The position numbers were made by a program, and so were the translations under genes. A stretch of DNA of 64,000 nucleotides. It comes from Candidatus Woesearchaeota archaeon (GTDB taxonomy: Archaea > Nanobdellota > Nanobdellia > Woesearchaeales > GW2011-AR4). The stretch spans positions 2,205 to 66,204 of the forward strand of contig JACOZN010000015.1 in NCBI GenBank assembly GCA_016181305.1, given 5' to 3'. Under the pieces are notes generated by a model, which searched no databases, was not told the origin of the DNA, and saw only the letters and a list, made by a program, of their open reading frames with translations. Shown here in pieces: positions 1-64,000 of the stretch (positions are counted from its first letter, which is position 1; every line of letters starts with the position of its first letter).

Positions 1-356
1 TTTAGTTCAATGCTCAATAATCCCAAGGTTTCTTTTATTGCCTCATAAATATCATACTTTACCTTTACGATAGCAACTGCATTTTCATTTTTTGCTTTCT
101 GCTCCGCATACACATCCCCTATCCTGTACTCCTTCATTGTTTTTCTTGGGATTCTGTTGCCGTGCTCATCCTCAAGCAGGAGGATATTATATGGGACAAT
201 CGGGTGCATTGGAGAAGGGATAGTGACTTTTGTTATGCCTATGACCTTTATATCTGCGCCCTTCTGCTTTGTTAAGCTGCCCTTGCAGTACAGGCATTTC
301 TCAAGAGGATAAACCCATTTCTTGCTGCATTTTTCACAAACCCACCTTAATATCAT
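1..356 (-). CDS. DUF35-like Zn-ribbon/OB-fold protein, probably fused to a DUF362-like domain (runs off the window)
   Basis: Manual translation: MILRWVCEKCSKKWVYPLEKCLYCKG (two CxxC) followed by an OB-like segment; the ATG overlaps the thiolase TGA. Confidence 0.65.
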   Translation of the reverse strand, partial: MILRWVCEKCSKKWVYPLEKCLYCKGSLTKQKGADIKVIGITKVTIPSPMHPIVPYNILLLEDEHGNRIPRKTMKEYRIGDVYAEQKAKNENAVAIVKVKYDIYEAIKETLGLLSIEL

Positions 357-1376
357 GAGCTCACCTTTTTCAGGATGTGCACGCTTATGCTGCTTCCAGC
401 CCCTCCTATGTTCTGTGCGAGGGCGATATTGGCATTGCTTACCTGCCTTTCTCCTGCATCCCGCCTAAGCTGCTTCACAAGCTCATAAATCTGGGCAATG
501 CCTGTTGCGCTTATCGGATGGCCTTTTGCCTTCAGCCCGCCGCTTGTGTTCACAGGCAGCTCGCCGTTCAGGCTTACCTTACCTTTTCTTATCAGATTCT
601 TTCCCTCCCCTTTCTTGCAAAACCCCAAGTCCTCATAGCTTATGATTTCAACTGGAGTGAAAGCATCGTGCAGCTCCGCAACATCAATATCATCAGGGGC
701 AGCGCCAGCCTGCTTGTAGGCTTCTTCTGCAGCAAGCTTTGTGGCCTGCCATGTTGTCATGTCCTCGCTTTCAAAAGCTGAGAGCCTGTCCACATAAAAG
801 CCTGAGCCGGCAATTTCAATATCTGCCTTTTCTTTTGTGATGATGGCAGCTGCAGCGCCGTTTACAGACAAGCTGCAGTCAAAAAGCCTCAATGGAGAGG
901 CAACAATCGGGGATTTCCTGATCTGCTTTAATGTAACTCTCCTCTTGTAAAACCTCGCCTTGGGGTTGAGGTAGGCGTTTTCATGGTTCTTTAGAGCCAC
1001 CAATGCAAAGTCATCTGTTGTTGCGCCGTACTTCAGCATGTACGTTGTTCGCCAAAAGCCTCTCGGCTCCAACCACCAGCACATTCCTGTAGTCGAGCTT
1101 GTTGGCAGTCCACAAGGCTGCGCCGCCCCCGCCGCAAACTGCAGATGATGTTATTATCGGTATTTTCCTCTTCAGCATGCTGCTTAACACAGACGAAAAG
1201 CCCCTCTGCCTTTCTCCATTGCTTCCAGTATCAGTAATAGAAGACACTATTGCATCTATGTCTTCCAGGCCAATATGTGCATCCTCAAGGGCTTCCATAG
1301 TAGCTTCATATACAAGCTCCTGGCTTGTATCTGTCTGCGCTCCAAACTTTGTCATGCCAACTCCTTTTATGTACAT
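353..1376 (-). pseudogene. Archaeal-type thiolase (acetyl-CoA acetyltransferase), split by a frameshift/deletion near 1045
   Basis: N-part MYIKGVGMTKFG...VCGGGG (catalytic Cys)...VVGAE; C-part in another frame ...KGHPISATG...AQNIGGAG; the segment normally lying between them is missing. Confidence 0.8.
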
Positions 1377-1389
1377 AGAATTTACCCCG

Positions 1390-1881
1390 CTACCTTGCAA
1401 ATTTTGCCCTGAACTCCGCCCTGTTGACAATTGCCAGCATCAGCAAAGCCTCTGCCACCAAAGTGTCCTTTACAAACGCCTTGCCGTTGAGTATTGCCCC
1501 TCTTTCATCTTGGGCTATCAAATCCAGCTCGAACCTTGCAGTATCCCCCGGCAGTATAGGAGCCATGAATTTTACTTCTTTCATCTTGTAGGCAAGCACA
1601 TCCTTCTCCTGATGATTTGGGATATTGTTTCTCACAAGCAAAGTGCCTGCCTGCCCCATACCTTCAATAGTCAAAGCGCCTGGCATTATTGGAAAGCCTA
1701 CAAAATGGCCTTTAAGGAAATCCTCTTTGCCTGTGACATCCTTTTCAGCCACTATACTGCTACTCGTCAGGCTTATAACCCTGTCAATGAATAAAAAGTG
1801 CTCGTCATAGGGTATGATCTTCTTGATGTTATCTGCGTTTATTCCGCCATCCGCGTTTTTCAGCTCGTTAAACCGGCTCAT
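1390..1881 (-). CDS. fabZ: 3-hydroxyacyl-ACP dehydratase FabZ (hotdog fold)
   Basis: IPY..FLFIDRV and FLKGHFVGFPIMPGALTIEGMGQ motifs. Confidence 0.88.
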   Translation of the reverse strand: MSRFNELKNADGGINADNIKKIIPYDEHFLFIDRVISLTSSSIVAEKDVTGKEDFLKGHFVGFPIMPGALTIEGMGQAGTLLVRNNIPNHQEKDVLAYKMKEVKFMAPILPGDTARFELDLIAQDERGAILNGKAFVKDTLVAEALLMLAIVNRAEFRAKFAR

Positions 1882-2030
1882 TTTAGCTTGTTTCTAAACT
1901 TTGGTTTAATTTAAATAACTTTCTACCATTATATTTTTTAATATGTATATTCTAAAATAGTTATTATAAAGTATACCCATTACTGGAAAACACAAAAATC
2001 TTTATAAAAAGAGAAGCAAAAGTATGCTGT

Positions 2031-3950
2031 ATGCTCAAGGGAAAAAAATTAGTGAGCAAGTCAGCGAGCTTGAGGCGCAAATTAATATTGGATATTATCA
2101 ACAGGGCTTTAAAGCCTCTGGAGAGTATGTACAAAGCCTTGGCAGGCTCTGCTAAAAAAACCAAAGAGATGTTTCCTGCCCTATACAGGCATTTTGAAGA
2201 GCTGATTAAGCAGCATATAATCACGCCGGGCAAAAGCATTTTTAACACATCAAAAATAGGCGGCATGGGCGGCTTTATAACAACCAATATCATGAAAAGG
2301 CTGCCGCATATTGACGAAGCCCAGATAGAGGAAATACTAGGCAACCCCTCAAATAAATCATTTCTGGAAATACTTACGAGGGGATTTGGCATAAACAGGG
2401 ATAAGGAGAAAACATATACCAAACTTGGCAACGGCAGCTTCAAGAGAATATTAATTGCAAACAGGGGAGAGATAGCACTGCGCATAATAAGGGCGTGCCG
2501 CGAGCTGGGCATAGAAAGCACAGCAATCTATTCTGATGAAGAAAAAGACAGCCTGATTGTGAAGTTCGCAGACAAGTCCTACAACATAGGAAAGCCGAAG
2601 AACTACCTCCACATCAAGAAAATAGTTGAGATAGCAAAGCAAAGCGAGTGCGATGCAATCCATCCAGGCTACGGGTTCCTTTCAGAAAACCCCAAGTTTG
2701 CAAGACTGTGCGAGAAAAGGGGCATAAAATTCATAGGCCCGTCTTCAAGGATGATAGGGAAGCTTGGAAACAAAATAGAGGCGAAAAATGCAATGCTCAA
2801 GGCAAACATCCCGGTGATAGAAGGAGTTAAAGAAGATCTAAAGAGCAAGAGACATGCACTAAGGGCTGCAAGAAGGAGCGGATTTCCCGTCATACTAAAA
2901 GCATCTGCAGGAGGCGGAGGCAAAGGAATGAGGATTGTCGAAAGGGAAGAGGACATTTTTAATGCCTACGAAAGCGCAGAAAAAGAGGCGTTGAATTCTT
3001 TTGGCAGCGGCTCGCTGTACATAGAAAAATACCTTGAAGAGCCAAAGCACATAGAGTTCCAGATTTTGGCTGACAGGCATGGAAATGTCATCCATCTTGG
3101 GGAGAGGGACTGCAGCATACAGAGAAGGCACCAGAAGCTGATTGAGGAGGCGCCAAGCCCTGCACTTGACAATGAGCTGAGGGAATTGATGGGCGCTGCT
3201 GCCGTGAATGCAATAAAGGCTATAGGCTATGAAGGGGCAGGCACTGTGGAATTCTTGCTGGACAAGAACAGGAATTTCTATTTTATAGAGATGAACACAA
3301 GAATACAGGTTGAGCATGGCGTTACAGAAATGGTGACAAATGTGGATCTGATAAAGGAGCAGATAAAGCTCGCCGAAGGAGCCAGGCTTGCTTATAATCA
3401 GGAAGACATAAAGGTAGAGGGGCATGCAATTGAATGCAGGATAAATGCAGAGGACCCAAGCAATAATTTTGCGCCTTCTCCGGGAACTGTCGTCAACTAC
3501 CTGCCTCCGGGAGGGCCCGGCATCAGGATAAGCAGCTCGTGCCATACGGGCTGCAGGATTCTGCCGCAATTCGACTCTTTAATCGCCCTGCTTATCTGCC
3601 ACGGCAAGACAAGGCACGAGGCAATAGCCAGGATGAGAAGAGCTTTGGACGAGTTTATTATTGAGGGGGTAAAAACCACGACGCCGTTCCACAAGCTTGT
3701 GCTTAGCAAGAGGCAATTCCTGAAGGGAAATGTAGCGACATCTTTTATAGAAAACAATATGATAATGGAGGAGCTGAAAGGATTAAAGCAGAAAAAAGAG
3801 GCTTTGCCGAAAGAGAAAAAAGTGCTTATAGTAACAACAGCAGTCGCGCAGTACCTTGCGAAAAAACAGGATACACCGGGCAAAAAAATAAATCCGTGGG
3901 TGATGGCAGCAAGGCAGGAAGCAATGAATGAAGGCAGTTTTGAGGAGTAA
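2031..3950 (+). CDS. accC: Biotin carboxylase with a ~135-aa N-terminal extension
   Basis: KRILIANRGEIALRIIR, HPGYGFLSEN, GGGGKGMRIV, ERDCSIQRRHQK, EMNTRIQVEH. Confidence 0.93.
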   Translation: MLKGKKLVSKSASLRRKLILDIINRALKPLESMYKALAGSAKKTKEMFPALYRHFEELIKQHIITPGKSIFNTSKIGGMGGFITTNIMKRLPHIDEAQIEEILGNPSNKSFLEILTRGFGINRDKEKTYTKLGNGSFKRILIANRGEIALRIIRACRELGIESTAIYSDEEKDSLIVKFADKSYNIGKPKNYLHIKKIVEIAKQSECDAIHPGYGFLSENPKFARLCEKRGIKFIGPSSRMIGKLGNKIEAKNAMLKANIPVIEGVKEDLKSKRHALRAARRSGFPVILKASAGGGGKGMRIVEREEDIFNAYESAEKEALNSFGSGSLYIEKYLEEPKHIEFQILADRHGNVIHLGERDCSIQRRHQKLIEEAPSPALDNELRELMGAAAVNAIKAIGYEGAGTVEFLLDKNRNFYFIEMNTRIQVEHGVTEMVTNVDLIKEQIKLAEGARLAYNQEDIKVEGHAIECRINAEDPSNNFAPSPGTVVNYLPPGGPGIRISSSCHTGCRILPQFDSLIALLICHGKTRHEAIARMRRALDEFIIEGVKTTTPFHKLVLSKRQFLKGNVATSFIENNMIMEELKGLKQKKEALPKEKKVLIVTTAVAQYLAKKQDTPGKKINPWVMAARQEAMNEGSFEE

Positions 3951-3982
3951 ATTTTTATAGTTCTGCAGGAAATGCAACAGCA

Positions 3983-4702
3983 ATGAAGTACAAAATATTC
4001 CATTTCAAATCCCTAGCTTCAACCCAGGACAAGGCAAAGGAATTCTCAAAAAAAGGCTTAGGCAATGTCGTCATTGTTGCAGATGTACAGACAAGAGGGA
4101 GAGGGCGCTTCAAAAGAAAATGGCACTCTGCCAAAGGAGGCTTGTGGATGTCGATCTTACTTGCACCAAAAAAAGCGGAAAATCTGCAATACCTGACATT
4201 TGCCGCGGCAATAGCAGTTGTCAAGTCCATTAAAAAAATTACAGGCATCAGCACAAAAATAAAATGGCCCAATGACGTGCATTACAACGGCAGGAAATTG
4301 TGCGGCATTCTTACAGAAGGGATTTTTCCGGCTAATTATGCTGTTATAGGGATTGGCGTCAATGTAAACCAAAGCAAATTCCCAAATGAAATAAAAAACA
4401 CCGCTATATCGCTCAAAATGATCAAAAACCAGACAATAGACATTAAAAAACTTATTGGGAATATAATTTATGAGTTTTTCAGCTTGTATAACAATTATTA
4501 CAATAAAAATCAATTCAGAAAAATATCAAAAATCTGGAAAATGCATTGCGATACAATAAACAGGGACGTAACCGCAATCACAAGAGCCGGCAGATTAAGC
4601 GGGAAGGCAATAGGCATTGATGAAGAAGGCAGACTGCTGCTGAAAACAGGCAAAAGCAATGTAGTTAAAGTTGCAGAGGGAGACATAAGCATAAGGTACT
4701 AA
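3983..4702 (+). CDS. birA: Biotin-[acetyl-CoA carboxylase] ligase
   Basis: QTRGRGRF, KIKWPNDV, KLCGILTE. Confidence 0.95.
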   Translation: MKYKIFHFKSLASTQDKAKEFSKKGLGNVVIVADVQTRGRGRFKRKWHSAKGGLWMSILLAPKKAENLQYLTFAAAIAVVKSIKKITGISTKIKWPNDVHYNGRKLCGILTEGIFPANYAVIGIGVNVNQSKFPNEIKNTAISLKMIKNQTIDIKKLIGNIIYEFFSLYNNYYNKNQFRKISKIWKMHCDTINRDVTAITRAGRLSGKAIGIDEEGRLLLKTGKSNVVKVAEGDISIRY

Positions 4703-4741
4703 TCACAATATTTAAAAAAGACACTGGCCAACTTCATCAGA

Positions 4742-4969
4742 ATGGCGATTTTGAGGAGCATACCAATATTGAAAAAGCTTGTGGACATGGCATACGCAAT
4801 ATTGGTGGTGATTATATTAAGCGCCCTGGTCGGATTGATTCTGGCGTTTCCTGTCAAACTGCTCTGGAACTATGTGTTCGGGAGCTACCTCACAATCAGC
4901 TGGTTTCAGGCATGGGCCCTGAATGTCCTTACAGGAATACTGCTTGGGCAAAGAAATTCTAGTAAATGA
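4742..4969 (+). CDS. Small membrane protein
   Basis: 75 aa with two hydrophobic stretches, directly downstream of birA. Confidence 0.55.
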   Translation: MAILRSIPILKKLVDMAYAILVVIILSALVGLILAFPVKLLWNYVFGSYLTISWFQAWALNVLTGILLGQRNSSK

Positions 4970-5675
4970 TCAAAATCAGCATTATAACCACTGCCATAGA
5001 TATATAATCATTCTTTCCTAATTTCATAATCCTCCTGCTTTCAGCATCCTCATTATACAATCTTGAGTGCATCGCATCGCTAAGATCGGAAGCGGATTTA
5101 AGCATTTTTTCAAGAAGATTCAGAACAAGAAGTTTTACATACATGATTTTCCTGAAGTCAGCAAGCCTGGAAGCCATTGCTTCCCTTGTTTTCTCGAATC
5201 GAATGAACATTAACGGGATAAACCTTACTGCAACTGAAATCATGACAGCAATGTTTCTCGGCTTTATTTGAAAAATCTTCAACGGCTTTGAGAGCTTTTC
5301 AATAGCTGATATAAGTTCCTGTATTGTTGTAGTGTATGTAAGCAGCATGGATATTATTATCAGCATCAGGAAGCGCCATATATACCTAAGCCCTAGAATA
5401 ATCTGGCTCCTTGAGAAAATCAGATACATGAGCAGCAGAAAAATAAATATGAAATAAAATGGCATTAAATTTTTTATCAGCTCATTTAAGCTCATTTTTG
5501 ACAATAAAACAATGCACAGCATAAACAGCGAAAAAACAATAATTTCAAATTTTGATTTTATTGCGAAAGACAAAATTCCAAGAACAACAACATAAATTAT
5601 TTTTATCCTTACATCAAGGGAATGCAATACGGAATCCTTGCCCCTATACTGCCCGAAAGTAAGCCTTTTAATCAT
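4959..5675 (-). CDS. ecfT: ECF transporter transmembrane T component
   Basis: HSLDVRIK N-terminus, VAVRFIP, AMASR and AMHSR motifs. Confidence 0.88.
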   Translation of the reverse strand: MIKRLTFGQYRGKDSVLHSLDVRIKIIYVVVLGILSFAIKSKFEIIVFSLFMLCIVLLSKMSLNELIKNLMPFYFIFIFLLLMYLIFSRSQIILGLRYIWRFLMLIIISMLLTYTTTIQELISAIEKLSKPLKIFQIKPRNIAVMISVAVRFIPLMFIRFEKTREAMASRLADFRKIMYVKLLVLNLLEKMLKSASDLSDAMHSRLYNEDAESRRIMKLGKNDYISMAVVIMLILIIY

Positions 5676-6366
5676 AAAGGCGCGCCTCTTTCAGTATTTT
5701 ATTTCTTAATTTTGATTTTTTATCGCTGAAAATTATGTTTCCATTTTTTAGTACAATCACATTATCAGCATATTTCAAGTCATTAAGCACATTTGTTATA
5801 AGGATTATTGTCATGCTGTATTTTTTATTTAAGCCCCTTATTATGCCCATAATGCTTTTTTTGTTTTTTTCGTCCAGATTTGTTGTAGGCTCGTCAAAGA
5901 CAATGCATTTCGGCTTCATTGCCAAAACTCCTGCCAATGCAACAAGTTGTTTCTGCCCCATCGAAAGCGTGTTGACATTGCGCTTTGCCAAATGACTTAT
6001 ATTTAATTCCTTCAATATTTCATACACATTCTTTTTTATATCTTGATTATTCAGATCCAAATTTTCAAGCCCGAATGCAATATCTTCCTCAACTACAGAA
6101 TAAACCAACTGGTCCTCAAAATTCTGGAATACAAAACCGACTTTTTTCCTTGCATTAAGCTCGTCTTTTTTTGTGATTATGCCGTCAACAAGAACCTCGC
6201 CTTTGGCAGGCATCAGAAGGGCATTAAAGTGCTTTGCCAGGGTTGTCTTGCCTGAGCCGTTTGCCCCAATTATGGCAGCAAAGCTGCCTTCTTTTATCTC
6301 AAGGCTTATATTTTTTAAAACAAAATCATCTTCGTACTTGAAATACAGGTTTTTTGCCTTTATCAT
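5668..6366 (-). CDS. ecfA: ECF transporter ATPase
   Basis: GANGSGKTT Walker A, LSMGQKQ signature, VFDEPT Walker B. Confidence 0.9.
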   Translation of the reverse strand: MIKAKNLYFKYEDDFVLKNISLEIKEGSFAAIIGANGSGKTTLAKHFNALLMPAKGEVLVDGIITKKDELNARKKVGFVFQNFEDQLVYSVVEEDIAFGLENLDLNNQDIKKNVYEILKELNISHLAKRNVNTLSMGQKQLVALAGVLAMKPKCIVFDEPTTNLDEKNKKSIMGIIRGLNKKYSMTIILITNVLNDLKYADNVIVLKNGNIIFSDKKSKLRNKILKEARLYD

Positions 6367-7085
6367 TGGAATGAAAACGAATAGATTGCAAGATTTTTTG
6401 GAGATATTATTGTCAGTTCTCTTTGTTTGCTGCCTTTGGTTTTTATAAGATTGTACAATTGTGGTCGGTTTATAATTATTTTTTTGACAATATCACTGTT
6501 TAATTTAATTTTTGCCATAATCGGCTTGTTTTTCAGTGACCCTGCAACAAAATTTGACGCTTTGCCTTTGGTTTTGATTGCAAAAACTGAATTGTTTTTA
6601 ATTGATTGTATATATTCACTTTTCTGAATCCAGCCGTCAAGCTTGATTTTCTTTCCTTTTCTTTTTCCACAATATAATGTTGTGAATTTTGAATACTTTG
6701 GCTCTTTATGGAATATGTTCTTTGCTTTTATTTTTAGATTTTTAATTATGGATTTTTCCAATTTTTTGTAATTACCTTCGCCAATATGCCTGTACAATTC
6801 CTTTCCATTAGACATTAAAATCTGCGCCGGCCAGAAATTGATATTTAATTTTCTTATTATCCTCAAGTTTTTGTCTATTATTATCGGAATTTTTATTTTG
6901 TATTTTTCAACTGCATTGAGAATATTTTTATCGCTCTTTTCAAATTCCCACTCAGGAGGATGGATGATTATTGCTTTTAATCCGTATTTTCTATAAGAAT
7001 TATCAATTTTTTTGATGTAATCCAAAGACCTAAGGCAATTCATGCAGCTGTAAGAAAAAATATCAAGCAAAATAAGCTCTTTCAT
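6363..7085 (-). CDS. Thioredoxin-like (TlpA/DipZ-type) protein
   Basis: Probable start MKELILLDIFSYSCMNC (CxxC), overlapping the bioY stop; contains NINFWPAQIL. Confidence 0.7.
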   Translation of the reverse strand: MKELILLDIFSYSCMNCLRSLDYIKKIDNSYRKYGLKAIIIHPPEWEFEKSDKNILNAVEKYKIKIPIIIDKNLRIIRKLNINFWPAQILMSNGKELYRHIGEGNYKKLEKSIIKNLKIKAKNIFHKEPKYSKFTTLYCGKRKGKKIKLDGWIQKSEYIQSIKNNSVFAIKTKGKASNFVAGSLKNKPIMAKIKLNSDIVKKIIINRPQLYNLIKTKGSKQRELTIISPKNLAIYSFSFQ

Positions 7086-7852
7086 TTCATGTACTTGCCT
7101 ATGCCAATATTTTTTGCAATCCAGGCTGCGGCAAGAAGCTTTAAAGTGTCCCCGATTATGAATGGAAGTACCCAGCCGACGAATACAGCGCTCCATGGAA
7201 GCCCAGTTACTAATTTGCCCTGTACGGAGCCCATGACGTAGATTATTAAAGTGCCTGCAAACATGGCAAGAGCAGCGTCAAATGAAATTGATTTTGATTT
7301 TTTCAGGTAAAACACAAGCAGAACCATCCCGATAAATACGGCCAAGCTAAAAATTATCAGCATCAGCCTTTGCTGCTGGGATATCAAATCGACCATAGGA
7401 ACGTAGCTGCTAGATGCATTGTCCCACAGCTTCATTATCCCTATTTTAAATACAGAATCTATTGCAATAACAGCAGTCAAAGCCAGTATTATTGTAAATG
7501 AAAAATATCTGACGAATGCATTTAATTTTTTCTTCTGCAGCATATAACCGATTACAAAAGCTGCAACAGGATAGCTAAACAGATAGCCTCCAGTCGGGCC
7601 AAGCAATGCTGCAACTCCGGAAGAGCCGCCGGCAAAAACCGGCAATCCAATTGTTCCAAGAAGCAGGTATACAATCATAGATAATGCTCCATAAACCGGA
7701 CCCAGCATTGAACCACTCAATAATACCATCAAAGTCTGCAGTGTTATCGGTACCGGAGTAAATGGCAGAGGTATCTTGAACCACGCAACAGCTCCTGTCA
7801 ACGCTGCAAACAAAGCAGCGAAAACCATTCCTTTCAATTTGCTTCTTTCCAT
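7082..7852 (-). CDS. bioY: Biotin transporter S component BioY (with an internal insertion)
   Basis: PVPITLQT, GLPVFAGG, GPTGGYL, PFIIGD. Confidence 0.92.
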   Translation of the reverse strand: MERSKLKGMVFAALFAALTGAVAWFKIPLPFTPVPITLQTLMVLLSGSMLGPVYGALSMIVYLLLGTIGLPVFAGGSSGVAALLGPTGGYLFSYPVAAFVIGYMLQKKKLNAFVRYFSFTIILALTAVIAIDSVFKIGIMKLWDNASSSYVPMVDLISQQQRLMLIIFSLAVFIGMVLLVFYLKKSKSISFDAALAMFAGTLIIYVMGSVQGKLVTGLPWSAVFVGWVLPFIIGDTLKLLAAAWIAKNIGIGKYMK

Positions 7853-7861
7853 TTTATCACC

Positions 7862-8251
7862 TTATTCAATCACAGCCAATACATCTCCCCTGTCCACATT
7901 GTCGTTTTTCTTTACCTTAACCTCTTTCAATACGCCATCCTTAGGCGCATTTATCTCATTCTCCATTTTCATGGCCATCAGTGTAAACAGGCTCTGCCCC
8001 TGCTTTACCCTTGCGCCCTCTTTGGCTTTTATTTCGTAAATAATCCCGGGAAGAGGAGATGTTATTTCAGTAGCCCCCTCACTTATCTTCTGCCTTTTCT
8101 GCAGCCTGTCAATTGCGGATGTTTCAGCATCTTTTTTTGTCTCAACTTCGTAAACATCAGAGCCGCAGTGCACAAGTATTTTGCCCTCTTCCGTTTCCTC
8201 TACAAAAACCTTGTACTCCCTGCCGTCAACCTTAACAACAAGCTCTTCCAT
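7862..8251 (-). CDS. accB: Biotin carboxyl carrier protein
   Basis: SPLPG and LMAMKMENEI biotinyl-lysine motif. Confidence 0.92.
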   Translation of the reverse strand: MEELVVKVDGREYKVFVEETEEGKILVHCGSDVYEVETKKDAETSAIDRLQKRQKISEGATEITSPLPGIIYEIKAKEGARVKQGQSLFTLMAMKMENEINAPKDGVLKEVKVKKNDNVDRGDVLAVIE

Positions 8252-8253
8252 GT

Positions 8254-9771
8254 TTACAATGGCATGTTTCCGTGTTTTTTTGCCGGCTTTTTCTCTCTTT
8301 TAGAAAGCAGCATTTCAAGGCACTTGCCCAGTGCAATCCTTGTGTTTTTTGGCTCAATTATCATATCAATCTTTCCAAGGCTTGCTGCAATATAAGGGTT
8401 AAGGTATTTTTCCGAGTACTGCCTTGAGAGCTCGGATTTCAGCTTCGGGTTTTCGGTTATTTCATCCCTGTTTATTATACTGACTGCCTGCTCAGCGCCC
8501 ATGACGGCAATCTCGGCCGTTGGCCACGCTATAACCTTGTCAAAGCCCATCCCCTTTGAGACAAGTGCTATGTAAGCCCCCCCATACGCTTTTCTAAGCA
8601 CAAGCGATATTTTCGGCACAGTCGCCTCGGAATAGGCGTAAAGCACCTTTGCGCCGTGCCTTATTATGCCATTATGCTCCTGCTCTGTGCCCGGCAGATA
8701 ACCAGTGACATCAACAAGATTTATGAGCGGTATGCTGAAGCAGTCGCAAAATCTCACAAATCTTGAAATCTTGCCAGAGGAGTTAATGTCAAGGCAGCCT
8801 GCCAGCACCTTCGGCTGGTTGGCTACAACACCGACAACATAGCCGTTAAGCCTTGCAAACCCGATAACAGCATTTTGCGCGTAATTCACCCCAATCTCAA
8901 AAAAGGATTTTCTGTCAAAAATCTCCGTGATGACGTCTTTTATATCATAAGTCTTTTTTGGGTCTTCCGGAACAATGCCCTGAAGCCTTTTTGCCTCTCT
9001 TGCCAGAATGTCTGTGGAATGATAAGGGGGGCTTTCAAGATTATTCTGGGGAAGATAGCTCAGCAAAATCTTTATCATGTCCAGGCATTGCTTTTCATTT
9101 TCTGCCATGAAATGCGCTACGCCGCTTTTCTCATTTTGGACTGATGCGCCCCCCAGCCCCTCAAAATCAATTGCCTCGCCAGTGACGGTTTTTATTACAT
9201 CAGGGCCTGTAATGAACATATAGCTTGTTTTATTCACCATGAAAACAAAATCAGTCAGTGCAGGAGAGTACACGGCAATGCCTGCGCAGGGGCCCATGAT
9301 TGCGGAGATTTGCGGAACAATGCCGGACATCATAGTGTTAAGCTGGAATATCCTGCCTCCTGTATCCAAAGCTGAAATCCCCTCCTGTATTCTCGCGCCG
9401 CCTGAATCCAGCAAGCCTATGCACGGACACCCTGTTTTCAGTGCAAGCTCCATCACATTGGCTATTTTTTTGTTGTGCATCTCGCCCATTGAGCCGCCCA
9501 TAAATGAGAAATCCTGGGCATAAACATAAACGGGCTTTTTGCTTACAGTGCCATAGCCTGTGATAACCCCGTCCCTGCTTTTTTTCCTTGCTTCAAGATC
9601 CTTGCTCTGCAGCTCTGCAAAAGCATCAAGCTCTGCAAAAGAGCCTGTATCAAGAAGGTACTTAAGGCGCTCTCTTGCAGTCAGCTTGCCTTTTTTGTGC
9701 TGCACTTCGGCAGCGTGCTTGTCGTCAAGCGCTTTGCTCCTTTCAAGAAACTCCCTAACCTTCTCCCCCAT
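8254..9771 (-). CDS. Acyl-CoA carboxylase carboxyltransferase subunit (PccB/MmdA-like)
   Basis: GKLTARERL, DSGGARIQEG, GPCAGIAVYSPALTDF, RKAYGGAY, KKHGNMPL. Confidence 0.93.
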   Translation of the reverse strand: MGEKVREFLERSKALDDKHAAEVQHKKGKLTARERLKYLLDTGSFAELDAFAELQSKDLEARKKSRDGVITGYGTVSKKPVYVYAQDFSFMGGSMGEMHNKKIANVMELALKTGCPCIGLLDSGGARIQEGISALDTGGRIFQLNTMMSGIVPQISAIMGPCAGIAVYSPALTDFVFMVNKTSYMFITGPDVIKTVTGEAIDFEGLGGASVQNEKSGVAHFMAENEKQCLDMIKILLSYLPQNNLESPPYHSTDILAREAKRLQGIVPEDPKKTYDIKDVITEIFDRKSFFEIGVNYAQNAVIGFARLNGYVVGVVANQPKVLAGCLDINSSGKISRFVRFCDCFSIPLINLVDVTGYLPGTEQEHNGIIRHGAKVLYAYSEATVPKISLVLRKAYGGAYIALVSKGMGFDKVIAWPTAEIAVMGAEQAVSIINRDEITENPKLKSELSRQYSEKYLNPYIAASLGKIDMIIEPKNTRIALGKCLEMLLSKREKKPAKKHGNMPL

Positions 9772-9835
9772 AAGCCAGGCTTATGAATGAGTGTTTAAAA
9801 AGGTTTTGAAATGTTTTAATGGAGGAAAAATCACC

Positions 9836-10567
9836 CTAAAAAAGCTTGAATCCCCTGCTTTCAGCTGCGGCTATTATGCCGCTGTCAACAATCTTAAATA
9901 AAACTTCCTTCTCACCGCCAATGCTCCTGTGCTTCCTCAGGATGGCCCTCCTGTTGTTGTTTGGGGTGGTTTGCAGCTCTATGAGGCACTTGCTGCCATA
10001 TTTGAGAATGTCGCCGCCGACAATGTTAACCTTGTCCCTGTCGTCAAAGTCCGTATAAACCTGGTTGGTTATGAGCACCGGGATCTGCTTTTTCCTTGCT
10101 ATCTCAGTAAGCCATGAAATCTGCTTTCCGAGCTCAAGGTTTACTTCATGGATATCATCATTTCTGCCCAGCTCAAGGCGGTAAAGCATTGCTATGGTGT
10201 CGACGGCTATCAGCCCAATCCTGTCATTGACTATACCCCTGAGCTTTTCAAAAGACTTCTTTTGCTCCGAAAAGCTTGTCGGCCTCAAAAATATGATGTT
10301 GTCAAGTATTTTTTTGTAATCATGGCTTATGCCGGAGCATACCTGCCTGAACCTCTCGAGGGAAAAGCCGCCCTCGCTGTCAACATAAACAACTTTTTTC
10401 CCGTTTCTGGCCACCTCAACCGAGCAGAGCAGGCAAAGAATTGTCTTGCCTGAGCCGGCAGGCCCGTAGATTGTAGTTATAATATCTTTTTCATAGCCGC
10501 CATCAAGCATTGTGTCAAGCAGCTTGCTGCCTGTTGATATGTTATTGCTCAATTTCACATCTTCCAT
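9836..10567 (-). CDS. radB: DNA repair and recombination protein RadB
   Basis: STGSKLLDTMLDGG, YGPAGSGKT, LITNQVY, GGDILKYGSK. Confidence 0.88.
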   Translation of the reverse strand: MEDVKLSNNISTGSKLLDTMLDGGYEKDIITTIYGPAGSGKTILCLLCSVEVARNGKKVVYVDSEGGFSLERFRQVCSGISHDYKKILDNIIFLRPTSFSEQKKSFEKLRGIVNDRIGLIAVDTIAMLYRLELGRNDDIHEVNLELGKQISWLTEIARKKQIPVLITNQVYTDFDDRDKVNIVGGDILKYGSKCLIELQTTPNNNRRAILRKHRSIGGEKEVLFKIVDSGIIAAAESRGFKLF

Positions 10568-10663
10568 AGCTTATGGCATTCCCCCCAATTTTATAAAATT
10601 TGTTGTTTTGGCTGTTAACCTAGGAAACCTTAAATATACATTAAAAAACCAATTTCCAACCAA

Positions 10664-11117
10664 TATGGACAAGCATTTATCTCCGGGAGCAGCGTGGGCA
10701 CTTTATTTTCTTATCATTATCTACGTAATAACTGCCAAGTACAGCAATATGACACTATTCAGAATGGATATTTACTATGCAGTCCTGCTGGCTGTATTGC
10801 CGCTATGCGCTGCATACACATATTATGCCGACAGGCACAAAAGACAGGGGCTTTCCATAAGCTCTTTTGCATTTGGCATGTTATTCTGGATTCCGCTGCT
10901 TAACCTGATTTTCGGGCTGCTGGCAGTATACCTGGGGAGAAAATCCCTGATTGGCATCAAAAAAGAGCCGTCCAAATATGGTGGGAAATGGCTTGCGGTT
11001 ATAGGCATCATATTAGGCTCTATGGTGTACATAACATACCTCACAGGCATAGGAATGTGCCTATTCGGCTATAAGGAAGTCTGCAGGAACATAGGACTGG
11101 ATTTTCTGGCCCGATAA
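10664..11117 (+). CDS. DUF4190-like membrane protein
   Basis: Hydrophobic helices and the GKWLAVIGIILG motif; start codon uncertain. Confidence 0.55.
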
Positions 11118-11186
11118 TTTTAATAGAAATATTTAAAAGCACTAATCTTTTATGTCTCATGCTATACAAGGTATTTCAATAACACA

Positions 11187-12431
11187 ATGGAAGACATCAT
11201 CATGCTTGGGTCAGGCATACTTTTCGGTATTTTGTTTTTGTTCCTCACATTCATTTTCCTTATATTCTCAATTTCCTGGTTTTTCAGGGGAAACAGAAGC
11301 GGCTTTGAGCCGAAAGTAACTGTTGTAATTCCGGCCTATAACGAAGAGAATAACATCACCGAATGCATAGACTCCATCTTCAGCTCCAGCTACAAGAAAA
11401 ACAAGATGGAGGTCATCGTGGTCGATGACGGCTCAAAAGACAATACATTGGATGTCCTTAAAAAATATAAAGAGGTTAAAATACTGAGGCAGAACCATCT
11501 CGGAAAGGTAGAAGCGCTGAATAAAGGAGTTTTAAGTTCTTCCAATGAATTTATTGTGACTGTTGATGCAGACACAGTGCTTGGCAAGAACTGCATAAGG
11601 GAGCTTGTCAGCCCTTTTCATGACAGGAATATCGGAGCGACTACTGGCAACAACAATGTCAAGAACAACAAGTCCATTATCAGCGCATTCCAGAACATTG
11701 AATACCATTTCAGCAACCTTATAAGAAACAGCTTTTCCAAAGTTTTCAGCAACGGCATATGGTTCAGCGGCTCTTTGGCCTGCTACAGGAAGAAATCACT
11801 GGAAAAAATCGGCTATTTCAAAAAAGACACCCTTGCAGAGGATCAGGATATTGCACTGGAGATGAAAAAAGCAGGCTGCAAAACATTGAACACGCCAAAA
11901 GCGATAGGATACACGCTTGTGCCCACAAAAGTCAGCGACTTGTACAGGCAGAGGGCAAGGTGGTGGATAGGCACCCTGCAGGCTATAGTAAAAAATAAGT
12001 CGCTTTTCTCCAGGAAGTCAAGCCCTTCTATATTGTTCCTTTACATAAACCAGTTTTGGTGGTCCTTTTACGCGTTCCTGTCCCTGCCGCTGATAGCGTA
12101 CCAGATAAACTACTGGCTGCCATACAATTCACAGGACATGTTCAGCATGCTTAGCTATTTTTTCAAGTGGCTGAGCCTCATGGGGCCAATATATGTGCTA
12201 TACAAAATTCCCGATTTTGGAGTGTCATTGTACAGCATCTTCGGCGTTTTGTCTGGCATTATGACAACGGTATTAAGCATAGCGGCGTTAAAAATGTTCA
12301 ATGACAGGGTGAGCCTGAAAAACGTGCTTGCAATATTTTTTTACTTTCCATATACAATAGTTTTAAATATAATAATCCTAGTCAGCCTGTTAAGGAACAG
12401 GTTTTGGGAAGAAAGCTATTATGTCAAGTGA
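11187..12431 (+). CDS. GT2 processive glycosyltransferase (membrane)
   Basis: IPAYNEE, VDDGS, VDAD, AED, QRARW. Confidence 0.88.
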   Translation: MEDIIMLGSGILFGILFLFLTFIFLIFSISWFFRGNRSGFEPKVTVVIPAYNEENNITECIDSIFSSSYKKNKMEVIVVDDGSKDNTLDVLKKYKEVKILRQNHLGKVEALNKGVLSSSNEFIVTVDADTVLGKNCIRELVSPFHDRNIGATTGNNNVKNNKSIISAFQNIEYHFSNLIRNSFSKVFSNGIWFSGSLACYRKKSLEKIGYFKKDTLAEDQDIALEMKKAGCKTLNTPKAIGYTLVPTKVSDLYRQRARWWIGTLQAIVKNKSLFSRKSSPSILFLYINQFWWSFYAFLSLPLIAYQINYWLPYNSQDMFSMLSYFFKWLSLMGPIYVLYKIPDFGVSLYSIFGVLSGIMTTVLSIAALKMFNDRVSLKNVLAIFFYFPYTIVLNIIILVSLLRNRFWEESYYVK

Positions 12432-12437
12432 GCCAAA

Positions 12438-13790
12438 ATGCTAAAGGAAATTTTGCAGCAATTCATCCAGAATTACATAGCGCTGGCAACGGAATTTTTT
12501 TCCTGGTATAATGTTGCAGGGAGGAAAATACTTGACTTTTTGCACAGCATATTTAACAGTACATTCAATGCCCTGCTTTTTGTAGCTGTCCTGATGTCAG
12601 TGCTTTACCTGATTATGTCTTTTTACATACTCTTCAAGAAGCGCGAGCAGAAGCAGGAAGAGCCGGTTGATGACGAAAACCTGCCTCTGGTTACTGTGCA
12701 GATTCCGACCTTTAACGAGATCGTTGCGATAAGGTGCGCGAAAAGCTGCCTTGGCTTTGATTACCCGAAAGACAGGTACGAAATTCTCATAGGGGACGAC
12801 AGCAACAGGCCTGAAATTTCAAGGAAGCTGAAGGAATTTGCCAAGCAGCACAGCTTGGTGAAAGTGATAAAAAGGCAGAGCAATATCGGGTACAAGCCCG
12901 GCAACCTGAACAACATGCTCAACCATTCAAAAGGGGAAATTATTGTGATTTTTGACTCTGACTTTGCGCCGCAGCCCGACTTCCTGAAAAGAATAGTCAG
13001 GCCTTTCCTGAAAGACAAAAAGATTGCAGGGGTGCAGGCAAGATGGAAGCTTATAAATTACAATCAAAATCTTGCGTCTGTGCTGGGCTCTACAATAGTG
13101 TCAACGTGCCATTATGTTACAATACCCTTCATGTACCAAAGGAGGGGGATAACCTTCCTTTGCGGCTCTGCTGAAGCAGTAAGGAAAAGCGTGCTTGCAG
13201 AAATCGGCTGCTGGGAAAGCGGCAACCTGACTGAGGACATAGAGTTCTCGCTCAGGCTGCTTGAGAGGGGCTACAAGATAGAGTACCTTGATGACCTGGA
13301 GTGCGACAGCGAAGTTCCATACACGCTTAAGGACCTTTACAAGCAGCAAATGAGATGGGCTTACGGGGTTATCTATTCCTGGAAGAAGCATTTCATATCC
13401 ATCGCAAAGAGCAGGCATCTCCGCCTGATGGACAAGATGTACATGGGGATTATATTCTGCAGCGGGTATATGCTCTCTGTCCTTCTTGCAGGGCTCTTTA
13501 TAACAGGCACTCTCAGCTTTATGACGCATGCTCCTGCGCCTATAGAATGGGGAAGATTTTTTTATGAGATGGCAAGAAACATCATACTAACCAGCGGCCT
13601 GATTGTGTCAAGCATAGTTGCGCTTGCAAAGGCCAACAAGTCGAGGCTGACTCTGCCTATGATAGCATCGTCTTTCAGCTACGGAATTGTAGTGACCTAT
13701 TATGTAAATGTAGGCATTGTCAAGGCATTGTCAAAAACACCAATGGAGTGGTACATGCTTAACAAGCAGGGCAACAAGGCAGTTGACTGA
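12438..13790 (+). CDS. GT2 processive glycosyltransferase (membrane)
   Basis: QIPTFNE, GDDS, KPGNLN, FDSD, TED, QQMRW. Confidence 0.88.
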   Translation: MLKEILQQFIQNYIALATEFFSWYNVAGRKILDFLHSIFNSTFNALLFVAVLMSVLYLIMSFYILFKKREQKQEEPVDDENLPLVTVQIPTFNEIVAIRCAKSCLGFDYPKDRYEILIGDDSNRPEISRKLKEFAKQHSLVKVIKRQSNIGYKPGNLNNMLNHSKGEIIVIFDSDFAPQPDFLKRIVRPFLKDKKIAGVQARWKLINYNQNLASVLGSTIVSTCHYVTIPFMYQRRGITFLCGSAEAVRKSVLAEIGCWESGNLTEDIEFSLRLLERGYKIEYLDDLECDSEVPYTLKDLYKQQMRWAYGVIYSWKKHFISIAKSRHLRLMDKMYMGIIFCSGYMLSVLLAGLFITGTLSFMTHAPAPIEWGRFFYEMARNIILTSGLIVSSIVALAKANKSRLTLPMIASSFSYGIVVTYYVNVGIVKALSKTPMEWYMLNKQGNKAVD

Positions 13791-13834
13791 TTCTTTAGAA
13801 AGTATTATTTATTCTTGCGTATTTTTTTAATAAA

Positions 13835-15226
13835 ATGAGGCTGAGTGGCAATATCCGGATAGGCATAATAATGCTGGCATTTATATGCGCAAATGCAATT
13901 TTTCTTGGCTTCTATAAAGACGTTTGGTGGGACAGCTCTGTTTACATCGGCATGGGCAAATACATCTATTCCTCAGGCCATTCAGGATTGTGGGAAGATT
14001 ACAGGATGCCATTGTTTCCCTTGGTTCTTGGCTTCGGATGGCTTTTGGACACGGATATTGTGCTTTATTCAAGGACAGTTTCTTTGATATTTGCGTGCCT
14101 TGCGTTATTCATGACATATAAACTGGGAAAAGAGTTGTTCTCCGAGGAGACAGGGCTTTTAGCATCCTTCTTTCTTGCTTTTTCATACACATTCTTCTTT
14201 TTCAGCGGCAATATACTGACAGAAATTCCCTCTGCTTTTTTTGTGATGGTGTCTTTTTACCTTTTTTTCAGGCAGAGGTATATCCTTTCCGGATTATTCG
14301 CGGGAATATCAGTGATGTTCAGGATTTTTCATTCATTTGTTTTTATAGGGATTCTTGCAGCTTTTGTTTTACGCGAGTATAATAAAAAAGGATTTGCCAG
14401 CAAAATTTCTAGTTATCTTGCCGGACTGTTATGCCTGATTGTGCCTTACCTGTCTTTCAATTTTTTCATGTACGGCGATGTGCTGAGGCCTTTCAAAATC
14501 CAGACTTTCTTCGTGCATACAACTGCATGGAACCTTTATCGCGGATGGATGTTTTATCCTATCGGGCTTGCAAAGGAAAATTTCCTTTTAGCCGCATTGC
14601 TCATTGCCCCGTTGCTGATCCATAAAAACAGGAAATTAACGGGCCACAGGATTTTTGCATTATCCGCATCCGTCATTCTCTACATCTTATTTTATTCATT
14701 TGCAAGGCACAAGGAAATGAGGTTCATGATAGCTGCACTGCCAATCCTTTACATTCTTCTGTCAATTTTGCTATTTGAAATTTATAAAAAAATGGAATTT
14801 AAGAAAATTGCCGCATTGATTTTTATAGCAATGGCGCTTGCATGGATTTTTATAACATTCTCTAAAATATCATCAGCAATCTCATACCAACAGCAAAGAA
14901 ATGACGAGGCATTGCTTTTTTTCCAGTCAAAGATAAATGAAAAAAACGGGACAATATGGATAACAAGCCCAACCTATGCACTGCATTCCGACAAGAAGAT
15001 TGACGGGTTACTGTATTATTATTCCCCAAAAAGCCTGATGGAATTCGCTGCCGGAAATGATTTTGATATTGCTTTCGCGAATGATTGCGACATAATGTGC
15101 GCGCCAAAAGAGGATGATCCTTACTGCGAAATAAGCCATATAAAATTATATGAAAAACTTGGCAATCATAAAAAAATATATTCGAAGAGAGTAAACTCAT
15201 GCAATTATGAAATATTCACTTCCTGA
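13835..15226 (+). CDS. GT-C (ArnT/PMT-like) membrane glycosyltransferase
   Basis: WWDSSVY...RMPLFP N-terminal loop, many TM segments, HKEMRF motif. Confidence 0.75.
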   Translation: MRLSGNIRIGIIMLAFICANAIFLGFYKDVWWDSSVYIGMGKYIYSSGHSGLWEDYRMPLFPLVLGFGWLLDTDIVLYSRTVSLIFACLALFMTYKLGKELFSEETGLLASFFLAFSYTFFFFSGNILTEIPSAFFVMVSFYLFFRQRYILSGLFAGISVMFRIFHSFVFIGILAAFVLREYNKKGFASKISSYLAGLLCLIVPYLSFNFFMYGDVLRPFKIQTFFVHTTAWNLYRGWMFYPIGLAKENFLLAALLIAPLLIHKNRKLTGHRIFALSASVILYILFYSFARHKEMRFMIAALPILYILLSILLFEIYKKMEFKKIAALIFIAMALAWIFITFSKISSAISYQQQRNDEALLFFQSKINEKNGTIWITSPTYALHSDKKIDGLLYYYSPKSLMEFAAGNDFDIAFANDCDIMCAPKEDDPYCEISHIKLYEKLGNHKKIYSKRVNSCNYEIFTS

Positions 15227-15683
15227 CATTGATGAAATCCCCCAGTGTGAACCCATTAATCTCTCTGCCTTTGGGGGTTTCGTGGCTTTCCTCATACTCC
15301 TCGACCAGCCTGACCCCAAGAAACCTTTCCAGCTTTTTTGCCAAAGACAGCGGAGGGGCTAAAGCGCCTGTCTCAATCTTATGGACAGTTGCCTCCTTTT
15401 CGCTGATTTTACCGGCAAAATCTTTCTGCGTAAGCCCCATTGATTCCCTCCTTTTCCTGATTATCTCGGCATAGTTTTCCACCAACAGCTCCATTTTCTC
15501 CTCTTTTTGAGGTGATTTCTGCATCTGCCTTATCTGGGATTTTGCATCAAGCCTTTTTGGCTGCTGGACGACTTTGCCGAATCTTGCGCAGTCGCTGCAG
15601 ACGTCAAGCTGCACGCCTTCTATCACAGCCTTTGCTAAAATTTCCACTCTTTTGCCGCACAAGTCGCAGTTAATAGCCATCAC
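15216..15683 (-). CDS. mbf1: Archaeal multiprotein bridging factor (Zn ribbon + HTH)
   Basis: CDLCG...VCSDC, RRESMGLTQKDFA, TLGD. Confidence 0.9.
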   Translation of the reverse strand: MMAINCDLCGKRVEILAKAVIEGVQLDVCSDCARFGKVVQQPKRLDAKSQIRQMQKSPQKEEKMELLVENYAEIIRKRRESMGLTQKDFAGKISEKEATVHKIETGALAPPLSLAKKLERFLGVRLVEEYEESHETPKGREINGFTLGDFINVRK

Positions 15684-16080
15684 CAGTGATTGTTACAATT
15701 ATCTTCCTGTCGTGCCTTGGCCCGTCCAATTCACAGAATTGAACTGCCTGCCACCTGCCCAGGTCTAATTTATTGTTTCTTATAGGAATTGTCTCGCTGG
15801 GGCCCAAAATCGCGGATTTTATATGGCTATCGGCATTGCCGTCAATCCTGTCGTGGCGCCAGACCCCTGACGGGACTAATTTGTCCAAAGCATCCAGCAA
15901 ATCAAGGCAGATGTTCGGGTCATAGTTCTCGTTTATAATTATTGCGGCTGTCGCATGCGCTGCAAAAACGTTGCATATGCCGCTTTCTACCTTTGATTTT
16001 TTTATTATTGAGCTTATTCTTGGCGTTATGTCTATCAATTCCTGCTTTTTTGATGTGGATAAAATGATTTCATCCCGCAT
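15670..16080 (-). CDS. yjbQ: YjbQ / secondary thiamine-phosphate synthase family
   Basis: HATAAIIINEN, GNADSHIK, LGRWQ...ELDG. Confidence 0.9.
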   Translation of the reverse strand: MRDEIILSTSKKQELIDITPRISSIIKKSKVESGICNVFAAHATAAIIINENYDPNICLDLLDALDKLVPSGVWRHDRIDGNADSHIKSAILGPSETIPIRNNKLDLGRWQAVQFCELDGPRHDRKIIVTITGDGY

Positions 16081-16133
16081 AAAGCGTGATTACTCACAAG
16101 AATATTTAAATATGATGCTAATTAACCAGCATT

Positions 16134-16628
16134 ATGAAAATCATCGCAGTTTCTGGAACTCCAGGAACAGGCAAGACTTTTTTGTCAAAAAAACTGGCAA
16201 AAAGGCTGGGTTTTTATTATTTAAGTGTAAACAACTTCATCACAAAAAATAAATTATATGAAGGCTATGACAAAAAAAGAAAAACAAAGATTGTTGATGT
16301 CAAAAAATTAAATAATAAAATAATTGGAGAAATCAAAAAAATAAAAAACAATAAAAATTTTAAAGGAATAATAATCGACTCGCATCTTTCGCATTTTCTT
16401 CCGAAAAAATACATTGATTTCTGCATTATAACAAAATGCAATATCAAAGAATTGGCTAAAAGGTTAAAAAATAAAAAATTCAATAAAGGCAAAATTCAGG
16501 AAAATATCCAGGCAGAGATTTTTGGCATTTGCTATAATGAAGCAATGGAAAGAAAGCACAAGGTTATTGTTATTGACACCACAAAAGGTTTTAATACTGG
16601 CAGGATTGCCAGGCAGTTGGGTGGCTGA
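16134..16628 (+). CDS. AK6/Fap7-type adenylate kinase
   Basis: SGTPGTGKT, IIDSHLSH, ENIQAEI. Confidence 0.88.
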   Translation: MKIIAVSGTPGTGKTFLSKKLAKRLGFYYLSVNNFITKNKLYEGYDKKRKTKIVDVKKLNNKIIGEIKKIKNNKNFKGIIIDSHLSHFLPKKYIDFCIITKCNIKELAKRLKNKKFNKGKIQENIQAEIFGICYNEAMERKHKVIVIDTTKGFNTGRIARQLGG

Positions 16629-17783
16629 ATGTTATCCAGCAGAGTAAAAAATATCGCGCCGAGCGCTACATTGGCAATTGATGCAAAAGCCAAGCAGCTC
16701 AGGAAATCCGGCAAGGATGTTGTGATTTTCGGGGCTGGCGAGCCTGACTTCAACACGCCTGAGAACATAAAGCTTGCCGCAAAAAAGGCAATTGACGGCA
16801 ATTTTACAAGATACACGCCTGTTGGGGGAATTCCCGAGCTCAGGAAAGCTGTCGCTGAGAAATTTCAAAGAGAAAATAATGTCAGCTATGATGTTTCTGA
16901 AATCCTGATAAGCTGCGGCGGCAAGCATTCGCTTTACAATATTGCAATGGCTGTTCTCGGCAAGGGCGACGAGGCAATCCTTCCGGTTCCTTACTGGGTA
17001 AGCTATGAAGAGATGATTAAATTGGCAGAAGCTGTACCTGTTTTTTGCAATACAGACGAAAGATTCAGGCTGACAGCTGGCATGGTTGAGGAAAAAATAA
17101 GCGATAAAACAAAAATGCTTATTTTGAACAGCCCAAGCAATCCAAGCGGGGCAATTGTTGAGCCTGATGAAGTAAGGAAGATAGCAAGGCTGGCAGCTGA
17201 TAACAATTTTTATGTTGTCTCAGACGAAGTATATGAGCATTTTGTTTATGGCGATAATAAGAGCATCAGCATAGCATCTTTAGGAGACGATATAAAGAGC
17301 CTCACAATAGTCTCAAACTCAGTCTCAAAAACCTATGCAATGACTGGCTGGCGCATAGGATACACAGCAGGCAACAATGAAATCATAAAGGCGATGGAGA
17401 ACCTGCAGAGCCATTCAACCAGCAACCCGAGCAATATTGCGCAGTATGCTGCCCTGGAAGCCCTTACAGGCCCCCAAGAGAGTGTTAAAAAAATGGTAAG
17501 GGCTTTTGACGAGAGAAGAAAATTCATTTACAAAAGGCTGAACGAGATTGATGGAATTTCATGCGTAGAGCCAGAAGGGGCTTTTTATGCTTTTCCAGAC
17601 ATAAGCGGGACAGGAATGAGCTCAATGGATTTTGCATCAAAGCTGCTTAGTGAGGCATTGGTCGCAGTCGTCCCAGGCATTGCATTTGGCTCTGACAGGC
17701 ACATAAGGCTAAGCTATGCAGCATCAATGCGCGATATTGAGCGCGGCTTGGACAGAATAGAAAAATGGCTGAAACAAAGTTAG
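16629..17783 (+). CDS. PLP-dependent aminotransferase class I/II (aspartate aminotransferase-like)
   Basis: GEPDFNTP, NSPSNPSG, SDEVY, SKTYAMTGWRIG. Confidence 0.93.
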   Translation: MLSSRVKNIAPSATLAIDAKAKQLRKSGKDVVIFGAGEPDFNTPENIKLAAKKAIDGNFTRYTPVGGIPELRKAVAEKFQRENNVSYDVSEILISCGGKHSLYNIAMAVLGKGDEAILPVPYWVSYEEMIKLAEAVPVFCNTDERFRLTAGMVEEKISDKTKMLILNSPSNPSGAIVEPDEVRKIARLAADNNFYVVSDEVYEHFVYGDNKSISIASLGDDIKSLTIVSNSVSKTYAMTGWRIGYTAGNNEIIKAMENLQSHSTSNPSNIAQYAALEALTGPQESVKKMVRAFDERRKFIYKRLNEIDGISCVEPEGAFYAFPDISGTGMSSMDFASKLLSEALVAVVPGIAFGSDRHIRLSYAASMRDIERGLDRIEKWLKQS

Positions 17784-19618
17784 ACGGGAAAAGCAGAGGA
17801 GTGCTTGACGGGCTTAAAAACAGGCACGTGGCTGACATTATTAAAAAATATGCAGATTTGTGCAAGCCGCAAAAAATAACAGTGCTTGATGACTCCAGGG
17901 AAGCAATTGAGTACGCAAAGGATCTGGCACTGAGGAATGGCGAAGAGGCGCCATTGAAGCTGAAAGGGCACACTATACATTTTGACGGCTACTATGACCA
18001 AGGAAGGGACTTGGTCAATACGCGAATAATGCTTCCAAAAGGGCTTAAATTAAGCAAGGGCATCGAAACTATAGGCAAAGGTCAGGGGCTTGGAGAAATA
18101 TCCGGGCTTCTCGACGGCATAATGGAAGGGAAAGAGATGCTTGTCAAGTTCTACTGCCTTGGCCCCAATAATTCCAAATTCTCAATCCCTGCTTTGCAGC
18201 TTACAGACTCTGCATATGTGGTGCACAGCGAGGACATGCTTTACAGGCAGGGCTATCAGGATTTCAAAAGTCTTAATGGCTCAAAAGATTTCTTCCATTT
18301 TGTGCATTCTGCAGGAAGAACTGAGAATGGGGTAAGCATTGACATTGAGAAAAGAAGGGTTTACATGGATTTGGAGGAAGAAAGGGTTTTCACAATAAAC
18401 AACCAGTATGCGGGCAATTCAGTAGGGCTGAAAAAGCTTGCATTGAGGCTTGCAATAAGCAAAGCAAACAAGGAAGATTGGCTGTGCGAGCACATGTTTA
18501 TAATGGGGGTAAAGCCTGAAGGCAGGGAAAGATTTACTTATTTTACCGGCGCATTTCCAAGCGGCTGCGGAAAGACATCAACTGCAATGGTGCCTGGGCA
18601 GGCGATCATAGGGGATGACATTGCATACATAAGGGCTGATGAAGAAGGCAGGGCGATGGCAGTCAACGTGGAGCAGGGAATATTCGGGATTATAGAGGAT
18701 GTCAATCCAGTCGATGACTCGTTAATATACAAGGCGCTCACAACTCCAAGAGAAATCATATTCTCAAATATTCTTGTCAAGGACGGGATTCCATACTGGC
18801 TGGGCATGGGCAAAGAGCTTCCAAAAGACGGCATTAATTTTTCAGGCGAATGGTATGAAGGCAAAAAAGACAATAATGGCAAAGAGATACTGCCAGCGCA
18901 CAAGAACGCAAGGTACACAATAAGGATTTCAGAGCTTGACAACGCAGACCCCAATGCTGAAAATCCTGATGGGGTGCAGATAAGTGGGTTTATTTACGGC
19001 GGAAGAGACTCTGATACGAATGTGCCTGTTTTCCAGTCATTGGGCTGGGCTCATGGAGTTTTTGTAGGCGGAGTGATTGAATCCGAGACAACAGCGACAA
19101 CAACTGCGGCAGTAGGGGTAAGGAAGCACAACCCCATGTCAAATATCGAATTTTTGACAGTTCCTCTGGGAGTGTATATAGACAACCACATGAAATTCGG
19201 GGAAGCCCTTGACGAGCCTCCTTTAATTTTTGCAACGAATTACTTCTTGAAGGAGGACGGGAAATTCCTCAACCAGAAAACAGACAAGAAAGTGTGGCTT
19301 TTGTGGATGGAAGGAAGGGTTCATGGCGAGTATGGCGCGATTGAAACTCCGATTGGATTCATACCAAAATATGAGGATTTGAGAGGCTTATTCAAAGAGG
19401 TTTTTGAAAAAGAGTACAGAAAAGAGGATTACGACAGGCAGTTTTCAATAAGGGCAAAAAAGCTTCTTGAAAAGCTTGACAGGGCTGAAGAAATCTACAA
19501 GCCAGAGGACAATATCCCGGAAATATTCCACAGGCATATCGGGCAGCAAAGGGAAAGGCTAAAGGAAGCCATGGAAAAGCATGAAAGCGATGTTATTTTT
19601 CCATTTAAGTTTGAGTAA
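17765..19618 (+). CDS. pckG: GTP-dependent phosphoenolpyruvate carboxykinase
   Basis: YAGNSVGLKKLALR, CEHM, AFPSGCGKTS, GDDIA, HKNARY. Confidence 0.9.
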   Translation: MAETKLDGKSRGVLDGLKNRHVADIIKKYADLCKPQKITVLDDSREAIEYAKDLALRNGEEAPLKLKGHTIHFDGYYDQGRDLVNTRIMLPKGLKLSKGIETIGKGQGLGEISGLLDGIMEGKEMLVKFYCLGPNNSKFSIPALQLTDSAYVVHSEDMLYRQGYQDFKSLNGSKDFFHFVHSAGRTENGVSIDIEKRRVYMDLEEERVFTINNQYAGNSVGLKKLALRLAISKANKEDWLCEHMFIMGVKPEGRERFTYFTGAFPSGCGKTSTAMVPGQAIIGDDIAYIRADEEGRAMAVNVEQGIFGIIEDVNPVDDSLIYKALTTPREIIFSNILVKDGIPYWLGMGKELPKDGINFSGEWYEGKKDNNGKEILPAHKNARYTIRISELDNADPNAENPDGVQISGFIYGGRDSDTNVPVFQSLGWAHGVFVGGVIESETTATTTAAVGVRKHNPMSNIEFLTVPLGVYIDNHMKFGEALDEPPLIFATNYFLKEDGKFLNQKTDKKVWLLWMEGRVHGEYGAIETPIGFIPKYEDLRGLFKEVFEKEYRKEDYDRQFSIRAKKLLEKLDRAEEIYKPEDNIPEIFHRHIGQQRERLKEAMEKHESDVIFPFKFE

Positions 19619-19619
19619 A

Positions 19620-19988
19620 ATGAAAATTAAGGTTATTTCTGGCAATTTAAACGCAGTGGCTGAATTGAAGAATACCGCTACAGCAAAGGCAGTCTACAAT
19701 GCGCTGCCTATTGAAGGCGCTGCAAACAGATGGGGCAACGAAATCTATTTTCCCATTCCGGTAAATCTTGATGCAGAGCCTGATGCAAAAGAGGTTGTTG
19801 ATGAGGGAGATGTTGCTTATTGGGTTGAAGGAGCCTGTTTTTGCATTTTCTGGGGGAAAACTCCTGCCTCAAAAGGCAGTGAGATAAGGGCTGCATCAAA
19901 GGTTAATGTTTTTGGAAAGGTAAAGGGAGATGCTAAAATTTTTAATAAGGTTAAGAATGGCGATTTAACAATCTTGGAGAAGGCATGA
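19620..19988 (+). CDS. Cyclophilin-like fold protein (DUF369/TM1367-like)
   Basis: ALPIEGAANRWGNEIYF, GDVAYW, CIFWGKTP; in-frame ATG at 19620. Confidence 0.8.
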   Translation: MKIKVISGNLNAVAELKNTATAKAVYNALPIEGAANRWGNEIYFPIPVNLDAEPDAKEVVDEGDVAYWVEGACFCIFWGKTPASKGSEIRAASKVNVFGKVKGDAKIFNKVKNGDLTILEKA

Positions 19989-21094
19989 AAAAGCAGTTGT
20001 CAAGCCTGGATTTGCATTTTTTATTGAAAGAACTGGATATTCTGAAAGATTCAAGGGTTGACAAGATATACCACCCGGAAGAAAACTTGGTTATTTTCAG
20101 CCTTTATAAAACCAATGCCGGGAAGAAATTATTGAGAATTGAAATAGGAAAAGTGCTGTTTATTGCAGAAGAAAAAGAGCAGTATGAAGAGATTTTAGGA
20201 TTTGGGCAGCTGCTGAGGAAGCATCTTGACGGATATTTTTTAGTTGATATACGGCAATTAAAGCCCGAGAGAATAATCAAAATCACTTTTAAAGCAAAGG
20301 AGGAAACAAAACACCTTTATCTTGAATTCTTCGGCAAGGGCAATGCAATTTTATGCAGTGAGCATGATGTAATTATAAACGCGCTTGAGCACCATGAGTT
20401 CAGGGAAAGGGCTGTAAAGCCTAAACTGAAGTATGTTTATCCCGTAATGAATTATAACGTATTTGAAATCAATGAAAAACAATTGCAGGATTTGTTAAAA
20501 AACTCCAAAAAAGACAGCCTTGTGACAAGCTTGGCAACAGAATTGGGGTCGGGCGGCTTGTACTCCGAGGAAATATGCCTGTTGTCCAATATAGATAAAA
20601 ACATCAGCCCAAAAAATATCGGCGATGAACAAATTCATTCAATATCAAATTCAATTAAAAGAATAATTAATCAAAAAATCGATGCTAACGTGATTTTTGA
20701 CAACGGCAATGTCATTGATTTTGCCCCTTTTAATTTTAAATATTACGAAAAGCACAAAAAGCAGGAATTCAAGACATTCAGCGAAGCTCTTTCATTCTTT
20801 TACTCGCAATTCAAGGAGGTGAAAGAGTCTGCAGCAGACAAAAAAATAAAGGAATTGCAGAGAATTACAGAAAGCCAGAAGCGGACGATAGACATGCTAA
20901 GAAAGGAAGAGCATGAATTAAGGCAGAAAGGAGAGATGATCTACCACAATTACCAATTGATAAAAGAAGTGCTTGACGAAATAAACAAAGCCTCAAAGAA
21001 ATACTCATGGAAGGAGATAAAAGAGAAGCTGAAAGGGCATAAGATTGTGAAAGAGGTTAATGAAAAAGATAGGAAGGTTGTGGTGGAGATTTAG
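19985..21094 (+). CDS. NFACT/Rqc2 N-terminal and coiled-coil part (no NFACT-R domain)
   Basis: LSSLDL, LRKHL, ERII, LEFFGKGNAIL, GLYSEEIC. Confidence 0.8.
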   Translation: MKKQLSSLDLHFLLKELDILKDSRVDKIYHPEENLVIFSLYKTNAGKKLLRIEIGKVLFIAEEKEQYEEILGFGQLLRKHLDGYFLVDIRQLKPERIIKITFKAKEETKHLYLEFFGKGNAILCSEHDVIINALEHHEFRERAVKPKLKYVYPVMNYNVFEINEKQLQDLLKNSKKDSLVTSLATELGSGGLYSEEICLLSNIDKNISPKNIGDEQIHSISNSIKRIINQKIDANVIFDNGNVIDFAPFNFKYYEKHKKQEFKTFSEALSFFYSQFKEVKESAADKKIKELQRITESQKRTIDMLRKEEHELRQKGEMIYHNYQLIKEVLDEINKASKKYSWKEIKEKLKGHKIVKEVNEKDRKVVVEI

Positions 21095-21423
21095 GAAAAG
21101 TTCACATAACGTACAATATTTCACGAGGTTTTTTCCCCACAAAATTTTCCCTCGTGAGCAAATTTCGGCAACCCATGAAATTTGCGATAGAGCTGGAAAA
21201 TTTTGAGAGATGGAAAAAACTTAGTAAAAATCGGGAAAATGCTTGGCATTTTAGCGTTAGCGACCGATTTTTCCGTGAAATATGTGTTATATTCGTTTTC
21301 CATACAAAGTGTGGGAAACCTGCGTCCGCAGACTTTTTTAGACACCGTAAATCTGAGAGGCACTGTAGTTTTTACAATAGATTTCTGCGAAGCAGAGTAG
21401 ATGTCCGTAGGACTGAGGGGGGC
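21095..21423. repeat. Left boundary element: seven conserved blocks plus hairpin inserts (inverted homolog of 29111-29296)
   Basis: Blocks at 21095-110, 21283-294, 21332-346, 21345-354, 21354-364, 21367-381 and 21415-423 match the right end in reverse complement and in the same order. Confidence 0.85.
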
Positions 21424-21455
21424 TGTTTTTGGTTCTTTTTCTGAAAAAGATGGAA

Positions 21456-22952
21456 TTACTTAAATTTAGATAAGAATTTCACAAAATAATATTTATCCCT
21501 TAAAAGCTTTTTTAATTCATTACGGTCAAAAATAATCATATCCTTTGGAGCATGAACCAATCTCTTATCTTTATTTGTTATTAGAATTTGACTTTTAACA
21601 TCAACATCAGGGAGGAATCTAATTTTTTCTTTAAGAGTCTCCTCAATCAGTTTTGTTTGATAAATGTCTTCTGATAACTTATCTTTATCTTTTTTGTATA
21701 TTAACTGGGTTTTCTTCCTAAAAAGTTTTAATTCGAGATGATATATTATTCCTTCATAATTTATCGTATAATCTGCAATACGATCTCGTATTTTCTTTTC
21801 TTTCTGAAACTCAATGTTATTTTCCTTAAATATGAACTGAAGATAATTTGAAAACACTATTTCATTCATATTATCTATGTCAGTCAGCCATGTTGACTCC
21901 TGATAGTTTTTTATTTCATCTTGTCTGATTTCCGGAAATAAAACTCTCAAGGCCCTTAAATCAGCTTCAATAAAACAAACCCCATCTTTAGATATAAATG
22001 TAGTAATGTTGTCGTTCTGATTTACATAAACTTTCTCATAATCTTTAAACAATTCAAAAGTATCTACATTAAGTAGTTTCTCATCAAATCCGATAAAAAT
22101 AATCCTATTGTTTTCAATAAGTTCTACTTTTCCGATAAATTCTTTACCATTAATTTTTTGCCTTTGGCTTTCATACTTCAATTTAAACCATAAACCTTGT
22201 TTTTCTGAGAATTCTGGGAAATCTGTCATGTTCTTATTTTGAAATCTTTTTTTCATTAGTTTGAAATACCTTGTCAGTTCTTGTTGTCCTGCTAATTTGA
22301 ATATTTGAATGTAGTGATTTGTTTTAATAATAAGTTTTGAGAATCTATCAAAATTTCTATTATCTGATGATGATGGATCAATTAACCTGCTCAATACCCC
22401 AATCTCGTTTATGGCTGCAATTCTTATATCAGCATTTCTGGAGTTTTTTTGGGTTCTGGCCCTATTAACCTCAGATTGTGGAATATTGTCAAAGCTCCCC
22501 TTAGATTCACAAACAATTGATTCTTCATTACTTGTCATTGCTTCAAAATCTGCACGTTTCCAAGGTCCTTTAAGTTTATTCATTGAATTTTCTTGCACAT
22601 TAAATAAACTACTTACAAGGCATCGGCTCAATCCTTCTCCAATTATTTCTGCCGCTTGACCTTTTTGTTCGCTATCCATATCAGATATTTCAAAACTTAA
22701 ATAAATTCCATTTGTAATTCGTTTGATATATGGTAAATAATCGTTGAACTTTGTTCTTCGAGAACTACTGATTTTACTCATTGGTTTTGATAGGTGCATT
22801 TGATATGCTAATTCAAATAGGTTTATCTGAACATCAAAAGGAATATTTTGTTGTTTATCTGAAAACAATCTAGTAAATATAATTGATGGAAATTGTTCTA
22901 GTCGTGCGCTCACTTGTTTATTTCTCCATCTTGTAAAAATATAATCAAGCAT
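21456..22952 (-). CDS. Putative nuclease with two PD-(D/E)xK domains
   Basis: RADF...IVCESKGS (N-terminal half) and IADY...YHLELK (C-terminal half). Confidence 0.6.
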   Translation of the reverse strand: MLDYIFTRWRNKQVSARLEQFPSIIFTRLFSDKQQNIPFDVQINLFELAYQMHLSKPMSKISSSRRTKFNDYLPYIKRITNGIYLSFEISDMDSEQKGQAAEIIGEGLSRCLVSSLFNVQENSMNKLKGPWKRADFEAMTSNEESIVCESKGSFDNIPQSEVNRARTQKNSRNADIRIAAINEIGVLSRLIDPSSSDNRNFDRFSKLIIKTNHYIQIFKLAGQQELTRYFKLMKKRFQNKNMTDFPEFSEKQGLWFKLKYESQRQKINGKEFIGKVELIENNRIIFIGFDEKLLNVDTFELFKDYEKVYVNQNDNITTFISKDGVCFIEADLRALRVLFPEIRQDEIKNYQESTWLTDIDNMNEIVFSNYLQFIFKENNIEFQKEKKIRDRIADYTINYEGIIYHLELKLFRKKTQLIYKKDKDKLSEDIYQTKLIEETLKEKIRFLPDVDVKSQILITNKDKRLVHAPKDMIIFDRNELKKLLRDKYYFVKFLSKFK

Positions 22953-23072
22953 TTATACACCCATTTAATCTGATTTTCTTTGCTATCTTTAATAACTTTA
23001 CTTAGTAAAAGTATCGTTAAATTTAAATAGAAGCACATTTAAGGTTATATATACATAAATGGGTTGGTGGTT

Positions 23073-23219
23073 ATGGCAAAACGAACAATATCGTTAAGTG
23101 TAGAAGAAGAAATCTATGATGAATATAGGAAATTCTGCGAGAAAAAAGGTATTATCTTATCAAAGCAATTTGAGAACTTTATGGCTGAGGAATTAGAGAA
23201 GAATAAATCAAGGTCTTAA
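23073..23219 (+). CDS. Small ribbon-helix-helix regulator (48 aa; not in the ORF track)
   Basis: Manual translation MAKRTISLSVEEEIYDEYRKFCEKKGIILSKQFENFMAEELEKNKSRS; stop lies 2 nt before the mod start. Confidence 0.75.
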   Translation: MAKRTISLSVEEEIYDEYRKFCEKKGIILSKQFENFMAEELEKNKSRS

Positions 23220-23221
23220 TA

Positions 23222-24934
23222 ATGGCAAAGAAAGATTATTCCAATTGGTCAAAAGAAGAACTGGTTAGGGAGTTAAAGAAAGTTGAAAAGAGAAAAAAAT
23301 ATGGAATGGTTTGGGAAGACAAGCCCGAAAAAGTAGCTGAATTATGCAAAGAAAAACTGCCTGTCTTGGAAGAGGACACAAAGAAAGAAATTAAAACAGA
23401 CGATAAAAAGCCAGTCAATATTCTGATAGAAGGCGACAATTATCATGCTCTTTCTGTTTTGAACTACACCAATAAAGGATTAATTGATGTTATCTATATT
23501 GATCCTCCATACAATACAGGAAAAAAGAAAGAATGGAAATATAACGACCATTATGTTGACAAAGAAGACTCATACAGACACAGTAAATGGTTAGATTTTA
23601 TGAGTAAAAGACTAAAATTGGCTAAGCCTTTACTTCGTAATAATGGCTTGATATTTATCTCCATCGATGATAACGAGATAGCACAATTAAAATTATTGTG
23701 CGATTGGATATTTGGAGAAAAAAACTTAGTTGCAAATTTTGTTTGGAGGACTGCTGGTAATTTTGATAATCAAGCAAAAGTGAAGATTTGTCATGAATAT
23801 ATTTTGTGTTATGCGAAGAATATAAAAAACATTAAAGCTCCAAAGATAATTGACCCAAATATTGATGTTCAAAGTAAATTATTCAAAGACGAAATAAGAA
23901 ATACTATAGTAAAAAACGGGCCAAAAAACCCTATAAGCGAGATTAGGTTACCACCAGGGATGCCTGCTTCTTTTAAGGAAGGTGTTATAAAGAAGAGAGA
24001 CACTGCGTGGCCCCATTATGATAAGGATGCTATCGTGAAAGATTACCAATTACAAAATGAAATTCTAATTAAGAGTGGGTGGAGTTCAAAAAATTTGTTC
24101 GAGACTTTCTTGAATACCAGTTTTTCTCCAGTAGTTGATATTAAAGGACAAGAATCGTTGTTTGAAATTAGCACAACTGGAGCAATAGAAGTTGTGAAAA
24201 AAAGAAGTGAGGATCAGAGTCATGTTTTATCTGTCCTAACTAACCTTGGAAACACCCAGTCAACTAGCCAATTTTTGAAGAAAATTGGTGTGAGCTTTAC
24301 ATATCCAAAGCCAGTAGAGTTGATAAAATATCTTATCAATATGAATACTTCTAAAAACCCAGTAGTATTAGATTTCTTTGCTGGCTCTGGGACAACAGGA
24401 CAATCTCTTCTTGAGATTAATAAAGAATTTAAAAAAAATGGGAGGTTCATTCTTTGTACCAACAATGAAGATAGTAATGGAGATGGAAACAAGATACTTA
24501 GTGATATTTGCTATCCTAGACTAAAAAAAGTAATACGAGGTGATAGCTTCATAGCAAAGTTAGGGGGAAACCTCAAATATTTTAAAACTGATTTCGTCGA
24601 TGCTGGGCCAACAGACGAGAATAAACGTAAGATGGTTGATAAATCTACGGAAATGCTCTGCCTAAAAGAAGATTGCTTTGAAGAAGTCATGCAGAGTAAA
24701 AAATTCGGAATTTTCAAAAATGTCCAAGAAAAATATTTAGGAATAATCTATGATGATGACGGCATTGAGCCATTCAAGAAAGAAGCTAAAAAGTTAAAAA
24801 AGCAGTTTGTTGTGTATGTGTTCTCTCTTGATGAAAGCGCAAGAGAAGACGAGTTCGAAGATGTCTATGATTTGGTTGAGTTAAGGCCAATTCCGGCAGT
24901 CATACTAAACGTTTACAAGAGGATATTCAAATGA
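23222..24934 (+). CDS. mod: Type III-like RM DNA methyltransferase (Mod)
   Basis: LIEGDN, IYIDPPYNTG (motif IV), YPKPVEL, VLDFFAGSGTT (motif I). Confidence 0.92.
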   Translation: MAKKDYSNWSKEELVRELKKVEKRKKYGMVWEDKPEKVAELCKEKLPVLEEDTKKEIKTDDKKPVNILIEGDNYHALSVLNYTNKGLIDVIYIDPPYNTGKKKEWKYNDHYVDKEDSYRHSKWLDFMSKRLKLAKPLLRNNGLIFISIDDNEIAQLKLLCDWIFGEKNLVANFVWRTAGNFDNQAKVKICHEYILCYAKNIKNIKAPKIIDPNIDVQSKLFKDEIRNTIVKNGPKNPISEIRLPPGMPASFKEGVIKKRDTAWPHYDKDAIVKDYQLQNEILIKSGWSSKNLFETFLNTSFSPVVDIKGQESLFEISTTGAIEVVKKRSEDQSHVLSVLTNLGNTQSTSQFLKKIGVSFTYPKPVELIKYLINMNTSKNPVVLDFFAGSGTTGQSLLEINKEFKKNGRFILCTNNEDSNGDGNKILSDICYPRLKKVIRGDSFIAKLGGNLKYFKTDFVDAGPTDENKRKMVDKSTEMLCLKEDCFEEVMQSKKFGIFKNVQEKYLGIIYDDDGIEPFKKEAKKLKKQFVVYVFSLDESAREDEFEDVYDLVELRPIPAVILNVYKRIFK

Positions 24935-27114
24935 TAGAGTTAAGAGACTATCAGAAAAAGGCAGTTGAAAGTCTTAAATCCAAAGTCCAGAATGTTCTGA
25001 ATACTCCGGACAATGAAGTCGTTATTTTCCAAGCACCGACAGGAAGTGGCAAGACGGTTATGGTTTCTGAAATGCTTAAACAATTAGTTAAGGAGAACCA
25101 TAAAAGATACTCTTTTGTCTGGGTTTCTGTCAGAATGTTGCACGAGCAAAGCAAGGAGAAATTAGAGAAATATTACGAAGATGACAGGTTAATCCAATGC
25201 TCCTATTTTGAAGATTTGGATGACAGACAGATTGGGGAAAATGAGATTTTATTTATAAATTGGCACAGCATTAACAAGAAAGACATTAATATTTATGTCA
25301 GGGAAAACGAGCAGGACAATAACTTAAACGCAATTATCCAAAATACAAAAGAAGAAGGCAGAGAAATAATCTTAATCATAGATGAAAGCCATCATACTGC
25401 GAGTTCTGAAAAGTCAAAAGAATTAATTGAGACAATCGGGCCAAAAGTGACTATTGAAGTTTCAGCTACTCCACACTTAAAAGAAAATGTTTCTGAGATT
25501 GAAAGAGTACACATCTCACAAGTCAAAGCTGAAGAAATGATAAAATCAGAAATAGCAGTAAATCCCGAATTTATGGATATAAAAATTGGCTCAAAAAGTT
25601 CAGACGAGTTAATCATAGAACAAACATTAAAGAAAAGAGTGGAATTAGCAAAGTTTTATGAAAAAGAAGGCTCAAACATAAATCCACTTGTTCTTGTTCA
25701 GCTTCCAGACCAAAAAGGCAATTTAATCAACAAAAAAGACGATGTTGTAAAAATACTCAAAGACAAGTTCAAGATAACAGAAGAAAACGGAAAACTGGCA
25801 GTATGGCTTTCAGAAGAAAAAACCGATAATCTGGCCAATATTGACAAAAACGACAATGAAGTGGAAGTTTTAGTTTTCAAACAGGCCATAGCTCTAGGCT
25901 GGGATTGTCCGAGAGCACAAATTCTTGTCATTTTCAGAGAATCAAAAAGTTTCACATTTACCATTCAAACAATAGGCAGAATAATGAGAATGCCAGAATT
26001 GAAATACTACAATGAAGAGGATTTGAATAAAGGTTATGTCTTTACAAACCTGCCGAATATTGAGATTACAGAAGATTACGCAAAAGACTATGTTACAATT
26101 TATGAAGCAAAAAGAGACAGCAAACTCTACAAAGAAATTTCTCTGCCGTCCATTTTCCTGAAAAGGCAAAGGGAAAGAACAAGATTATCCGGGAAATTCG
26201 GAGATATTTTTATGAAAGTGGCAGAAGAAATAAATCTCCAGAAGAAGATTACTACCAAGCCATCAAGAACAGTAAGCCCGATTATTGCTGATGGCAGAAT
26301 TGTAAACATTGACCAATTGGGAGAAATTGAAAGGAAAGGACAGATTGAAGTCCAACTCAATTTAACAGAATTGCAGCAGTTATTTGACAAGTTTATCGCC
26401 GACAACTGCACGCCATACGCACCAGCAGATTCAAGCGATAGAATGAAAACAGCAATTTACAACTTCTTCACACAAAAATACAAACTCAGAAAGTTTGATC
26501 CGCAAGCCCAAAGAATAGTCTTAGGAAAGGAAAACGTGCAGGCATTCGTAGATATCATTAACATAGCAAAAGAACGCTACAAAAAAGAAGTTGTAGAGAA
26601 AATAAATGAAAAGCGAGAGAAAAAAGAAATACCCAAATGGGAGGTTCCTGTTATCATCAGTTATAACAGCAGATATTCCAAAGAAGAGCATCCGACTTCG
26701 ATAATGAAGCCATTTTACACCAAGAAGCCAAGTGAGCCGGAAAGAAAGTTTATAGAATTGCTCAATAAATCAAAAAAGGTGAAATGGTGGTTCAAGAATG
26801 GTGAAACCGAGATAAAGTATTTCGCTGTTCCATATATTGACGAAAACGGCTTTGAGAGAGCGTTCTATGTTGATTTTATCGTGCAGTTTACAGATGGCTC
26901 TATCGGCCTGTTTGACACAAAAGGCGGAATGACTGCAAAAGATGCAGGGTCAAGAGCCGAAGGATTGCAGAAATATCTCAAGAAAAATAAAGATAAGAAA
27001 GTTTGGGGCGGAATTGCTATTTTTGTAAATGGAACATGGCGTTACAATGACAAAGAAACATATGAGTATAATCTTAATGACTTGTCGAGTTGGAAGATAT
27101 TAGATATTATATAG
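24931..27114 (+). CDS. res: Type III-like restriction subunit (SF2 helicase + C-terminal nuclease)
   Basis: QAPTGSGKT, IIDESHH, GWDCPRA, QTIGRIMR, FYVDFIV...FDTKG; ATGA overlap with mod. Confidence 0.88.
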   Translation: MIELRDYQKKAVESLKSKVQNVLNTPDNEVVIFQAPTGSGKTVMVSEMLKQLVKENHKRYSFVWVSVRMLHEQSKEKLEKYYEDDRLIQCSYFEDLDDRQIGENEILFINWHSINKKDINIYVRENEQDNNLNAIIQNTKEEGREIILIIDESHHTASSEKSKELIETIGPKVTIEVSATPHLKENVSEIERVHISQVKAEEMIKSEIAVNPEFMDIKIGSKSSDELIIEQTLKKRVELAKFYEKEGSNINPLVLVQLPDQKGNLINKKDDVVKILKDKFKITEENGKLAVWLSEEKTDNLANIDKNDNEVEVLVFKQAIALGWDCPRAQILVIFRESKSFTFTIQTIGRIMRMPELKYYNEEDLNKGYVFTNLPNIEITEDYAKDYVTIYEAKRDSKLYKEISLPSIFLKRQRERTRLSGKFGDIFMKVAEEINLQKKITTKPSRTVSPIIADGRIVNIDQLGEIERKGQIEVQLNLTELQQLFDKFIADNCTPYAPADSSDRMKTAIYNFFTQKYKLRKFDPQAQRIVLGKENVQAFVDIINIAKERYKKEVVEKINEKREKKEIPKWEVPVIISYNSRYSKEEHPTSIMKPFYTKKPSEPERKFIELLNKSKKVKWWFKNGETEIKYFAVPYIDENGFERAFYVDFIVQFTDGSIGLFDTKGGMTAKDAGSRAEGLQKYLKKNKDKKVWGGIAIFVNGTWRYNDKETYEYNLNDLSSWKILDII

Positions 27115-27132
27115 CTAAGTAATTCGTATGGG

Positions 27133-28158
27133 GTGGTTCAGATGTCATCAAAAGAAATAATGAAAAAAATCACTGATTTTATGCCAGAGTTTAAGAACAG
27201 AATAGATGAAATCTCGATAGAAGATATAGAACCTAACCCTTTTAACCCCAGAAAGAAGTTTAGTCAAGAAAAAGAGGATGAACTTATAGAATCTATTGCC
27301 CAGATGAAAATTGTACTTCAGCCAATTATAGTTTATGAAAAAATCCGTAAACAAGAGAAGAAATACATAATTCTTGACGGACAAAGAAGGTATCAAGCGT
27401 GTAAGAAACTCGGAATTGATAAAATTCCTGCCCATATTCTGGTAAAGGAACCAACTTATGTTGAAAATTTATCAATTATGTTCCACATCCATAATGTTCA
27501 TGAAGATTGGACCGATTTAGCTATTTCTACCACAATACCAGAGTTATGTCGAGAATTGGAAATTGATCCTCAACATCCAACTAAAGAAGGTATGCAGAAT
27601 ATTAAAAAATTAACCTCGCTATCAATGTATAAGCTTAAGAAATACTTTGATGTCTTAACTTATTCTGATGAAATTATTAAAGAATTCAGAGAAGCAGAGT
27701 TAAAAGAAAAACCAGATTTAGATGTGGATATTTTATCTGAATTAAAAAGCCCCTTGAAAAAAATTAGGGCACTTATGTCATCTTCTATGAAAATAGAGTA
27801 TTCAAAAGAGAAAATTGTTAAGATTATTGTTGAAAAAAAGAAAAACAAAGTAATTACAACAAACAAACAAATAAGAAAATTATCAAAAATTGCTATGAAT
27901 GTAAACAGGGGGAAAGTCAATAAACAAGTTGCAATTGAGAGAATTAAAGATTTTCTCGACAACAAAGAAGTTACAATTGATGATATCTATTCAGACACAT
28001 CTGAGGCAATTGAACAAGCAAAAGGTATAATCAAGAATTCTGAAAAATTACGGAAGGAAATAGATAACATTGATTTAAGGAAATTGCCCAATGAAGATAA
28101 GAAGAGTCTAAGTACCGAACTAAAAAATCTTAATGAGTCTATTAAAAGAAAGTTTTAG
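27133..28158 (+). CDS. ParB/Srx N-terminal domain protein
   Basis: IEPNPFNPRKKF, LQPIIV, ILDGQRRYQAC. Confidence 0.8.
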   Translation: MVQMSSKEIMKKITDFMPEFKNRIDEISIEDIEPNPFNPRKKFSQEKEDELIESIAQMKIVLQPIIVYEKIRKQEKKYIILDGQRRYQACKKLGIDKIPAHILVKEPTYVENLSIMFHIHNVHEDWTDLAISTTIPELCRELEIDPQHPTKEGMQNIKKLTSLSMYKLKKYFDVLTYSDEIIKEFREAELKEKPDLDVDILSELKSPLKKIRALMSSSMKIEYSKEKIVKIIVEKKKNKVITTNKQIRKLSKIAMNVNRGKVNKQVAIERIKDFLDNKEVTIDDIYSDTSEAIEQAKGIIKNSEKLRKEIDNIDLRKLPNEDKKSLSTELKNLNESIKRKF

Positions 28159-29106
28159 GTGTGGAAAATGGATGAGAAAGAGATTCTTAAAAAATTGTCT
28201 CATCATTTAACAAGAGAAGGTTATCCTCATATATCAATTAATCCGTTTTTGAAAACTCTTGGCTGGTCTTTTGATCTCTATGCCGAAAGTAAGAATAATG
28301 CAGTTGCTATTGAATACAGAAAAAATGATAACGTTCCAAAAATATTTTTTGATAGAGTAGCTAGCATCAAAGGGCAAAAGAGGATTCTAAAAATATATCT
28401 GCTATTTGAGAAAACTCCAAAAGCATCAGCATTTAAGTCTCTGAAAGAGGCTGGAATTGGAATTATTATATTTCAAAAACAGAGGTTTTATATCTTTTTA
28501 GAATCAAAAGACTTTTCCAAGAGACCAATTTCTAAATCAAAAGCAAAGAAAAGCATCAAGAAGATTAAGTCAATGCCTCAAATATGGGTCTACCCATGCT
28601 CGAAACAGTATGAATCTGACGAAAAAACATTATGTAAGGAGAGAGACAAAATCTGTAAAATTGTACGGAGATATCAAAGAAAGCAAATACCAATCGGCTA
28701 TAAGTTAGTGGAAAATGACAAGAAAGATGATAAATATTTTAAAAAGCAAATTATTCGTAATTTGAGAGAAAGTCATATCTTCATTGCTGCAATTAATGAA
28801 AGATATAGTGAATATATTGATTTTGAAATAAGCAACGTGTTTGATATTATTAAGGATAAGATGCTGATTCTTATAATGAAAAAAGATATGTCAGAAAATG
28901 ATATAGAAGAAAAAGAACTGGATACAGAACAAAGAAATATTAAGAGAGCCAAACAAATAAAATTGATAAAATTTGCACAGGATAAAACAAAAACTATCTC
29001 TTATTCAGGATTAAGAGAATTTGAAGAGAAAGTAGATACGTTTTTGGTAAAAATGATTGTTCGATTACATGAAAAAAATAAAGTTAAATCCCCTTTCTCA
29101 TACTAG
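28159..29106 (+). CDS. Restriction-endonuclease-like domain fused to a TIR-like domain
   Basis: SFDLYA...AVAIEYRK; C-terminal half IIRNLRESHIFIAAINERYSEYIDFEI resembles the TIR core with a Glu at the catalytic position. Confidence 0.5.
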   Translation: MWKMDEKEILKKLSHHLTREGYPHISINPFLKTLGWSFDLYAESKNNAVAIEYRKNDNVPKIFFDRVASIKGQKRILKIYLLFEKTPKASAFKSLKEAGIGIIIFQKQRFYIFLESKDFSKRPISKSKAKKSIKKIKSMPQIWVYPCSKQYESDEKTLCKERDKICKIVRRYQRKQIPIGYKLVENDKKDDKYFKKQIIRNLRESHIFIAAINERYSEYIDFEISNVFDIIKDKMLILIMKKDMSENDIEEKELDTEQRNIKRAKQIKLIKFAQDKTKTISYSGLREFEEKVDTFLVKMIVRLHEKNKVKSPFSY

Positions 29107-29110
29107 TTAT

Positions 29111-29296
29111 GCCCCCCTCTATCTAATGTAAAAACTTAGGAGAACGTAGTGAACTGTATAATCTCTCGTTATGCGAATCTCTTTGAGTTTGCATTTTTAA
29201 GATTATACGAAAGTGCCTCTCAATAAAGATTTACGGCGTAAGCCTCTCTATAGGTGTCTAAAAAAGTGAATATAACACAGTTATGGCGAACTTTTC
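29111..29296. repeat. Right boundary element (inverted homolog of 21095-21423)
   Basis: GCCCCCCTC 29111-119, TCTAATGTAAAAACT 29122-136, AGTGCCTCTCA 29212-222, AGATTTACGG 29227-236, GGTGTCTAAAAAAGT 29253-267, GAATATAACACA 29268-279, GTTATGGCGAACTTTTC 29280-296. Confidence 0.85.
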
Positions 29297-29330
29297 TATA
29301 TATTTTCATATGCAGAAACCCACCGCAACA

Positions 29331-29338
29331 TTTTTAAA
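29331..29338 (+). promoter_or_regulatory. TATA box of the 5S rRNA gene
   Basis: TTTTTAAA located 23 nt before the 5S 5' end. Confidence 0.55.
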
Positions 29339-29361
29339 GCGCCTTTTCTTCCTCTTTGCCT

Positions 29362-29501
29362 TGGACGGCCATAGGGGCTTGGTTCACCCGATCCCATCCC
29401 GAACTCGGATTAGGTTAAGGAGTTGGCCTACGAGAGAGTTAAGCAAGCCTCCGTTTCCAGTCGTACTGTACTTACGTACGGGAGCCTGGAAAAGCTGTCC
29501 A
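29362..29501 (+). rRNA. rrf: 5S rRNA gene containing a 27-nt insert (29410-29436)
   Basis: Helix I TGGACGGC/GCTGTCCA, GGCCATAG, ACCCGATCCCATCCCGAACTCGGA, AGTTAAG, helix II GGGGCTTG/CAAGCCTC, helix V TTTCCAG/CTGGAAA. Confidence 0.95.
29410..29436 (+). other. Putative bulge-helix-bulge mini-intron in 5S rRNA
   Basis: Inner 8-bp hairpin TAGGTTAA/TTGGCCTA, bulge GA^T, 4-bp central helix CTCG/CGAG, bulge AG^A; joining the exons gives CTCGGA-AGTTAAG. Confidence 0.75.
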
Positions 29502-29507
29502 CCTTTA

Positions 29508-30185
29508 TTATTCGAATGGGATCATCAACTCCATCTTTATTTTTTTAAATTCTTCAACATTTCTAGAATTAGCCCCATACGATTTAACCATCAAATCCAG
29601 TTTTCTTGCTTTTTTTGGATGTTTAAAATATATTTCCTCTTTAAATTTTATTATATTCTCTTTTCCTGTAATACTCAACACATAAGAATTATCTTTTATG
29701 CTATTTGGCTTAGTCCTAATTATCTTGTTAGAGTTTATGTCAAAGTCAAGAAGCATTAGTTTAACTTCTTCCAATAACTTTAGTGAATTTGAGGTTAATG
29801 TTATGTTCCTTTTCCACTCATTGCCCTTAAAAAATAATCTCAAGGCCGCGCAACCTTCATCATCATACAAAGCTCTCAAATATTCTTTTTGAACCTGTTT
29901 ATCAGCACTTTTTATGGAATTTGGTATATACAATACATCACTTCTGAAATCAGGAAGATGCTCCAAGAATTTATGTATTATCCTATTTCCATGTATTTGT
30001 AAAAATTTAACCCCAGAATTATTTTTTCCATGACTAAACTTTATATCACCAAATTCCGTAATAATATCATTTTTAAATTCTTCAAGCAAAACTTCACAGG
30101 TATTGCTGTAACGTATATATCTATAATATAAATTACCATCACCACTTATTTTAGCCAAGCATCTTGCGAAATTCTTTGAAATCAT
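29508..30185 (-). CDS. Two-motif LAGLIDADG homing endonuclease
   Basis: [11 protein letters not shown] and [10 protein letters not shown] helices; AT-rich; the stop abuts the 5S 3' end. Confidence 0.85.
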
Positions 30186-30376
30186 TTAAATCACTGATTC
30201 CTTGATGTTGAAACTGCGTAAATGATTTTGGTTTAAATATTATATGTGAGAATGTCCAGTGCTTATTTTCTATATAGAAAACAAAAATCATAATTTGGTA
30301 ATTGAGACTTACCTTAAGTGATTTAAATGTAGAATGAAGCAAGATGTAATGGCTTTAAGTGATTGTTTTATTATTA

Positions 30377-30446
30377 AGTTAAGCAAGCCTCCGTTTCCAG
30401 TCGTACTGTGCTCAGCACGGGAGCCTGGAAAAGCTGTCCACCTTTA
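30377..30446 (+). pseudogene. Orphan duplicate 3' half of 5S rRNA
   Basis: Direct repeat of 29437-29507: 33 and 30 identical nt flank a helix IV tip that differs (ACTTACGT vs GCTCAGC). Confidence 0.92.
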
Positions 30447-31244
30447 CTTTAATTTCTCCAAATCCTTATTGGAATGAATATGGATCTCCTTCTCGGAGCT
30501 TAAATGCCCGTTCAACAGCCCTTTCTCCGCAAGCTGCGGAAAAACGCTGAATTCAAGGCTTGCGCCCGAGTACTCAAAAATCTGGGGCTCGGCGACGAAT
30601 ATCGGGGAAAACACAAGGTATATGTCGGATTTTTTCGGCTTCTGCGTGAAAGTCAGAACCCTGTTGCCCTCGACCCTCACAGTGCCTTTCTCGCTCGGCT
30701 TTGGTGATGTTGTAAGCATTATGGTTGCAATGGCGTTCTGCTTTATGTGGTCGCTCCAAAGCTCGTCTATGTTTATCTTGCTGAATACAATGTCCCCATA
30801 GACAACAAGAAAGTTCGCGCCTATCTTTCCTTTCAGGAGCCTCAGGGAGTCTGCTGTGCCGCCTGAAGCGCGCTCCTCAATGTAGCTGATCTTTACCCCG
30901 TATTCCGCTCCGTCCTTCAGCAGTTCAAACAGCCTGGTGAGCAGCCTGTGCCTTGCCACGATGCAGATTGTCTTGAAGTTGTTTTCCCTCAGCTTTTTTA
31001 TCGCCAGCTCAATGACAGCAGCATTCCTTATTCTTGCAGTCGGCCTGTACTCTCCCTTTGAGACTGCGAGATGCTCCTCGCTGCCTCCAAGAAGAATGAC
31101 TGCTGTCTTGTTTTTCCCCAGGGAATTCTTTACAAGATGCTCTATTGCCTGGCTCCGGTTCCTTACATAAATATTGTCTATGATGGAGTCTATGTCCTGC
31201 AGCGTCTTTTTGCTTATGGTTATTGAGATCTTCGCTTTGGGCAT
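30444..31244 (-). CDS. CopG/RHH DNA-binding domain fused to a degenerate NTP-transferase domain
   Basis: KISITISKKTLQDID...NRSQAIE; VILLGG, GGTADSL, LVVYGDIVF. Confidence 0.75.
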   Translation of the reverse strand: MPKAKISITISKKTLQDIDSIIDNIYVRNRSQAIEHLVKNSLGKNKTAVILLGGSEEHLAVSKGEYRPTARIRNAAVIELAIKKLRENNFKTICIVARHRLLTRLFELLKDGAEYGVKISYIEERASGGTADSLRLLKGKIGANFLVVYGDIVFSKINIDELWSDHIKQNAIATIMLTTSPKPSEKGTVRVEGNRVLTFTQKPKKSDIYLVFSPIFVAEPQIFEYSGASLEFSVFPQLAEKGLLNGHLSSEKEIHIHSNKDLEKLK

Positions 31245-31245
31245 T

Positions 31246-31836
31246 TTAAGGCCTTAGCCACCTGCATTCATAGTAAGTAACGTCCATCTCAGAATCAACA
31301 ATTCCCAGCAATAATCTTTTCTTTGTGGAATGCGCAACACGATTTTTTGCGGCAAACTCGTACCATGTCAGCGTAGAGCCTTCATGGACAGGGAAAACAA
31401 CCCATCTTGCATGGTCTTCTCCCGGCTTCACGCCCCTGTCATAAATCCTGAAATCTGCGCCGAACTTCAGGGCTGTCTTTATTATGTAGCCCCTGTTCCT
31501 TATGTCCCTGTAGACGCAATACCTGACCCAGAAGTTCGGCTCTATCTTTTGCGCCTTTTTCAGGAATGTTTCAAAATCAATCGGCTTGTTCCTTGAGTCA
31601 TGAATAATTGCCCTTTTCTTTTCAAGCAAATAAAGCGATTCAATCAGGGAAAGCTGCACCCTGCCGTCATCCAAAAGCTCCCCGTACCTGCTTTGGTTAT
31701 AGAGCTCCCTAGCATTGTCCGAGCTTTCTGTAAGCACTCGTTCCTTTGAAAGATATGCTTTGACAGGCTCCTTGTGCTCCTTAAGTTCTTTGTCTTCCTT
31801 CTTCGGAAGAATTTCTTCCTTTTTCTTGGCTGTCAT
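31246..31836 (-). CDS. endA: tRNA splicing endonuclease (catalytic unit)
   Basis: VYRDIRNRGY, KFGADFRIY (Tyr), EDHA (His), AHSTKK (Lys). Confidence 0.93.
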   Translation of the reverse strand: MTAKKKEEILPKKEDKELKEHKEPVKAYLSKERVLTESSDNARELYNQSRYGELLDDGRVQLSLIESLYLLEKKRAIIHDSRNKPIDFETFLKKAQKIEPNFWVRYCVYRDIRNRGYIIKTALKFGADFRIYDRGVKPGEDHARWVVFPVHEGSTLTWYEFAAKNRVAHSTKKRLLLGIVDSEMDVTYYECRWLRP

Positions 31837-31911
31837 AAAATCGATTATTCAGAGAATGGTAAACTGGGGTGTTTAAAAAGGTTTTTAAAGCATTTTAGAA
31901 TACAAATCAGT

Positions 31912-32710
31912 ATGCAAATAACATTTTTAGGCACTTCCTCAATGGTGCCGACCAAAGACAGGAACCAGATAGCTGTTTTCCTTAGCTATGGCTCTGAAGG
32001 CATATTGCTTGACTGCGGGGAGATTGCCCGGGCTGATGCAGACATTAAGCTCAATGAGCTATGCAGGGAAGCTTGAAATTTATGGGCCGACAGGAACAAA
32101 AAAAAGAATGCAAAGCATGTTTGAGGCATTTGTGTTTGACAAAAGGCTTGACTTTGATGTGAAGGAAGTAAAGCAAGGCATTTTTTTTGAAAATAGTGAA
32201 TTCCAACTGGAAGCTTATCAGTTGGAGCACGGCATTGAAACGCTTGGTTTTAGATTTACTGAGAAAGACAACAGAAAGGTTGACATGAAAAAAGTCAAAA
32301 AACTCGGAATCCCCTCGGGACCATTGATCGGGAAGCTGCAGGAGGGCAAATCAATAGAATACAAGGGCAAGAAAATCGAGCCTGATGAGGCAACTTACAT
32401 TGAAAAGGGAAAAACAATAGCTTACATAACAGACACAGTGCTTTGTGGCAGCTGCTACAAAATAGCTGATAATGCGGATTTATTGATATGCGAGGCAACA
32501 TACTCCTCAAAACTGGTGGACAAAAGCGAGGCATACGGGCACATGACTGCAAAGCAGGCAGCGCAGCTTGCCAACAAGGCAAACGCAAAGCAGCTTGTAT
32601 TGATACATTTCAGCGCACGATACAAAAACACGCAGGAATTGGAGGAAGATGCAAGAAACGTCTTTGACAATACAATATGCTCAAAGGATTTCATGAGGAT
32701 TGAATTGTAA
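31912..32710 (+). pseudogene. rnz: Ribonuclease Z, frameshifted near 32022 with the HxHxDH segment missing
   Basis: MQITFLGTSSMVPT...LLDCGE in one frame, LPGLMQTL...CEATY...HMTA...LIHFSARY in another. Confidence 0.85.
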
Positions 32711-32736
32711 ATAGGCAGAAATCATATTAAACTAAA

Positions 32737-33126
32737 ATGTCAGTCAAGCAAAAAGGCTCAAAGGCAGAAAGGGAGTTATTGCACTTGTTCTGGGCAAAGG
32801 GATGGGCAACCATAAGAAGCGCAGGCTCCGGCTCAATGAAATACCCCGGGCCAGACCTGATAGCAAGCAACAAGGCAAGAAGGCTTGCAATCGAATGCAA
32901 ATCAACGAAAAAAACAAAGCAGTATCTCGAGGAATATGACATAAAACAATTAAAGGACTTCTGCGATATTTTTGGTGCAGAGCCGTGGTTTGCAGTAAGG
33001 TTTGCAAGAAAAAACTGGCTTTTTCTTGGGATTGAAGACATAGAAAAGACAGAAACAGGATACGTGATTGACTCAAAAGTCGCAGAAAGAAGGGGTTTGT
33101 TGATTGAGGAACTGATAAAAGCTTAA
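32737..33126 (+). CDS. hjc: Holliday junction resolvase Hjc
   Basis: KGSKAEREL, RSAGSG, PDLIA, IECKS. Confidence 0.92.
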   Translation: MSVKQKGSKAERELLHLFWAKGWATIRSAGSGSMKYPGPDLIASNKARRLAIECKSTKKTKQYLEEYDIKQLKDFCDIFGAEPWFAVRFARKNWLFLGIEDIEKTETGYVIDSKVAERRGLLIEELIKA

Positions 33127-33314
33127 CGCCTTCTTTTCATTGTCCTTTCAATCTTTATCTCTTCCCTGACAATCTTGTCCACCACCCTTTCAATGTGCAT
33201 CTCTATCCTTGCAATCCTTCTCTCCATCAGAACAAGAATCCTCAGGCAGTAAACTATTGCAGCCAATGTGCCTATGATAATAGCAAGTGTTATCTCCTGA
33301 ACTCCAAAAGCCAT
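33123..33314 (-). CDS. Small single-pass membrane protein
   Basis: One TM helix followed by LVLMERRIARIE; packed between genes. Confidence 0.55.
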   Translation of the reverse strand: MAFGVQEITLAIIIGTLAAIVYCLRILVLMERRIARIEMHIERVVDKIVREEIKIERTMKRRR

Positions 33315-33360
33315 CTGCTCACCTCAATTTTTTGATTTTATCTGTAATTTGATTAGTTGC

Positions 33361-34713
33361 TTAAATAGTTTTCGGTTGTTTTTCGATCTCAGCTTTCTTC
33401 CCGGCCTTTGCCTTGCTGCCCCTGTTCATCATCCATGCCTTTTTGGTTGTGTACTGTGCAGGATTCCTTATCTTCGGGCAGAAATTGTCAGGCTTGCACA
33501 CTCCAATGCCGAGCATGTACATCTCATTGTCGCAGTTTGGCGGCAAAATCTTTTTTTGCATCTGCTTGTGGTACCTCAGCTGTCCAAGAAGATATACCTC
33601 CCTTATGGGCTCCCTGTTCTTTTTATTCCACTCTTTCAGCCTTTTTTCTATCATATCATAATCCCAGCCGATTGAGGTGAAGTAATTAACCAGAATGAAC
33701 AGGGCTCTTTTCTTTCCGTCTTCCAGCCCATTAAGGATTAGCTTTATGCACGGCGGGAATAATTCCTCCGGCAACGCCTTTCCTGGAGCCTCAAACTCCC
33801 TCTTTTCCTTTATGCTTACAGCTTCCTGCTTGGCATTGAAATCCAGGGATTCCATCAGCAATTGCCTGCCCTCGTCATTTTCAGCATTTTCCCTTGCAAG
33901 AAACCTGTGCCTGCTTATCCTGACATTTTTAGGAATTGCAAACTCCTTCCTGAACAGCAAAACCTTTTCCGGGTTTAAAGGCGTTGAAGCCAAGCCTGAT
34001 TTTTCATGTAGCGAATAGGGCATCCTATAGAGGTGCCTTGGGGAAATAAGCAGAGTGTCAATGTTGAGGAAAGGCTCTGCATTCAAAGCCCTTGCTTTAT
34101 TGGCGTAATATGTTATCTCACCTGCATTTTTTCCTGTTTTCTCTATTATTGCATTGAAGTTGTTTTTCTCAAACTCCATGATCTTTTCGCCAAGAGGCTG
34201 CTTTATCATCTCTTTTATGTACAATGCAATTTTTCTTGGCGCTTCAGGAAACATCTTTTTTGTCTCCTCGCTCCTCATTTTTTCGGGGAATGCTTCAAAT
34301 GGCACTCCAATGTGAAAGCCCTTGTTGCCTGAAAACTTGGATGATATTGACTTTATGCCGTGGAACTTCAAAGCCTTTATTACCAAGTCAGCAGCCTCCC
34401 TTGAATACTCGAAAATGCCGCAGTCGATGTCAAGCACCAAATCCCACCCAATCCTTAGATTGTCAAGCTCGTGCTTTCTCAGCGAAGTGTCAAGCTGCAA
34501 CGGATTGCGCCATAACTCCTCTGAAGCATGAAACGATGTTGCGCCCTGCTTTGCAAGCTCAAGAATGTCGCTTGGATGCCTAAGAATATCAGGCCTTTTT
34601 GAAAAATTATCGTTAAACTTTACAGCAACTTCCCTGTCTTTGGAATTTGCTATTATTTCTTCCTGAATATCTGCTCTTTTGTAATGGCTTAGTGAGACAT
34701 TTAAGGGAATCAT
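33361..34713 (-). CDS. Fused PriS-PriL DNA primase (DPANN type)
   Basis: WDLVLDID and FSGNKGFH (PriS motifs) plus FPPCI...LPPNC...CKPDNFC (PriL Fe-S domain). Confidence 0.85.
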   Translation of the reverse strand: MIPLNVSLSHYKRADIQEEIIANSKDREVAVKFNDNFSKRPDILRHPSDILELAKQGATSFHASEELWRNPLQLDTSLRKHELDNLRIGWDLVLDIDCGIFEYSREAADLVIKALKFHGIKSISSKFSGNKGFHIGVPFEAFPEKMRSEETKKMFPEAPRKIALYIKEMIKQPLGEKIMEFEKNNFNAIIEKTGKNAGEITYYANKARALNAEPFLNIDTLLISPRHLYRMPYSLHEKSGLASTPLNPEKVLLFRKEFAIPKNVRISRHRFLARENAENDEGRQLLMESLDFNAKQEAVSIKEKREFEAPGKALPEELFPPCIKLILNGLEDGKKRALFILVNYFTSIGWDYDMIEKRLKEWNKKNREPIREVYLLGQLRYHKQMQKKILPPNCDNEMYMLGIGVCKPDNFCPKIRNPAQYTTKKAWMMNRGSKAKAGKKAEIEKQPKTI

Positions 34714-34797
34714 GATTTTGGAAATGTTTTTGGGTTTTTAATGGTTTTCATAGTTTCACGGAAAAGGTTTAAATATAAAAATTCATTTAACATAGCA

Positions 34798-35153
34798 ATG
34801 CTTCATTCCGGGATTTTATTGATAAGATAATAACTTCTAATATTCTGGTTATTGTCGAAGGCAAAAAAGATAAAATTGCATTGGAAAAATTGGGGATAAG
34901 CAATATTGTTGAGTTGAACAAAAAACCGATATTTCAGATTGTTGAGGAAATCTCAAACTCAAATGAAGAATGCATCATTTTGACAGATTTGGACAAGGAA
35001 GGAAAACAGCTATATTCAAAATTAAACTCAAACCTTCAAAGGCACGGCATTAAAGTGAACAACAGGTTCAGGGAATTTCTTTTTAGAAATACAAAACTGA
35101 GGCAGATTGAAGGGATTAATTCTTATATAGACAATTCTCAAATCAACCATTAA
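34798..35153 (+). CDS. Toprim-domain protein (5' end frameshifted relative to the ATG at 34798)
   Basis: LVIVEGKKD and ILTDLDKEG; no in-frame ATG upstream of these motifs. Confidence 0.7.
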
Positions 35154-35186
35154 ATTTTTAAATCACAGAATACTCATATTTACACT

Positions 35187-36035
35187 ATGACAATGAAAAA
35201 CCAGTTCAAAACAGCAATTTTACTGGCGGTGCTTACAGCATTACTGCTGTGGATAGGCAGCCTGTTCGGAAGAAACGGAATCATCTTCGCAGCCATATTT
35301 GTCGGCTTAATGAACATAGGCTCTTACTGGTTTTCCCACAAGATAGTCCTGTGGATGTACAGGGCAAAGGAGGCAAAGCAAAGTGATTACCCCAAATTAT
35401 ACAATGTTGTGAAGGAAGTCTCAAAATTAAGCGGACTGCCAATGCCTAAGGTTTATGTAATTCCGACAAATAGCCCGAATGCATTCGCAACAGGCAGAAA
35501 TCCGAATCATGCGGTTGTCGCTGCAACAGAGGGCATAATGAAAATCCTGAATGAGGAAGAGCTAAAGGCAGTCATAGCGCATGAGTTCGGGCACGTCAGG
35601 AACAGGGACATCCTGATTTCGACTGTTGCAGGCACAATTGCAGGAATTATCTCTTATATAGGAATGATGGCAAGATGGTCTGCAATCTTTGGAGGAAGTC
35701 GCGATGATGACAGAGGCGGCAACATGATCAGCCTGCTGATTTTGGGGATAATAACGCCATTAGTTGCAACACTTATCCAGCTTGCAATCTCAAGAAGCAG
35801 AGAATATCTTGCAGATGAGACAGGAGCCAAAACAGTCAAAAATGGAAATGCGCTTGCAGATGCGCTTGAAAAGATAGAAAAGAACGTTGACATAAATCCA
35901 ATGAGATTCGGGACAACTGCAACAGCACATTTATTCATAAGCAACCCTTTCAGGAATGTGAGCTTTTTGAGCCTGTTTATGACACATCCTCCAACCAAGG
36001 AAAGGGCAAAAAGATTAAGGGCAATGAAGTTCTAG
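35187..36035 (+). CDS. htpX: Zinc metalloprotease HtpX
   Basis: PNAFATGR, AHEFGH, SRSREYLAD, THPP. Confidence 0.95.
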   Translation: MTMKNQFKTAILLAVLTALLLWIGSLFGRNGIIFAAIFVGLMNIGSYWFSHKIVLWMYRAKEAKQSDYPKLYNVVKEVSKLSGLPMPKVYVIPTNSPNAFATGRNPNHAVVAATEGIMKILNEEELKAVIAHEFGHVRNRDILISTVAGTIAGIISYIGMMARWSAIFGGSRDDDRGGNMISLLILGIITPLVATLIQLAISRSREYLADETGAKTVKNGNALADALEKIEKNVDINPMRFGTTATAHLFISNPFRNVSFLSLFMTHPPTKERAKRLRAMKF

Positions 36036-37003
36036 CTTTTCTTTTTCTTTGGTTTTGGCGCTTCGGGCAATTCAGCAGATTTGCCTTTTCCCCTTAAGAT
36101 AAGGCTGTAAACTTTTCCAAAAATCCCGACAGCCAAAAACATAAAACCCGTAATTATTATAAAAGTGGTGTAAGTCCTCAAAAACATGAGCAAAACCACG
36201 CTTATAATTGCTTTCGGCTCGAATGCAGCCCCCAAGCCGAACATGGAGCCCAGAATAGGCGTTGTGTCAATGCCGACAAACTTGTCGTAAGCCAGTATTG
36301 CAAAATAGGGCAGCATTATAAAAAGCCCGATGCTGAATGAAATCTGCGCCAGTGTAGCGATAAACAGCCTTATATCCATGATTAACAGGTATAGTGCAGC
36401 CAATAAAGCCAATAAGGCAACAAAATAAATGACCTTGTTGCTGTTGAGGTAATTGACTGCCCTGTTGTATTCGCCCAAAATCCCAATCTGCGGCATGCCC
36501 GTTTGCTGGCTTGGAATCGCCCTTCCGATGACGCTGAAGAAAAATTCCCTGTCATCAATCTTTCCTGACTTGTAGTCCCTGCATGAAGCTCCTATCCCGC
36601 TGAAGTCAGGCAGCAGGCTGGATTGGCTGCATGCCTTTTCAAGCCCGCCTGATTCAACCTGGCTGCAGGTTTCCCTTACCTGTTCTTCATTTTCGATTCC
36701 TGCGCCCCTTCTTTTCAATTCCCTGTAATTCCTGCAGTTCTCTTTCATGGAGTCAAGCAGGCTTTTGTTTGTGCAGACTTGGGATATTGACACTGTGTTC
36801 CCCTGCCCGATTGACGAGCAGGCTTCTGCCAGCTTTTCAACTGTCTGCTTTTGCGCCTCAGGAGAGGCGTATGCAAAAATATCCCCAAACACGTTCTTAA
36901 TCAAACCAGGGAAATCAAGAGTTACCGAAGAAAAAATGAGCGTGGCAACGGCTAAAACAATCAATGATTTGATAATTGATATGGCAAAGCTTCTTAAGCC
37001 CAT
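36032..37003 (-). CDS. Membrane protein with a Cys-containing extracellular loop
   Basis: N-terminal and C-terminal TM segments; several Cys in the loop. Confidence 0.6.
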   Translation of the reverse strand: MGLRSFAISIIKSLIVLAVATLIFSSVTLDFPGLIKNVFGDIFAYASPEAQKQTVEKLAEACSSIGQGNTVSISQVCTNKSLLDSMKENCRNYRELKRRGAGIENEEQVRETCSQVESGGLEKACSQSSLLPDFSGIGASCRDYKSGKIDDREFFFSVIGRAIPSQQTGMPQIGILGEYNRAVNYLNSNKVIYFVALLALLAALYLLIMDIRLFIATLAQISFSIGLFIMLPYFAILAYDKFVGIDTTPILGSMFGLGAAFEPKAIISVVLLMFLRTYTTFIIITGFMFLAVGIFGKVYSLILRGKGKSAELPEAPKPKKKKS

Positions 37004-37039
37004 TGTCCAAGAATTGAAACATGGAGGATAAAAAGGTTT

Positions 37040-39253
37040 CTACTCTCCCTTATATTCCCCCTCAACAACATCCTTTATGTGCTTTGCTTTCTGTGGACCT
37101 ATTTTCTCTACTTCCTGCAATTCTTTTTCAGAGGCATTCACAATGTTTTTTATCGTCTTGAAGCGCTTTAACAAAGGCTTTGCAAGCACCAGTCCCATTC
37201 CCGGCAATGAGCTTACAACATATTCCTGCTGCTCTTTTAAAGTAACAGGCTTCCTGTCTGCATGCAGGCTGAAATCCCTTCCAGTCTCGTCCTGCTCCCT
37301 TTTTGCAATTATCTGCAGCAAAGCAGCGGTTTCCTTGAAATTTCTCGTCTGTATTATCGGAATGCCGTAAGAAACAGCAATCGTTGCCATCATCCCAAGG
37401 ATTGAGTTCTGATGGACATTCCTCACTCCATAAATATCCTGTGTGCCCTCTATAACAATTATGGGGCGTTCAAAGTTATTCTTCAAATTCTTAATCTGCT
37501 GCAATAATCTGCCGTCTATTATTGAATCAACAAAATCTTCAACTGTCTTTATTTCAATACCACATCTTGATGAGACAACATAATCGGCAAACTCAAGCCT
37601 TTCAAGATTTACAACAACCTCGCTTTCGGCAAGCTCCTTTATCACGCCGCTGCCTTTTTCCCTGTAGTCCGCAAACACCTTTATTCTGTCTTCTGCGCGC
37701 CTTGCAGCCGGCGCTTCCTTTTTCTCGTACAGCGAAAGGCTGAGCTTCTTCCTCATGCTTGCAAGGTTCCTGTACATCTTTTTTTCCTTGTGATGTGCAA
37801 CCCACCTGTACGCTTCATCTCTTGTTCCCTTTGCCATAAGGATAACAACCCTTCCCTTATCCTGCCTTCCGGTCCTGCCTCTCCTTTGTATGCTTCTTAT
37901 GGCGCTCGGAATAGGCTCATAGAACACAACCAAATCAACTTTTGGAATGTCAAGCCCCTCCTCTCCGATAGAGGTTGCTACAAGCACGTTGAACAAGCCG
38001 TTCTTGAAGTCCTCCAGCAGCTGCTTCTGCTCTTTTTGCGTCAGCCCGGTCTCGTTTTTCTTCTGCTGCCCCACGAAAATCCTGGCTTTTACATTCCCGA
38101 TAGAATTTAATTTTCCGACAATGTCAAGCGCATTGTCCCTGTACTGGTTGAAAATCATGATTTTTACATTGCTGTCCTGCCTGGCTTCATTCTCAACAAT
38201 ATTCTGCAGCTCTATCAGCTTTGGATGCTCGACTTTCTCCTCATGCAATATTCCTGCCTTTATCAAAGCGGACTTGAAATTTGAATCGGACATTATTGAC
38301 TTTATTGCCTTGGTTTTTGATGCTCTTGACTCGGCAATCAGCTTTTCAAAGTACTTGTGCAGGGCTGCAACCCCCTGCGTTTCAAGCAGTTCAAGCGCAT
38401 GGTAAACTTTCATGGCTTCTGCAAGCAAGGATATTGCATTCCACATCACAAAATCCTTTTCACCGGCAGCAATCCTGCCCCTCAGCTCTGCCTGCAGCTG
38501 CAGCAAATCCGATTTTCCAACGTATTTTACATCAGCCCTTTTCAGAATTCCCCATTTTTTTAATTTTTCAAACCTTTCCCGCAGAAACAATACAAGAAAC
38601 CTTTGAATGTCAGTGAAAACTTTTGGCAGCTCGACATTTACCCAGTCTACCTGCATTTCCTGCACATAGGGCTTTACATCAGGGTCGTCGTCAGTCCTTA
38701 CTTCGATGCCTTCTATAAACAGGTTTTTGCATACTTCCTGTACCTTTTCCATGTCACTTCCCGGAGAAGCAGTCATTGCAATAATCCTTGGATAGCTTGC
38801 CAGCTTCATGTACTGCTTTGCAACAAAAACATATGCGTAGTTGCCAACAGCGCGATGCGCCTCATCAACCCCAAGCAGGCAGACTTCTCCAAGGTTTATC
38901 CTGCTGCTTATAATGTCATTCTCCAGCCCTTGCGGAGTTGAGAAAATTATTCTGGCATTCTTCCACAGCGCAGCCCTTTTCTCAGGGCTTACCATGCCTG
39001 TAAATACAGCCATACTGTCTTCGCTTATATCAAAATGCTGCCTGAATACATCCATATACTGCTCAATCAATGGGCGAGTAGGCCCTATAAAAAGCACCTT
39101 TGAGTTAGGGTACTGCCTGAGCCTCTGGGCTGCAAGCATAAGGAAAATATTGGTTTTTCCCATTCCTGTGGGAAGCACTACAAGCGTGTTCTTCTCTGCG
39201 GCTGTTGCAAGTATTGTCTGCTGGTACAGCCTTGGCTCAAAGTTCTTAATCAT
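37040..39253 (-). CDS. hef: Hef: SF2 helicase + ERCC4 nuclease
   Basis: LPTGMGKT, DEAH, TASP, QRRGRTGR, IEIKT, C-terminal HhH. Confidence 0.93.
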   Translation of the reverse strand: MIKNFEPRLYQQTILATAAEKNTLVVLPTGMGKTNIFLMLAAQRLRQYPNSKVLFIGPTRPLIEQYMDVFRQHFDISEDSMAVFTGMVSPEKRAALWKNARIIFSTPQGLENDIISSRINLGEVCLLGVDEAHRAVGNYAYVFVAKQYMKLASYPRIIAMTASPGSDMEKVQEVCKNLFIEGIEVRTDDDPDVKPYVQEMQVDWVNVELPKVFTDIQRFLVLFLRERFEKLKKWGILKRADVKYVGKSDLLQLQAELRGRIAAGEKDFVMWNAISLLAEAMKVYHALELLETQGVAALHKYFEKLIAESRASKTKAIKSIMSDSNFKSALIKAGILHEEKVEHPKLIELQNIVENEARQDSNVKIMIFNQYRDNALDIVGKLNSIGNVKARIFVGQQKKNETGLTQKEQKQLLEDFKNGLFNVLVATSIGEEGLDIPKVDLVVFYEPIPSAIRSIQRRGRTGRQDKGRVVILMAKGTRDEAYRWVAHHKEKKMYRNLASMRKKLSLSLYEKKEAPAARRAEDRIKVFADYREKGSGVIKELAESEVVVNLERLEFADYVVSSRCGIEIKTVEDFVDSIIDGRLLQQIKNLKNNFERPIIVIEGTQDIYGVRNVHQNSILGMMATIAVSYGIPIIQTRNFKETAALLQIIAKREQDETGRDFSLHADRKPVTLKEQQEYVVSSLPGMGLVLAKPLLKRFKTIKNIVNASEKELQEVEKIGPQKAKHIKDVVEGEYKGE

Positions 39254-39296
39254 ATCAGAAAAGAGTGTTTTTCGGGTTTATAAGGTTTATTGATTG

Positions 39297-40052
39297 TTAA
39301 TTCTCAGCCTCAACAACCAAAGTAGCCTTTCTAACCCCTGAGGAGGGCCAATAAGATATAATCTTTGTTTCGGCTTTCATTGTAAATTCCCTTGTTACAG
39401 GCTGCTCCCCTTTTAATTCGTATTTTATGTCCTCAAAAGGGCCTTTTACATCAAGCCCTGCAAAATAGATTGTATCGTCCCTGAACTTGAAATTTATCTT
39501 TACCTTGTCGCCAATTTTTGCCTTTATTGTGCTCGGGTAAAATCCATGGTCATCAGCCTCTACAGTGTATTCTCTTATGCCTGGCTGCGGGGCTTCAGCC
39601 TTTGGCACATAATCTGACTCAACATTTATCGTAATTGTTTTTGCAACTCTTGGGCTTAACGAGGAATGGTTGCTTTTGACAAGCTCAGCAACTATGGTAT
39701 GCCTGCCTGAAACAATGTTTTCAAAAGTCATTGTCTTGTCAGGCGTAACCTTTTTCTCGCTGTCAAGCCATACATGGAAATGCCCTTCGTTTTCTTTGAC
39801 AGGCTCGCCAACAGGCACTATATTGAAATTTTCTGCATCAACCTGAACAGTCACTTTAGAACTTTTTATCAGCTCACCGTCTTTTGGAGAAACAATCTTA
39901 AGCGATGGAATCCCTTCTGGCTGCTCAACGACAATCTCCTCTGCAGTATCCTCATTAGCGGCAATTGCAGGCTGGCCATTAGGCATCTGTGCTGAGCATG
40001 CAGCTACCAAAAAAACCAATCCAATAATCCATGCAAAATAATTATTGCCCAT
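39297..40052 (-). CDS. Secreted/lipoprotein with an Ig-like domain (GHFHVWLD) and a cupredoxin-like domain
   Basis: Signal ending LVAAC; GHFHVWLD; IKAKIGDKVKINF. Confidence 0.55.
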   Translation of the reverse strand: MGNNYFAWIIGLVFLVAACSAQMPNGQPAIAANEDTAEEIVVEQPEGIPSLKIVSPKDGELIKSSKVTVQVDAENFNIVPVGEPVKENEGHFHVWLDSEKKVTPDKTMTFENIVSGRHTIVAELVKSNHSSLSPRVAKTITINVESDYVPKAEAPQPGIREYTVEADDHGFYPSTIKAKIGDKVKINFKFRDDTIYFAGLDVKGPFEDIKYELKGEQPVTREFTMKAETKIISYWPSSGVRKATLVVEAEN

Positions 40053-40053
40053 T

Positions 40054-40377
40054 TCAAAACCTCGTGTCCTTTAAAACCCCCTTTTCGTACAGCTTGTAGC
40101 CCAACACTGCGCCAACTACAAACAAGGCAATAATCACCCTCCTGCTCCCGTAGTAAACTCCAATCAGGTAGCCTATGACAAAGCTTATTATAATGAGGAA
40201 GTATGGCAGCTGTATCTTGCTTCTTTTCTCGTAAATCAGCCTGCCGCTGAAAATTCCCGCAAGAAAAATTATGACATAGCTTATAGCGGCGCTTGGCGCT
40301 GCCAGCGCAATGAGCACGCCAGCTATCATGAGCACGACAAAGAACAATTCCATCCAATTCCTGTGAAATTCAAACAT
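40054..40377 (-). CDS. Membrane protein
   Basis: About four hydrophobic helices. Confidence 0.6.
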   Translation of the reverse strand: MFEFHRNWMELFFVVLMIAGVLIALAAPSAAISYVIIFLAGIFSGRLIYEKRSKIQLPYFLIIISFVIGYLIGVYYGSRRVIIALFVVGAVLGYKLYEKGVLKDTRF

Positions 40378-40383
40378 AGCAAC

Positions 40384-41160
40384 TCACTTCGGGCCGAACC
40401 ATGCATTCCTCTCAAAGCTTATGTAATATGTAAGCCACAAGACAACAGCAATTAAAAGCGAGATTATCAATGAAAGGAAGATTGGCACATTGACAACCAC
40501 AAGGATTATTGCAATTATCATTGCCGGGACAGCGAATGCATAAAGCATCCTGCTTCCGAAATATATCTTGCTGCCGTCCAAAGGCGGAATTGGCAGCAGG
40601 TTGATTATCATATAAATCACGTTAAATATGATTGCCTTGCCCAACAAAGGATTTGATGAAAACAAGCTTAACACCCTCAGCAAAATAATAAGCATGAAAA
40701 TGGAAAGTGGCCCGGCCAGGGCAACCATCGCCTGCCCGAAGTAGTTTATTCCGTACCTAAACCACCCCAGCCTGTGCCCGGCTAGGTGGTGAAGCATAAA
40801 GCCGCCCGGGACTACAATCCACAAATACGGAATCCTACCATTGTTCAGAAACGCAACAATAAGGGTGATTATCAGTCCGAAGCCCCACATCCTGAATTCA
40901 AGCCTGTACCCGATTGCCAGCGCCCAAATGCGCTGCCCGGCGTCGTGGATTAATACAGACAAAGCCACAATTAAAATGGCGTTGAAAAAGTTGTATATTC
41001 CGGCGGAAAAAACGAAAGTATTGCCCGGGCCCCAGTCATCATAGGAAAAGACAAAGGCTATGGTTAATATTGCAATTATCAAGCCCCTCAATTCACTCTG
41101 GGTAAACTTGTAGTACCTCTTTATTTTGTCAGCCAGGTCAAGTATTTCAGCCATCAGCAA
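40384..41160 (-). CDS. M50 / site-2 protease-like membrane protein with a degenerate HExxH motif
   Basis: LIHDAGQ in place of HExxH; ALAGP; NLLPIPPLDG. Confidence 0.7.
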   Translation of the reverse strand: MLMAEILDLADKIKRYYKFTQSELRGLIIAILTIAFVFSYDDWGPGNTFVFSAGIYNFFNAILIVALSVLIHDAGQRIWALAIGYRLEFRMWGFGLIITLIVAFLNNGRIPYLWIVVPGGFMLHHLAGHRLGWFRYGINYFGQAMVALAGPLSIFMLIILLRVLSLFSSNPLLGKAIIFNVIYMIINLLPIPPLDGSKIYFGSRMLYAFAVPAMIIAIILVVVNVPIFLSLIISLLIAVVLWLTYYISFERNAWFGPK

Positions 41161-41200
41161 TCCTATTAAAAATATAATATTTAAACATATCGGAAATATC

Positions 41201-41893
41201 TCAGCCTAAGCTAAAACTATAGCTTATCTTTGGCTCTTTTACAAAATCCATAACATCGTCTATATGCCCTGCACCAAGAATTACAAGGATTTTTTTGTCA
41301 GGAGCGGAGTTCATAAGCTTTTTGATGTTCTGCGCAATTACGATGTTCCTTTCATCAATAAGGACTTTGTAGACATTAGGATAGCGCTCTTTGAGCCTGA
41401 GAGTTAGTTTTCTTATAATTTTTTTATCTGGAACTGTTGACAAGTCAAAATCAAGCTCTTTTTTCTCCGAGAATAGCGCTTTCACGACATCAACGATAAA
41501 ATTCCATTTCTCCTTCCATGTTATTGATTTTGAAAGCCTTCTCAGAGTTATCTCTATGTCCTGGTCTATGAGCGCTAATTTGATTTTCAAGCTCTTTGCA
41601 ATCCTGACGGCTTGCTTCATCTCCGAGCCCGGTGCAACTCCCACAAGCTTTCCAAGCTTTCTCTCAGCCCAAGCGCCAAACAATGAAAAAAGAAAGCCTT
41701 TCAAACCAATCTGCTTTATTGCTTTTAGCTCAATCTTCCTATGGGTTTTGCTCATCAGGGCAGGCAGCCTTTTTGCATCAAGCTCCAAGGCTATTATACC
41801 GGGCTTTTCCCTTTCTATGCTTTGTTTCACCTCATTCAGGCTCTGCCTTGCTATATGAGATGTGCCTAAAAACACCAGATTTTTGTACTTCAT
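41201..41893 (-). CDS. TraB/GumN family protein
   Basis: LGTSH, ALELD, PGSEM, IDERN, ILGAGH. Confidence 0.88.
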   Translation of the reverse strand: MKYKNLVFLGTSHIARQSLNEVKQSIEREKPGIIALELDAKRLPALMSKTHRKIELKAIKQIGLKGFLFSLFGAWAERKLGKLVGVAPGSEMKQAVRIAKSLKIKLALIDQDIEITLRRLSKSITWKEKWNFIVDVVKALFSEKKELDFDLSTVPDKKIIRKLTLRLKERYPNVYKVLIDERNIVIAQNIKKLMNSAPDKKILVILGAGHIDDVMDFVKEPKISYSFSLG

Positions 41894-41996
41894 AGGTTGT
41901 AAGAAAATAATGGTTTTTAATAAGGCTTTCCGATAAATTTAAATACTAGCCAGTAGATAAAAGAATGTTGTTTAAATAAAATAGAATGCTGAAAAG

Positions 41997-42293
41997 GTGA
42001 GTAAAATGCTGAAGATGAAGAAAATAAGCGAAACTTATGATATGAGGGTGTTTACAGACAATGGCGAGTATTTTGGTGATGTGGAAGAGTCAATTTTGAC
42101 AAACAACAAGGTTTTTGGATGGCGAGTGAGGGCGACAAAGAATTCTTTCCTGAACAAGGTTTTGGGTAGCGCAAAAGGCGTTATAGTGCCCCACCAGCTT
42201 GTAAAGTCAATCGGGGATATTATAATAATAAGCAAGGCTGCAGTGCCTTCCTATGAAGGGGAGCCTGAGAAAGGGGCTAAAGGAGAGGATTAA
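41997..42293 (+). CDS. PRC-barrel domain protein
   Basis: VFTDNGEYFGDVE, SIGDIIII. Confidence 0.8.
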   Translation: MSKMLKMKKISETYDMRVFTDNGEYFGDVEESILTNNKVFGWRVRATKNSFLNKVLGSAKGVIVPHQLVKSIGDIIIISKAAVPSYEGEPEKGAKGED

Positions 42294-42589
42294 AACATCA
42301 TAACCCTTGCATTGCAGTAAGGGCAGTTCTTTGGCTTTTTAGTTTCTACGTCTATCTTGAACTTGTAGCCGCATGAAGCACATTTGTGGGCTATTTTTGT
42401 CGATTTTACTTCAACATTATCTTTGTTCTCTTCTTTTTTATGGAATATCTCTTCCTTTATTTCCTTATGAATTCCCTTGTTTTTTATGCAGTCAGGGCAT
42501 ATCATCATCTTTTCATCTATATCCAGTTTTAACGAAGAAGCAGGCACTTTGTTGCCGCATTTCTTGCATGGGACCATTATTTCCTGCAT
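42290..42589 (-). CDS. Double zinc-ribbon protein
   Basis: Four CxxC pairs. Confidence 0.65.
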   Translation of the reverse strand: MQEIMVPCKKCGNKVPASSLKLDIDEKMMICPDCIKNKGIHKEIKEEIFHKKEENKDNVEVKSTKIAHKCASCGYKFKIDVETKKPKNCPYCNARVMMF

Positions 42590-42954
42590 CAGAAATCACC
42601 TTTCATCTTGGCTGCATCTGCTATGATTCTTGCCGTGCTTCCTTTGACAGCTATAGAGCCTGATGAGTCGCAGTATGGGCAGGTGGTTATGCTCAAGTGC
42701 TTTGCTCTTTTGAAGCTGTACTTGCACTCTTTGCAGAAATACTCCTTCATTGCAGGCTCCTCGTGCTTCCTGGAACCGCTTTTTGCAGGCATTTCCTGCT
42801 TCTGCACAGGCTTTCTCTCGATGCAGTTCCTGCACATCAATTGCTTGCCGTCAGGAGCCATCCTCATCATGCCCATTGCATACTCATTGCCGCACTTGTA
42901 GCATTTTATCCTGATATCAGTGTTTTTGTTGATATTCCCACCTTTATAAATCAA
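42589..42954 (-). CDS. Double zinc-ribbon protein (paralog of the neighbour; start uncertain)
   Basis: Four CxxC pairs with the same layout. Confidence 0.65.
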   Translation of the reverse strand: MIYKGGNINKNTDIRIKCYKCGNEYAMGMMRMAPDGKQLMCRNCIERKPVQKQEMPAKSGSRKHEEPAMKEYFCKECKYSFKRAKHLSITTCPYCDSSGSIAVKGSTARIIADAAKMKGDF

Positions 42955-43008
42955 AATTTTTTTAAGGTAGTAAATATTTAAATATTATGGTTTACCATCC
43001 TGCTTTAT

Positions 43009-43068
43009 ACGGCTGTGATCCAGTGGTTAAGATTCGAGCTTCCCAAGCTTGATACCCGGGTTCGAATC
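43009..43068 (+). tRNA. tRNA-Gly(CCC), 3'-truncated after the T loop
   Basis: ACGGCTG acceptor 5' strand, D arm, CGAGC-TTCCCAA-GCTTG anticodon arm, CCGGG-TTCGAAT-C; the expected CCGGCAGCCGT is absent. Confidence 0.75.
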
Positions 43069-43091
43069 ACACAAGCGTTAAATTTGATATT

Positions 43092-43673
43092 ATGGTATGG
43101 GGACTGTTTCATGAGATAGGCAGGAAGATAATCCACATCACAATTCTTATTGTTCTCATAATATATAATTTTATCCAAAACAGCTATGGGAAGCAGCTGG
43201 CTTTGCTTTTCCTTGTCGCGTTGCTTATTCTATTCCTTGTGCTGGAATACTTAAGGCTTGAGCTTGGGTGGAAAATGCCTTTCTTCTCCCAGTTCATAAG
43301 GCCGAAGGAGCAGCACAGGATGTATGGGGTCATTTATTTCCTTTCAGCTGCAATAATATCTCTGGCTGTTTTTGACTACAACATAGCGCTGGCAGCGCTG
43401 CTTATGACAACCTTTGGCGACATGATAGCCGCGCTTGTCGGAAAGAGGTACGGCACAACATTGATTTACAGGAACAAGACATGGGCGGGATTTATAGCAG
43501 AGCTTGCCACAAACATGATTGTCGGCTTTATAGTGCTTGACAATATTTACGTGATTCTTGGCATGGCATTGTCTGCCACAATCGTTGAAACAATGGCTGA
43601 CGAGCTTGATGATAATCTGCTTATTCCGATATTCTCAGGCTTCGCAGGGCAGGTTATACTGTTCAGCCTGTAA
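43092..43673 (+). CDS. CTP_transf_1 family (dolichol/phytol kinase-like) membrane protein
   Basis: RKIIH, FGDMIAALVGKRYG, NKTWAG, DDNLLIP. Confidence 0.8.
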   Translation: MVWGLFHEIGRKIIHITILIVLIIYNFIQNSYGKQLALLFLVALLILFLVLEYLRLELGWKMPFFSQFIRPKEQHRMYGVIYFLSAAIISLAVFDYNIALAALLMTTFGDMIAALVGKRYGTTLIYRNKTWAGFIAELATNMIVGFIVLDNIYVILGMALSATIVETMADELDDNLLIPIFSGFAGQVILFSL

Positions 43674-44127
43674 TTTTTGCAATCAGCTGCCCCTCCTCTA
43701 TCGGCTCAACCATACTGAACATTGACTTCAAGCCGTTTTCCAAAGAAGCTTCGTCGCAGATTTTATGGTGGGTATGCGGGAATACGGACCATTTCTTGTC
43801 CATTTCTGAGAATGGGTTAACGAAAATGATGCTGAGGAATTTGAATGAAATAAGCCTGTTCCAATTTTTCAATATTATATCAAAATTTTCCTTTGAATTT
43901 AAGGTCACAATGCTGAAATGATGCTCGTTATTTATCCTCCGTACAATAGAGTCCATGTCACTGATTTTTGGAGTAATTATAAAAAACTGCTCCCTGTCCC
44001 TGTACTTGATATACAAGTCAAAGCCGTCTTTTCCGTTTTCAATACGCTCTATTTTTTTTGCGAGCAGGTCCCTGTTCTTTACAAACCCAACTGTCCATTG
44101 GACCAGGAAATCATGGGCATTTTCCAT
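43663..44127 (-). CDS. Hypothetical protein
   Basis: Probable start MENAHDFLVQWTVGFVKNRD; native-like composition. Confidence 0.55.
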   Translation of the reverse strand: MENAHDFLVQWTVGFVKNRDLLAKKIERIENGKDGFDLYIKYRDREQFFIITPKISDMDSIVRRINNEHHFSIVTLNSKENFDIILKNWNRLISFKFLSIIFVNPFSEMDKKWSVFPHTHHKICDEASLENGLKSMFSMVEPIEEGQLIAKITG

Positions 44128-44165
44128 AATGCGGTTTTTGGAACTTCTGTTTATAAAATTAACGA

Positions 44166-44474
44166 TTACGGGGTCAGGGGCGGGTAATACACCGGCATGC
44201 CTGCCATGGCAAGAACTAACAGAGAAACGCATGCAAATCCCACAAGGTAATCGCTGGAATTGGCTCTTGCCTCAAGGCTCCCTTCGGAACCTTTCGTTTC
44301 GTACTCGGCAAGAATATTATTTAAGCCCTTTTGTATAACAGAGTCAGGGGCTGGATTTTCTTTGGGGTATTTTTTTGCAAGCCCCTGCATAAAAGCATCT
44401 GCTTCAACCTTGGCATTTTTGCCAAGTTCTTTAATCCTCCCGTATATTTCCATCGGGTTAGCCATTTCAATCAC
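44166..44474 (-). CDS. Hypothetical protein with a C-terminal hydrophobic segment
   Basis: ORF fills the gap between genes; no recognised motif. Confidence 0.4.
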   Translation of the reverse strand: MIEMANPMEIYGRIKELGKNAKVEADAFMQGLAKKYPKENPAPDSVIQKGLNNILAEYETKGSEGSLEARANSSDYLVGFACVSLLVLAMAGMPVYYPPLTP

Positions 44475-44523
44475 TTGGATGCAATATCCAACACTTCAGC
44501 CAAAAAATAAGCATGAAGCCAGT

Positions 44524-45270
44524 TTAGTCGTTCTCCACTCTTGGAGCAAGAATGAATGAGAGCATAACTTTGTCCACTGTCTTGTACTCGAGCTTTAGCG
44601 GATAGTCCTTGTTGAACTGTATGATGACGTCTTCGCTCAGCTTTGAGCCGCTTATCATCTTTTTAAGGTATTCAATGCTGTATTTTGCCTTGACCTTTTC
44701 ATCGCTGCTGGTGCTGACTTTTGTTATGTCATCCTGCCTGATTTCAATCCTAGCATGGTTTAAGTCACCCTCTGCCTGCAGGATAAATTTCTCAGGCTCG
44801 GCTATGAATGCGACTGACTCGCCGACAACGTCAACATCTGCAATCGCCTCGTTCAGAACGCTTGAGGAGGTTTTTACTGTTACAGGAAACTTCAAGTCAG
44901 GCACTTTCTGCTCTTTCTCCTCCAATTCTATTATCGGCAAATTAAAGGTTCTTGTTGTGCCGCTTTTCAGCGTGATTTTCAGCCTGTTTTCATCGCTTAT
45001 TTCAAGAGTAAGCATGTCCTTCGGGGAAGCCCTTCTCAGCACTTGCTTTAAATTGCTCAGGTTGATTGCAATTTCAGTGTCTTTTTTAACGTCATATTCT
45101 GTAAAACAGCTGCTAAGCAGTTTGAAAATAACCATTGCAACATTTGCAGGGTCCATTGCAACAAGCTCTATCGCATCGGGAGTAACCTTGAACCTTGCTT
45201 CATTGACTAAGTCAGAAATTATTGATATGCTTTCTTTTAAGTAGCTTGGTTCTGCCAGAGTTAATCTCAT
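44524..45270 (-). CDS. pcna: DNA sliding clamp PCNA
   Basis: AMDPANVAM, AKYSIEYL, PLKLEY, FILAPRVE. Confidence 0.95.
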   Translation of the reverse strand: MRLTLAEPSYLKESISIISDLVNEARFKVTPDAIELVAMDPANVAMVIFKLLSSCFTEYDVKKDTEIAINLSNLKQVLRRASPKDMLTLEISDENRLKITLKSGTTRTFNLPIIELEEKEQKVPDLKFPVTVKTSSSVLNEAIADVDVVGESVAFIAEPEKFILQAEGDLNHARIEIRQDDITKVSTSSDEKVKAKYSIEYLKKMISGSKLSEDVIIQFNKDYPLKLEYKTVDKVMLSFILAPRVEND

Positions 45271-45319
45271 GTTGCCCCCTTAAAGAAGTTATTAAGCAGT
45301 ATTTAAATGTTTTATGGTT

Positions 45320-46648
45320 TTATAGTCTAATTCTCTCCCCATTGCCCATGACGTGCACGTTATTGCCTTTCTTGTAGCCCATTTCAGCTGCTAAATCAGC
45401 CAGTGCGTTCAGCATTTTAGGCTCTCCATGCGCCGGAATGATATGCTGGGGCTTTACAAGGTTTATCAAATCCCTTAAGTCTTCCCTTGCAGCATGCCCG
45501 CTCTGATGGATGTCCTTGAAAATACGCACATTAAACCTTCTTAGGTCTGATTCAAGCTTCTCCCTGTTTGCAATGTTTGTCGGCGTGGGAATTGTTCTGC
45601 AGGAAAAAATAATATGGTCTTCCGGCATGAAGTTGAATTTAAGCTCGCCGTTCATCATTTTTGCAAGGGTTGATTTCGGCTCGCCCTGGTGCCCTGTGAC
45701 AACCATCAAATACTTTCCCCTGTCCCTTGCAATTTTATTCAATTTTCTTTTTATCTGCCCGCCGAACTTCAGGATCTCGACTTTGTTCGTGAACTTTGCG
45801 ATGCCTGTTGCCTCTGCAGCCCTGACATACTTTGCCATCGAGCGCCCCATGAAAACAATCTTCCTGTTCAGCTTCTGCCCAAACTCGACTATTGAATTTA
45901 AGCGGGCGATATGTGAAGAGAATGTTGTGACAACAACATGCTTGTTTTTTGAGCCGATGCCGAGCATCACCTCTTTCAGCATCTCTTTTGCAATCGACTC
46001 GGAAGGCATTTTTCTTGCATCAGCAGCATATGTCGAGTCGCAAATCAATGCCAATACCTTCTGCTTTCCGAGCTCTTCCAGCCTTTTGAAATTGGGCTTT
46101 TTCCCCAAAGTCGGGAACAAGTCAAACTTGAAGTCATTGGCATAAAGAATAATTCCCTCCTTTGTGTGCAATGCAATCATGACTGTATGGGGGGTTGAAT
46201 GGGTAACATGAACAAATTCTATCTTGACGTTATTTGATGCCTGAAACAAGGAATTTGCAGACATGCTCTTAATCCTGCCGTTCAGCTTTATTTTGTCTTC
46301 TGTGAGAATACCATTGAGGACTTCTGAAGTGAAAGGGGTGCACATGATATTTGCTTTGAAATTGTTTGCCATGTATGGTATTGCCCCGAGGTGGTCAAGG
46401 TGCGCATGCGTCGGCATAATCATCTTCACATTGCTTTTCCAGCCGTCAATTGCAGAAACATCAGGCACAGCGCCAACCCTCATCAATTCATTCGGGCTGG
46501 CAACAACCAAGTCCTCGTCTTGAGTGTACTTTATGTAGTTTTCAAGGTGAATCCCCAAGTCAAGAACGTATGCCTCATCGCCTATCTTTACCGCCGTTGA
46601 ATTCTTTCCGACTTCGTTGTAGCCGCCTATAGTGCAGATTTCAATCAT
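45320..46648 (-). CDS. rnj: Ribonuclease J (beta-CASP)
   Basis: GGYNEVGKN, THAHLDHLG, TGHQGEP, IHQSGHA, IPAHG. Confidence 0.92.
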   Translation of the reverse strand: MIEICTIGGYNEVGKNSTAVKIGDEAYVLDLGIHLENYIKYTQDEDLVVASPNELMRVGAVPDVSAIDGWKSNVKMIMPTHAHLDHLGAIPYMANNFKANIMCTPFTSEVLNGILTEDKIKLNGRIKSMSANSLFQASNNVKIEFVHVTHSTPHTVMIALHTKEGIILYANDFKFDLFPTLGKKPNFKRLEELGKQKVLALICDSTYAADARKMPSESIAKEMLKEVMLGIGSKNKHVVVTTFSSHIARLNSIVEFGQKLNRKIVFMGRSMAKYVRAAEATGIAKFTNKVEILKFGGQIKRKLNKIARDRGKYLMVVTGHQGEPKSTLAKMMNGELKFNFMPEDHIIFSCRTIPTPTNIANREKLESDLRRFNVRIFKDIHQSGHAAREDLRDLINLVKPQHIIPAHGEPKMLNALADLAAEMGYKKGNNVHVMGNGERIRL

Positions 46649-46719
46649 GGCTTTTGCTTTTTGGTAAAGATTTATAAATATATGGGTTTAAGCACAGCAA
46701 AAGAGGTTCTTATAAAATT

Positions 46720-47364
46720 TTGGATAAAATGAATTCGCTGGATGACCTAGTTATAAGCAGGAAAGCCAAGGACACGGCTTTAATAGTCATAGATGTAGTC
46801 AATGATATCTGTGCAGCAGGCTTTGCATATGACAGAAAAGCATGGGACAGGACACTAATAGTAAAAATGGTGGAGGACTCTTTAGCACCATTCATCAAGC
46901 TTTCAAAAGGGCAGGTTCCTATTGTATTTATTAATTCAGAATATACACCGACACAATTTAAAGAAGATCCAATTCCAATAGAGAATTTTTGCGTGAAAGG
47001 CACACAAGGTGCGGATTTTTATAAAATAAACAAGAGCGATGCAACTCACATTTTCACAAAGCACCACTGGTCTGCATTTTATGAGCATCCTTATGAGGGC
47101 GGGTTGCCAACCAGATTACATAGCCTGCTTCAACAGGAGAAAATAAAAACCATCATGATTTCAGGCGTTACTGGAACTCATTGCGTTCCAAAGAATGTTG
47201 AACATGCTTCAAAATTGGGTTATCAAGTGGTTGTTCTTAGAGATTGCATAGCTTCAAGGGGTGATGAAGAGAGAAGGCAGCAACATATGAAAAATCTTAA
47301 GGCTTTTGAGCAACACTCTGGCATTATAGTTGTCAATTCCAATCAGATACTATATTCTACGTAA
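46720..47364 (+). CDS. Isochorismatase/nicotinamidase-family cysteine hydrolase
   Basis: LIVIDVVND (Asp), FTKHHWSAF (Lys), GVTGTHCV (Cys). Confidence 0.85.
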   Translation: MDKMNSLDDLVISRKAKDTALIVIDVVNDICAAGFAYDRKAWDRTLIVKMVEDSLAPFIKLSKGQVPIVFINSEYTPTQFKEDPIPIENFCVKGTQGADFYKINKSDATHIFTKHHWSAFYEHPYEGGLPTRLHSLLQQEKIKTIMISGVTGTHCVPKNVEHASKLGYQVVVLRDCIASRGDEERRQQHMKNLKAFEQHSGIIVVNSNQILYST

Positions 47365-47373
47365 GATAAAAAA

Positions 47374-47496
47374 TGCGGGGAGAAGGATTCGAACCCCCGT
47401 AGGCACTAAGCCAGTAGATGACTTAGGAATTGCATCACAGCACTCTTTGAGCACTCCGCTTGAGTCTACCCCGTTTGGCCGCTCCGGCATCCCCGC
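47374..47496 (-). tRNA. tRNA-Leu(CAA) with a 39-nt intron at position 37/38 (47420-47458)
   Basis: GCGGGGA/TCCCCGC acceptor, GTAGA-CTCAAG|A-TCTAC, long variable arm, TTCGAAT; relaxed BHB motif. Confidence 0.93.
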
Positions 47497-47507
47497 GAAT
47501 GTAATGA

Positions 47508-47585
47508 GCGGACCAGCGAAAAATCGTTTTTGTGCTGCCCGCAAGTTATACGAGCGGGTTCCCGAACTATAGTGAGGATACCCGC
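47508..47585 (-). ncRNA. Putative two-hairpin RNA upstream of tRNA-Leu
   Basis: GCGGGT/ACCCGC and GCGGGCAGC/GCTGGTCCGC stems; TATA-like box at 47609-47616. Confidence 0.4.
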
Positions 47586-47659
47586 ATAGATTAAGGATAA
47601 GAATTTCATTTAAAAATATTGCTAAAATAAAAACTAAACACTAAATAAAACACCAAAAA

Positions 47660-48334
47660 TCATCCCAAGTTAACAACGTTCACAATCTTGTCTGCACTGT
47701 AGTCATAGATAATCAGCTTTGTCTGATACCTTAACAGGAAATCGCCCGGTTTTGCGTTTGCATAGACATCAGGGAACTGCTGCTTCAAGGTTGCCAGTGA
47801 ATTTGCGTCAAGCTGCCCGCCTGCAGGCTGCTGGCTCTGCAAGCCCTGCGCCTCCGGGTGGCTGTAAAGCTTTGTGAAGAAATCAGCCGGCAGCTGAGCC
47901 TGCTGAGGAGCCTGCAGGTTCACATTTCCCTTTATCATGTCATTGTCATAATCGTAAATAACAACCCTGTCAGTATACTGCACGATAAAACTCCCCATGT
48001 AAGACAAATCCAAGCCGTTTATCTGGGCCTGCAGGTTGCCGATATTGTTGCTGTTTATCTGCACAATGTTTAATGGCGCAACGCCCACATAGCTTTTCAT
48101 TTCATTGTGCGCTGTCAGCTTCTTCAAAAGCTCATTGATATTTATCGTCTTTGGAATCAGGCTTTTTTTAAGCTGATAAGTGTTGACCAAAGAGAATATG
48201 CTTATTAAAAGCGTTGCTATTATTGCAGTCACAATTATATGCTGGAAAAACGGCTTTTCGTATAAGCCCTCATCAGAAGCAGTATGATGATGGGCATAGC
48301 TAGGACTTGGCTTAAAACTATCACCCCTTATCAT
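47660..48334 (-). CDS. Membrane-anchored protein with an internally duplicated domain
   Basis: One TM helix; FIVQYTDRVVIYDY...NVNL repeated as FLLRYQTKLIIYDY...VVNL. Confidence 0.6.
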   Translation of the reverse strand: MIRGDSFKPSPSYAHHHTASDEGLYEKPFFQHIIVTAIIATLLISIFSLVNTYQLKKSLIPKTININELLKKLTAHNEMKSYVGVAPLNIVQINSNNIGNLQAQINGLDLSYMGSFIVQYTDRVVIYDYDNDMIKGNVNLQAPQQAQLPADFFTKLYSHPEAQGLQSQQPAGGQLDANSLATLKQQFPDVYANAKPGDFLLRYQTKLIIYDYSADKIVNVVNLG

Positions 48335-48433
48335 TTTAATGGTTAAAACAAGCTTGTATTTAAAATTTATGATTCCAAGCGCAAAAAACAGAAAGAATAA
48401 AAAGGAACAGCCCAATGGATTGTGTGAGTCTGA

Positions 48434-49720
48434 ATGAGAGCAATAAAACCTGCAATCTTTGCATTTGCCCTGCTGCTGGCATTATCCAGCGCTCTTGCCT
48501 TTGAAATCAACAGCTCAAACTACAAGCAAAGAGTCATTGTTTCTTCAGGAGGCGAGTCAACATCGAGCTCGTCTTACAAAATAATAAACGTAGTCGGAAC
48601 AATCAACAGCATAATAAGCTCACCGTCGTACACCAACAGGATTGGCTTCCTGCACACGCTTTTACTGGCTGACGGGCAGCCATGCACCTCAGCAAGCCAA
48701 TGCGAAGGCGGCTTCTGCTGCAGCGGCTCATGCACCAGCTCTGCATGCCCAAGCGGCGCTGCCGGCGGCGGGGGAGGCGCAGCTGCAGCTGGAGGAGGAG
48801 GCGGGGACACTCCATTGCTGACAAAGAATTTCAGCGTTGCTCCTACATCAATAGACGAGCAATTGACACTTGGCGAGTCCAGAAAAGTGCCTATTACAAT
48901 AAAGAACACAGGAAATTTTACACTAGACTTCAGTTTGGAGATTTCAACTACTATCAGCGACTTTGTTTCATTGTCTGAAACCTCATTCAGCCTTGTGCCG
49001 GCCCAGGAAAAAATTGTTGATGCAACACTGACTGGAAAGAAGATTGGCTCTTACTTCGGCAGCATAGACATAGCAGGAGATGGCATTCAAAAATCTATTG
49101 ATGTGGTTATAGACATCCAGTCAGAGCAGTCCTTGTTTGATGTCAAAATAGACATACCGCAAGCTTACAAGGAAGTCGAGCCTGGCAAAGAATTGAAGGC
49201 TCAGGTTACGCTGCTTAACATCGGTCCGGCCAAAAAGGTGGATGTTTCCATAACCTACCTGATTAAAGACAAAAATGGGAATGCTGTCCACGAAAGCTCG
49301 GAAATACTTGCCGTGGAAAAGCAAGTGTCTTTTGTAAAATCTTTCAACATGCCTGAAAATGTCCAGCCGGGCGATTATATCCTGACTATTGAAGTCAGGT
49401 ACCAGAACTCGTTTGCTGCAAAAGAAGAGGCTGTAAAAAAAGCCGCAATGTACAGGACAACTGTCATTTCCGGAATTGTTTTTGCAGCGATAATCCTGAT
49501 TATTTTTGCTTATTTGCTGATTCCGAGATTTTCCTGGAGCGTTATGCTTACTGAATGCAGGATGACAATGGGCAAGGCAAAAAGCGCCATAACCAGCAAG
49601 GACATTCCAAGCGCGAGAAGGCTTTACATGGAAGCAAGGAGCATATACGGAAGCCTGAGCCCGGATGAAAAAAGAGAAGTCTACGGCGAACTTATGGATT
49701 TGTACAACAGGCTGAAATAG
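48434..49720 (+). CDS. Secreted surface protein: Cys-rich knot, Gly/Ala linker, Ig-like domains, TM helix, C-terminal helical module
   Basis: Signal peptide, CTSASQCEGGFCCSGSC, GGGGGAAAAGGGG, ITIKNTG, TLLNIG. Confidence 0.7.
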   Translation: MRAIKPAIFAFALLLALSSALAFEINSSNYKQRVIVSSGGESTSSSSYKIINVVGTINSIISSPSYTNRIGFLHTLLLADGQPCTSASQCEGGFCCSGSCTSSACPSGAAGGGGGAAAAGGGGGDTPLLTKNFSVAPTSIDEQLTLGESRKVPITIKNTGNFTLDFSLEISTTISDFVSLSETSFSLVPAQEKIVDATLTGKKIGSYFGSIDIAGDGIQKSIDVVIDIQSEQSLFDVKIDIPQAYKEVEPGKELKAQVTLLNIGPAKKVDVSITYLIKDKNGNAVHESSEILAVEKQVSFVKSFNMPENVQPGDYILTIEVRYQNSFAAKEEAVKKAAMYRTTVISGIVFAAIILIIFAYLLIPRFSWSVMLTECRMTMGKAKSAITSKDIPSARRLYMEARSIYGSLSPDEKREVYGELMDLYNRLK

Positions 49721-49970
49721 TATGCCTTCTTGCTGCGGGCGAAGTGAGCACTCGAGGCTTTATGCCTCTCAAGGTGTTAACTTGCTTTGAAGTTAACCGA
49801 AATCTATTTAAACATCTAAATTTGGTCCTGTTACACTACATTACACTACATGTCGGAAATCAAAGATTTCCGATCACACTCAAAAATTTTTTAATTTTCG
49901 ATGAAAAAGAGGTGGATTTTGATGCATCATCCGGCTGCGTTTTGGCTTATCTATTCTGATTTCTCACGTC

Positions 49971-52634
49971 ATGGGGTGGGGGATTTTGGCGTTTAAGAGA
50001 TATATCCACAGGCATGGAAAAAAGCTCGGGCCTTATTATTATGAAAACATAAGGCAGCCTGGCGGGAGAGTAAAGACAGTTTACATAGGCTCAAATCCAA
50101 GTGAGCACCCAAGGCACAGGCTGAAGAAGCCATTGGTTTTCCTGATTGCAGTGCTGGTTTTAATGCTTGTCCTGGGCGGCGCCTTGTTTCTGCTTCAGAA
50201 CAAGGCGTATCTTGCGCAAAAAGTAAAAGTCCAGGAGCCTGATTTTGATGTTGACCAGATTCTGCTCAAGGTTTTGATAAAAAGCAATGAATTCATAGAG
50301 AAGCAGATAAGGGTTATCAACATAGGAAGCTCCCAAATTGCGGTAAGCGGCAGGGTAATCGGGTTGGAGGACATCATCAGCATAAACCCCGCTTCCTTTT
50401 CCATAAAGCCCGGGCAGACAAAAATCGTCAGCCTGAATTTCTCGTCCTTTATATCAAGGCAGGGAATAGAGCAGCAGCCAGGCGTTTACGTCGGCAAGCT
50501 TGCACTGAATTCAGAAAAGGCAGCAAAGGAAATTCCTGTTGTCCTTGAAATTGAGACAAAAAATGTCCTGTTTGACATAAATCTGAACCCGGTTGCCATT
50601 GAAAGGAGGATAAAGCAGGGAGCTGAAGCTACAATTGAGGTCAGGCTGTTCAATCTTGAAAGCATAGAGTCTCAAAATGTTGATGTGGAGTACTTTGTCA
50701 AGGACATGGACGGAAACACTATCCTGACAGAAAGCGAGACAGTTGTCGTCAAGACTCAGGCGTCATTCTTCAAGACGATATCGGTGCCGAAAAACCTCAA
50801 GCCCGGCTTGTACGTGTTTGCCGCATATATAAGGTTCGGCAGTTCAGTCGGCACAGCAAGCTATTTGTTCGAGGTTACTGGGCCTGAAGAGGCAAGCTTT
50901 GCCCAATTCTGCACAGGCAGCGTGCTTTGCCTTGCATTGTCGCTGACAACAATACTCCTCTTGTTCGTATTGACTGCGTATTTTTACTTTTTTATAGGAG
51001 CGTACCTGTACGAGAAGGTGACAGGCTTTGTCGCGCCTCCGGGAAAAAAAGAAAAGCCTGCAGCTGCAAAAGAAAAAGTGAAAGAGGCAGAAAAGCCAGG
51101 CATTTTTTACAAGATAAAGGGCAGGCTTGACAAATGGAACAAAGAAAGGAGCAAGAAAAGAGCTGAAAAAGAAAGGAAGCAGGCTGAAAAAAGAGATATG
51201 GAACTTGAGGAGGGTCTAAAAGAACTGGAAATTGAAAAACAGTTAAAGTATCCTAAGCCTGAGCTGAAAGAAGCAAAAGCATCAGGCAAGCTAAATAAGT
51301 TTTACAAGCTGGCAGAAGGCTTGGATGATGCCGTTGAAGGCAGGGATATTTCCAAAGCGGACATCCTGTACACAAAAGCAAAAGAATCCTACGAATCTTT
51401 GGAAAAGCAGGAGCAAAAGGAAGCCTACAGCAGATTAACAGAGCTTTCCAAGAAAAGGGATAATTTGCTGGAAGAGGCAAAACAGCAGGAAAAACTCAGG
51501 GAAAAGGAAGAAAAAAAGGCAAAAGAAGAGCTCGAGAGAAGGCAAAATGAACTCGAAAGGCAGAAGGCTGTTGAGGAAAGGCAAAGGCTTGAGGATGAAA
51601 GAAGGAAAGAAAAAGAGGAAGAGGAAATAAAGAAAAAAGAACTGAGGGCTGCCGAGAGAAAAAAGAAATTCAGTGATTTTTTCAGCAAAATCGGGCTCCG
51701 CAGCATGCTGGAAAAAAGGAAGCAGCTTGCCCTGGAGAAAGAGCAAAAGGATATACTTGAGGATTTAAAGCGGAAAGATCAGGAGAAAAAGGAAGAAACT
51801 GAAACAAAGGATGATAAAAAGCAAAAAACTGCTGGAAAGAAAAAGACAAAACATGAAGAGAAGCAGGCCGAGGAGCCTGAAGAAAAACCTATTTTAGGAG
51901 CTATTGAGGAAAAAAAGCCAGAAAAGAAAAAATTATTCTCAGGATTCGCGGCATTGTTCAAGAAAGAGCCAAAATCTGAGTTGGAAGATGATTTTGAAAG
52001 GGCTGAAGAGGAAAAGCCGGCTGCGGAAGAGCAGATGATATCTGCGACTGCTGAGAAAGAAGAGGAACCGGCTGAAAAGCAAAAAAGAGCCAGGAAAGAA
52101 AAAAAGCCAGAAAAGCAAAAGCCGAAAAGCGAGGTTGAGGAGCTTGAAGAAGCCATAAGAAGCCTGGGGCTGTTTAAGAAAATAGAAACAGGAAAAATAA
52201 AGCCTACGGGAAAGCTGCTGGAGGAAAAGCCAGGCCTGCTTAAAAGAATATTCAGGAAAAAGGAAGAATCACCAGAGAGGGCGATTGAGGAAGCGCCGGC
52301 AGAGGAAATAAAACAGGAAAAGCCAGCAGTAGCCAGAGAAAGCGTCTTTAAAAGGATGTTCAGGAAGAAAGAGAAAGCGCCGGAAATTCAGGCGGAAACA
52401 TCTGAAAGGGCGGAGGTGAAGCCTGAGGAAGCAAAGCCCGAAATGGCTAAAAGCAGAAAGCTTGAGAAATGCCTTAATGCCCTGAATAAAACCAAGGAAG
52501 CAATCGGCAAAAATAATTATTCAAAGGCCAAGAAGATTTATGTCGAGGCAAGAGAGCTCTACATTGGACTCGGGGACAATGAGAAAAAAGAGGTTTATGA
52601 CAAGCTTATGGAGCTGTACAACAGGCTAAAGTAG
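49971..52634 (+). CDS. Large membrane protein: basic N-terminal motif, Ig-like domains, K/E-rich cytoplasmic tail, two helical modules
   Basis: KRYIHRHGKKLGPYYYE...VYIG, TM helices, low-complexity tail. Confidence 0.7.
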   Translation: MGWGILAFKRYIHRHGKKLGPYYYENIRQPGGRVKTVYIGSNPSEHPRHRLKKPLVFLIAVLVLMLVLGGALFLLQNKAYLAQKVKVQEPDFDVDQILLKVLIKSNEFIEKQIRVINIGSSQIAVSGRVIGLEDIISINPASFSIKPGQTKIVSLNFSSFISRQGIEQQPGVYVGKLALNSEKAAKEIPVVLEIETKNVLFDINLNPVAIERRIKQGAEATIEVRLFNLESIESQNVDVEYFVKDMDGNTILTESETVVVKTQASFFKTISVPKNLKPGLYVFAAYIRFGSSVGTASYLFEVTGPEEASFAQFCTGSVLCLALSLTTILLLFVLTAYFYFFIGAYLYEKVTGFVAPPGKKEKPAAAKEKVKEAEKPGIFYKIKGRLDKWNKERSKKRAEKERKQAEKRDMELEEGLKELEIEKQLKYPKPELKEAKASGKLNKFYKLAEGLDDAVEGRDISKADILYTKAKESYESLEKQEQKEAYSRLTELSKKRDNLLEEAKQQEKLREKEEKKAKEELERRQNELERQKAVEERQRLEDERRKEKEEEEIKKKELRAAERKKKFSDFFSKIGLRSMLEKRKQLALEKEQKDILEDLKRKDQEKKEETETKDDKKQKTAGKKKTKHEEKQAEEPEEKPILGAIEEKKPEKKKLFSGFAALFKKEPKSELEDDFERAEEEKPAAEEQMISATAEKEEEPAEKQKRARKEKKPEKQKPKSEVEELEEAIRSLGLFKKIETGKIKPTGKLLEEKPGLLKRIFRKKEESPERAIEEAPAEEIKQEKPAVARESVFKRMFRKKEKAPEIQAETSERAEVKPEEAKPEMAKSRKLEKCLNALNKTKEAIGKNNYSKAKKIYVEARELYIGLGDNEKKEVYDKLMELYNRLK

Positions 52635-52636
52635 CT

Positions 52637-52825
52637 TTACTTGCCTTTTTGCTGTTCGGATTTCTGCAAATCAACTCCAAGCTCCTGCAGGCTTTTGACG
52701 TGCATCTGCATAAGCTGCTCAACTATTGAAAGAATCTTGAGCATTTCCTCCCTTTCCTTTGCAAGTGTTGTCAGGGCGCCTTTGTGAAAGCCAATCTGCT
52801 CGTCCCTGCCTACGCCTTTATCCAT
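52637..52825 (-). CDS. Small hypothetical coiled-coil protein
   Basis: FHKGALTTLAKERE...MHVKSLQELG; fills the intergenic gap. Confidence 0.55.
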   Translation of the reverse strand: MDKGVGRDEQIGFHKGALTTLAKEREEMLKILSIVEQLMQMHVKSLQELGVDLQKSEQQKGK

Positions 52826-52899
52826 AAAATGAAATAAAAGAAGGGTGTATTTAAGAGTTTCTGAAAAACATTTTTAAAGTCAATAAATTACTGCCGCTC

Positions 52900-53808
52900 A
52901 TGACTCAAATTTTAGGCATTGTAAAGGAGGGCAGGCTCATCCCGGAGGACTTGTGGATAAAGTTTGTGAATAGCTTCGAAAACAATTTTGAAACTCTTGA
53001 GACAAACAACGAAAGGGCTAAAAGAGAGCTTGCAGAGGCTATAATTAATACAATCAAAAAAAGGATTGCAGCAAGAGCAGGTGTGCTTTTTTCTGGCGGC
53101 GTTGACAGCTCCTTGATAGCATTTGTCCTGAAAAAATTAAATTGTAGTTTTACGTGCTACACTGTAGGAATTGAAGGCTCTGATGACATTGCATGGGCGA
53201 AAAAAGTTGCAGAGGAATACGGGTTTAATTTTAAGTATAAATTATTGAATTTAAATGAGCTAGAGATTGTTTTAAAAAGCGTAATTAAAATATTGAATGA
53301 CGCGGACATTGTAAAAGCAAGCGTAGGCTCGGTTTTGTACGCAGGAGGAAAACTGGCAATTTCAGACAATAACAATGTACTTTTCGGCGGCTTGGGAAGC
53401 GAAGAGATATTTGCCGGATACAGGAGGCATGAGGAAGCTTTGCAGGAAAATAACTTTGAGGCATTGCATAAAGAGTGCTGGAACGGCCTGAAGAACATGT
53501 GGAAAAGGGACTTGACAAGGGATTTTGCAATTGCAAAGCATCTTGGGCTGGACTTAAGAACGCCGTTTTTGGACAAGGACTTGGTAAAGGCTGCAATGAG
53601 CATACACCCAATGTTTAAGCTTGACAAAGAAAATAAAAAAATAATATTGAGGGAGGCTGCCGAGTTCATCGGCCTGAAGAAGGAGTTTGCCTGGCGCAGG
53701 AAGCAGGCTGCACAGTACGGCAGCAATTTCGTCAACGGGATCGAAAAATTAGCTAAAAAGAACGGCTTTAAATTCAAGAAAGACTATTTGCAGAGTTTGC
53801 TGAAATGA
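52900..53808 (+). CDS. Asparagine synthase C-terminal domain protein (no glutaminase domain)
   Basis: LFSGGVDSS, GLGSEEIFAGY, LRTPFLD, WRRKQAAQYGS. Confidence 0.85.
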   Translation: MTQILGIVKEGRLIPEDLWIKFVNSFENNFETLETNNERAKRELAEAIINTIKKRIAARAGVLFSGGVDSSLIAFVLKKLNCSFTCYTVGIEGSDDIAWAKKVAEEYGFNFKYKLLNLNELEIVLKSVIKILNDADIVKASVGSVLYAGGKLAISDNNNVLFGGLGSEEIFAGYRRHEEALQENNFEALHKECWNGLKNMWKRDLTRDFAIAKHLGLDLRTPFLDKDLVKAAMSIHPMFKLDKENKKIILREAAEFIGLKKEFAWRRKQAAQYGSNFVNGIEKLAKKNGFKFKKDYLQSLLK

Positions 53809-54218
53809 TTTACAAATTCAATGCTTACGGGCATCAGAATATCCTTGGAAACCATAAAACAACTTTGGAGTTCACAAGGGACAAGGAGGTCAGCCTGAAA
53901 GGAGACTGCATTATTGGGGTAAATGCCGATTTCGACTTGGACAAGCTAAAGGAGTTCATTAAAAAATCAAATAATAAGAAAGTTACAATTGCAATACTTC
54001 CATTCCAAAAAAATAAAAAAATCAAAGAAACAATATCTGCTGAGATTAACCCCGACTTTAACAATGGCAGGGAACTGGTAATAAGAAAAACCGGTTTCAT
54101 CTCAGAAAGGACTTTTGCTATAAACTCAAATAAGGCAGCTTTTGAGCTGAAAAGAGATATAATAGGATTTTTAAAAGAAAAAAAGAGCAGAATAAGGATT
54201 GTTATGAGGAATAACTGA
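53805..54218 (+). CDS. DUF371 family protein
   Basis: GHQNILGNHKTTLEFT, GDCIIGV, SNKAA. Confidence 0.85.
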   Translation: MIYKFNAYGHQNILGNHKTTLEFTRDKEVSLKGDCIIGVNADFDLDKLKEFIKKSNNKKVTIAILPFQKNKKIKETISAEINPDFNNGRELVIRKTGFISERTFAINSNKAAFELKRDIIGFLKEKKSRIRIVMRNN

Positions 54219-54224
54219 CCTTAC

Positions 54225-54680
54225 CTAAATCACATTTACCCTTCTCGTCTTCCCAACGTAATTCAAAATCTTGTTATCTGTGCATTTCCCGGTTCCGAGA
54301 AAATCGCCCTTATGCTTTAAAATAACAAATCCACTGCAGCCTTTGCATTCTTTCTCCAGATCCCCGCCCTTAAACCATAATTTTGTCTCGTCTTCATCCA
54401 GTTCAATAATATTTTTTGCGGCTTTTGGCCCTATAATCTGGCTGCCCTCAATGCTTAGCCTTATGCCTTTGCTGTCAATCTCGCAAAAGTACATCCCGAC
54501 TGAATTTAACCTCAATTTTGAAGTGTCAATTTTCGAGATATCCCTGCTTACAACAAAAATCCTGCCTTTATTATTTTTCAAAAAACCATAATCAAGCTTT
54601 GGCTTTGCGCCCCACTGCTTTTCAATAAGCTTGAGGGTTTCCTTTATCTCCCCGCTGTTCAATATCTTCAGTTCAGGCAT
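54225..54680 (-). CDS. NIP7/RsmF-C-like PUA-associated protein
   Basis: LRLNSVGMYF, IRLSIEGSQIIG, GDFLGTGK. Confidence 0.7.
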   Translation of the reverse strand: MPELKILNSGEIKETLKLIEKQWGAKPKLDYGFLKNNKGRIFVVSRDISKIDTSKLRLNSVGMYFCEIDSKGIRLSIEGSQIIGPKAAKNIIELDEDETKLWFKGGDLEKECKGCSGFVILKHKGDFLGTGKCTDNKILNYVGKTRRVNVI

Positions 54681-54717
54681 TTTAATTCTTTAATTATTTT
54701 ATAGAACTTAACAAATC

Positions 54718-55668
54718 TCAGTCAAACTTCATAACCCTTCCTTCAAAGTCTTCTTTCATAAGCAAAACAACCCTTGAAGGCTCGTGCTCGTCCACAAGCC
54801 TGTAACCAGCATGCCTTGCTATCTCAAGCGCAAATTGCCTCACTTCATCATGCAAGGGCATGTTCTCCTGCTCCAGCCTTTCCCTTGACATGCCAACCCA
54901 CATGTAGGCTTTGACTTCGACGAACATTGGCTGGCTCATTTTTATTATCTGGGCCCACTGCCCGGGATAAACCATATTCATGCCCTTGATCAGCGTAAAC
55001 CTTAGCACAGTCCTCATTTTTTCCCTCAGCTTTGGAAGCATGCCCAATGTTTTCACAAGCCCCTGCCACGCATTCTTTATGATGGGCCTGTCAATTACAT
55101 TAAATAACTCTTCATTAGGCGCGTCAACGGATATGTAAAGCTGTGTCGGAGGCTCTTCCAGCAGCTTTTCAATCCTTTCGGGCAGCAAGCCGTTGCTCAC
55201 GACAAATGTCGAGAAGTTCCTTTTCCTGTACTCATTTACCAGTTCAGCAAGCTTTGGGTACAAAGTCGGCTCGCCGTCAAGGCTTATTGCAACATGCTGC
55301 GGCGCCATTGCCCTTTCAAATTTTTCACTTGGTGTTTTTTCATTGCCGCCAAAACCCGAGAGCAGCCTTCTCTGCGCTTCAATAGTGCCTTCAACGATGT
55401 CAGCAGGCTTGTCTATCCCGTTTTCCATCGCAGGCTCTGTGTGGTACCTTAAATCGCGCCAGCAGAATACGCATGCATTGTTGCATGTAAAAGTGGGGGT
55501 CATCTGTATGCACTGGTGGCTGTTGATGCCGTAAAACCTGCTTTTATAGCAGCCGCCTTCACCCCTCAAGTCGCTTTTAGTCCAGTGGCAGGTTTTGACT
55601 CTGGAATGGCTGCCAACTGTCTCGTACTGCTGCCTCTTGAGGATAAGCCTGACATCTGCCGTAATCAT
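54718..55668 (-). CDS. taw1: 4-demethylwyosine synthase (radical SAM)
   Basis: VKTCHW, YGINSHQC, CNNACVFCWR, AISLDGEPTLY, FVEVKAY. Confidence 0.93.
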   Translation of the reverse strand: MITADVRLILKRQQYETVGSHSRVKTCHWTKSDLRGEGGCYKSRFYGINSHQCIQMTPTFTCNNACVFCWRDLRYHTEPAMENGIDKPADIVEGTIEAQRRLLSGFGGNEKTPSEKFERAMAPQHVAISLDGEPTLYPKLAELVNEYRKRNFSTFVVSNGLLPERIEKLLEEPPTQLYISVDAPNEELFNVIDRPIIKNAWQGLVKTLGMLPKLREKMRTVLRFTLIKGMNMVYPGQWAQIIKMSQPMFVEVKAYMWVGMSRERLEQENMPLHDEVRQFALEIARHAGYRLVDEHEPSRVVLLMKEDFEGRVMKFD

Positions 55669-55720
55669 AATCCCGGCAAAGATACAAATCTATATAAATA
55701 TTGGGCTTTTTAGGCATATT

Positions 55721-56224
55721 ATGGACTTGAAGCCTGCATTAAAAAAGCTTGAGGAAAGCCGCGAATTCAGAGACTGGCGCCAAAAGAACAAAGACACTTA
55801 CTTTTCTTACGCATTCAAGATTCCGCAGGAAATGAACCCAGACGACTGGCAGATGGGATTCTACAGCAAGAAAAAAGACAGGATAACTGCATTTGTCATG
55901 GCAGGAGGCAGAGTCAATATAAGGCCCGAAGAGGATGTGTTCAAAAAAGAAGATGCGCAGGTCCATCAGGTGCAGATAGGAAAAGTAAAGGTGACATTCA
56001 GTGATGCCATGGCAAAAGCCGGAGAATTCCAGCAAAAAAATTTCCCGAAAGACAGTAGCGTAAAAACTATCGCAATACTCCAAAACATGCCCGGGCTTGG
56101 CAACATATGGAATGTAACATATGTAACTGAGGCTTTCAACACGCTTAACATAAAAATCGATGCATCCAATGGCAGGGTGCTTGAGCATCATATAGCATCT
56201 GTTTTTTCTTTTCGAAAAGAATAG
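55721..56224 (+). CDS. Hypothetical protein (PepSY-like C-terminus)
   Basis: Probable start MDLKPALKKLEES; WNVTY...IKIDASNG. Confidence 0.55.
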   Translation: MDLKPALKKLEESREFRDWRQKNKDTYFSYAFKIPQEMNPDDWQMGFYSKKKDRITAFVMAGGRVNIRPEEDVFKKEDAQVHQVQIGKVKVTFSDAMAKAGEFQQKNFPKDSSVKTIAILQNMPGLGNIWNVTYVTEAFNTLNIKIDASNGRVLEHHIASVFSFRKE

Positions 56225-56307
56225 TCATAATATGGATTAGCGAAACTATATTTCTAAATTGCGAATTCTTTAAATATAAGCTAGCCCAGAAAAAATCAGT
56301 TTTCTTT

Positions 56308-56745
56308 GTGGTTAAAATGCTGAAAGTGAAAATAAAAACATCTGCCGATGCAAAAATCCCTTCCTATGCCCACAAAGGCGATTCAGGGATGGATTTGTAC
56401 TCAGCAGAGGAATGCCTGCTTGAGCCAATGGAAAGAAGGCTTGTTGCAACAGGCATAAAGATTGCAATTCCTCTTGGTTATGAAGCCCAGATAAGGCCAA
56501 AATCCGGCTTGGCTTTGCAGGGAATAAGCCATGCAAACAGCATAGGCACAATAGACTCAAGCTACAGGGGAGAGATAAAGATTCCATTGATTAACTTTGG
56601 CAATAAGGCTTACAAAATAGAAAAAGGAAAGAAGATAGGGCAGATGGTGTTTGCCAAGGTTGAGGAAGCAATTTTTGAAGAATCTGACGAGCTAGATAAA
56701 ACAACAAGGAATGAGCAGGGGTTTGGAAGCACGGGTTTAGATTAA
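56308..56745 (+). CDS. dut: Trimeric dUTPase
   Basis: SGMDL, RPKSGLA, GTIDSSYRGEI, RNEQGFGSTG. Confidence 0.95.
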   Translation: MVKMLKVKIKTSADAKIPSYAHKGDSGMDLYSAEECLLEPMERRLVATGIKIAIPLGYEAQIRPKSGLALQGISHANSIGTIDSSYRGEIKIPLINFGNKAYKIEKGKKIGQMVFAKVEEAIFEESDELDKTTRNEQGFGSTGLD

Positions 56746-56941
56746 AAAAGGTGGGATTTTGAAAGACACAAGCAAGCCTATAAGGTTCAAGACAATACAG
56801 AAAAACACAAAGCTGGCTGAGTTTGCTGCTGAGGAAAGCGAGGAACTTGCTGCAGATAAGCAAAAGCCTGTAAAGTGACTTTCCTACTTCTAAGTGATTA
56901 ACTGCAAAAGGTTTAAAAACACATAGGTATCACTTGGCTTT

Positions 56942-57325
56942 ATGGGTGGTTTAGGCAGGAAGGCGGAAGCAGGGCTTGTAATAATATTGGTTGCCATAAT
57001 AGTGCTCTTTTTTTTCGGCTGGCTGATCAACATAGGGCAGAGGGAGTGCAAAAGCAACAAAGACTGCGGCTCAGAGGCATATTGCGGCTCTGATTTTGCG
57101 TGCCACCAATACCCAAACATTCAGAAGACAATCGTCCAGTACAGCCTGTTCTGGCCTGCCGTGATTATTGGAATTGCGATAGTGGCTGCAGCTTTTATAA
57201 TAAAATTTGGCTGGCTAAAGCCTGTAAAATCAGAAACTCAGAAAATCATCATTAAAGAGCCTGAAGAAGTAGTGGAAATTTCAGAGCCTTACTATAAAAG
57301 CGGAAGCAACGCCAAAACTCCTTAA
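56942..57325 (+). CDS. Two-TM protein with a small Cys-rich loop
   Basis: ECKSNKDCGSEAYCGSDFACH between two TM segments. Confidence 0.6.
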   Translation: MGGLGRKAEAGLVIILVAIIVLFFFGWLINIGQRECKSNKDCGSEAYCGSDFACHQYPNIQKTIVQYSLFWPAVIIGIAIVAAAFIIKFGWLKPVKSETQKIIIKEPEEVVEISEPYYKSGSNAKTP

Positions 57326-57942
57326 ACAATCTTGTCAACTTCCTTTTTCACATTCTCAAAAACTATTCTTAGCGGCTTTGAAGAGTCTATTATTTTTATA
57401 TTGTCGCTTAACAGCCTAGGCAGCTTTAGGAAATTCTGCCTTATACCCTTCATGAACTCAAGCTGCTCAAACTTTTCCTTCTTCCTGTACTCTATCCTTT
57501 CAAGGGCAATTGAAGGCTCGACATCAAGAATAAATGCTATGTCGGGCTTCCTGAAAGGCGTGTTTCTGGAAATTATATCCTTTGTGTCCAAGCCCTGCGC
57601 CCCCTGAAACGCGATTGTTGAATAGTAATACCGGTCGCACAGCACAATATTCAATTCGTGCTTATTTGACTTTTTTAAAAACGGCCCTATAACATTTTTT
57701 AAGTGCTCCCGCCTGTCTTTTACAAACAATTCCATGAGATTCTTGCTGCTGCTTAATGGATTTTTTTCCTTCCTCAGCATTTCCCTTATTTGCTTGCCAT
57801 AAATGCCATTTGTCGGCTCCCTTGTTGTCAGCAGACTATATTTCTTGTTTCTTGAGAACAGGTAGTTATGGAGCATTTTCACTGTCTCGCTCTTGCCGGA
57901 GCCGTCAATGCCGTCAATAACAATAAAAATGCCTTTTTTCAT
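57322..57942 (-). CDS. tmk: Thymidylate kinase
   Basis: DGIDGSGKS, TREPT, CDRYYYSTIAFQG, KPD. Confidence 0.95.
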   Translation of the reverse strand: MKKGIFIVIDGIDGSGKSETVKMLHNYLFSRNKKYSLLTTREPTNGIYGKQIREMLRKEKNPLSSSKNLMELFVKDRREHLKNVIGPFLKKSNKHELNIVLCDRYYYSTIAFQGAQGLDTKDIISRNTPFRKPDIAFILDVEPSIALERIEYRKKEKFEQLEFMKGIRQNFLKLPRLLSDNIKIIDSSKPLRIVFENVKKEVDKIV

Positions 57943-58212
57943 GCATTTTGAGATTTCTGTTTCATTTATTAAGTTTGTGTATAGGATTAATCAGGTTTAT
58001 CAATAATATGTCTATTATAAAAATAAAATAATTGGCGACCAATGCAAAGCAGAGGTTTAATGGGTGCCCGCAATAAAATTTGCACTATATTGCTTTGCTT
58101 TAAAGTGCAGGAATAAAAAGCGGATTACTTCAATCACTAATACGTTCAGAAGTCGCTCTCGTAATTGTTTTAATTATTAGTCAGTCGTCTTATCTAAAGG
58201 AGTATATCGAAT

Positions 58213-59094
58213 TTAAACCTTTAATTCCTCCGCGCTTTTTCTTTCAAAATAAATCTCCCTGATGTCATTATAAACCTTTGCCTGCTCTTCCGGATTCAGG
58301 CTGTTGTACAACTTCATTATTTCAATGTAATTCTGCTTTGCAGCCTGCAAGTCAAACTTTGCCAGATACTCCCTTGTTTTGGTTATACTGCTTTGTATTT
58401 TGGAAATACTGTCCGCTTCTGGAATCTCCAGTTGCTTTTCTTCTTTTTGCTCCGGCTTCTCCTCTGTTTTTCCTTTTCCTGCAAATAATCTTCTTAAGAA
58501 TGAAGGTTTTTCCTGCGCTTTTATCTTTTCAATCGCGCTTTTTATCTCATCTTCAGCTTCAATAATCTCTTTCGGCTTTTGTTCCTGCCCGAACTCTGTT
58601 TTTTCGCCTTCAATGCCCAATTCTTCCAGCGGCTCGGGCAGCTCAATCTCTTTTTCCGGCTCTTCAAACTCTTTCGGCAGCCCAAAATCAGGCACTTCAA
58701 GTCCTTCCGGCTCAGCCTTGATTTTTGGTATTGATTCTTTTATTCCCTTTATTGGCGTTATTTTTTTGTCTTCTTTTAATTCTTTTTTCTGAGCTTGCTT
58801 TTTGAGTTTGACTTGCTTTGCCTTTTGTGGTTTTTGCCTTGTTTTCAGCTCTTTCTTCGCTTTTTTCTTGGTTATGGCTGTTTTTGGCTTAATCTTCTCA
58901 TCCAGCTCCTTTACCAGCTCGCCAAACTCCCCCTCTTCCGGGAATTTTGGGATTTCCAATTCCTCGGGCTTCAGCACCTTGTCAAAGAACTTGGGCTCTT
59001 CTTCAGATACTTCCCCAATATCCTGCTGTCGAGGCTCTTGAGAAGGCGGCGGCGGAGGAAGAATCTCTTTAGGCTTTGGCTTGAATAACAGCAT
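58213..59094 (-). CDS. Pro/Glu/Lys-rich protein with a C-terminal helical module
   Basis: LPPPPP, low complexity, AAKQNYIEIMKLYNSL...VYNDIREIY. Confidence 0.65.
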   Translation of the reverse strand: MLLFKPKPKEILPPPPPSQEPRQQDIGEVSEEEPKFFDKVLKPEELEIPKFPEEGEFGELVKELDEKIKPKTAITKKKAKKELKTRQKPQKAKQVKLKKQAQKKELKEDKKITPIKGIKESIPKIKAEPEGLEVPDFGLPKEFEEPEKEIELPEPLEELGIEGEKTEFGQEQKPKEIIEAEDEIKSAIEKIKAQEKPSFLRRLFAGKGKTEEKPEQKEEKQLEIPEADSISKIQSSITKTREYLAKFDLQAAKQNYIEIMKLYNSLNPEEQAKVYNDIREIYFERKSAEELKV

Positions 59095-59245
59095 GGCAAT
59101 ACCTCTTTTTTAGTTTTTATAACCGAACAACAAAGTAGTTAGGTATCATAAATTGTTTGTTGTTGGCTATCTTGCCAACCACAACAAGACCTAATTATCT
59201 TTGTGGTTGGCAATATTTCTATCTGGTTTTAAATACTTTGTTGTT

Positions 59246-59479
59246 TCAGTCAAGGATTTCAATGGTCTTCTCCCTTGATTTCAGCCCATGGACTATCTTC
59301 ACTCTTTTTTTCAGTAATTTTGACAGGAATTTTATGATTTCAGCATTGGCTTTGTTGCCTTCTGGCTTTGCCTTGATGCTGACCCTATATGCCTTTCTGT
59401 TTTCGTCAAAGCCTTCCATTTTGTTTTCTCTGGAATTGGGCTTGGCTATTATTTTGAATTTGCCTGTTTTGATGTCCAT
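59246..59479 (-). CDS. DUF167 / YggU family protein
   Basis: KPNSREN, IKAKPEGNKANAEIIKFL, GLKSREK. Confidence 0.88.
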   Translation of the reverse strand: MDIKTGKFKIIAKPNSRENKMEGFDENRKAYRVSIKAKPEGNKANAEIIKFLSKLLKKRVKIVHGLKSREKTIEILD

Positions 59480-59576
59480 GGTGGCTAAAAATGATGATGA
59501 GGATTAAAAGGTTGCTGTTTTGATATTTAACCACTTTATAATAGTAAAAATAGAAAGGTTTATAAAGGGGGTATTT

Positions 59577-60407
59577 ATGATATCGTATATGGTAAATACT
59601 GACGATGTTGGTTTTGGTGATTTAGAAAATATATTAAGCAGTTTAAGCGGCATAGTCACTATACCAGATAATTTTAGAGTATCAATTAAAGAGCATATCA
59701 CTAAATTAAGGGATAGGGATAACCAACAACAAACAGAGTTAAATTTTTGGAGAGCTTACCCTGCGATTTTCTTGCATGACATTTCAGCGCCGCTTAATAT
59801 CATTGTGGGATACGCTGGAATGATTGGAGTTATAGAAAAGGAGAAACAACCAGCTGTCCTAGAACGCATTAGCGCAGAGGGAGAAAAGATGAAAACATAT
59901 GCCCAAGAGGCTACCTATCTTGCTGAGGTTGTAATTAAAGACAGAATACAAGTGGAAGAGGTAAGTCTAAGCCACATAGCTAAGGAGATTATAAGCGAAC
60001 TGAAAGAACGGGACAAAGGACAAAGGACAAATTTTAGGGTAGCTGATAATGTAACTACTTATGGTGATAGTATTTTACTAAGGTTAATGATGCGTAACTT
60101 GTTAAGCAATGCATATAAATATAGCCAAGAAAATCCTCACCCTATAATAGAATTTGGTACTGAACAGCAAGATGGTAATGTTGTTTATTACGTCAAGGAC
60201 AATGGAATTGGATTTCAGCAATCCGAAGCAAGCGAATTGTTTAAGCCATTTAAAAGAATGGGCAATGCACAAAGTATAAGTGGAAGTGGTGTCGGATTAT
60301 TCATCGTTAATACAATCATAGATAAGCATAAGGGTATTATAACCCCAAAAGGAGAAGTCAACAATGGAGCAACATTCTACTTTACCCTTCCTAAACCTCA
60401 ATCATAA
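59577..60407 (+). CDS. Orphan histidine kinase (HisKA + HATPase_c)
   Basis: LHDISAPL (H box), NLLSNAYKY (N box), DNGIGF (G1), LFKPF (F), GSGVGL (G2). Confidence 0.88.
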   Translation: MISYMVNTDDVGFGDLENILSSLSGIVTIPDNFRVSIKEHITKLRDRDNQQQTELNFWRAYPAIFLHDISAPLNIIVGYAGMIGVIEKEKQPAVLERISAEGEKMKTYAQEATYLAEVVIKDRIQVEEVSLSHIAKEIISELKERDKGQRTNFRVADNVTTYGDSILLRLMMRNLLSNAYKYSQENPHPIIEFGTEQQDGNVVYYVKDNGIGFQQSEASELFKPFKRMGNAQSISGSGVGLFIVNTIIDKHKGIITPKGEVNNGATFYFTLPKPQS

Positions 60408-60715
60408 TCCCTCCAGGTATGCCCGCATTTCTCACACCTTAAGAACTTGGTTTCAGGCTCGTCGCCTGCCCTTGTCTGAACCAGCCAGAAATAGGCTGTT
60501 TTGTGCCCGCACTTTGGACACTCGGCGGTTGTCTTTGGCAATGTCTGAAGCTCGCCTCTGTCAACCACCTCAACATTCTTTGCGCTGCTTGTGACAGTCT
60601 CCTTTATCGTGGCTCCTGCTACCTGAGTTGTCTTATAGCCGCACGAGCATACAAGCATCTTCTTGCTGTCCTCTTTCCTTGGCACCAGTATTGAGCCGCA
60701 CTTTGGGCAAAACAT
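60398..60715 (-). CDS. tfs: Transcription factor S (RpoM/TFS)
   Basis: MFCPKCGS; CPKCGH...QTRAGDEPET...CEKC (acidic DE pair). Confidence 0.92.
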   Translation of the reverse strand: MFCPKCGSILVPRKEDSKKMLVCSCGYKTTQVAGATIKETVTSSAKNVEVVDRGELQTLPKTTAECPKCGHKTAYFWLVQTRAGDEPETKFLRCEKCGHTWRDYD

Positions 60716-60750
60716 CCTAAACAAAGTCCTTAAACAAATCCTATATAAAT

Positions 60751-61398
60751 TTAACCTTTTTGTGTTATTGCCAGAGCCAGCGGCCTGATAATTGGGTTCC
60801 AGAACCATTCAACAGCAAATATCTTGATGTAGCCAAGCAAAGGAACCCTCAAAACGGCATTTCCCACAATCTGCTCCTCGCTTACCCTTGTCTCGTCGAG
60901 AAACTGGTTGTTTATCGGAGTTGGGTTATTATCTCCCTTTGTCTGAAAATAATAGGATTCTTTGTCATGCCATTTCCTAACAACCCTGTGTATTATGGGG
61001 TCTCTTTTGGCGCTCCAGAACACAACAACATCGCCAGTTTTAATGTGCTCCGCCTTCCTGCCCCTCAATACCATTATATCCCCTTTGTTGAACCCATTTT
61101 TAAACCTGAATTCATTGAAATCATCCTTATTTATGCCGTTTTGCTCGTACCATTTGCCGCCTTTGAGCCACCATTCGCCAAAGCCGCTGTTATGCTCCAT
61201 GCTCTCACTCACAACTGCAACAACAGGATGCGATGTCTTAAGCGCAAATCCCAAGCCGGGATATACAATAAACTTAATAAGGACAAAAGCCAGCACGATA
61301 TTGGCAATCCAGCTCCATATGCTGTCATCCTCCCATATAAAATACCAGACCTTTTTCCACGTCCACTCCCAGTTCTTCATAAGCCGCTTTCTTTCCAA
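60751..61398 (-). CDS. sec11: Signal peptidase I (Sec11 type)
   Basis: VVSESMEH, GDIMV, IIHRVV, TKGDNN, IPLLG-like VPLLGY. Confidence 0.88.
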   Translation of the reverse strand: MERKRLMKNWEWTWKKVWYFIWEDDSIWSWIANIVLAFVLIKFIVYPGLGFALKTSHPVVAVVSESMEHNSGFGEWWLKGGKWYEQNGINKDDFNEFRFKNGFNKGDIMVLRGRKAEHIKTGDVVVFWSAKRDPIIHRVVRKWHDKESYYFQTKGDNNPTPINNQFLDETRVSEEQIVGNAVLRVPLLGYIKIFAVEWFWNPIIRPLALAITQKG

Positions 61399-61432
61399 AA
61401 AGAATAAAAAGGTTTGCTTTTTAACATATAGA

Positions 61433-61867
61433 ATGAAACTATCACGCCCGAATTATTACCAGGGAATACTGCAGCTTAGGGATATAAATGAGGAAATAAT
61501 CGGCTTCGTGCAGAACCAGGTTGAAAAAAGAGGTGAGGTTGCCATAACAAAAGCCGTGAAGCTTTCTAATGGTGTTGACTTGTACATCACTTCGCAGAAG
61601 TTTATCAGGATATTGGGGAAAAAACTCAGGGAAAGCTTTGGCGGCGAGCTTAAGATAAGCTCAAAGCTCCATACACGAAACAAGCAGGGAAAGGATTTGT
61701 ACAGGATTAATGCATTATACAGGCCTTCAAAATATAAAAGAGGCGACATCATCCCGGTAAGAGGCGACATGGTCAAGCTGCTTCATGTCGGCAGAAAGAT
61801 ATTTGCAAGGGATTTGAGAACCGGAAAAAAAATCACAATAAGAAGCGCTGACTTACAAAGAGATTAA
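61433..61867 (+). CDS. NMD3-like protein (short form without Zn fingers)
   Basis: YYQGILQLR, GVDLYITSQKF, GKDLYR. Confidence 0.65.
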   Translation: MKLSRPNYYQGILQLRDINEEIIGFVQNQVEKRGEVAITKAVKLSNGVDLYITSQKFIRILGKKLRESFGGELKISSKLHTRNKQGKDLYRINALYRPSKYKRGDIIPVRGDMVKLLHVGRKIFARDLRTGKKITIRSADLQRD

Positions 61868-63031
61868 CTGCCCTTTTTCCTTTTTATAGTCCTCAACTAT
61901 CTTGCCAATCCAGTCTGATTTGCCCTTTTCAGCATCAAGCTGCCTTCTCCCGACAAATCCAAAATACCTGTCTTCGTCGATTTCAAGGTTTTTCGAGTCG
62001 ATAAAAACAAATGGCATGGCGCCCTCAACTTTTTTGCTTACCGGCTTTTTATGCACTATAACAAAAACCTTGTTTCTCAGCAGCTCAATTGTGCTGCTGC
62101 TTGATATGTTCGGATCGCCGACAAGCAGAATGTCATTCCTTCTTATATTGAGAATCTTGTTTTTGAAGCTAAACTCATTTGCCCCCAGATTGTCAAGCTT
62201 TTTAAGCACGTAAAAATTCCCTATGTCTGAGAGTATATGATTGAATTTTATTATCAGGGATTTCAGCTGCTCTGCATCCTTATTTTTTGATATGATTCTG
62301 CCTTCAAGCGCCTTAATCCTTTTGTCGGCAAAATCCAGCCTTTTATCGGAATTTTCCGGCTCTTTAGAATTGTATTTAACACTATTCTTTTCCAGCAGTC
62401 TTATCTTGTTTCTTAGGCTGTTGTTGTAGTTCCTGACAAGCCTGATATCAGTTTCATACTTCTTCAGCTTTTTGTGCAATTTCAGGAAGTCATTTTCGCT
62501 TAGTTTTCTCTCAACAATAACCCTTTCCATTACCTTGTCTTCTTCCTCCTTTTTATCCAGAATGCTGACTGCGCCTCTTATGCTCACACCCTTTGCGATC
62601 ACAATCTGCTTTATGCCATTCACTATGTCCTGCCTTTTGTTCTCCCTTGCAAAAGCATCAATCTTGTCAAGCAAAGCCCTTGCTGACCTGTAAGCAAACA
62701 ATGCAGATGCCAATGCATCTCCCTGGTGCTCATCTGAAAAGCTGAAATTTTTTGTAATTTCTTTTTTGTCTATAACCTTCAGGTCCTCTTCAGGGCTTAT
62801 GACTTTTGCTCCGAGCTTTGTTGCAAACGCCTCAACCATGCCTGGCGCTTTTGCCTTGTCGGTGCCAACCAAAACAGCCTTGCCGAAGCTTATTGTCTTT
62901 GAAATAAGCTGGTTTAGGTCAAGATGCTTCGAAGAATTCACATAAAGCAAATTGCCTTCAATGTCAAGAACCGCATAGCCTGTGGTTGTGCCCGGGTCAA
63001 TGCCTACAATGAGGGGTTTTTTGCCATTCAT
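61853..63031 (-). CDS. DUF460 domain protein (RNase H-like fold + coiled coil)
   Basis: IVGIDPGTTTGYAVLD, HQGDALASA. Confidence 0.85.
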   Translation of the reverse strand: MNGKKPLIVGIDPGTTTGYAVLDIEGNLLYVNSSKHLDLNQLISKTISFGKAVLVGTDKAKAPGMVEAFATKLGAKVISPEEDLKVIDKKEITKNFSFSDEHQGDALASALFAYRSARALLDKIDAFARENKRQDIVNGIKQIVIAKGVSIRGAVSILDKKEEEDKVMERVIVERKLSENDFLKLHKKLKKYETDIRLVRNYNNSLRNKIRLLEKNSVKYNSKEPENSDKRLDFADKRIKALEGRIISKNKDAEQLKSLIIKFNHILSDIGNFYVLKKLDNLGANEFSFKNKILNIRRNDILLVGDPNISSSSTIELLRNKVFVIVHKKPVSKKVEGAMPFVFIDSKNLEIDEDRYFGFVGRRQLDAEKGKSDWIGKIVEDYKKEKGQLISL

Positions 63032-63105
63032 TTATTCAGTAGCGGGAATTCCACATTTAAAAAGTTTTGCAAAGCTTTATAAGCAAAATTACTCTACTGA
63101 AATGT

Positions 63106-63950
<845 letters not shown>

Positions 63951-63951
63951 A

Positions 63952-64000
63952 ATGACAGAAAAGCTTGGCATGGTTGTCTCAACTTTCAACTACGAGATAA
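63952..64000 (+). CDS. ribH: Lumazine synthase, N-terminus only (window edge)
   Basis: MTEKLGMVVSTFNYEI directly after ribC. Confidence 0.65.
   Translation, partial: MTEKLGMVVSTFNYEI

What the first reader, a model, noticed from the sequence alone, without database searches (positions are those of the whole stretch)
21095..29296. Defence island bounded by inverted ends made of seven conserved blocks with different hairpin modules inserted in each copy
Seen: 21095-21423 and 29111-29296 share, in reverse complement and identical order, seven blocks of 9-17 nt: GCCCCCCTC, TCTA(A/T)TGTAAAAACT, AGTGCCTCTCA, AGATTTACGG, GGTGTCTAAAAAAGT, GAATATAACACA and GTTATG(T/GC)GAACTTTTC. The spacers between blocks are unrelated and differ greatly in length. 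For example, the F-G spacer is 0 nt on the right and 172 nt on the left, and the B-C spacer is 2 nt on the left and 75 nt on the right. The long spacers fold back on themselves. The left end starts on the base after the NFACT stop. There is no recombinase inside and no clear target duplication. Inference: these are the ends of a non-autonomous cargo element recognised in a folded single-stranded form (attC- or HUH-like logic), or two copies of an undescribed structured RNA family. I do not recognise this architecture from any named element.
Basis: partly seen in the sequence, partly recalled or inferred. Interest (0 to 1): 0.85.

Follow-up and report, generated by a model that had tools for sequence, protein, structure and literature searches.

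The report
Recombinase-less defence cassette with dif-like ends
The two inverted ends are real: they are the conserved left and right junction modules of a family of swappable anti-virus gene cassettes in groundwater Woesearchaeota, which carry no recombinase and are bounded by sites built like the chromosome-resolution site dif, so they probably move by borrowing the host XerA enzyme.

Summary
All seven blocks lie in the same order at 21095-21423 (- strand) and 29111-29296 (+ strand), and five of them occur nowhere else in the 1.07-Mb genome.

The two ends are not random variants. They are a differentiated left type and right type, each 84-95% identical to counterparts in sister genomes and metagenomes. 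At least 14 such pairs flank unrelated cargo of 1.8-12 kb, nearly all restriction-modification or other defence genes. No recombinase and no shared protein family was found in the cargo.

The same NFACT|5S site holds different cargo in a relative, a solo 35-bp palindrome in three genomes, and nothing in three others.

The outermost arms covary between the two termini. When joined, they form 11-(5-7)-11 palindromes of about 28 bp, 9-10/11 identical per arm to published Xer substrates. The 172-nt "insert" is itself bounded by such sites.

Xer-like tyrosine recombinases are the only recombinase family present in nearly all of these genomes.

Best reading: an archaeal, chromosomal analogue of Acinetobacter dif modules or IMEX elements. 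The mechanism is inferred, not shown. Strand-biased G.U pairs and TATA boxes leave open that the ends are also transcribed.

The parts
19985..21094 (+). Left flank: the NFACT_N gene (369 aa), intact. Its stop codon abuts the element.
   Evidence: Pfam match 2.7e-49. Orthologues are 369-384 aa across the genus.
21095..21110 (+). Outer left arm (block G', GAAAAGTTCACATAAC). The 11-nt core arm AGTTCACATAA lies at 21099-21109.
   Evidence: The homology boundary is sharp in four genomes. The arm covaries with the right arm across elements. It is 9/11 identical to the published Xer arm ATTTCGCATAA.
21111..21282 (+). Nested 172-nt module 'Z'. Its outer stem pairs 21116-21125 with 21274-21283. Its inner hairpin has the conserved loop GGCAACCC at 21167-21174.
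   Evidence: Found next to the left arm in at least 15 copies. At least 10 different fully Watson-Crick stems sit under the same loop.
21270..21297 (+). Internal 11-6-11 site: TTTCCGTGAAA TATGTG TTATATTCGTT. It joins module Z to block F'.
   Evidence: Read directly from the sequence. It has the same architecture as the solo sites.
21283..21450 (-). Left-type end proper. It holds blocks F, E, D, C, B and A with small hairpins (a 37-nt and a 33-nt insert) and a CTTTTTCAGAAAAAG hairpin.
   Evidence: Block coordinates. It is 84-91% identical to left ends in G016, G036 and metagenome loci.
21456..22952 (-). Cargo ORF of 498 aa, with no family match.
   Evidence: No hit in Pfam, NCBIfam, PADLOC or PDB sequences.
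23222..27114 (+). Cargo: Type III restriction-modification pair, Mod (570 aa) and a Res-like helicase (727 aa).
   Evidence: N6_N4_Mtase 1.6e-37 and ResIII 3.4e-25. PADLOC MTase_III 5.9e-80 and REase_III 3.5e-17.
27133..29106 (+). Cargo: a ParB_N/GmrSD_N-like protein (341 aa) followed by a 315-aa ORF with no match.
   Evidence: ParB_N 5e-18. No hits for the 315-aa ORF.
29111..29296 (+). Right-type end (blocks A to G).
- Helix P1: 29134-29142 with 29246-29255.
- Hairpin P2: 29155-29164 with 29200-29209.
- Terminal hairpin: 29262-29276 with 29280-29295.
   Evidence: It is 88-95% identical to right ends elsewhere. In the consensus fold 94.7% of cells are paired, 5 pairs show double changes, and about 11% of cells are G.U.
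29266..29293 (+). Hybrid core site at the right boundary: AGTGAATATAA CACAG TTATGGCGAACT.
   Evidence: Read from the sequence. The same layout is seen at the right boundary of 7 elements.
29361..29503 (+). Right flank: the 5S rRNA gene. It carries an insert that is the subject of another finding.
   Evidence: Rfam RF00001, 35.4 bits, E 1.6e-5.

Best explanation
Window 21095-29296 is one member of a family of non-autonomous defence-gene cassettes in a groundwater Woesearchaeota genus.

**Anatomy**
- Each cassette has a conserved left-type and a conserved right-type junction module of about 190-350 bp. Each module is a set of conserved blocks plus small palindromic sub-modules.
- The outermost 11-16 nt of the two modules are the two halves of a 28-bp palindromic core site, AGTTC....AA - 5-7 nt - TT....GAACT. 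This is the architecture of Xer/dif sites.

**Proposed mechanism (inferred)**
- A circular cassette carrying its own core site (arms = block F) recombined with an intact core site that lay just after the NFACT stop codon.
- This left hybrid sites at both borders.
- Smaller modules, such as the 172-nt Z module, later entered the hybrid sites in the same way. This would explain 'same blocks, different inserts'.
- A host Xer-like tyrosine recombinase acting in trans would catalyse these steps. G000 has two: XerA on C12 and a paralogue on C5.
- The conserved blocks A-E would act as accessory sequences. They may also serve as terminators or insulators, and possibly as a transcribed RNA.

**Shown versus inferred**
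- Shown: the family, the boundaries, cargo turnover, empty and solo alleles, arm covariation, site architecture and recombinase distribution.
- Inferred: the circular intermediate, the crossover point and the identity of the enzyme.
For: 1. **Same end pair, different cargo, different flanks.** This holds for G016:C20, G036:C3, G036:C1, G016:C6, G016:C30, G015:C11, G013:C8, G007:C222 and metagenome loci L209 and L211-L214. The ends are 84-95% identical, while the 5S gene and flanking genes are 73-78%.
2. **The same NFACT|5S site in a relative holds an unrelated cargo.** L209 and L218 have the same ends around a different 4.4-kb cargo.
3. **Alleles of the site.** G017, G013 and G012 are empty. 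G014, G020 and G022 have a solo palindrome. G014 has the arms of G000 joined: GAAAAGTTCACATAAC-GTT-GTTATGTGAACTTTCC.
4. **The outer arms covary across 2-7 kb.** Observed pairs are CACATAAC/GTTATGGCG, CGTATAAC/GTTATACG, CGTGAAAC/GTTTCACG (twice) and CATTTAAC/GTTTAATG. The same inner module sits next to different arm cores.
5. **Solo sites fit the Xer/dif layout.** There are 10 in 8 of 43 genomes (17 strand-hits against 5 for the reversed control). They read 11-(5-7)-11 and are mostly perfect palindromes. This matches archaeal dif as described in PMC2958812. Arms are 9-10/11 identical to the Xer substrates in PMC7399989 Table 1.
6. **Cargo.** It is defence or restriction-modification in nearly all elements, with no shared protein and no recombinase. 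Cargo GC is 30-37% against 41-45% in the flanks.
7. **Recombinase distribution.**
   - Xer-like genes are in 38/43 genomes.
   - G000 C12 scores 268 bits against the XerA_Arch cut-off of 220.
   - Y1 HUH genes are in 23/43 genomes but absent from G000, G016 and G015.
   - IS110 is in 6/43 and serine recombinases in 1/43.
Against: - No excision or circular junction was seen. An intact F-F' palindrome is absent from 43 genomes and from IMG/VR.
- The central regions of the putative partner sites differ: CGTTG, CACAG and TATGTG. The left border has a constant 9-nt centre, CGTACAATW, which is too long for a canonical Xer overlap.
- The arms differ from the candidate true dif (G000 C10:13630, GGTATACTTAA...), sharing 7/11 positions.
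- Four elements at unrelated loci share the same slightly imperfect arm pair (CACATAAC with GTTATGGCG). So the arms may travel with the element rather than come from the target.
- Empty sites for the other loci in G000 show no solo hairpin.
- Some elements break the arm rule (L211, L212, L213).
- Strand-biased G.U pairs point to a single-stranded or RNA role that a purely double-strand model does not need.
Confidence: 0.5

Rival explanations
1. The ends are genes for a family of structured small RNAs. Each would have its own promoter and a hairpin plus T-tract terminator, and would be transcribed on the + strand at the right end. The cargo would be exchanged by homologous recombination between these conserved non-coding 'homology arms', with no site-specific step.
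For: - In the right-type consensus fold 94.7% of cells are paired, 5 pairs have double changes, and about 30 of 265 cells are G.U. Those G.U cells would be A.C on the other strand.
- No shuffle out of 500 reached the observed covariation score.
- Small GGC-GNRA-GCC hairpins are present.
- Canonical TATA boxes lie about 25-30 nt upstream in G016, G036 and G027 copies.
- A T-tract follows the terminal hairpin at most loci.
- Cargo is replaced between unchanged ends at one locus.
Against: - No Rfam family matches.
- Homologous recombination cannot place the pair at new loci with unrelated flanks. It also cannot make solo palindromes from inverted copies.
- The outer arms covary with each other even where the local hairpin is poor (L056).
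- The Z-module stems are almost purely Watson-Crick: 154 pairs, about 1 credible wobble, and 24 further non-Watson-Crick cells in doubtful stem extensions.
- For the left end the better-folding strand is the inward one, opposite to its promoter-like side.
- Many genomes of the genus have no copy, so this is not a housekeeping RNA.
Confidence: 0.2
2. This is a classical terminal-inverted-repeat transposon, a cargo-carrying MITE-like element, mobilised in trans by a DDE-type transposase. The solo palindromes would be minimal derivatives.
For: - There are 16-nt terminal inverted repeats with sharp boundaries.
- The element occurs at many unrelated loci.
- There is a published precedent for restriction-modification units flanked by long imperfect inverted repeats (PMC2853133).
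Against: - No target-site duplication appears at any of 9 well-defined insertions, whereas the published cases have 8-bp duplications.
- The variable core of the arms covaries within an element yet differs between elements in one genome (G016, G036). One trans-acting transposase does not explain that.
- No autonomous element with these termini was met in any locus examined.
Confidence: 0.1
3. The element moves as single-stranded DNA. Its ends would be recognised as folded hairpins on one strand, as in IS200/IS605 or PATE elements with a Y1 HUH enzyme, or as in integron attC bottom-strand recombination.
For: - Wobble pairs favour the same (+) strand at both ends.
- Stems covary under conserved loops.
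- There is no target duplication.
- Modules are nested in hairpin apices.
Against: - Y1_Tnp is absent from G000, G016, G015 and G020, which carry elements or solo sites.
- No conserved tetra- or pentanucleotide lies at the left flank.
- The ends are inverted, not co-oriented, and no cassette array in one orientation is present here.
- No tyrosine recombinase lies on this contig.
- The strand bias of the left end rests on only a few positions.
Confidence: 0.12
4. The blocks are chance similarity or decayed remnants of a known IS end or gene.
For: None was found. Two cargo ORFs remain unannotated.
Against: - The blocks are unique to the two sites in 1.07 Mb.
- Both ends are conserved at 84-95% in other genomes and metagenomes, inserts included.
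Confidence: 0.01

Closest known systems
Acinetobacter plasmid dif (pdif) modules (e.g. PMC6449649, PMC7399989, PMC13141974)
   Same: - Discrete cargo units without a recombinase.
- Bounded by 28-bp 11-6-11 Xer-type sites whose arms face each other.
- The same sites occur with different cargo, and modules sit next to or inside one another.
- Movement is ascribed to host Xer proteins.
- Arm sequences are 9-10/11 identical to published substrates.
   Different: - The host is archaeal, with a homodimeric XerA-type enzyme rather than XerC/XerD.
- The element is chromosomal, not on Rep_3 plasmids.
- Cargo is restriction-modification or defence, not resistance genes.
- Each border carries 190-350 bp of conserved, structured, differentiated left or right sequence rather than a bare 28-bp site.
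- The left border has a 9-nt centre.
IMEX elements (CTXphi, VGJphi, TLCphi, gonococcal genetic island; PMC5357621)
   Same: - Integrative elements that carry no recombinase and use host Xer.
- Tandem or nested integration at hybrid sites.
- Attachment sites only partly like dif.
   Different: - IMEX elements insert at the chromosome's own dif. This element lies at a site after the NFACT stop codon that is empty in some relatives and differs from the candidate dif.
- There are no phage or conjugation genes.
Transposon-like restriction-modification units flanked by long imperfect inverted repeats (Furuta et al. 2010, PMC2853133)
   Same: - Restriction-modification genes of all types lie between imperfect inverted repeats.
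- There is no transposase inside, and action in trans is suspected.
   Different: - Those units have 8-bp target duplications and repeats private to each unit.
- Here there is no duplication, and one end family serves many cargoes.
Integron gene cassettes and attC, including integrons reported in Archaea (PMC9668308)
   Same: - Swappable cargo.
- Structure-conserved, sequence-variable palindromic sites.
- A Xer-related tyrosine recombinase.
- An AAC...GTT core resembling the R''/R' boxes.
   Different: - No adjacent IntI or attI platform.
- Multi-gene cargo.
- Ends are inverted rather than one attC per cassette in a co-oriented array.
- AAC/GTT lies at the apex of the hairpin, not at its base.
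cer and psi plasmid resolution sites with accessory sequences
   Same: A Xer core site is joined to about 200 bp of conserved accessory DNA. That DNA is thought to bind architectural proteins and set the direction of the reaction.
   Different: Those sites resolve plasmid multimers and do not bound mobile cargo. The accessory role of blocks A-E here is only an inference.

Membership tests
Xer-dependent dif modules | The unit is bounded by 28-bp core sites: two 11-bp inverted arms and a central region of about 6 bp. | tested here: met
   - Solo sites read 11-(5-7)-11.
- The right border site is 29266-29293 and an internal site is 21270-21297.
- Caveat: the left border site 21099-21129 has a 9-nt centre.
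Xer-dependent dif modules | No recombinase gene lies inside the unit. | tested here: met
   Pfam, NCBIfam and PADLOC were run on the window cargo. Pfam was run on 20 proteins from 6 other elements. The remaining elements were read only by ORF inspection. No protein family is common to the 14 cargoes.
Xer-dependent dif modules | The host encodes the Xer recombinase. | tested here: met
   Xer-like genes are in 38/43 genomes. The G000 C12 protein scores 268 bits against the XerA_Arch cut-off of 220.
Xer-dependent dif modules | The same sites occur with different cargo, and the same unit occurs in different contexts. | tested here: met
Xer-dependent dif modules | Xer proteins bind the sites and recombine them. 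| not testable with these tools
   This needs purified XerA or its paralogue with site oligonucleotides, or an in vivo recombination assay.
IMEX | The element integrates at the host chromosome's dif site. | tested here: not met
   The site follows the NFACT stop codon and is empty in G017, G013 and G012. The candidate dif lies elsewhere (C10:13630) and has different arms.
Integron cassette / attC | An IntI gene and attI lie beside a co-oriented cassette array with one attC per cassette. | tested here: not met
   No tyrosine recombinase lies on contig C21. The ends are inverted and the cargo is multi-gene. No Rfam hit was found.
IS200/IS605 and PATE elements | A Y1 HUH transposase is available, and the element inserts 3' of a fixed short target. 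| tested here: not met
   Y1_Tnp is absent from G000, G016 and G015. The left-flank bases are not conserved.
IS200/IS605 and PATE elements | The hairpins of both ends act on the same strand. | tested here: inconclusive
   The wobble bias favours the + strand at both ends, but for the left end it rests on about 5 positions.
TIR (DDE) transposon or MITE | Terminal inverted repeats together with a target-site duplication. | tested here: not met
   Inverted repeats are present. No duplication is seen at any of 9 insertions.
Any Rfam RNA family | A covariance-model match at or near the gathering score. | tested here: not met
   Nothing reached the gathering score in the window. Only chance-level hits appear at either end.

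The most novel reading that the evidence does not exclude
The conserved left and right junction modules may be more than passive accessory DNA. They could be strand-specific structured nucleic acids, as RNA or as a single DNA strand. In that form they would take part in the reaction, for example by presenting the core site or by pairing with the partner. This would make the system an RNA- or structure-assisted cassette-exchange system based on XerA, used by DPANN archaea to trade defence genes.
Probability: 0.12. Interest if true: 0.9.

Novelty: new variant of a known kind. Interest (0 to 1): 0.74.

Why it matters
- Xer-exploiting cargo modules are known from bacteria, as Acinetobacter plasmid modules and IMEX elements. 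I found no paper describing them in Archaea.
- If XerA moves these cassettes, genome-reduced DPANN archaea would have a cheap way to swap restriction-modification and other defence genes without dedicated integrases.
- It would also explain part of their strain-level variability.
- The core sites with their long structured junction modules would become a testable substrate set for archaeal Xer biochemistry.
- The family also gives a practical marker for finding defence islands, and unknown defence genes, in Woesearchaeota metagenomes. The 498-aa and 315-aa ORFs here are two such unknowns.

Tried and rejected
**RNA and repeat searches**
- Rfam found nothing at the gathering score and only noise at E up to 10. 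No tRNA or tmRNA is present.

**Hypotheses rejected**
- NFACT truncated by the insertion: rejected, because about 370 aa is the native length.
- A small peptide encoded in the right end (AGGAG followed by GTG): rejected, because the frame is not kept in G036.
- Target-site duplication or a conserved target motif: none.
- Covariation between the arm core and the stem of module Z: none.

**Searches for free or viral forms**
- An intact F-F' palindrome, the expected circular junction, is absent from all 43 genomes.
- IMG/VR has no copy of the E+F block or of the left junction.
- A loose pattern scan of genome contigs gave mostly chance hits, though it did reveal the taxon.

**Empty sites for the other loci**
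- For G016:C20, G036:C3, G036:C1, G016:C6 and G015:C11, G000 has either other genes or diverged flanks at the matching place. No clean empty site was obtained.

**Candidate enzymes that do not co-occur with the elements**
- Y1 HUH, IS110 and serine recombinases.

Full report

Yes. The seven blocks lie in the same order on opposite strands at 21095-21423 and 29111-29296. Blocks B, E and G occur nowhere else in the 1,073,004-bp assembly even with one mismatch. C and F are unique as exact matches.

The left end begins on the base after the NFACT stop (TAG 21092-21094). NFACT is not truncated, because 369-384 aa is its length throughout the genus.

**2. What lies between the ends**

| Coordinates | Strand | Product | Evidence |
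|---|---|---|---|
| 21456-22952 | - | 498-aa ORF, no match | |
| 23222-24934 | + | Type III methyltransferase | |
| 24931-27114 | + | ResIII-type helicase/restriction subunit | |
| 27133-28158 | + | ParB_N/GmrSD_N-like protein | |
| 28159-29106 | + | 315-aa ORF, no match | |

GC is 30-37% inside, against 41-45% in the core genes beyond the NFACT 3' end and the 5S/LAGLIDADG stretch. No recombinase domain was found.

**3. The ends are a family, in two types**

The organism is a Candidatus Woesearchaeota MAG lineage from groundwater (record titles).

- The whole left end, with all its 'inserts', is 86-91% identical to stretches in G016:C20, G036:C3 and G036:C1.
- Each of those stretches is paired 4-6 kb away with a copy of the right end (88-94% identical) in the same inverted arrangement.
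- The 5S gene and a flanking gene of G036 are only 73-78% identical to the window.
- More pairs were found in genus genomes (G016:C6, G016:C30, G015:C11, G013:C8, G007:C222) and in JGI metagenome contigs (L209/L218, L211, L212, L213, L214).
- That makes at least 14 elements of 1.8-12 kb.
- The outside flanks are unrelated housekeeping genes: ribonucleotide reductase/GlyRS, TYW1-like, Hef, aCPSF1 and TyrRS/RFC.

**4. Cargo turns over**

Cargo proteins are unrelated between elements apart from methyltransferases and a small wHTH protein. No family is common to all. Their content was read by Pfam for 20 proteins from 6 other elements and by N-terminal motifs for the rest. It includes:

- Type I, II and III restriction-modification systems;
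- C5-methyltransferase with Vsr;
- GmrSD-HNH, Mrr and Abi_alpha;
- a PLD nuclease;
- a DEAD/MZB helicase with DprA.

In metagenome contigs L209 and L218 the NFACT and 5S flanks are syntenic with the window (82-94% identical). The ends are present (81-94% identical), but the 4.4-kb cargo is wholly different.

**5. Alleles of the NFACT|5S site**

- G017, G013 and G012 have the 5S promoter 42-52 nt after the NFACT stop and no trace of the element.
- G014 is the closest relative, with an almost identical 5S gene. It has only TAG-GAAAAGTTCACATAAC-GTT-GTTATGTGAACTTTCC, followed by the same flank as the window. That is the two outermost arms joined.
- G020 has GAAAGTTCGTGAAAC-GAAT-GTTTCACGAACTTTT.
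- G022 has AAAAATTCGCCTAAC-AAAG-GTTAGGCGACATTTTT.
- Other species hold 0.5-3.3 kb of other content between related termini. G016:C30, for example, has a GmrSD-HNH gene.

**6. The outer arms behave as two halves of one palindrome**

- Across elements the variable core of the left arm is matched by the right arm 2-7 kb away. The pairs are CACATAAC/GTTATGGCG, CGTATAAC/GTTATACG, CGTGAAAC/GTTTCACG (two loci) and CATTTAAC/GTTTAATG.
- This holds even where the local hairpin at one end is poor, as in L056.
- The same inner left module (84-91% identical) sits beside different arm cores.
- By contrast, the inner blocks are not homogenised between the two ends of one element. In G016:C20, blocks C, D and E differ between left and right.
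- A pattern scan of the 43 genus genomes found 10 solo sites in 8 genomes, with 8 different cores. Most are perfect palindromes. The scan gave 17 strand-hits against 5 for the reversed control.
- Where the context was read, solo sites lie directly after a stop codon: NFACT in three genomes and aCPSF1 in G028.

**7. Site architecture**

Read as AGTTC....AA / 5-7 nt / TT....GAACT, the solo sites are 11-(5-7)-11, and six are exactly 28 bp.

- This is the layout of Xer/dif sites. Archaeal dif sites are described as 11-bp arms with few or no mismatches and a 6-bp spacer, with conserved flanking repeats (PMC2958812).
- The arms are 9-10/11 identical to published Acinetobacter Xer substrates (PMC7399989 Table 1):
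  - AGTTCGTATAA against ACTTCGTATAA;
  - AGTTCGCATAA against ATTTCGCATAA;
  - TTATGGCGAAC against TTATGCGAAAT.
- In the window:
  - the right border is AGTGAATATAA-CACAG-TTATGGCGAACT (29266-29293);
  - the 172-nt 'insert' Z is bounded by AGTTCACATAA-CGTACAATA-TTTCACGAGGT (21099-21129) and by TTTCCGTGAAA-TATGTG-TTATATTCGTT (21270-21297).
- So the left end is a small module nested between two-armed sites. This is the pattern expected from repeated integration into hybrid sites, and it resembles arrays of dif modules.

**8. Which enzyme?**

| Family | Genomes with a match (of 43) | Note |
|---|---|---|
| Xer-like tyrosine recombinase | 38 | 1-4 copies per genome |
| Y1 HUH transposase | 23 | absent from G000, G016, G015, G020 |
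| IS110 | 6 | |
| Serine recombinase | 1 | |

- G000 has three tyrosine-recombinase genes. C12 (271 aa) scores 268 bits against the XerA_Arch cut-off of 220. C5 (260 aa) scores 210 bits. The third is a 389-aa integrase-like protein on C19.
- None lies on the window's contig.
- A candidate true dif is G000 C10:13630, GGTATACTTAA-GTATAT-TTAGGTATACC. It is single-copy and recurs in single copy in four other genomes. It shares 7/11 arm positions with the element's arm.
- The enzyme assignment is therefore an inference by exclusion and by site architecture.

**9. Structure and strand**

- The hairpin in Z with loop GGCAACCC has at least 10 different stems under the same loop. There are 154 Watson-Crick pairs. 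Only about 1 wobble lies in a credible stem, and 24 further non-Watson-Crick cells lie in doubtful stem extensions. This looks like DNA-level palindromy.
- The right-type end gives a consensus fold on the + strand.
  - It has 34 pairs, and 94.7% of cells are paired.
  - Five pairs have changes on both sides.
  - No shuffle out of 500 reached its covariation score.
  - About 11% of cells are G.U.
  - Helix P1 (29134-29142 with 29246-29255) links the two 'unrelated spacers'. The left type lacks both strands of P1.
- For the left type the + strand also folds somewhat better. The mirrored consensus energy is -79.7 against -72.3 kcal/mol, and wobble sites run 4 to 1.
- TATA boxes lie upstream of several right and left ends. 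A T-tract follows the terminal hairpin at most loci.
- A transcribed or single-stranded role is therefore not excluded. I give it as the main rival and as the novel case.

**10. What argues against the best reading**

- No circular or excision junction was seen.
- Reads could not be consulted.
- The centres of the putative partner sites differ.
- The left border centre is 9 nt.
- Four elements at different loci share the same slightly imperfect arm pair.
- G000 shows no solo site at the empty counterparts of other loci.
- L211, L212 and L213 have deviant arms.

**11. Comparison with what is known**

- The closest functional analogues are Acinetobacter dif modules and IMEX elements.
- The closest descriptive precedent is the set of restriction-modification units between long inverted repeats in PMC2853133, which however have 8-bp target duplications.
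- Integrons, including archaeal ones, differ in platform, orientation and cassette size.
- I found no paper on Xer-exploiting cassettes in Archaea.
- Notes from earlier agents of this scan reached a similar Xer/dif-cassette reading for other DPANN genomes. I saw them after forming my own reading. They are not independent evidence.

**12. Verdict**

- The finding is real and more than chance.
- It belongs to a genus-wide family of recombinase-less defence cassettes with differentiated, structured, dif-like ends.
- I put the family and its mobility at about 0.75.
- I put the Xer-type site-specific mechanism at about 0.5.

Noticed in passing
window 29361-30446: The 5S rRNA gene scores below the Rfam gathering score because of an insert. 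A LAGLIDADG_3 gene (29508-30185, - strand) lies just behind it. The relative L218 lacks window 29507-30376. Another finding of this scan already covers this.
   Followed up: no
window 17774-19617: The PEPCK gene (617 aa, 17765-19618) is missing from the otherwise syntenic metagenome contig L209. There, window 17774 joins directly to window 19617. This is a clean gene-sized indel between related populations.
   Followed up: no
G000 C10:13630-13657 (outside the window): GGTATACTTAA-GTATAT-TTAGGTATACC is a candidate chromosomal dif site. It is an 11-6-11 site, single-copy, and recurs in single copy with no more than 3 mismatches in G016, G030, G014 and G011.
   Followed up: partly
G000 C15:139960 and C18:59760; also L006 and L011: The motif CCACTGGACATC(T/C) recurs about 15-25 nt upstream of TATA-like boxes of unrelated genes. 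It may be a genus-specific promoter-proximal element.
   Followed up: no
L064 (G063:C8) 4330-4701: An IS5/IS1182-like transposase gene with a DUF772-type N-terminus is inserted right after the Z module of a left-type end, interrupting that element.
   Followed up: no
G000 C7:18662-27197 (outside the window): At the locus where G036:C3 carries a cassette, G000 has 8.5 kb of different sequence and no dif-like ends. Likewise, G000 C15:138933-139966 holds an unrelated ORF of about 290 aa where G015 has a cassette. These intergenic spots are variable with or without the ends.
   Followed up: partly
L023 9005-9280, L024 13508-13753, L213 1876-2139: Small wHTH proteins of 81-91 aa (HTH_45 / HVO_A0261_N-like) recur in three cargoes next to restriction-modification genes. 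They may be controller (C) proteins.
   Followed up: no
loci L089-L166 (Faecousia and Oscillospiraceae MAGs): The loose pattern AAGTTCNNNNAACGTACAAT hits dozens of contig ends in two gut Bacillota MAGs. This suggests an unrelated high-copy repeat that breaks their assemblies.
   Followed up: no

What the first reader, a model, noticed from the sequence alone, without database searches (positions are those of the whole stretch)
29401..29443. Bulge-helix-bulge mini-intron in a 5S rRNA gene
Seen: a 27-nt insert (29410-29436) sits inside the conserved GAAC.CGGAAGTTAAG motif. It folds as inner hairpin 29411-29430, 3-nt bulge G-A-T, 4-bp helix CTCG/CGAG and 3-nt bulge A-G-A. The outer helix is weak (A-G mismatch, then A-T and G-T). 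Known: EndA cuts after the second base of each bulge. Applied here, that rule joins GGA to AGTTAAG and restores the consensus exactly. BHB introns are known in archaeal tRNA, 16S, 23S and some mRNAs; I know of no spliced 5S intron (the Halococcus 5S insertion is retained). The tRNA-Leu intron here also has an imperfect BHB, so this EndA probably tolerates relaxed motifs.
Basis: partly seen in the sequence, partly recalled or inferred. Interest (0 to 1): 0.85.

Follow-up and report, generated by a model that had tools for sequence, protein, structure and literature searches.

The report
Spliced mini-intron in 5S rRNA gene
The only 5S ribosomal RNA gene of this tiny groundwater archaeon (Woesearchaeota) is interrupted by 27 bases shaped like a tRNA-type intron, and about 50 related genomes carry similar inserts, which would be the first introns described in 5S rRNA, though no RNA data could be checked.

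Summary
Window 29361-29503 is the genome's only 5S rRNA gene. A 27-nt insert (29410-29436) drops it below Rfam's threshold.

[quoted passage not shown] Only the outer helix is weak. Cutting after the second bulge base gives a 116-nt RNA that folds as a canonical 5S.

About 50 Woesearchaeal 5S genes carry such inserts at four sites within 13 nt of helix III/loop C.
- At the cut sites that restore the consensus, 31 of 33 distinct inserts meet strict BHB geometry (0.05 expected by chance).
- In 32 of 32 distinct genes with an insert at this site, the exon bases covary with both their helix III partner and the insert.

EndA and RtcB are encoded. The same cut rule reproduces this genome's tRNA and rtcB mRNA splice sites.

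Inserts at this site are also linked to an antisense free-standing LAGLIDADG nuclease gene and a relic copy of the 5S 3' half, which suggests a homing cassette.

No publication on 5S introns was found. Verdict: very probably a spliced BHB intron, a new variant of a known kind.

The parts
29332..29339 (+). TATA-like box TTTTTAAA, 22-29 nt upstream of the 5S 5' end
   Evidence: Read from the sequence. Its promoter role is inferred from the usual spacing of archaeal promoters.
29361..29409 (+). 5S rRNA exon 1 (49 nt): helix I and II 5' strands, helix III 5' strand, loop C, up to ...CTCGGA
   Evidence: RF00001 match over model positions 1-120. Aligns with intronless 5S genes of the same genus (A2).
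29404..29407 (+). Exon strand (CTCG) of the 4-bp BHB central helix. In the mature RNA the same bases pair with CCGA of helix III.
   Evidence: Paired in 100% of 14 distinct genes with an insert at this site, with changes on both sides at 2 of 4 pairs. Three-way covariation holds in 32 of 32.
29408..29410 (+). 5' three-nt bulge G-A-T. The predicted cut lies between 29409 and 29410.
   Evidence: Geometry. The same rule gives the 37/38 sites in the genome's own tRNAs.
29410..29436 (+). 27-nt BHB mini-intron
   Evidence: Absent from 6 intronless 5S genes of the same genus and present at this site in 32 distinct genes. Removing it gives a canonical 116-nt 5S.
29411..29430 (+). Inner helix h' of the intron: 8 bp closed by a GGAG loop
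   Evidence: Folds in every prediction. All 6 scored pairs show compensatory changes across relatives.
29431..29434 (+). Intron strand (CGAG) of the central helix
29435..29437 (+). 3' three-nt bulge A-G-A. The predicted cut lies between 29436 and 29437. It is flanked outward only by an A.G mismatch and then 2 bp.
   Evidence: the outer helix has 2 conserved pairs next to an invariant mismatch.
29437..29503 (+). 5S rRNA exon 2 (67 nt), followed by the T-rich stretch TTTATTATT
29508..30185 (-). Free-standing LAGLIDADG homing endonuclease gene (225 aa), convergent with the 5S gene and starting 5 nt after its 3' end
   Evidence: Pfam LAGLIDADG_3, E 3e-15. Both motifs are invariant in 11 homologs. 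The predicted fold (pLDDT 87.8) matches I-DmoI and I-Tsp061I. Homologs sit in the same place and orientation in 13 genomes that carry an insert at this site.
30186..30376 (.). Conserved spacer between the nuclease start codon and the relic. Holds a TATA-like TTTAAATA and the long-range inverted repeat TTAAATCAC / GTGATTTAA.
   Evidence: Alignments A4 and A7. Function unknown.
30377..30446 (+). Relic second copy of the 5S 3' half. It begins exactly at the splice junction AGTTAAGC and abuts the next gene.
   Evidence: Direct repeats at 97-100% identity. Intronless relatives have the 5S 3' end directly against the same 266-aa gene. Relics in various states of decay occur in G014, G022, G004, G017, L080, L086 and L090.
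30444..31244 (-). Nucleotidyl-transferase gene (266 aa). It serves as the synteny anchor showing that the relic is the original 5S 3' end.
   Evidence: Pfam NTP_transferase. Same neighbour in the intronless G027 and in relatives with inserts at the loop C or GAA|C sites.
31246..31836 (-). EndA, the RNA-splicing endonuclease (196 aa, N-terminal and catalytic domains). It is the only copy in the assembly.
   Evidence: PF01974 at 96.5 bits and PF02778 at 56.6 bits. Single hit in the genome. Closest solved chains are the N. equitans alpha subunit 3IEY_A and M. jannaschii 1A79, with Tyr/His/Lys aligned.
47374..47496 (-). tRNA-Leu(CAA) gene with a 39-nt intron at 37/38. Its BHB central helix has one mismatch (3/4).
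   Evidence: ARAGORN in intron mode on the genome and the geometry check.

Best explanation
The 27 nt at 29410-29436 are an archaeal bulge-helix-bulge (BHB) intron inside the only 5S rRNA gene of a Woesearchaeota (DPANN) archaeon.

Proposed mechanism (inferred):
1. In the primary transcript, the exon bases CUCG pair with CGAG at the 3' end of the insert. In the mature RNA those same exon bases form the 3' strand of helix III.
2. This 4-bp helix stacks on the insert's 8-bp hairpin and leaves two 3-nt bulges.
3. The splicing endonuclease EndA, encoded 1.7 kb away, cuts after the second base of each bulge.
4. RtcB joins ...CUCGGA to AGUUAAG... and probably circularises the 27-mer.
5. The released exon strand then re-pairs with CCGA to form helix III of a normal 116-nt 5S rRNA.

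The motif is of the relaxed type: the central and inner helices are strong and the outer helix is weak.

The insert is one member of a population of selfish mini-introns. They occupy four sites within 13 nt of helix III/loop C in Woesearchaeal 5S genes.

Inserts at this particular site travel with a free-standing LAGLIDADG nuclease gene and a replacement 3' exon. The most likely reason is that the nuclease cuts intronless 5S genes at this site and the intron protects its carrier.

Shown: the sequence anatomy, the covariation, the distribution, the presence of the enzymes, and the linkage to the nuclease gene.
Inferred: actual cleavage, ligation and circularisation, and the nuclease's target.
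For: (1) Anatomy. The 4/4 central helix, two 3-nt bulges and 8-bp inner helix sit exactly at the boundaries that restore the 5S consensus.

(2) Statistics. 31 of 33 distinct inserts meet strict BHB criteria at the consensus-restoring sites, against 0.05 expected from shuffled inserts. The background hit rate is 0.2%.

(3) Covariation at this site.
- The central helix is paired in 100% of 14 distinct sequences, with changes on both sides at 2 of 4 pairs. The inner helix shows compensatory changes at 6 of 6 pairs.
- Across 32 distinct genes the exon bases covary with both the helix III partner and the insert, with no exception. The three states are CCCGA/CTCG/CGAG in 21, CCCGT/CACG/CGTG in 9 and CCTGT/CACA/TGTG in 2.
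- The switch happened at least three times inside otherwise near-identical intron subfamilies: G022 versus G017, G001 versus G016, and G362 versus L077.
- The competing minimum-energy helix AACUC/GAGUU is broken in the CACG variants. The BHB helix is not.

(4) Other sites. Inserts after CCCAT, after CCCGAA and one base upstream of this site obey the same rule. Their helices are matched to each local exon: TCCC/GGGG, CCCG/CGGG, CTCG/CGAG, TTCG/CGAA, ACAC/GTGT and ACCC/GGGT.

(5) The spliced product. It is 116 nt, 93% identical to the intronless G010 gene, and its minimum-energy fold is the canonical 5S Y shape. The BHB conformer of the precursor lies only 2.7 kcal/mol above its minimum.

(6) Sole copy. 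The interrupted gene is the only 5S match in the own genome. The same holds for near-complete relatives: G036 at 93%, G021 at 99%, G016 at 92% and G001 at 90% completeness.

(7) Machinery. EndA has its catalytic triad aligned and RtcB is present.

(8) Controls in the same genome. The identical cut rule gives the 37/38 sites in tRNA-Tyr, Thr and His, including imperfect 3/4 helices in Leu, Thr and Ser. It also removes a 31-nt insert from rtcB and restores MPDGHWGYGFPIGG. ARAGORN finds introns in 14 of the 19 tRNAs it detects.

(9) Shared intron family. Loop C inserts of G008 and G009 share a module of about 37 nt with tRNA-Thr and tRNA-His introns of this genome.

(10) Literature. PMC5829648 reports DPANN alpha4-type EndAs associated with highly disrupted tRNA genes.
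Against: There are no RNA data.

The outer helix is weak: an invariant A.G mismatch followed by only 2 bp. The 3' cut site therefore lies in a relaxed context. Plain alpha4 EndAs such as the M. jannaschii enzyme are described as strict (PMC5829648). In the alignment to N. equitans EndA, this protein lacks the 6-residue insertion seen there. I could not establish that it carries a specificity-broadening loop.

The BHB conformer is not the predicted minimum-energy fold of the precursor.

The assembly is only 78% complete, so a second intronless 5S gene cannot be strictly excluded for this genome.
Confidence: 0.85

Rival explanations
1. Retained expansion segment. The 27 nt stay in the mature 5S rRNA as an extra hairpin projecting from helix III, like the 108-nt insertion of Halococcus morrhuae.
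For: Expanded 5S rRNAs with retained insertions exist in Halobacteriales and some Firmicutes (PMC7812874 and PMC7530397). The insert forms a stable self-contained hairpin. The site lies at the bulged AA of helix III, where a protrusion might be tolerated.
Against: A retained hairpin gives no reason for its 3' flank to pair with the helix III strand over exactly 4 bp. It also gives no reason for that pairing to covary with the exon in 32 of 32 genes, or for 3-nt bulges to lie exactly where cutting restores the consensus. That pairing competes with helix III itself. The same geometry recurs at four different sites with unrelated insert sequences. The loop C inserts share a sequence module with genuine tRNA introns.
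Confidence: 0.06
2. Excision without ligation. EndA (or another RNase) removes the insert, but the two halves are not rejoined, so the ribosome carries a 5S rRNA in two pieces held together by helices I-III.
For: Fragmented rRNAs produced by removal of intervening sequences are known in bacteria (cited in PMC7812874). The two 5S halves would stay base-paired.
Against: EndA products (2',3'-cyclic phosphate and 5'-OH) are the standard RtcB substrates. This genome's many intron-bearing tRNAs require the ligase anyway, and an RtcB reading frame of 395 aa is present. The exact restoration of the consensus junction at all four sites suggests selection on the joined product.
Confidence: 0.05
3. Dead gene. 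The interrupted 5S is a pseudogene disabled by insertion of the nuclease cassette, and the working 5S lies in the unassembled 22% of the genome.
For: The assembly is 78% complete. A relic 5S fragment lies 870 bp downstream. One relative, G369, has both an intronless and an interrupted copy. One relative, G026, has a truncated interrupted copy.
Against: The interrupted gene is the only 5S in relatives that are 90-99% complete. Its exons are conserved with compensatory changes in helices IV and V across about 50 genes. It keeps a TATA-like box and a T-rich terminator.
Confidence: 0.02
4. One long intron. The true gene is exon 1 (29361-29409) joined to the downstream copy (30377-30446). The 967 nt between them, including the nuclease gene, are spliced out as in rRNA introns of Thermoproteales.
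For: The downstream copy begins exactly at the junction. Archaeal rRNA introns often carry LAGLIDADG genes, and the nuclease's predicted fold matches I-DmoI and I-Tsp061I.
Against: There is no BHB at the 3' boundary. The four bases that would have to pair with CTCG are TTAT (30371-30374), giving 2 of 4 pairs. The nuclease gene is antisense. A T-rich terminator follows copy 1. In other genomes the relic is decaying or absent while copy 1 stays intact.
Confidence: 0.01

Closest known systems
Small non-coding BHB introns of archaeal 16S/23S rRNA genes (Thermoproteales, Desulfurococcales) and non-canonical tRNA introns of the relaxed HBh' type
   Same: The insert is short and non-coding. A 4-bp helix formed between exon and intron is flanked by two 3-nt bulges. 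Removal is predicted to be by EndA and RtcB. Presence or absence varies among close relatives. Several introns can sit in one gene. The exon part of the helix switches partner after splicing.
   Different: The host gene is 5S rRNA, for which I found no intron report in any domain. A dedicated survey of prokaryotic 5S insertions lists only Halobacteriales among archaea and treats those as expansion segments (PMC7812874). The lineage is DPANN, not TACK. The four sites cluster within 13 nt.
Collaborative homing of a free-standing homing endonuclease and an ORF-less intron (F-CphI and the psbA group I intron of cyanophage S-PM2; Zeng, Bonocora and Shub 2009, as described in PMC6083498; also T4 mobE/I-TevIII, PMC2790892)
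   Same: An intron without an ORF sits in a conserved gene, with a free-standing nuclease gene immediately beside it. Every genome with the nuclease has the intron, but not the reverse: 13 of 13 against about 13 of 33.
   Different: Here the intron is protein-spliced (BHB), not self-splicing, and the host is an archaeon, not a phage. The nuclease is a monomeric LAGLIDADG enzyme. The cassette also carries a replacement 3' exon and leaves the resident 3' half as a relic. The nuclease's target site has not been tested.
Intron-encoded archaeal LAGLIDADG endonucleases I-DmoI and I-Tsp061I (in 23S/16S rRNA BHB introns)
   Same: The predicted fold of the 225-aa protein matches them (TM-score normalised to the target 0.69-0.76). 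It has two LAGLIDADG motifs with conserved acidic residues and is associated with an rRNA gene carrying a BHB intron.
   Different: The gene lies outside the intron, on the opposite strand, downstream of the rRNA gene. Sequence similarity to any solved structure is undetectable.
Expansion segments of 5S rRNA (Halococcus morrhuae 108-nt insertion; Stepanov and Fox 2021)
   Same: Extra nucleotides lie inside a 5S gene that standard models under-score or miss.
   Different: Those insertions are retained and form helices that do not compete with the core. Here the insert pairs with a core strand in BHB geometry, and that pairing covaries.

Membership tests
Archaeal BHB (EndA/RtcB-spliced) intron | Central 4-bp helix formed between exon and intron sequence | tested here: met
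   CTCG 29404-29407 pairs with CGAG 29431-29434. The helix is 4/4 in 34 of 36 inserts and 100% paired in 14 distinct genes with an insert at this site.
Archaeal BHB (EndA/RtcB-spliced) intron | Two 3-nt bulges on opposite strands, with cuts after the second base giving a functional exon junction | tested here: met
   The bulges are GAT and AGA. The predicted product CTCGGA+AGTTAAG equals the consensus. The rule was validated on the genome's own tRNAs and on rtcB.
Archaeal BHB (EndA/RtcB-spliced) intron | Flanking helices on both sides (outer h and inner h') for the strict hBHBh' form | tested here: inconclusive
   The inner helix has 8 bp. The outer helix has an invariant A.G mismatch and then 2 conserved bp. 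Alternatively the base of native helix III pairs across a 16-nt loop. This fits the relaxed HBh' form, not the strict one.
Archaeal BHB (EndA/RtcB-spliced) intron | Evolutionary conservation of the motif by compensatory change | tested here: met
   There were at least three independent switches between CTCG/CGAG and CACG/CGTG.
Archaeal BHB (EndA/RtcB-spliced) intron | Splicing endonuclease and RNA ligase encoded by the organism | tested here: met
   EndA. RtcB, although that gene is itself interrupted.
Archaeal BHB (EndA/RtcB-spliced) intron | The insert is absent from the mature RNA; a circular intron is detectable | not testable with these tools
5S rRNA expansion segment | The insertion folds on its own without competing with core helices | tested here: not met
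   The 3' end of the insert pairs with the helix III 3' strand, and this pairing covaries with the exon in 32 of 32 genes.
5S rRNA expansion segment | The insertion is retained in ribosomal 5S rRNA | not testable with these tools
   No RNA or ribosome data were available.
Collaborative homing (free-standing nuclease plus ORF-less intron) | A free-standing nuclease gene directly adjacent to the intron-bearing gene, co-distributed with the intron | tested here: met
   The nuclease gene lies 4-125 nt after the 5S 3' end, always antisense, in 13 genomes, all of which carry an insert at this site. It is found next to no intronless 5S and no 5S with inserts only at the loop C or GAA|C sites.
Collaborative homing (free-standing nuclease plus ORF-less intron) | The nuclease cuts the intronless allele at or near the intron insertion site, and the intron blocks cutting | not testable with these tools
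   This needs a biochemical assay. There is only indirect support: the relic 3' halves begin at or near the junction.
Intron-encoded LAGLIDADG homing (I-DmoI type) | The nuclease ORF lies inside the BHB intron in sense orientation | tested here: not met
   The ORF at 29508-30185 is downstream of the gene and on the minus strand. No BHB closes a long intron.

The most novel reading that the evidence does not exclude
Woesearchaeal 5S rRNA genes host the first introns known for 5S rRNA. Those at this site are the RNA half of a homing cassette not described before.

In this reading, a free-standing I-DmoI-like LAGLIDADG nuclease cuts intronless 5S genes at the CGGA|AGTT junction. Repair copies in a package consisting of a protein-spliced BHB mini-intron, a replacement 3' exon with its terminator, and the antisense nuclease gene. 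The resident 3' half is left behind as a decaying relic.

The mini-intron serves as the carrier's immunity, because it splits the nuclease's target, and EndA removes it from the RNA. This would be collaborative homing in Archaea that uses a host-spliced intron.

It might also explain why four intron sites crowd into 13 nt of helix III/loop C: each would be an alternative way of breaking the same target.
Probability: 0.4. Interest if true: 0.85.

Novelty: new variant of a known kind. Interest (0 to 1): 0.74.

Why it matters
If the insert is spliced, four consequences follow.

- **Scope of BHB splicing.** 5S rRNA joins tRNA, 16S/23S rRNA and a few mRNAs as a substrate of the archaeal tRNA-splicing machinery. 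In these DPANN archaea, ribosome assembly would then depend on EndA and RtcB for all three rRNA size classes.
- **Annotation.** It explains why 5S genes are scored below threshold or reported missing in many Woesearchaeota genomes. RF00001 misses or under-scores genes with one or two inserts.
- **A model substrate.** The gene is a compact natural example of an RNA that must switch one strand between two partners: the intron before splicing and helix III after it. The three-way covariation is clean enough to use as a model.
- **Intron spread.** The link to a free-standing LAGLIDADG gene and a duplicated exon gives a testable route by which protein-spliced introns, which have no mobility machinery of their own, spread between genomes.

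For enzymology, the weak outer helix makes this a good substrate for asking how a single-gene alpha4-like DPANN EndA handles relaxed motifs.

Tried and rejected
- **RNA evidence.** No reads could be laid on the junction, and no other route to transcript data was available.
- **Default scans.** The Rfam gathering scan and default ARAGORN found nothing in the window. An E-value scan and intron-mode ARAGORN on the genome were needed.
- **First alignment.** Alignment A1 mixed strands, because loci from minus-strand hits are not re-oriented. It was redone as A2.
- **Competing helix.** The minimum-energy fold of the local region prefers AACUC/GAGUU, shifted by one register. I rejected it as the conserved structure because it is broken in the CACG variants, whereas the BHB helix is compensated.
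- **Long-intron reading.** Joining exon 1 to the relic is rejected. There is no BHB at 30371-30376, the nuclease gene is antisense, and a terminator follows copy 1.
- **Other copies of the insert.** A search of the genome for further copies of the 27-nt intron found only chance 11-13-mers.
- **Nucleases at the other sites.** I looked for nuclease genes next to 5S genes with inserts at the loop C or GAA|C sites and found none. The 266-aa transferase gene follows directly.
- **Nuclease versus solved structures.** A sequence search of the nuclease against PDB chains found nothing. The fold search was needed.
- **EndA specificity loop.** I could not place the 'L3' loop of PMC5829648 from the text, so the EndA specificity class is unresolved.
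- **Spacer 30186-30376.** Rfam gave only chance snoRNA-like hits.
- **BHB scan of rtcB.** The scan was noisy in AT-rich sequence, with about 45 hits. Only the two hits that restore conserved RtcB motifs were accepted.
- **Metagenome scan.** I did not use it. A spliced-looking 5S there could not be told from an intronless allele.
Full report
**1. What is there**

An E-value Rfam scan places a complete 5S rRNA at window 29361-29503 (+). It scores 35.4 bits, below the gathering score of 38, because about 25 nt are inserted in helix III. This is why the default scan reported nothing.

The sequence reads ...CCCGAACTCGGA | TTAGGTTAAGGAGTTGGCCTACGAGAG | AGTTAAGC.... The insert is 29410-29436.
- inner hairpin 29411-29430 (8 bp, GGAG loop)
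- bulge GAT 29408-29410
- helix CTCG 29404-29407 with CGAG 29431-29434
- bulge AGA 29435-29437
- a weak outer helix (A.G mismatch, then A-T and G-T)

This is the only 5S match in the assembly, which has 1.07 Mb in 22 contigs and is 78% complete. Labels on near-identical contigs of relatives, and earlier notes of this scan, place the organism among groundwater Woesearchaeota (DPANN).

**2. Comparative picture**

*Frequency.* In the same genus, 6 genomes have uninterrupted 5S genes of 115-117 nt and 20 have longer genes. In an even sample of the order, 18 of 351 genomes with a detectable 5S have a long gene.

*Four insertion sites within 13 nt:*
- after CCCAT in loop C
- after CCCGAA
- after CTCGGA, the site in this window
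- one base upstream of that site

Some genes carry two inserts, one in loop C and one at this site (G001, G016, G038, G009 and others).

*Spread.* A pattern scan of one genome per GTDB species found an insert at this site in 33 archaeal records. All are Woesearchaeota or Nanoarchaeia by label or sequence. A few contigs are mislabelled as Methanosarcinales or Portnoybacteria. Five further hits in bacteria are unrelated chance matches. In total about 50 distinct interrupted 5S genes were seen.

**3. Is it a BHB?**

I coded the canonical geometry. The 5' exon ends at p and the intron ends at q. The central helix pairs p-5..p-2 with q-5..q-2. The bulges are p-1..p+1 and q-1..q+1.

*Control on known introns.* On this genome's own tRNAs the rule returns the canonical 37/38 positions. 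The central helix is 4/4 in Tyr, Thr(CGT) and His, and 3/4 in Leu(CAA), Thr(UGU) and Ser. Applied to the interrupted rtcB gene, it removes 31 nt and restores the universal motif MPDGHWGYGFPIGG. A second insert restores DINCGMRLV.

*Result on the 5S genes.*
- The boundaries that restore the 5S consensus coincide with a 4/4 central helix in 34 of 36 inserts, with 3-nt bulges and inner helices of 4-9 bp.
- Of 33 distinct inserts, 31 meet strict criteria. Shuffled inserts give 0.05 expected. The background rate of BHB-like positions is 0.2%.

**4. Covariation**

On 14 distinct BHBs at this site:
- The central helix is paired in 100% of cells. Two of its four pairs change on both sides (U-A to A-U in 6 sequences, G-C to A-U in 1).
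- All six scored inner pairs show compensatory changes.
- Sliding the partner strand by one to three columns drops pairing from 81% to 15-54%.

Across 32 distinct genes with an insert at this site, the exon bases have two alternative partners that both covary, with no exception:

| Helix III 5' strand | Exon | Insert | Genes |
|---|---|---|---|
| CCCGA | CTCG | CGAG | 21 |
| CCCGT | CACG | CGTG | 9 |
| CCTGT | CACA | TGTG | 2 |

The switch occurred at least three times within otherwise near-identical intron subfamilies. At the other sites the insert's 3' end matches whatever the local exon is: TCCC/GGGG, TCTC/GGGA, CCCG/CGGG, CTCG/CGAG, TTCG/CGAA, ACAC/GTGT and ACCC/GGGT.

A retained expansion hairpin gives no reason for a 4-bp pairing that competes with helix III. 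A splice signal does.

**5. Product and energetics**

Removing 29410-29436 gives a 116-nt RNA. It is 93% identical to the intronless G010 gene, and its minimum-energy fold is the canonical 5S Y shape.

In the precursor, the BHB conformer lies 2.7 kcal/mol above the minimum-energy fold. It is compatible with native helices I and II forming at the same time.

The unconstrained local fold prefers a register-shifted helix, AACUC/GAGUU. That helix is broken in the CACG variants, so it is not what evolution conserves.

The weak point is the outer helix. It consists of an invariant A.G mismatch and then two conserved pairs. The 3' cut site is therefore in a relaxed context of the HBh' type.

**6. Machinery**

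- EndA (31246-31836, minus strand, 196 aa) has both Pfam domains and is the only copy in the assembly.
- It aligns best with the N. equitans catalytic subunit and the M. jannaschii alpha4 enzyme, with Tyr/His/Lys in place.
- RtcB is present.
- PMC5829648 reports that alpha4-type EndAs of DPANN lineages go with heavily disrupted tRNA genes. I could not decide whether this protein has the loop held responsible.
- The genome clearly depends on permissive splicing. ARAGORN finds only 19 tRNAs, and 14 of them have introns.

**7. The larger element**

An earlier first-reader note (e1-5236834) pointed to a cassette, and I tested it.
- *Nuclease gene.* Five nt after the 5S 3' end lies an antisense 225-aa LAGLIDADG gene (29508-30185). 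Both motifs (GDG and YDDEG) are invariant in 11 homologs of 46-76% identity. The predicted fold (pLDDT 87.8) matches the archaeal intron-encoded enzymes I-DmoI and I-Tsp061I.
- *Relic.* At 30377-30446 there is a second copy of the 5S 3' half, starting exactly at the splice junction.
- *Which copy is original.* In intronless relatives, and in those with inserts only at the other sites, the 5S 3' end abuts the same 266-aa transferase gene that here abuts the second copy. The second copy is therefore the original 3' half. The intron, the first 3' half, the nuclease gene and the spacer were inserted at the junction.
- *Distribution.* Homologs of the nuclease occupy the same position and orientation in 13 genomes, all with an insert at this site. 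None lies next to any other kind of 5S gene.
- *Relics in relatives.* They range from complete to 15 nt and always keep the extreme 3' end. In G004 the relic differs from the active copy by compensatory changes in helices IV and V. It therefore came from a different functional 5S lineage.

This pattern is what collaborative homing predicts (PMC6083498): the nuclease is never found without the intron, but the intron is often found without the nuclease. The nuclease's target has not been tested.

**8. Rivals**

- A retained expansion segment is the main alternative. It is contradicted by sections 3 and 4 but cannot be excluded without RNA.
- Excision without ligation, a dead gene, and a single 967-nt intron are each less likely. 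The reasons are given under the rival explanations.

**9. Novelty**

- Full-text searches found no paper describing a 5S rRNA intron.
- The dedicated survey of prokaryotic 5S insertions lists only Halobacteriales among archaea. It explicitly leaves open whether untested insertions are excised.
- A survey of CPR bacteria found no insertions of 100 bp or more in 5S genes.
- Earlier AI notes of this scan reached a similar reading for a loop C insert in another Woesearchaeon. They also describe BHB-flanked permuted 5S genes in Asgard archaea. These notes are leads, not independent evidence.

I rate the finding a new variant of a known kind. The splicing system is known. What is new is the host RNA, the clustered sites, and the cassette with an external antisense nuclease gene and a duplicated exon.

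**10. Limits**

- No transcript data were available.
- EndA substrate range is inferred.
- The assembly is incomplete.
- Boundaries were chosen as the best BHB among at most a few consensus-restoring options. The pair counts therefore lean slightly towards the structure. The shuffle and slide controls address this.

Noticed in passing
window 29508-30446: A free-standing antisense LAGLIDADG nuclease gene, a conserved spacer and a relic copy of the 5S 3' half follow the interrupted 5S gene. The same layout occurs in G014, G022, G004 and G017, and in decayed form in more distant Woesearchaeota.
   Followed up: yes
window 30186-30376: The 190-nt spacer upstream of the nuclease gene is well conserved among genomes whose nuclease proteins are only 70-76% identical. 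It contains a long-range inverted repeat (TTAAATCAC ... GTGATTTAA) and a second one (AATGATTTT ... AAAATCAT). Rfam gives only chance hits and there is little covariation.
   Followed up: partly
G000 contig C1:23228-23258 and 23292-23323 (outside the window): The rtcB ligase gene is interrupted by two short inserts with strict BHB geometry. Removing them restores the conserved motifs PDGHWGYGFPIGG and DINCGMRLV. Between the two motifs the assembled gene still lacks about 20 codons.
   Followed up: partly
G000 C16:34596-34666 (tRNA-Thr CGU intron), C19:17557-17743 (tRNA-His intron), C5:2262-2311; 5S genes of G008 (L029) and G009 (L109): A module of about 37 nt, AACCTTTTTGC..GCAAAAAGCTTNACCAAAA, is shared by tRNA introns of this genome and by the loop C introns of the 5S genes of two relatives. 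This suggests one intron family moves between tRNA and 5S genes. The module is hairpin-like and of low complexity, so the similarity needs care.
   Followed up: partly
L108 (G026:C36) = L083, from position 1501: A 5S gene with two inserts is truncated after ...CCGTTTCTGCGTGTA and runs straight into an ORF beginning MKISVIGVGYVGL, which looks like a UDP-glucose dehydrogenase. It is either a 5' relic or a rearranged gene.
   Followed up: no
whole genome G000: ARAGORN in intron mode finds only 19 tRNA genes, 14 of them with introns. Many tRNAs are probably missed because they carry several or non-canonical introns.
   Followed up: no
L107 (MHMT01000023.1), L071, L074, L099, L100, L102: One contig carrying a Woesearchaeal interrupted 5S and the nuclease gene is filed under a 'Candidatus Portnoybacteria' (CPR) MAG. 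It is identical over this region to a Nanoarchaeia MAG, so it is probably mis-binned. Several others are filed under 'uncultured Methanosarcinales', which is probably a wrong label.
   Followed up: no
G369: C10:27235-27347 and C25:8183-8313: One genome of the order holds both an intronless 5S and, at a contig end, a 5S with two inserts. This is either two alleles or strains in one bin, or a true second copy.
   Followed up: no
window 24931-28158: Upstream of the 5S gene lie a 727-aa ResIII/DEAD helicase-like gene and a 341-aa protein with a ParB N-terminal domain (weak GmrSD_N similarity). This may be a defence or mobile-element module.
   Followed up: no

Follow-up and report, generated by a model that had tools for sequence, protein, structure and literature searches.

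Results

Organization of the interrupted 5S rRNA locus

In the window (the whole 64,000-nucleotide stretch of DNA that was analysed), an Rfam search run in E-value mode gave a single 5S rRNA match, at 29361–29503 on the forward strand. Its score of 35.4 bits, as against 74.4 bits for the intronless allele described below, falls just short of the 38-bit cut-off because of an insertion of approximately 25–27 nt, and at the gathering threshold Rfam returned no match anywhere in the window. The 5S gene at this locus is the only one in the 1.07-Mb assembly, and no tRNA was detected in the window with ARAGORN. The locus comprises the following features.

29331–29338, forward strand: TATA-like box TTTTTAAA, approximately 26 nt upstream of the 5S 5′ end and presumed to be the 5S promoter (read from the sequence; also conserved as a block in the empty allele)
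29361–29409, forward strand: 5S rRNA exon 1, 49 nt, ending in ...GAACTCGGA (Rfam RF00001 alignment; 49/49 identical to the empty allele L127/L128)
29410–29436, forward strand: bulge-helix-bulge (BHB) mini-intron, 27 nt, at "site A" (read by hand; covariation over 16 homologous introns)
29437–29503, forward strand: 5S exon 2, copy 1, in a repeat unit extending to 29507 (Rfam match; direct repeat)
29508–30185, reverse strand: LAGLIDADG homing endonuclease gene, 225 aa, free-standing and tail-to-tail with the 5S gene (PF14528, E 3e-15)
30186–30376, reverse strand: conserved leader, or upstream region, of the nuclease gene, its right end being the cassette boundary (alignment of six cassettes)
30377–30442, forward strand: displaced resident 5S 3′ half, copy 2, in a repeat unit extending to 30446 (matches the empty allele's 3′ half at 70/70 positions and has the same downstream flank)
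30444–31244, reverse strand: nucleotidyl-transferase gene, host flank (Pfam PF00483)
31246–31836, reverse strand: EndA tRNA-splicing endonuclease, 196 aa, outside the cassette (PF01974, E 1e-27; PF02778, E 2e-15)

The insert at 29410–29436 sits between ...CTCGGA and AGTTAAGC..., and the segments 29437–29507 and 30377–30446 form a direct repeat, the second copy of which starts at 30377, immediately past ...TTATTA. The order proposed in a preliminary description made from the sequence (exon 1, mini-intron, copy 1, antisense LAGLIDADG gene, leader and copy 2) is borne out, every element being found at its position, and the direct repeat confirms that copy 2 begins exactly at the splice junction. 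The two copies differ only at the tip of helix IV, which is GUACUUACGUAC in copy 1 (CTGTAC-TTAC-GTACGG) and of the type GUGCUCAGCAC in copy 2 (CTGTGC-TCA-GCACGG), the difference consisting of a compensatory A-T to G-C change and a change in the loop. Deletion of 29410–30376 (967 bp) yields an intact 5S gene. Copy 2 has neither an exon 1 nor a BHB partner and is presumed to be non-functional. Copy 1 is 93–100% identical to the cassette of a related genome (G014) and has a helix IV tip unlike that of the empty allele; judged from the sequence, it appears to be the incoming replacement 3′ half and the functional one. With tblastn, synteny of the nucleotidyl-transferase gene and the 5S 3′ end was observed across the genus, in filled, empty and intron-only genomes alike.

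An intronless allele identical to copy 2

The preliminary description proposed that intronless empty alleles be sought in relatives, and such an allele was found in two metagenome contigs (L127 and L128), approximately 95% identical in the flanks, where exon 1 is joined directly to a 3′ half. This 3′ half matches copy 2 in all 70 positions and differs from copy 1. Moreover, when 29410–30376 was removed from the window, the remaining sequence aligned to the natural intronless allele with identity at 670 of 706 positions (94.9%), including the whole 5S, in agreement with the claim that the 967-bp deletion restores an intronless gene. Comparison of the filled and empty alleles revealed no target-site duplication and indicates that the intron, the 3′ half and the nuclease were inserted there together, as a single unit. 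A simple tandem duplication was rejected as the origin of the repeat, since the boundary of the duplicate is the intron site, the empty allele corresponds to copy 2 and copy 1 is of a foreign type.

Recurrence and decay of the arrangement in relatives

A search for further arrangements of 5S, LAGLIDADG gene and half-5S, also suggested beforehand, showed that a 5S gene with an antisense nuclease recurs across Woesearchaeal archaea in over 20 assemblies made independently from various studies and samples, on contigs that include some of 33–124 kb and in many cases with decaying remnants of copy 2; it is present in 6 species of the genus and about 15 further assemblies. An intact nuclease (68–76% identical), the same intron site, the leader and a second 3′ half are shared by five genomes (G014, G022, G004, G017 and G016), and L129 holds a full cassette with copy 2 starting at the junction. 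Close homologues of the nuclease in three other families likewise lie tail-to-tail with 5S, and the nuclease was 5S-linked at 19 of 21 loci in a scan of the genome collection. Within the order, a close homologue was found in only 4 of 401 sampled genomes, that of the window included, and these belong to four different families.

In G000 (the genome of the window), G014 and L129, copy 2 starts precisely on the base where the intron is inserted, and in the distant L112 it does so almost precisely. In G022, G017 and G004 the copy has lost sequence from its 5′ end, and hardly any of it is left in G016; erosion or deletion is also seen in G074 and G109, where copy 1 and the BHB are still intact. 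Remnants of copy 2 measuring 17–55 nt persist at L107, L110, L112 and L119. As for the nuclease gene, G036 has the intron with a 37-nt remnant, and G031, which is intronless, has a 49-nt remnant; G021 and G020 carry remnants as well, and degraded remnants are thus present in nuclease-less relatives.

Among the outcomes that would tell against it, the preliminary description had named a unique arrangement with a misassembled duplicate and an intron in relatives with no link to the nuclease. Instead, the same order of parts stands in many independent contigs, and in the sample of relatives the nuclease is present with 6 of 10 5S genes having the site-A intron, as opposed to none of 32 lacking it. 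Intact nucleases also adjoin 5S genes without the site-A intron at four loci (L106, L111, L115 and L116), and at L105 an intact nuclease lies beside a 5S gene carrying only a 1-nt insertion at site A; in the nuclease tree, these five loci are interleaved with the intron-bearing ones. Therefore, the intron is not strictly needed for coexistence with the nuclease. The 1-nt insertion, a T exactly at site A, occurs in the nuclease-linked 5S genes of both L105 and L118, the latter having the nuclease on the 5′ side of the 5S gene.

Nuclease and its leader

The nuclease contains two LAGLIDADG motifs, ...ISGDGN (D16) and ...YDDEGC (E110), each ending in a catalytic acidic residue, and no variation is seen at G15-D16-G17 and D108-D109-E110-G111 across 24 homologues. 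Its structure predicted with AF2 (pLDDT 94, pTM 0.91) adopts a pseudo-dimeric alpha-beta-beta-alpha-beta-beta-alpha fold, for which the top Foldseek matches were I-Tsp061I, I-DmoI, PI-PfuI and the TliVMA intein nuclease (E values from 5e-11 to 1e-8; probability 1.0 for the first three; TM 0.60–0.75). Sequence identity to the solved structures is only 17–20%, and a PDB sequence search with the nuclease gave no match. On the predicted structure, the protein is a monomeric two-domain LAGLIDADG enzyme with a fold like those of I-DmoI and I-Tsp061I. The family comprises at least 97 sequence clusters, and dN/dS of the nuclease is 0.06–0.17. C-terminal tails of the antisense nuclease that run through the 5S 3′ half at intronless loci were considered as a separate feature and rejected, as they look like read-through after the usual stop was lost.

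The leader, which is 93–95% identical to that of the L129 cassette, holds a TATA-like sequence TTTAAATA (30233–40) and a family-wide motif GTCCAGTG (30257–64). It also contains the right arm (30317–30346) of an inverted repeat complementary to the SD and AUG region (30160–30195), and its mRNA-sense strand is predicted to fold with –35.5 kcal/mol (z = –4.46). We infer a regulatory role of the leader from these sequence features. A scan for sigma-70 promoters and terminators was uninformative here, the host being archaeal.

BHB mini-intron and its presumed splicing

At site A, a 4-bp helix lies between two 3-nt bulges, GA|U and AG|A, and the resulting BHB extends over both splice sites. The central helix is formed by CUCG (29404–07) and CGAG (29431–34) and the inner hairpin by UAGG.../...CCUA, and the outer helix is weak, with 2 bp only. 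If each bulge is cut 2|1, the exons meet exactly as CGGA|AGUU, the same sequence as in relatives that lack the intron. Among the 16 homologous introns, 95.5% of the cells are paired, as compared with at most 48% in slid controls, and both partners vary in 7 of the 11 pairs (2 of 4 in the central helix and all 5 inner pairs); where the exon has changed, the central helix CUCG/CGAG has become CACG/CGUG or CACA/UGUG to match. The assignment of the BHB rests on this covariation and not on thermodynamics, because RNAfold returned a different minimum-energy fold for the junction (z = –0.51, insignificant).

EndA is expected to excise the mini-intron in trans, and an RtcB ligase is encoded elsewhere in the same genome (G000:C1:23304-24485, 487 bits). 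The covariation of the BHB and the presence of both EndA and RtcB suggest that the 5S transcript is spliced by EndA. Mini-introns also occur in 5S genes at two further sites, B and C, with no linked nuclease; therefore, 5S mini-introns can persist alone.

Transfer between species

The nuclease body and leader of G000 are 94–98% identical to those of L129, from another species, whereas the adjacent host gene is only 74% identical, and mosaic breakpoints occur within the cassettes. In the nuclease tree G014 and G016 share a 4-aa indel, whereas the tree of Hef, the one marker on which the host tree is built, pairs G000 with G014 and places cassette genomes as sisters of intronless or site-B genomes (SH-aLRT 97–99). 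For most within-genus nuclease pairs, as for host genes, synonymous divergence has reached saturation, and much of the distribution of the cassette could reflect old inheritance and loss. In assigning copies 1 and 2 to donor and host lineages through the 3′ halves of sister species, the 70 nt are informative for the G000/L127 pair and too few elsewhere. Both a presence/absence polymorphism at a fixed site and a spread departing from the host phylogeny were found. The earlier proposal of a mobile cassette at the 5S splice junction, equipped with a 3′ exon of its own as well as a free-standing LAGLIDADG nuclease, is supported by the empty allele with the 3′ half of copy 2, the recurrence in four families, the identity of 94–98% against 74%, the mosaics and incongruent trees, and the remnants.

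Discussion

Proposed homing cycle

From the insertion polymorphism with its exact boundaries, the recurrence, the transfer between species, the decay series, the BHB covariation and the fold and conserved active site of the nuclease, we consider it probable that the 967 bp between CGGA and AGTT in the single 5S gene are a selfish cassette that moves by homing. In the cycle that we propose, the target of the nuclease would be a 5S gene without the intron, which it would cut at CGGA^AGTT or immediately beside it, a position to which one observation points, namely, that the insertion boundary and the intron site coincide. By the repair route that we infer, the break would be mended from a cassette-bearing copy with exon 1 and the displaced 3′ half as homology arms, both short and conserved in every species, so that the whole block would be copied in. 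Host EndA and RtcB would then join exon 1 and the newly arrived 3′ half in the transcript, by which the gene would stay functional, and the invaded gene would no longer be cut because the intron splits the target sequence. Such immunity through the intron is weakened as a proposition by the four intact nucleases beside 5S genes without this intron. Later, the nuclease, leader and displaced half may decay or be deleted, leaving intron-only or remnant-bearing genes that would be open to re-invasion.

Alternative explanations

The arrangement might instead be ancient and immobile, having arisen by one old duplication or rearrangement in an ancestor and having since been inherited vertically with repeated loss, the protein being a relic or recruited by the host, for example, for binding 5S DNA or RNA. 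Such a history would fit the saturated synonymous divergence that most nucleases of the genus share with host genes, the remnants in many of its members and the intact nucleases that lie beside intronless 5S genes with no apparent harm; the strong purifying selection would suit a host function too. We nevertheless regard it as unlikely in view of the clean empty site, with its flanks of approximately 95% identity and a 3′ half equal to copy 2, and of the nuclease and leader so much more alike across species than the neighbouring gene. Mosaic cassettes, a shared indel that contradicts the host tree, catalytic residues invariant in all 24 homologues and a close homologue confined to 4 of the 401 genomes of the order, in four families, also argue against it. 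A mobile nuclease aimed at some other target, such as the 5S 3′ end or flank, would leave the site-A mini-intron as an unrelated passenger nearby, and the nuclease genes that adjoin 5S genes without an intron, the nuclease-free mini-introns at sites B and C and the 5′-side nuclease of L118 are compatible with this. It is, however, quite improbable: copy 2 starts at the intron insertion point to the base (G000, G014 and L129; nearly so in L112), intron, 3′ half and nuclease behave as one block between empty and filled alleles, the nuclease is associated with the site-A intron (6/10 versus 0/32), and a T is inserted exactly at site A in the nuclease-linked L105 and L118.

The perfect 5S gene that results when 29410–30376 is deleted could also suggest that the whole 967 bp are one large intron with an antisense ORF, from which exon 1 would be spliced to copy 2, copy 1 being intronic junk. 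This reading was rejected, and we give it very little credence: the sequence that leads into copy 2 (...GTTTTATTATTA) is unable to supply the CGAG strand or the bulge for a BHB with exon 1, and copy 2 is eroded or deleted in six relatives (G022, G017, G004, G016, G074 and G109) in which the BHB of copy 1 is intact and covarying. The assembly is a metagenome-derived draft of 22 contigs and 78% completeness, in which two 5S strain variants might have collapsed into a chimeric contig; the chance of such an artefact is negligible, as the same order of parts recurs in more than 20 independently assembled contigs, and a misassembly was accordingly dismissed.

Implications

To our knowledge, the prevailing view has been that 5S rRNA is too short for introns or homing elements. 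Here, a genus and an order of DPANN archaea carry 5S mini-introns at three sites, one of them tied to a mobile nuclease. The homing cassette that we favour would show how a selfish nuclease can invade a tiny essential RNA gene, with its ORF kept outside, a spare exon supplied and the transcript mended by the host tRNA-splicing enzymes. We lean, if only slightly, towards viewing it as an unrecognised class of archaeal element, an "exon-replacement homing cassette", in which both halves of 5S, a universally conserved gene of 119 nt, would serve as portable homology arms crossing species and family boundaries and the host-spliced 27-nt BHB mini-intron as an immunity device. If so, mini-introns in archaeal structural RNA genes, including those at the other two 5S sites, would be footprints of nuclease cycles, and the introns described here would be the first reported in 5S rRNA genes. 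The origin of ORF-less BHB introns becomes directly testable, and the nuclease family offers uncharacterised LAGLIDADG enzymes with a predictable target. In addition, interrupted 5S genes are missed in DPANN annotation and completeness estimates because their scores fall under the Rfam cut-off (35 versus 38 bits).

Comparison with known systems

I-DmoI and I-Tsp061I are archaeal LAGLIDADG endonucleases encoded in rRNA introns. The present nuclease belongs to the same fold class in its predicted structure and is likewise associated with an archaeal rRNA gene having a BHB intron; unlike in those systems, its ORF is not contained in the intron but follows exon 2 in antisense orientation, and the host gene is 5S, not 16S or 23S. 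The mini-intron resembles the BHB introns of archaeal tRNA and 16S/23S genes in its 3-4-3 bulge-helix-bulge across the exon–intron junctions, with EndA and RtcB encoded, but differs from them in its location in a 5S rRNA gene. Literature searches returned no published 5S introns, and in CPR bacteria none of 645 surveyed 5S genes had an insertion of at least 100 bp (PMC11270868).

In phages, collaborative or trans homing is represented by F-CphI with the psbA intron of cyanophage S-PM2 and by T4 mobE with the I-TevIII intron (PMC6083498, PMC2790892, PMC2988022). As in these cases, a free-standing nuclease adjoins a gene whose presumed cleavage site holds an intron without an ORF, and the nuclease and this intron move as a pair, whereas the intron here is a 27-nt, presumably protein-spliced BHB intron in place of a self-splicing group I intron, the cassette includes an extra copy of an exon, and its host is a cellular organism. 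A parallel to the exchange of the 3′ half is provided by the fungal mitochondrial mobile-ORF "gene hybrids" of Allomyces macrogynus atp6 and Glomus atp6, atp9, cox2 and nad3 (Paquin et al. 1994, as summarised in PMC3630166). According to that summary, these likewise arise by insertion of a foreign 3′ gene portion with a free-standing endonuclease ORF, by which the native 3′ portion is displaced and left to decay, and the displaced portion matches a close relative without the element, as it does here (70/70). The archaeal cassette departs from the hybrids so summarised in residing in a chromosome rather than a mitochondrion, in having as its host gene a 119-nt structural RNA and not a protein-coding gene, in the LAGLIDADG ORF being on the opposite strand and not fused in frame or co-oriented, and in the target being split by a BHB mini-intron, not masked by synonymous divergence.

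The system was initially put forward as the best candidate in the window for one previously undescribed. Such a description does not hold for the replacement-3′-end architecture, which is known from fungal mitochondria (Allomyces atp6 and Glomus, as summarised in PMC3630166), or for the combination of a free-standing nuclease with an ORF-less intron, which is known from phages (PMC2790892, PMC6083498); it stands for archaea, 5S rRNA and BHB introns, for none of which an earlier description of such an architecture was found in the literature. The cassette links phage collaborative homing with the exon-replacement elements of fungal mitochondria, in the third domain of life.

The 5S locus and its parts

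The source of the window is a Woesearchaeal (DPANN) metagenome-assembled genome of 1.07 Mb in 22 contigs (G000). At the curated threshold, Rfam gave zero matches over the whole window; in E-value mode, it returned a single full-length 5S match at 29361–29503 (+), with 35.4 bits and an insertion of ~25–27 nt inside, which is the sole 5S gene of the assembly. Sequence, Rfam, and Pfam together bore out the order of parts given in the preliminary description, in which copies 1 and 2 are successive 5S 3' halves.

23222–24934: DNA methylase, in a restriction-modification/ParB-like block 5' of the 5S gene
24931–27114: ResIII helicase, same block
27133–28158: ParB-like gene, same block
29361–29409 (+): 5S exon 1, 3' end ...GAACTCGGA at 29409, read from sequence
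29410–29436 (+): 27-nt insert (mini-intron), read from sequence
29437–29503 (+): 5S exon 2, copy 1, starting AGTTAAGC... and ending CCACC
29508–30185 (−): LAGLIDADG nuclease ORF, 225 aa (LAGLIDADG_3 match, E 3e-15)
between the nuclease ORF and 30377: 191-nt leader, position from sequence
from 30377: copy 2, second 5S 3' half, by repeat comparison
31246–31836: EndA (tRNA-splicing endonuclease) gene, 800 bp from the cassette locus

Copy 2 begins exactly at AGTT, the splice junction, as had been claimed. The sole difference between the two copies is at the helix IV tip (CTGTAC-TTAC-GTACGG in copy 1 vs CTGTGC-TCA-GCACGG in copy 2), and since both tips form sound hairpins, both copies descend from working 5S genes.

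A natural empty allele

Metagenome contigs were scanned for exon 1 fused directly to a copy-2-type 3' half, and two matching contigs, L127 and L128, were found. The window without 29410–30376 is identical to them at 670 of 706 aligned positions (94.9%), and completely so across the whole 5S gene and ~30 nt downstream; thus, the 967-bp deletion predicted to restore an intronless gene has a counterpart in nature, and empty alleles, for which a search of related genomes or reads had been suggested, exist. The L127-type allele scores 74.4 bits in Rfam. Its 3' half equals copy 2 at 70/70 positions, and copy 1 deviates at the helix IV tip, indicating that copy 2 is the resident and that copy 1 arrived with the cassette. 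No target-site duplication was seen in the alignment of the filled and empty sites. The upstream flank of the window is of the empty-allele type, unlike that of G014 (a cassette-bearing congener), which places the left recombination boundary inside exon 1. Downstream, synteny between the 5S 3' end and a nucleotidyl-transferase gene holds across the genus, whether a genome is filled, empty, or intron-only. Similarity of L127 to the window begins at 29112 and its 4 kb upstream match nowhere in the window, so the restriction-modification/ParB-like block (within window 21095–29111) is variable between these close relatives.

The mini-intron

The insert at 29410–29436 is predicted to be a bulge-helix-bulge (BHB) intron. 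A central 4-bp helix pairs exon CUCG (29404–07) with intron CGAG (29431–34), beside 3-nt bulges GA|U and AG|A and an inner hairpin UAGG.../...CCUA; cuts after the second base of each bulge yield exactly CGGA|AGUU, the 5S sequence of intronless relatives. When 16 homologous introns, drawn from several families in the order, were aligned, pairing was kept in 95.5% of cells, with double-sided changes in 7 of 11 pairs, against ≤48% in a control with slid partners, and the central helix varies in step with the exon (CUCG/CGAG, CACG/CGUG, CACA/UGUG). Because RNAfold by itself did not return the BHB fold on the junction, and the outer helix has just 2 bp, the call rests on covariation and geometry. 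We infer that the insert is spliced from the 5S transcript; the RtcB ligase is encoded elsewhere in the genome.

Recurrence of the cassette and other 5S introns

Across 36 other species representatives of this genus, the 5S gene either has no intron or is interrupted at one or more of three mini-intron sites; some genes have two introns (G001, G016, and G038).

Site A, CGGA|AGTT: 5S mini-intron site
Site B, CCCGAA|CACGG: introns in L026, L027, L025, L028, L030, L031, and L032
Site C, CCCAT|CCCGAA: introns in L029, L023, L039, L040, L042, and L105

Five more species (G014, G022, G004, G017, and G016) have this cassette, made up of site-A intron, 3' half, nuclease in antisense (68–76% identical), conserved leader, and another 3' half. 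In G000 and G014, copy 2 is whole and starts at the junction. In the other four species it is damaged: the first bases are missing in G022 and G017, part of the interior has been lost in G004, and hardly any of it survives in G016, so that it behaves like a dead fragment. Close nuclease homologues (48–59% identical) in three other families of the order lie, as in the genus, tail-to-tail with a 5S gene bearing the site-A intron. Scanning GTDB genomes yielded 21 loci; the nuclease abuts 5S at 19, of which 14 have the site-A intron and several retain copy-2 remnants of 17–55 nt. The protein family comprises at least 97 sequence clusters. The combination of 5S, LAGLIDADG gene, and half-5S thus recurs within the genus and beyond, and the feature is real. 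One such contig (L114, MHMT01000023.1), labelled Candidatus Portnoybacteria, a CPR bacterium, has the same 5S and nuclease locus as L113 (Nanoarchaeia); since this locus is archaeal, the contig is probably mis-binned.

The introns at sites B and C (about 28–45 nt, in 5S genes of the genus and order) appear by eye compatible with BHB motifs, e.g., CCCG/CGGG with bulges AA|A and UU|C, and no nuclease gene was found within 1.5 kb of them. Downstream of the two-intron 5S of L039 (G038), on the same strand, a distant LAGLIDADG-like frame (2519–2941), 30% identical to L117, may belong to another lineage of nucleases at this locus. In the window and its relatives, intron-bearing 5S genes score 28–37 bits, under the Rfam cut-off of 38 bits, and a 5S match is absent from 19 of 61 relatives; 5S is probably under-called in DPANN genomes.

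Probable mobility, mosaicism, and decay

A full cassette is also found in another species (L129). Between G000 and L129, the nuclease body and leader (about 29650–30376) are 94–98% identical, whereas the adjacent host gene is only 74% identical; the intron, copy 1, and the nuclease 3' end are at 73–85%, and the high-identity block stops at the leader/copy-2 junction. This contrast in identity points to recent transfer of the cassette. Cassettes are also mosaics: identity between G000 and G014 is 93–100% over the 5S, the intron, copy 1, the leader, and the initial ~100 nt at the nuclease 3' end, and about 70% over the nuclease body, where G014 shares 85–92% with G022. In the nuclease tree, G014 pairs with G016, both having a 4-aa insertion, in conflict with the tree of a single host marker, Hef, where G000 pairs with G014; in this one-marker tree, cassette genomes are sister to intronless or site-B genomes (SH-aLRT 97–99). 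Remnants are found as well: among nuclease-less relatives, G036 keeps the intron and 37 nt of nuclease; in G031, 49 nt of the nuclease 3' end remain behind an intronless 5S, with a comparable remnant in G021; G020 retains 156 nt of leader; and L107 has a second, older nuclease 3'-end remnant past its copy-2 remnant.

Together with the empty site, these observations uphold the proposal of a mobile cassette, and mobility is very probable. In the model of Goddard and Burt, homing endonuclease genes reportedly cycle through invasion, degeneration, loss, and re-invasion, and the pattern of transfer, mosaicism, and decay fits such a cycle. For most nuclease pairs, divergence is as great as for host genes, so long vertical phases are likely between transfers.

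The nuclease and its putative control region

The motifs G15-D16-G17 and D108-D109-E110-G111 are unvarying across 24 homologues, and dN/dS is 0.06–0.17 among the genus copies. A search of PDB by sequence gave no match to the 225-aa protein; its AlphaFold model (pLDDT 94) was grouped by Foldseek with I-Tsp061I and I-DmoI, both encoded in archaeal introns, and with nucleases of inteins (probability 1.0). The protein thus looks like an active nuclease.

Its SD, AUG, and first codons (30160–30195) pair with 30317–30346 in an imperfect inverted repeat, whose core of 13 nt, GTGATTTAAATG, is perfect and is accompanied by CATCTTGC/GCAAGATG; read as mRNA, 30160–30346 folds at −35.5 kcal/mol (z = −4.46). 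The core is kept in 6/6 genus cassettes and L108, and the first ~17 codons are 93–98% conserved in DNA. By analogy with phage T4 nuclease genes, the repeat could keep read-through transcripts coming from the upstream transferase gene from being translated. Directly upstream of the TATA-like box, the motif (T)GTCCAGTG (window 30257–30264) has an equivalent in most family members, including homologues just 45–60% identical (L105, L108, L112, L113, L115, L117, G074, G222, and G109), and may be a regulator or autorepressor site.

Proposed cleavage site and immunity

In G000, G014, and L129, the right cassette boundary coincides with the point of intron insertion, and in the distant L112 it almost does; this one coincidence points to the putative cleavage site. 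In the relatives' sample, the nuclease accompanies 6 of 10 genes with the site-A intron vs 0 of 32 without it, and immunity through the intron would be plausible. The intron is not required, since the intact nucleases of L106, L111, L115, and L116 adjoin 5S genes without it, and in the nuclease tree these four branch among those with an intron. Site A in these four loci is unlike the genus consensus, and such deviating sequences may resist cutting. L105 and L118, both nuclease-linked and without the intron, have one extra T precisely at site A (CGGA-T-AGTTAAGC and CAGA-T-AGTTAAGC, respectively), a hint that this position is under pressure; the insertion may be a minimal resistance change or the scar of imprecise intron loss. 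Presented with these data, we regard the cassette model as a whole as likely, and cleavage exactly at CGGA^AGTT and intron-based immunity as each having slightly better than even chances.

Where 5S lacks the site-A intron (L106, L111, L115, L116, and L105), the usual stop codon of the nuclease ORF is gone, and the ORF runs antisense through the 5S 3' half. It ends in L105, L115, and L116 at TAA in the reverse complement of AGTTAAGC, with tails such as ...QYN.ER..., and earlier in L106 and L111.

Comparison with known systems

No paper on a 5S rRNA intron was found in the literature searched, whose coverage was incomplete. A survey of CPR bacteria reported no insertion (≥100 bp) among 645 5S genes (PMC11270868), and the archaeal group I introns listed in another survey are all at SSU or LSU sites. 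The closest architecture is the 'gene hybrid' of fungal mitochondrial mobile ORFs (Allomyces atp6, Glomus), in which a foreign 3' gene portion and an endonuclease ORF precede the displaced native 3' portion, the latter matching the uninvaded relative (PMC3630166). The closest intron logic is that of collaborative or trans homing in phage (PMC2790892, PMC6083498). Enzyme fold and intron type are like those of archaeal rRNA introns, but the ORF lies outside the intron, in antisense, and the host gene is 5S. The system had been put forward as a candidate for a previously undescribed one, which, by the literature searched, applies to the host gene and the host domain and not to the strategy; overall, it is a variation on homing-endonuclease strategies already known, with their fungal and phage parallels, in a host gene and a domain of life that are both new for them.
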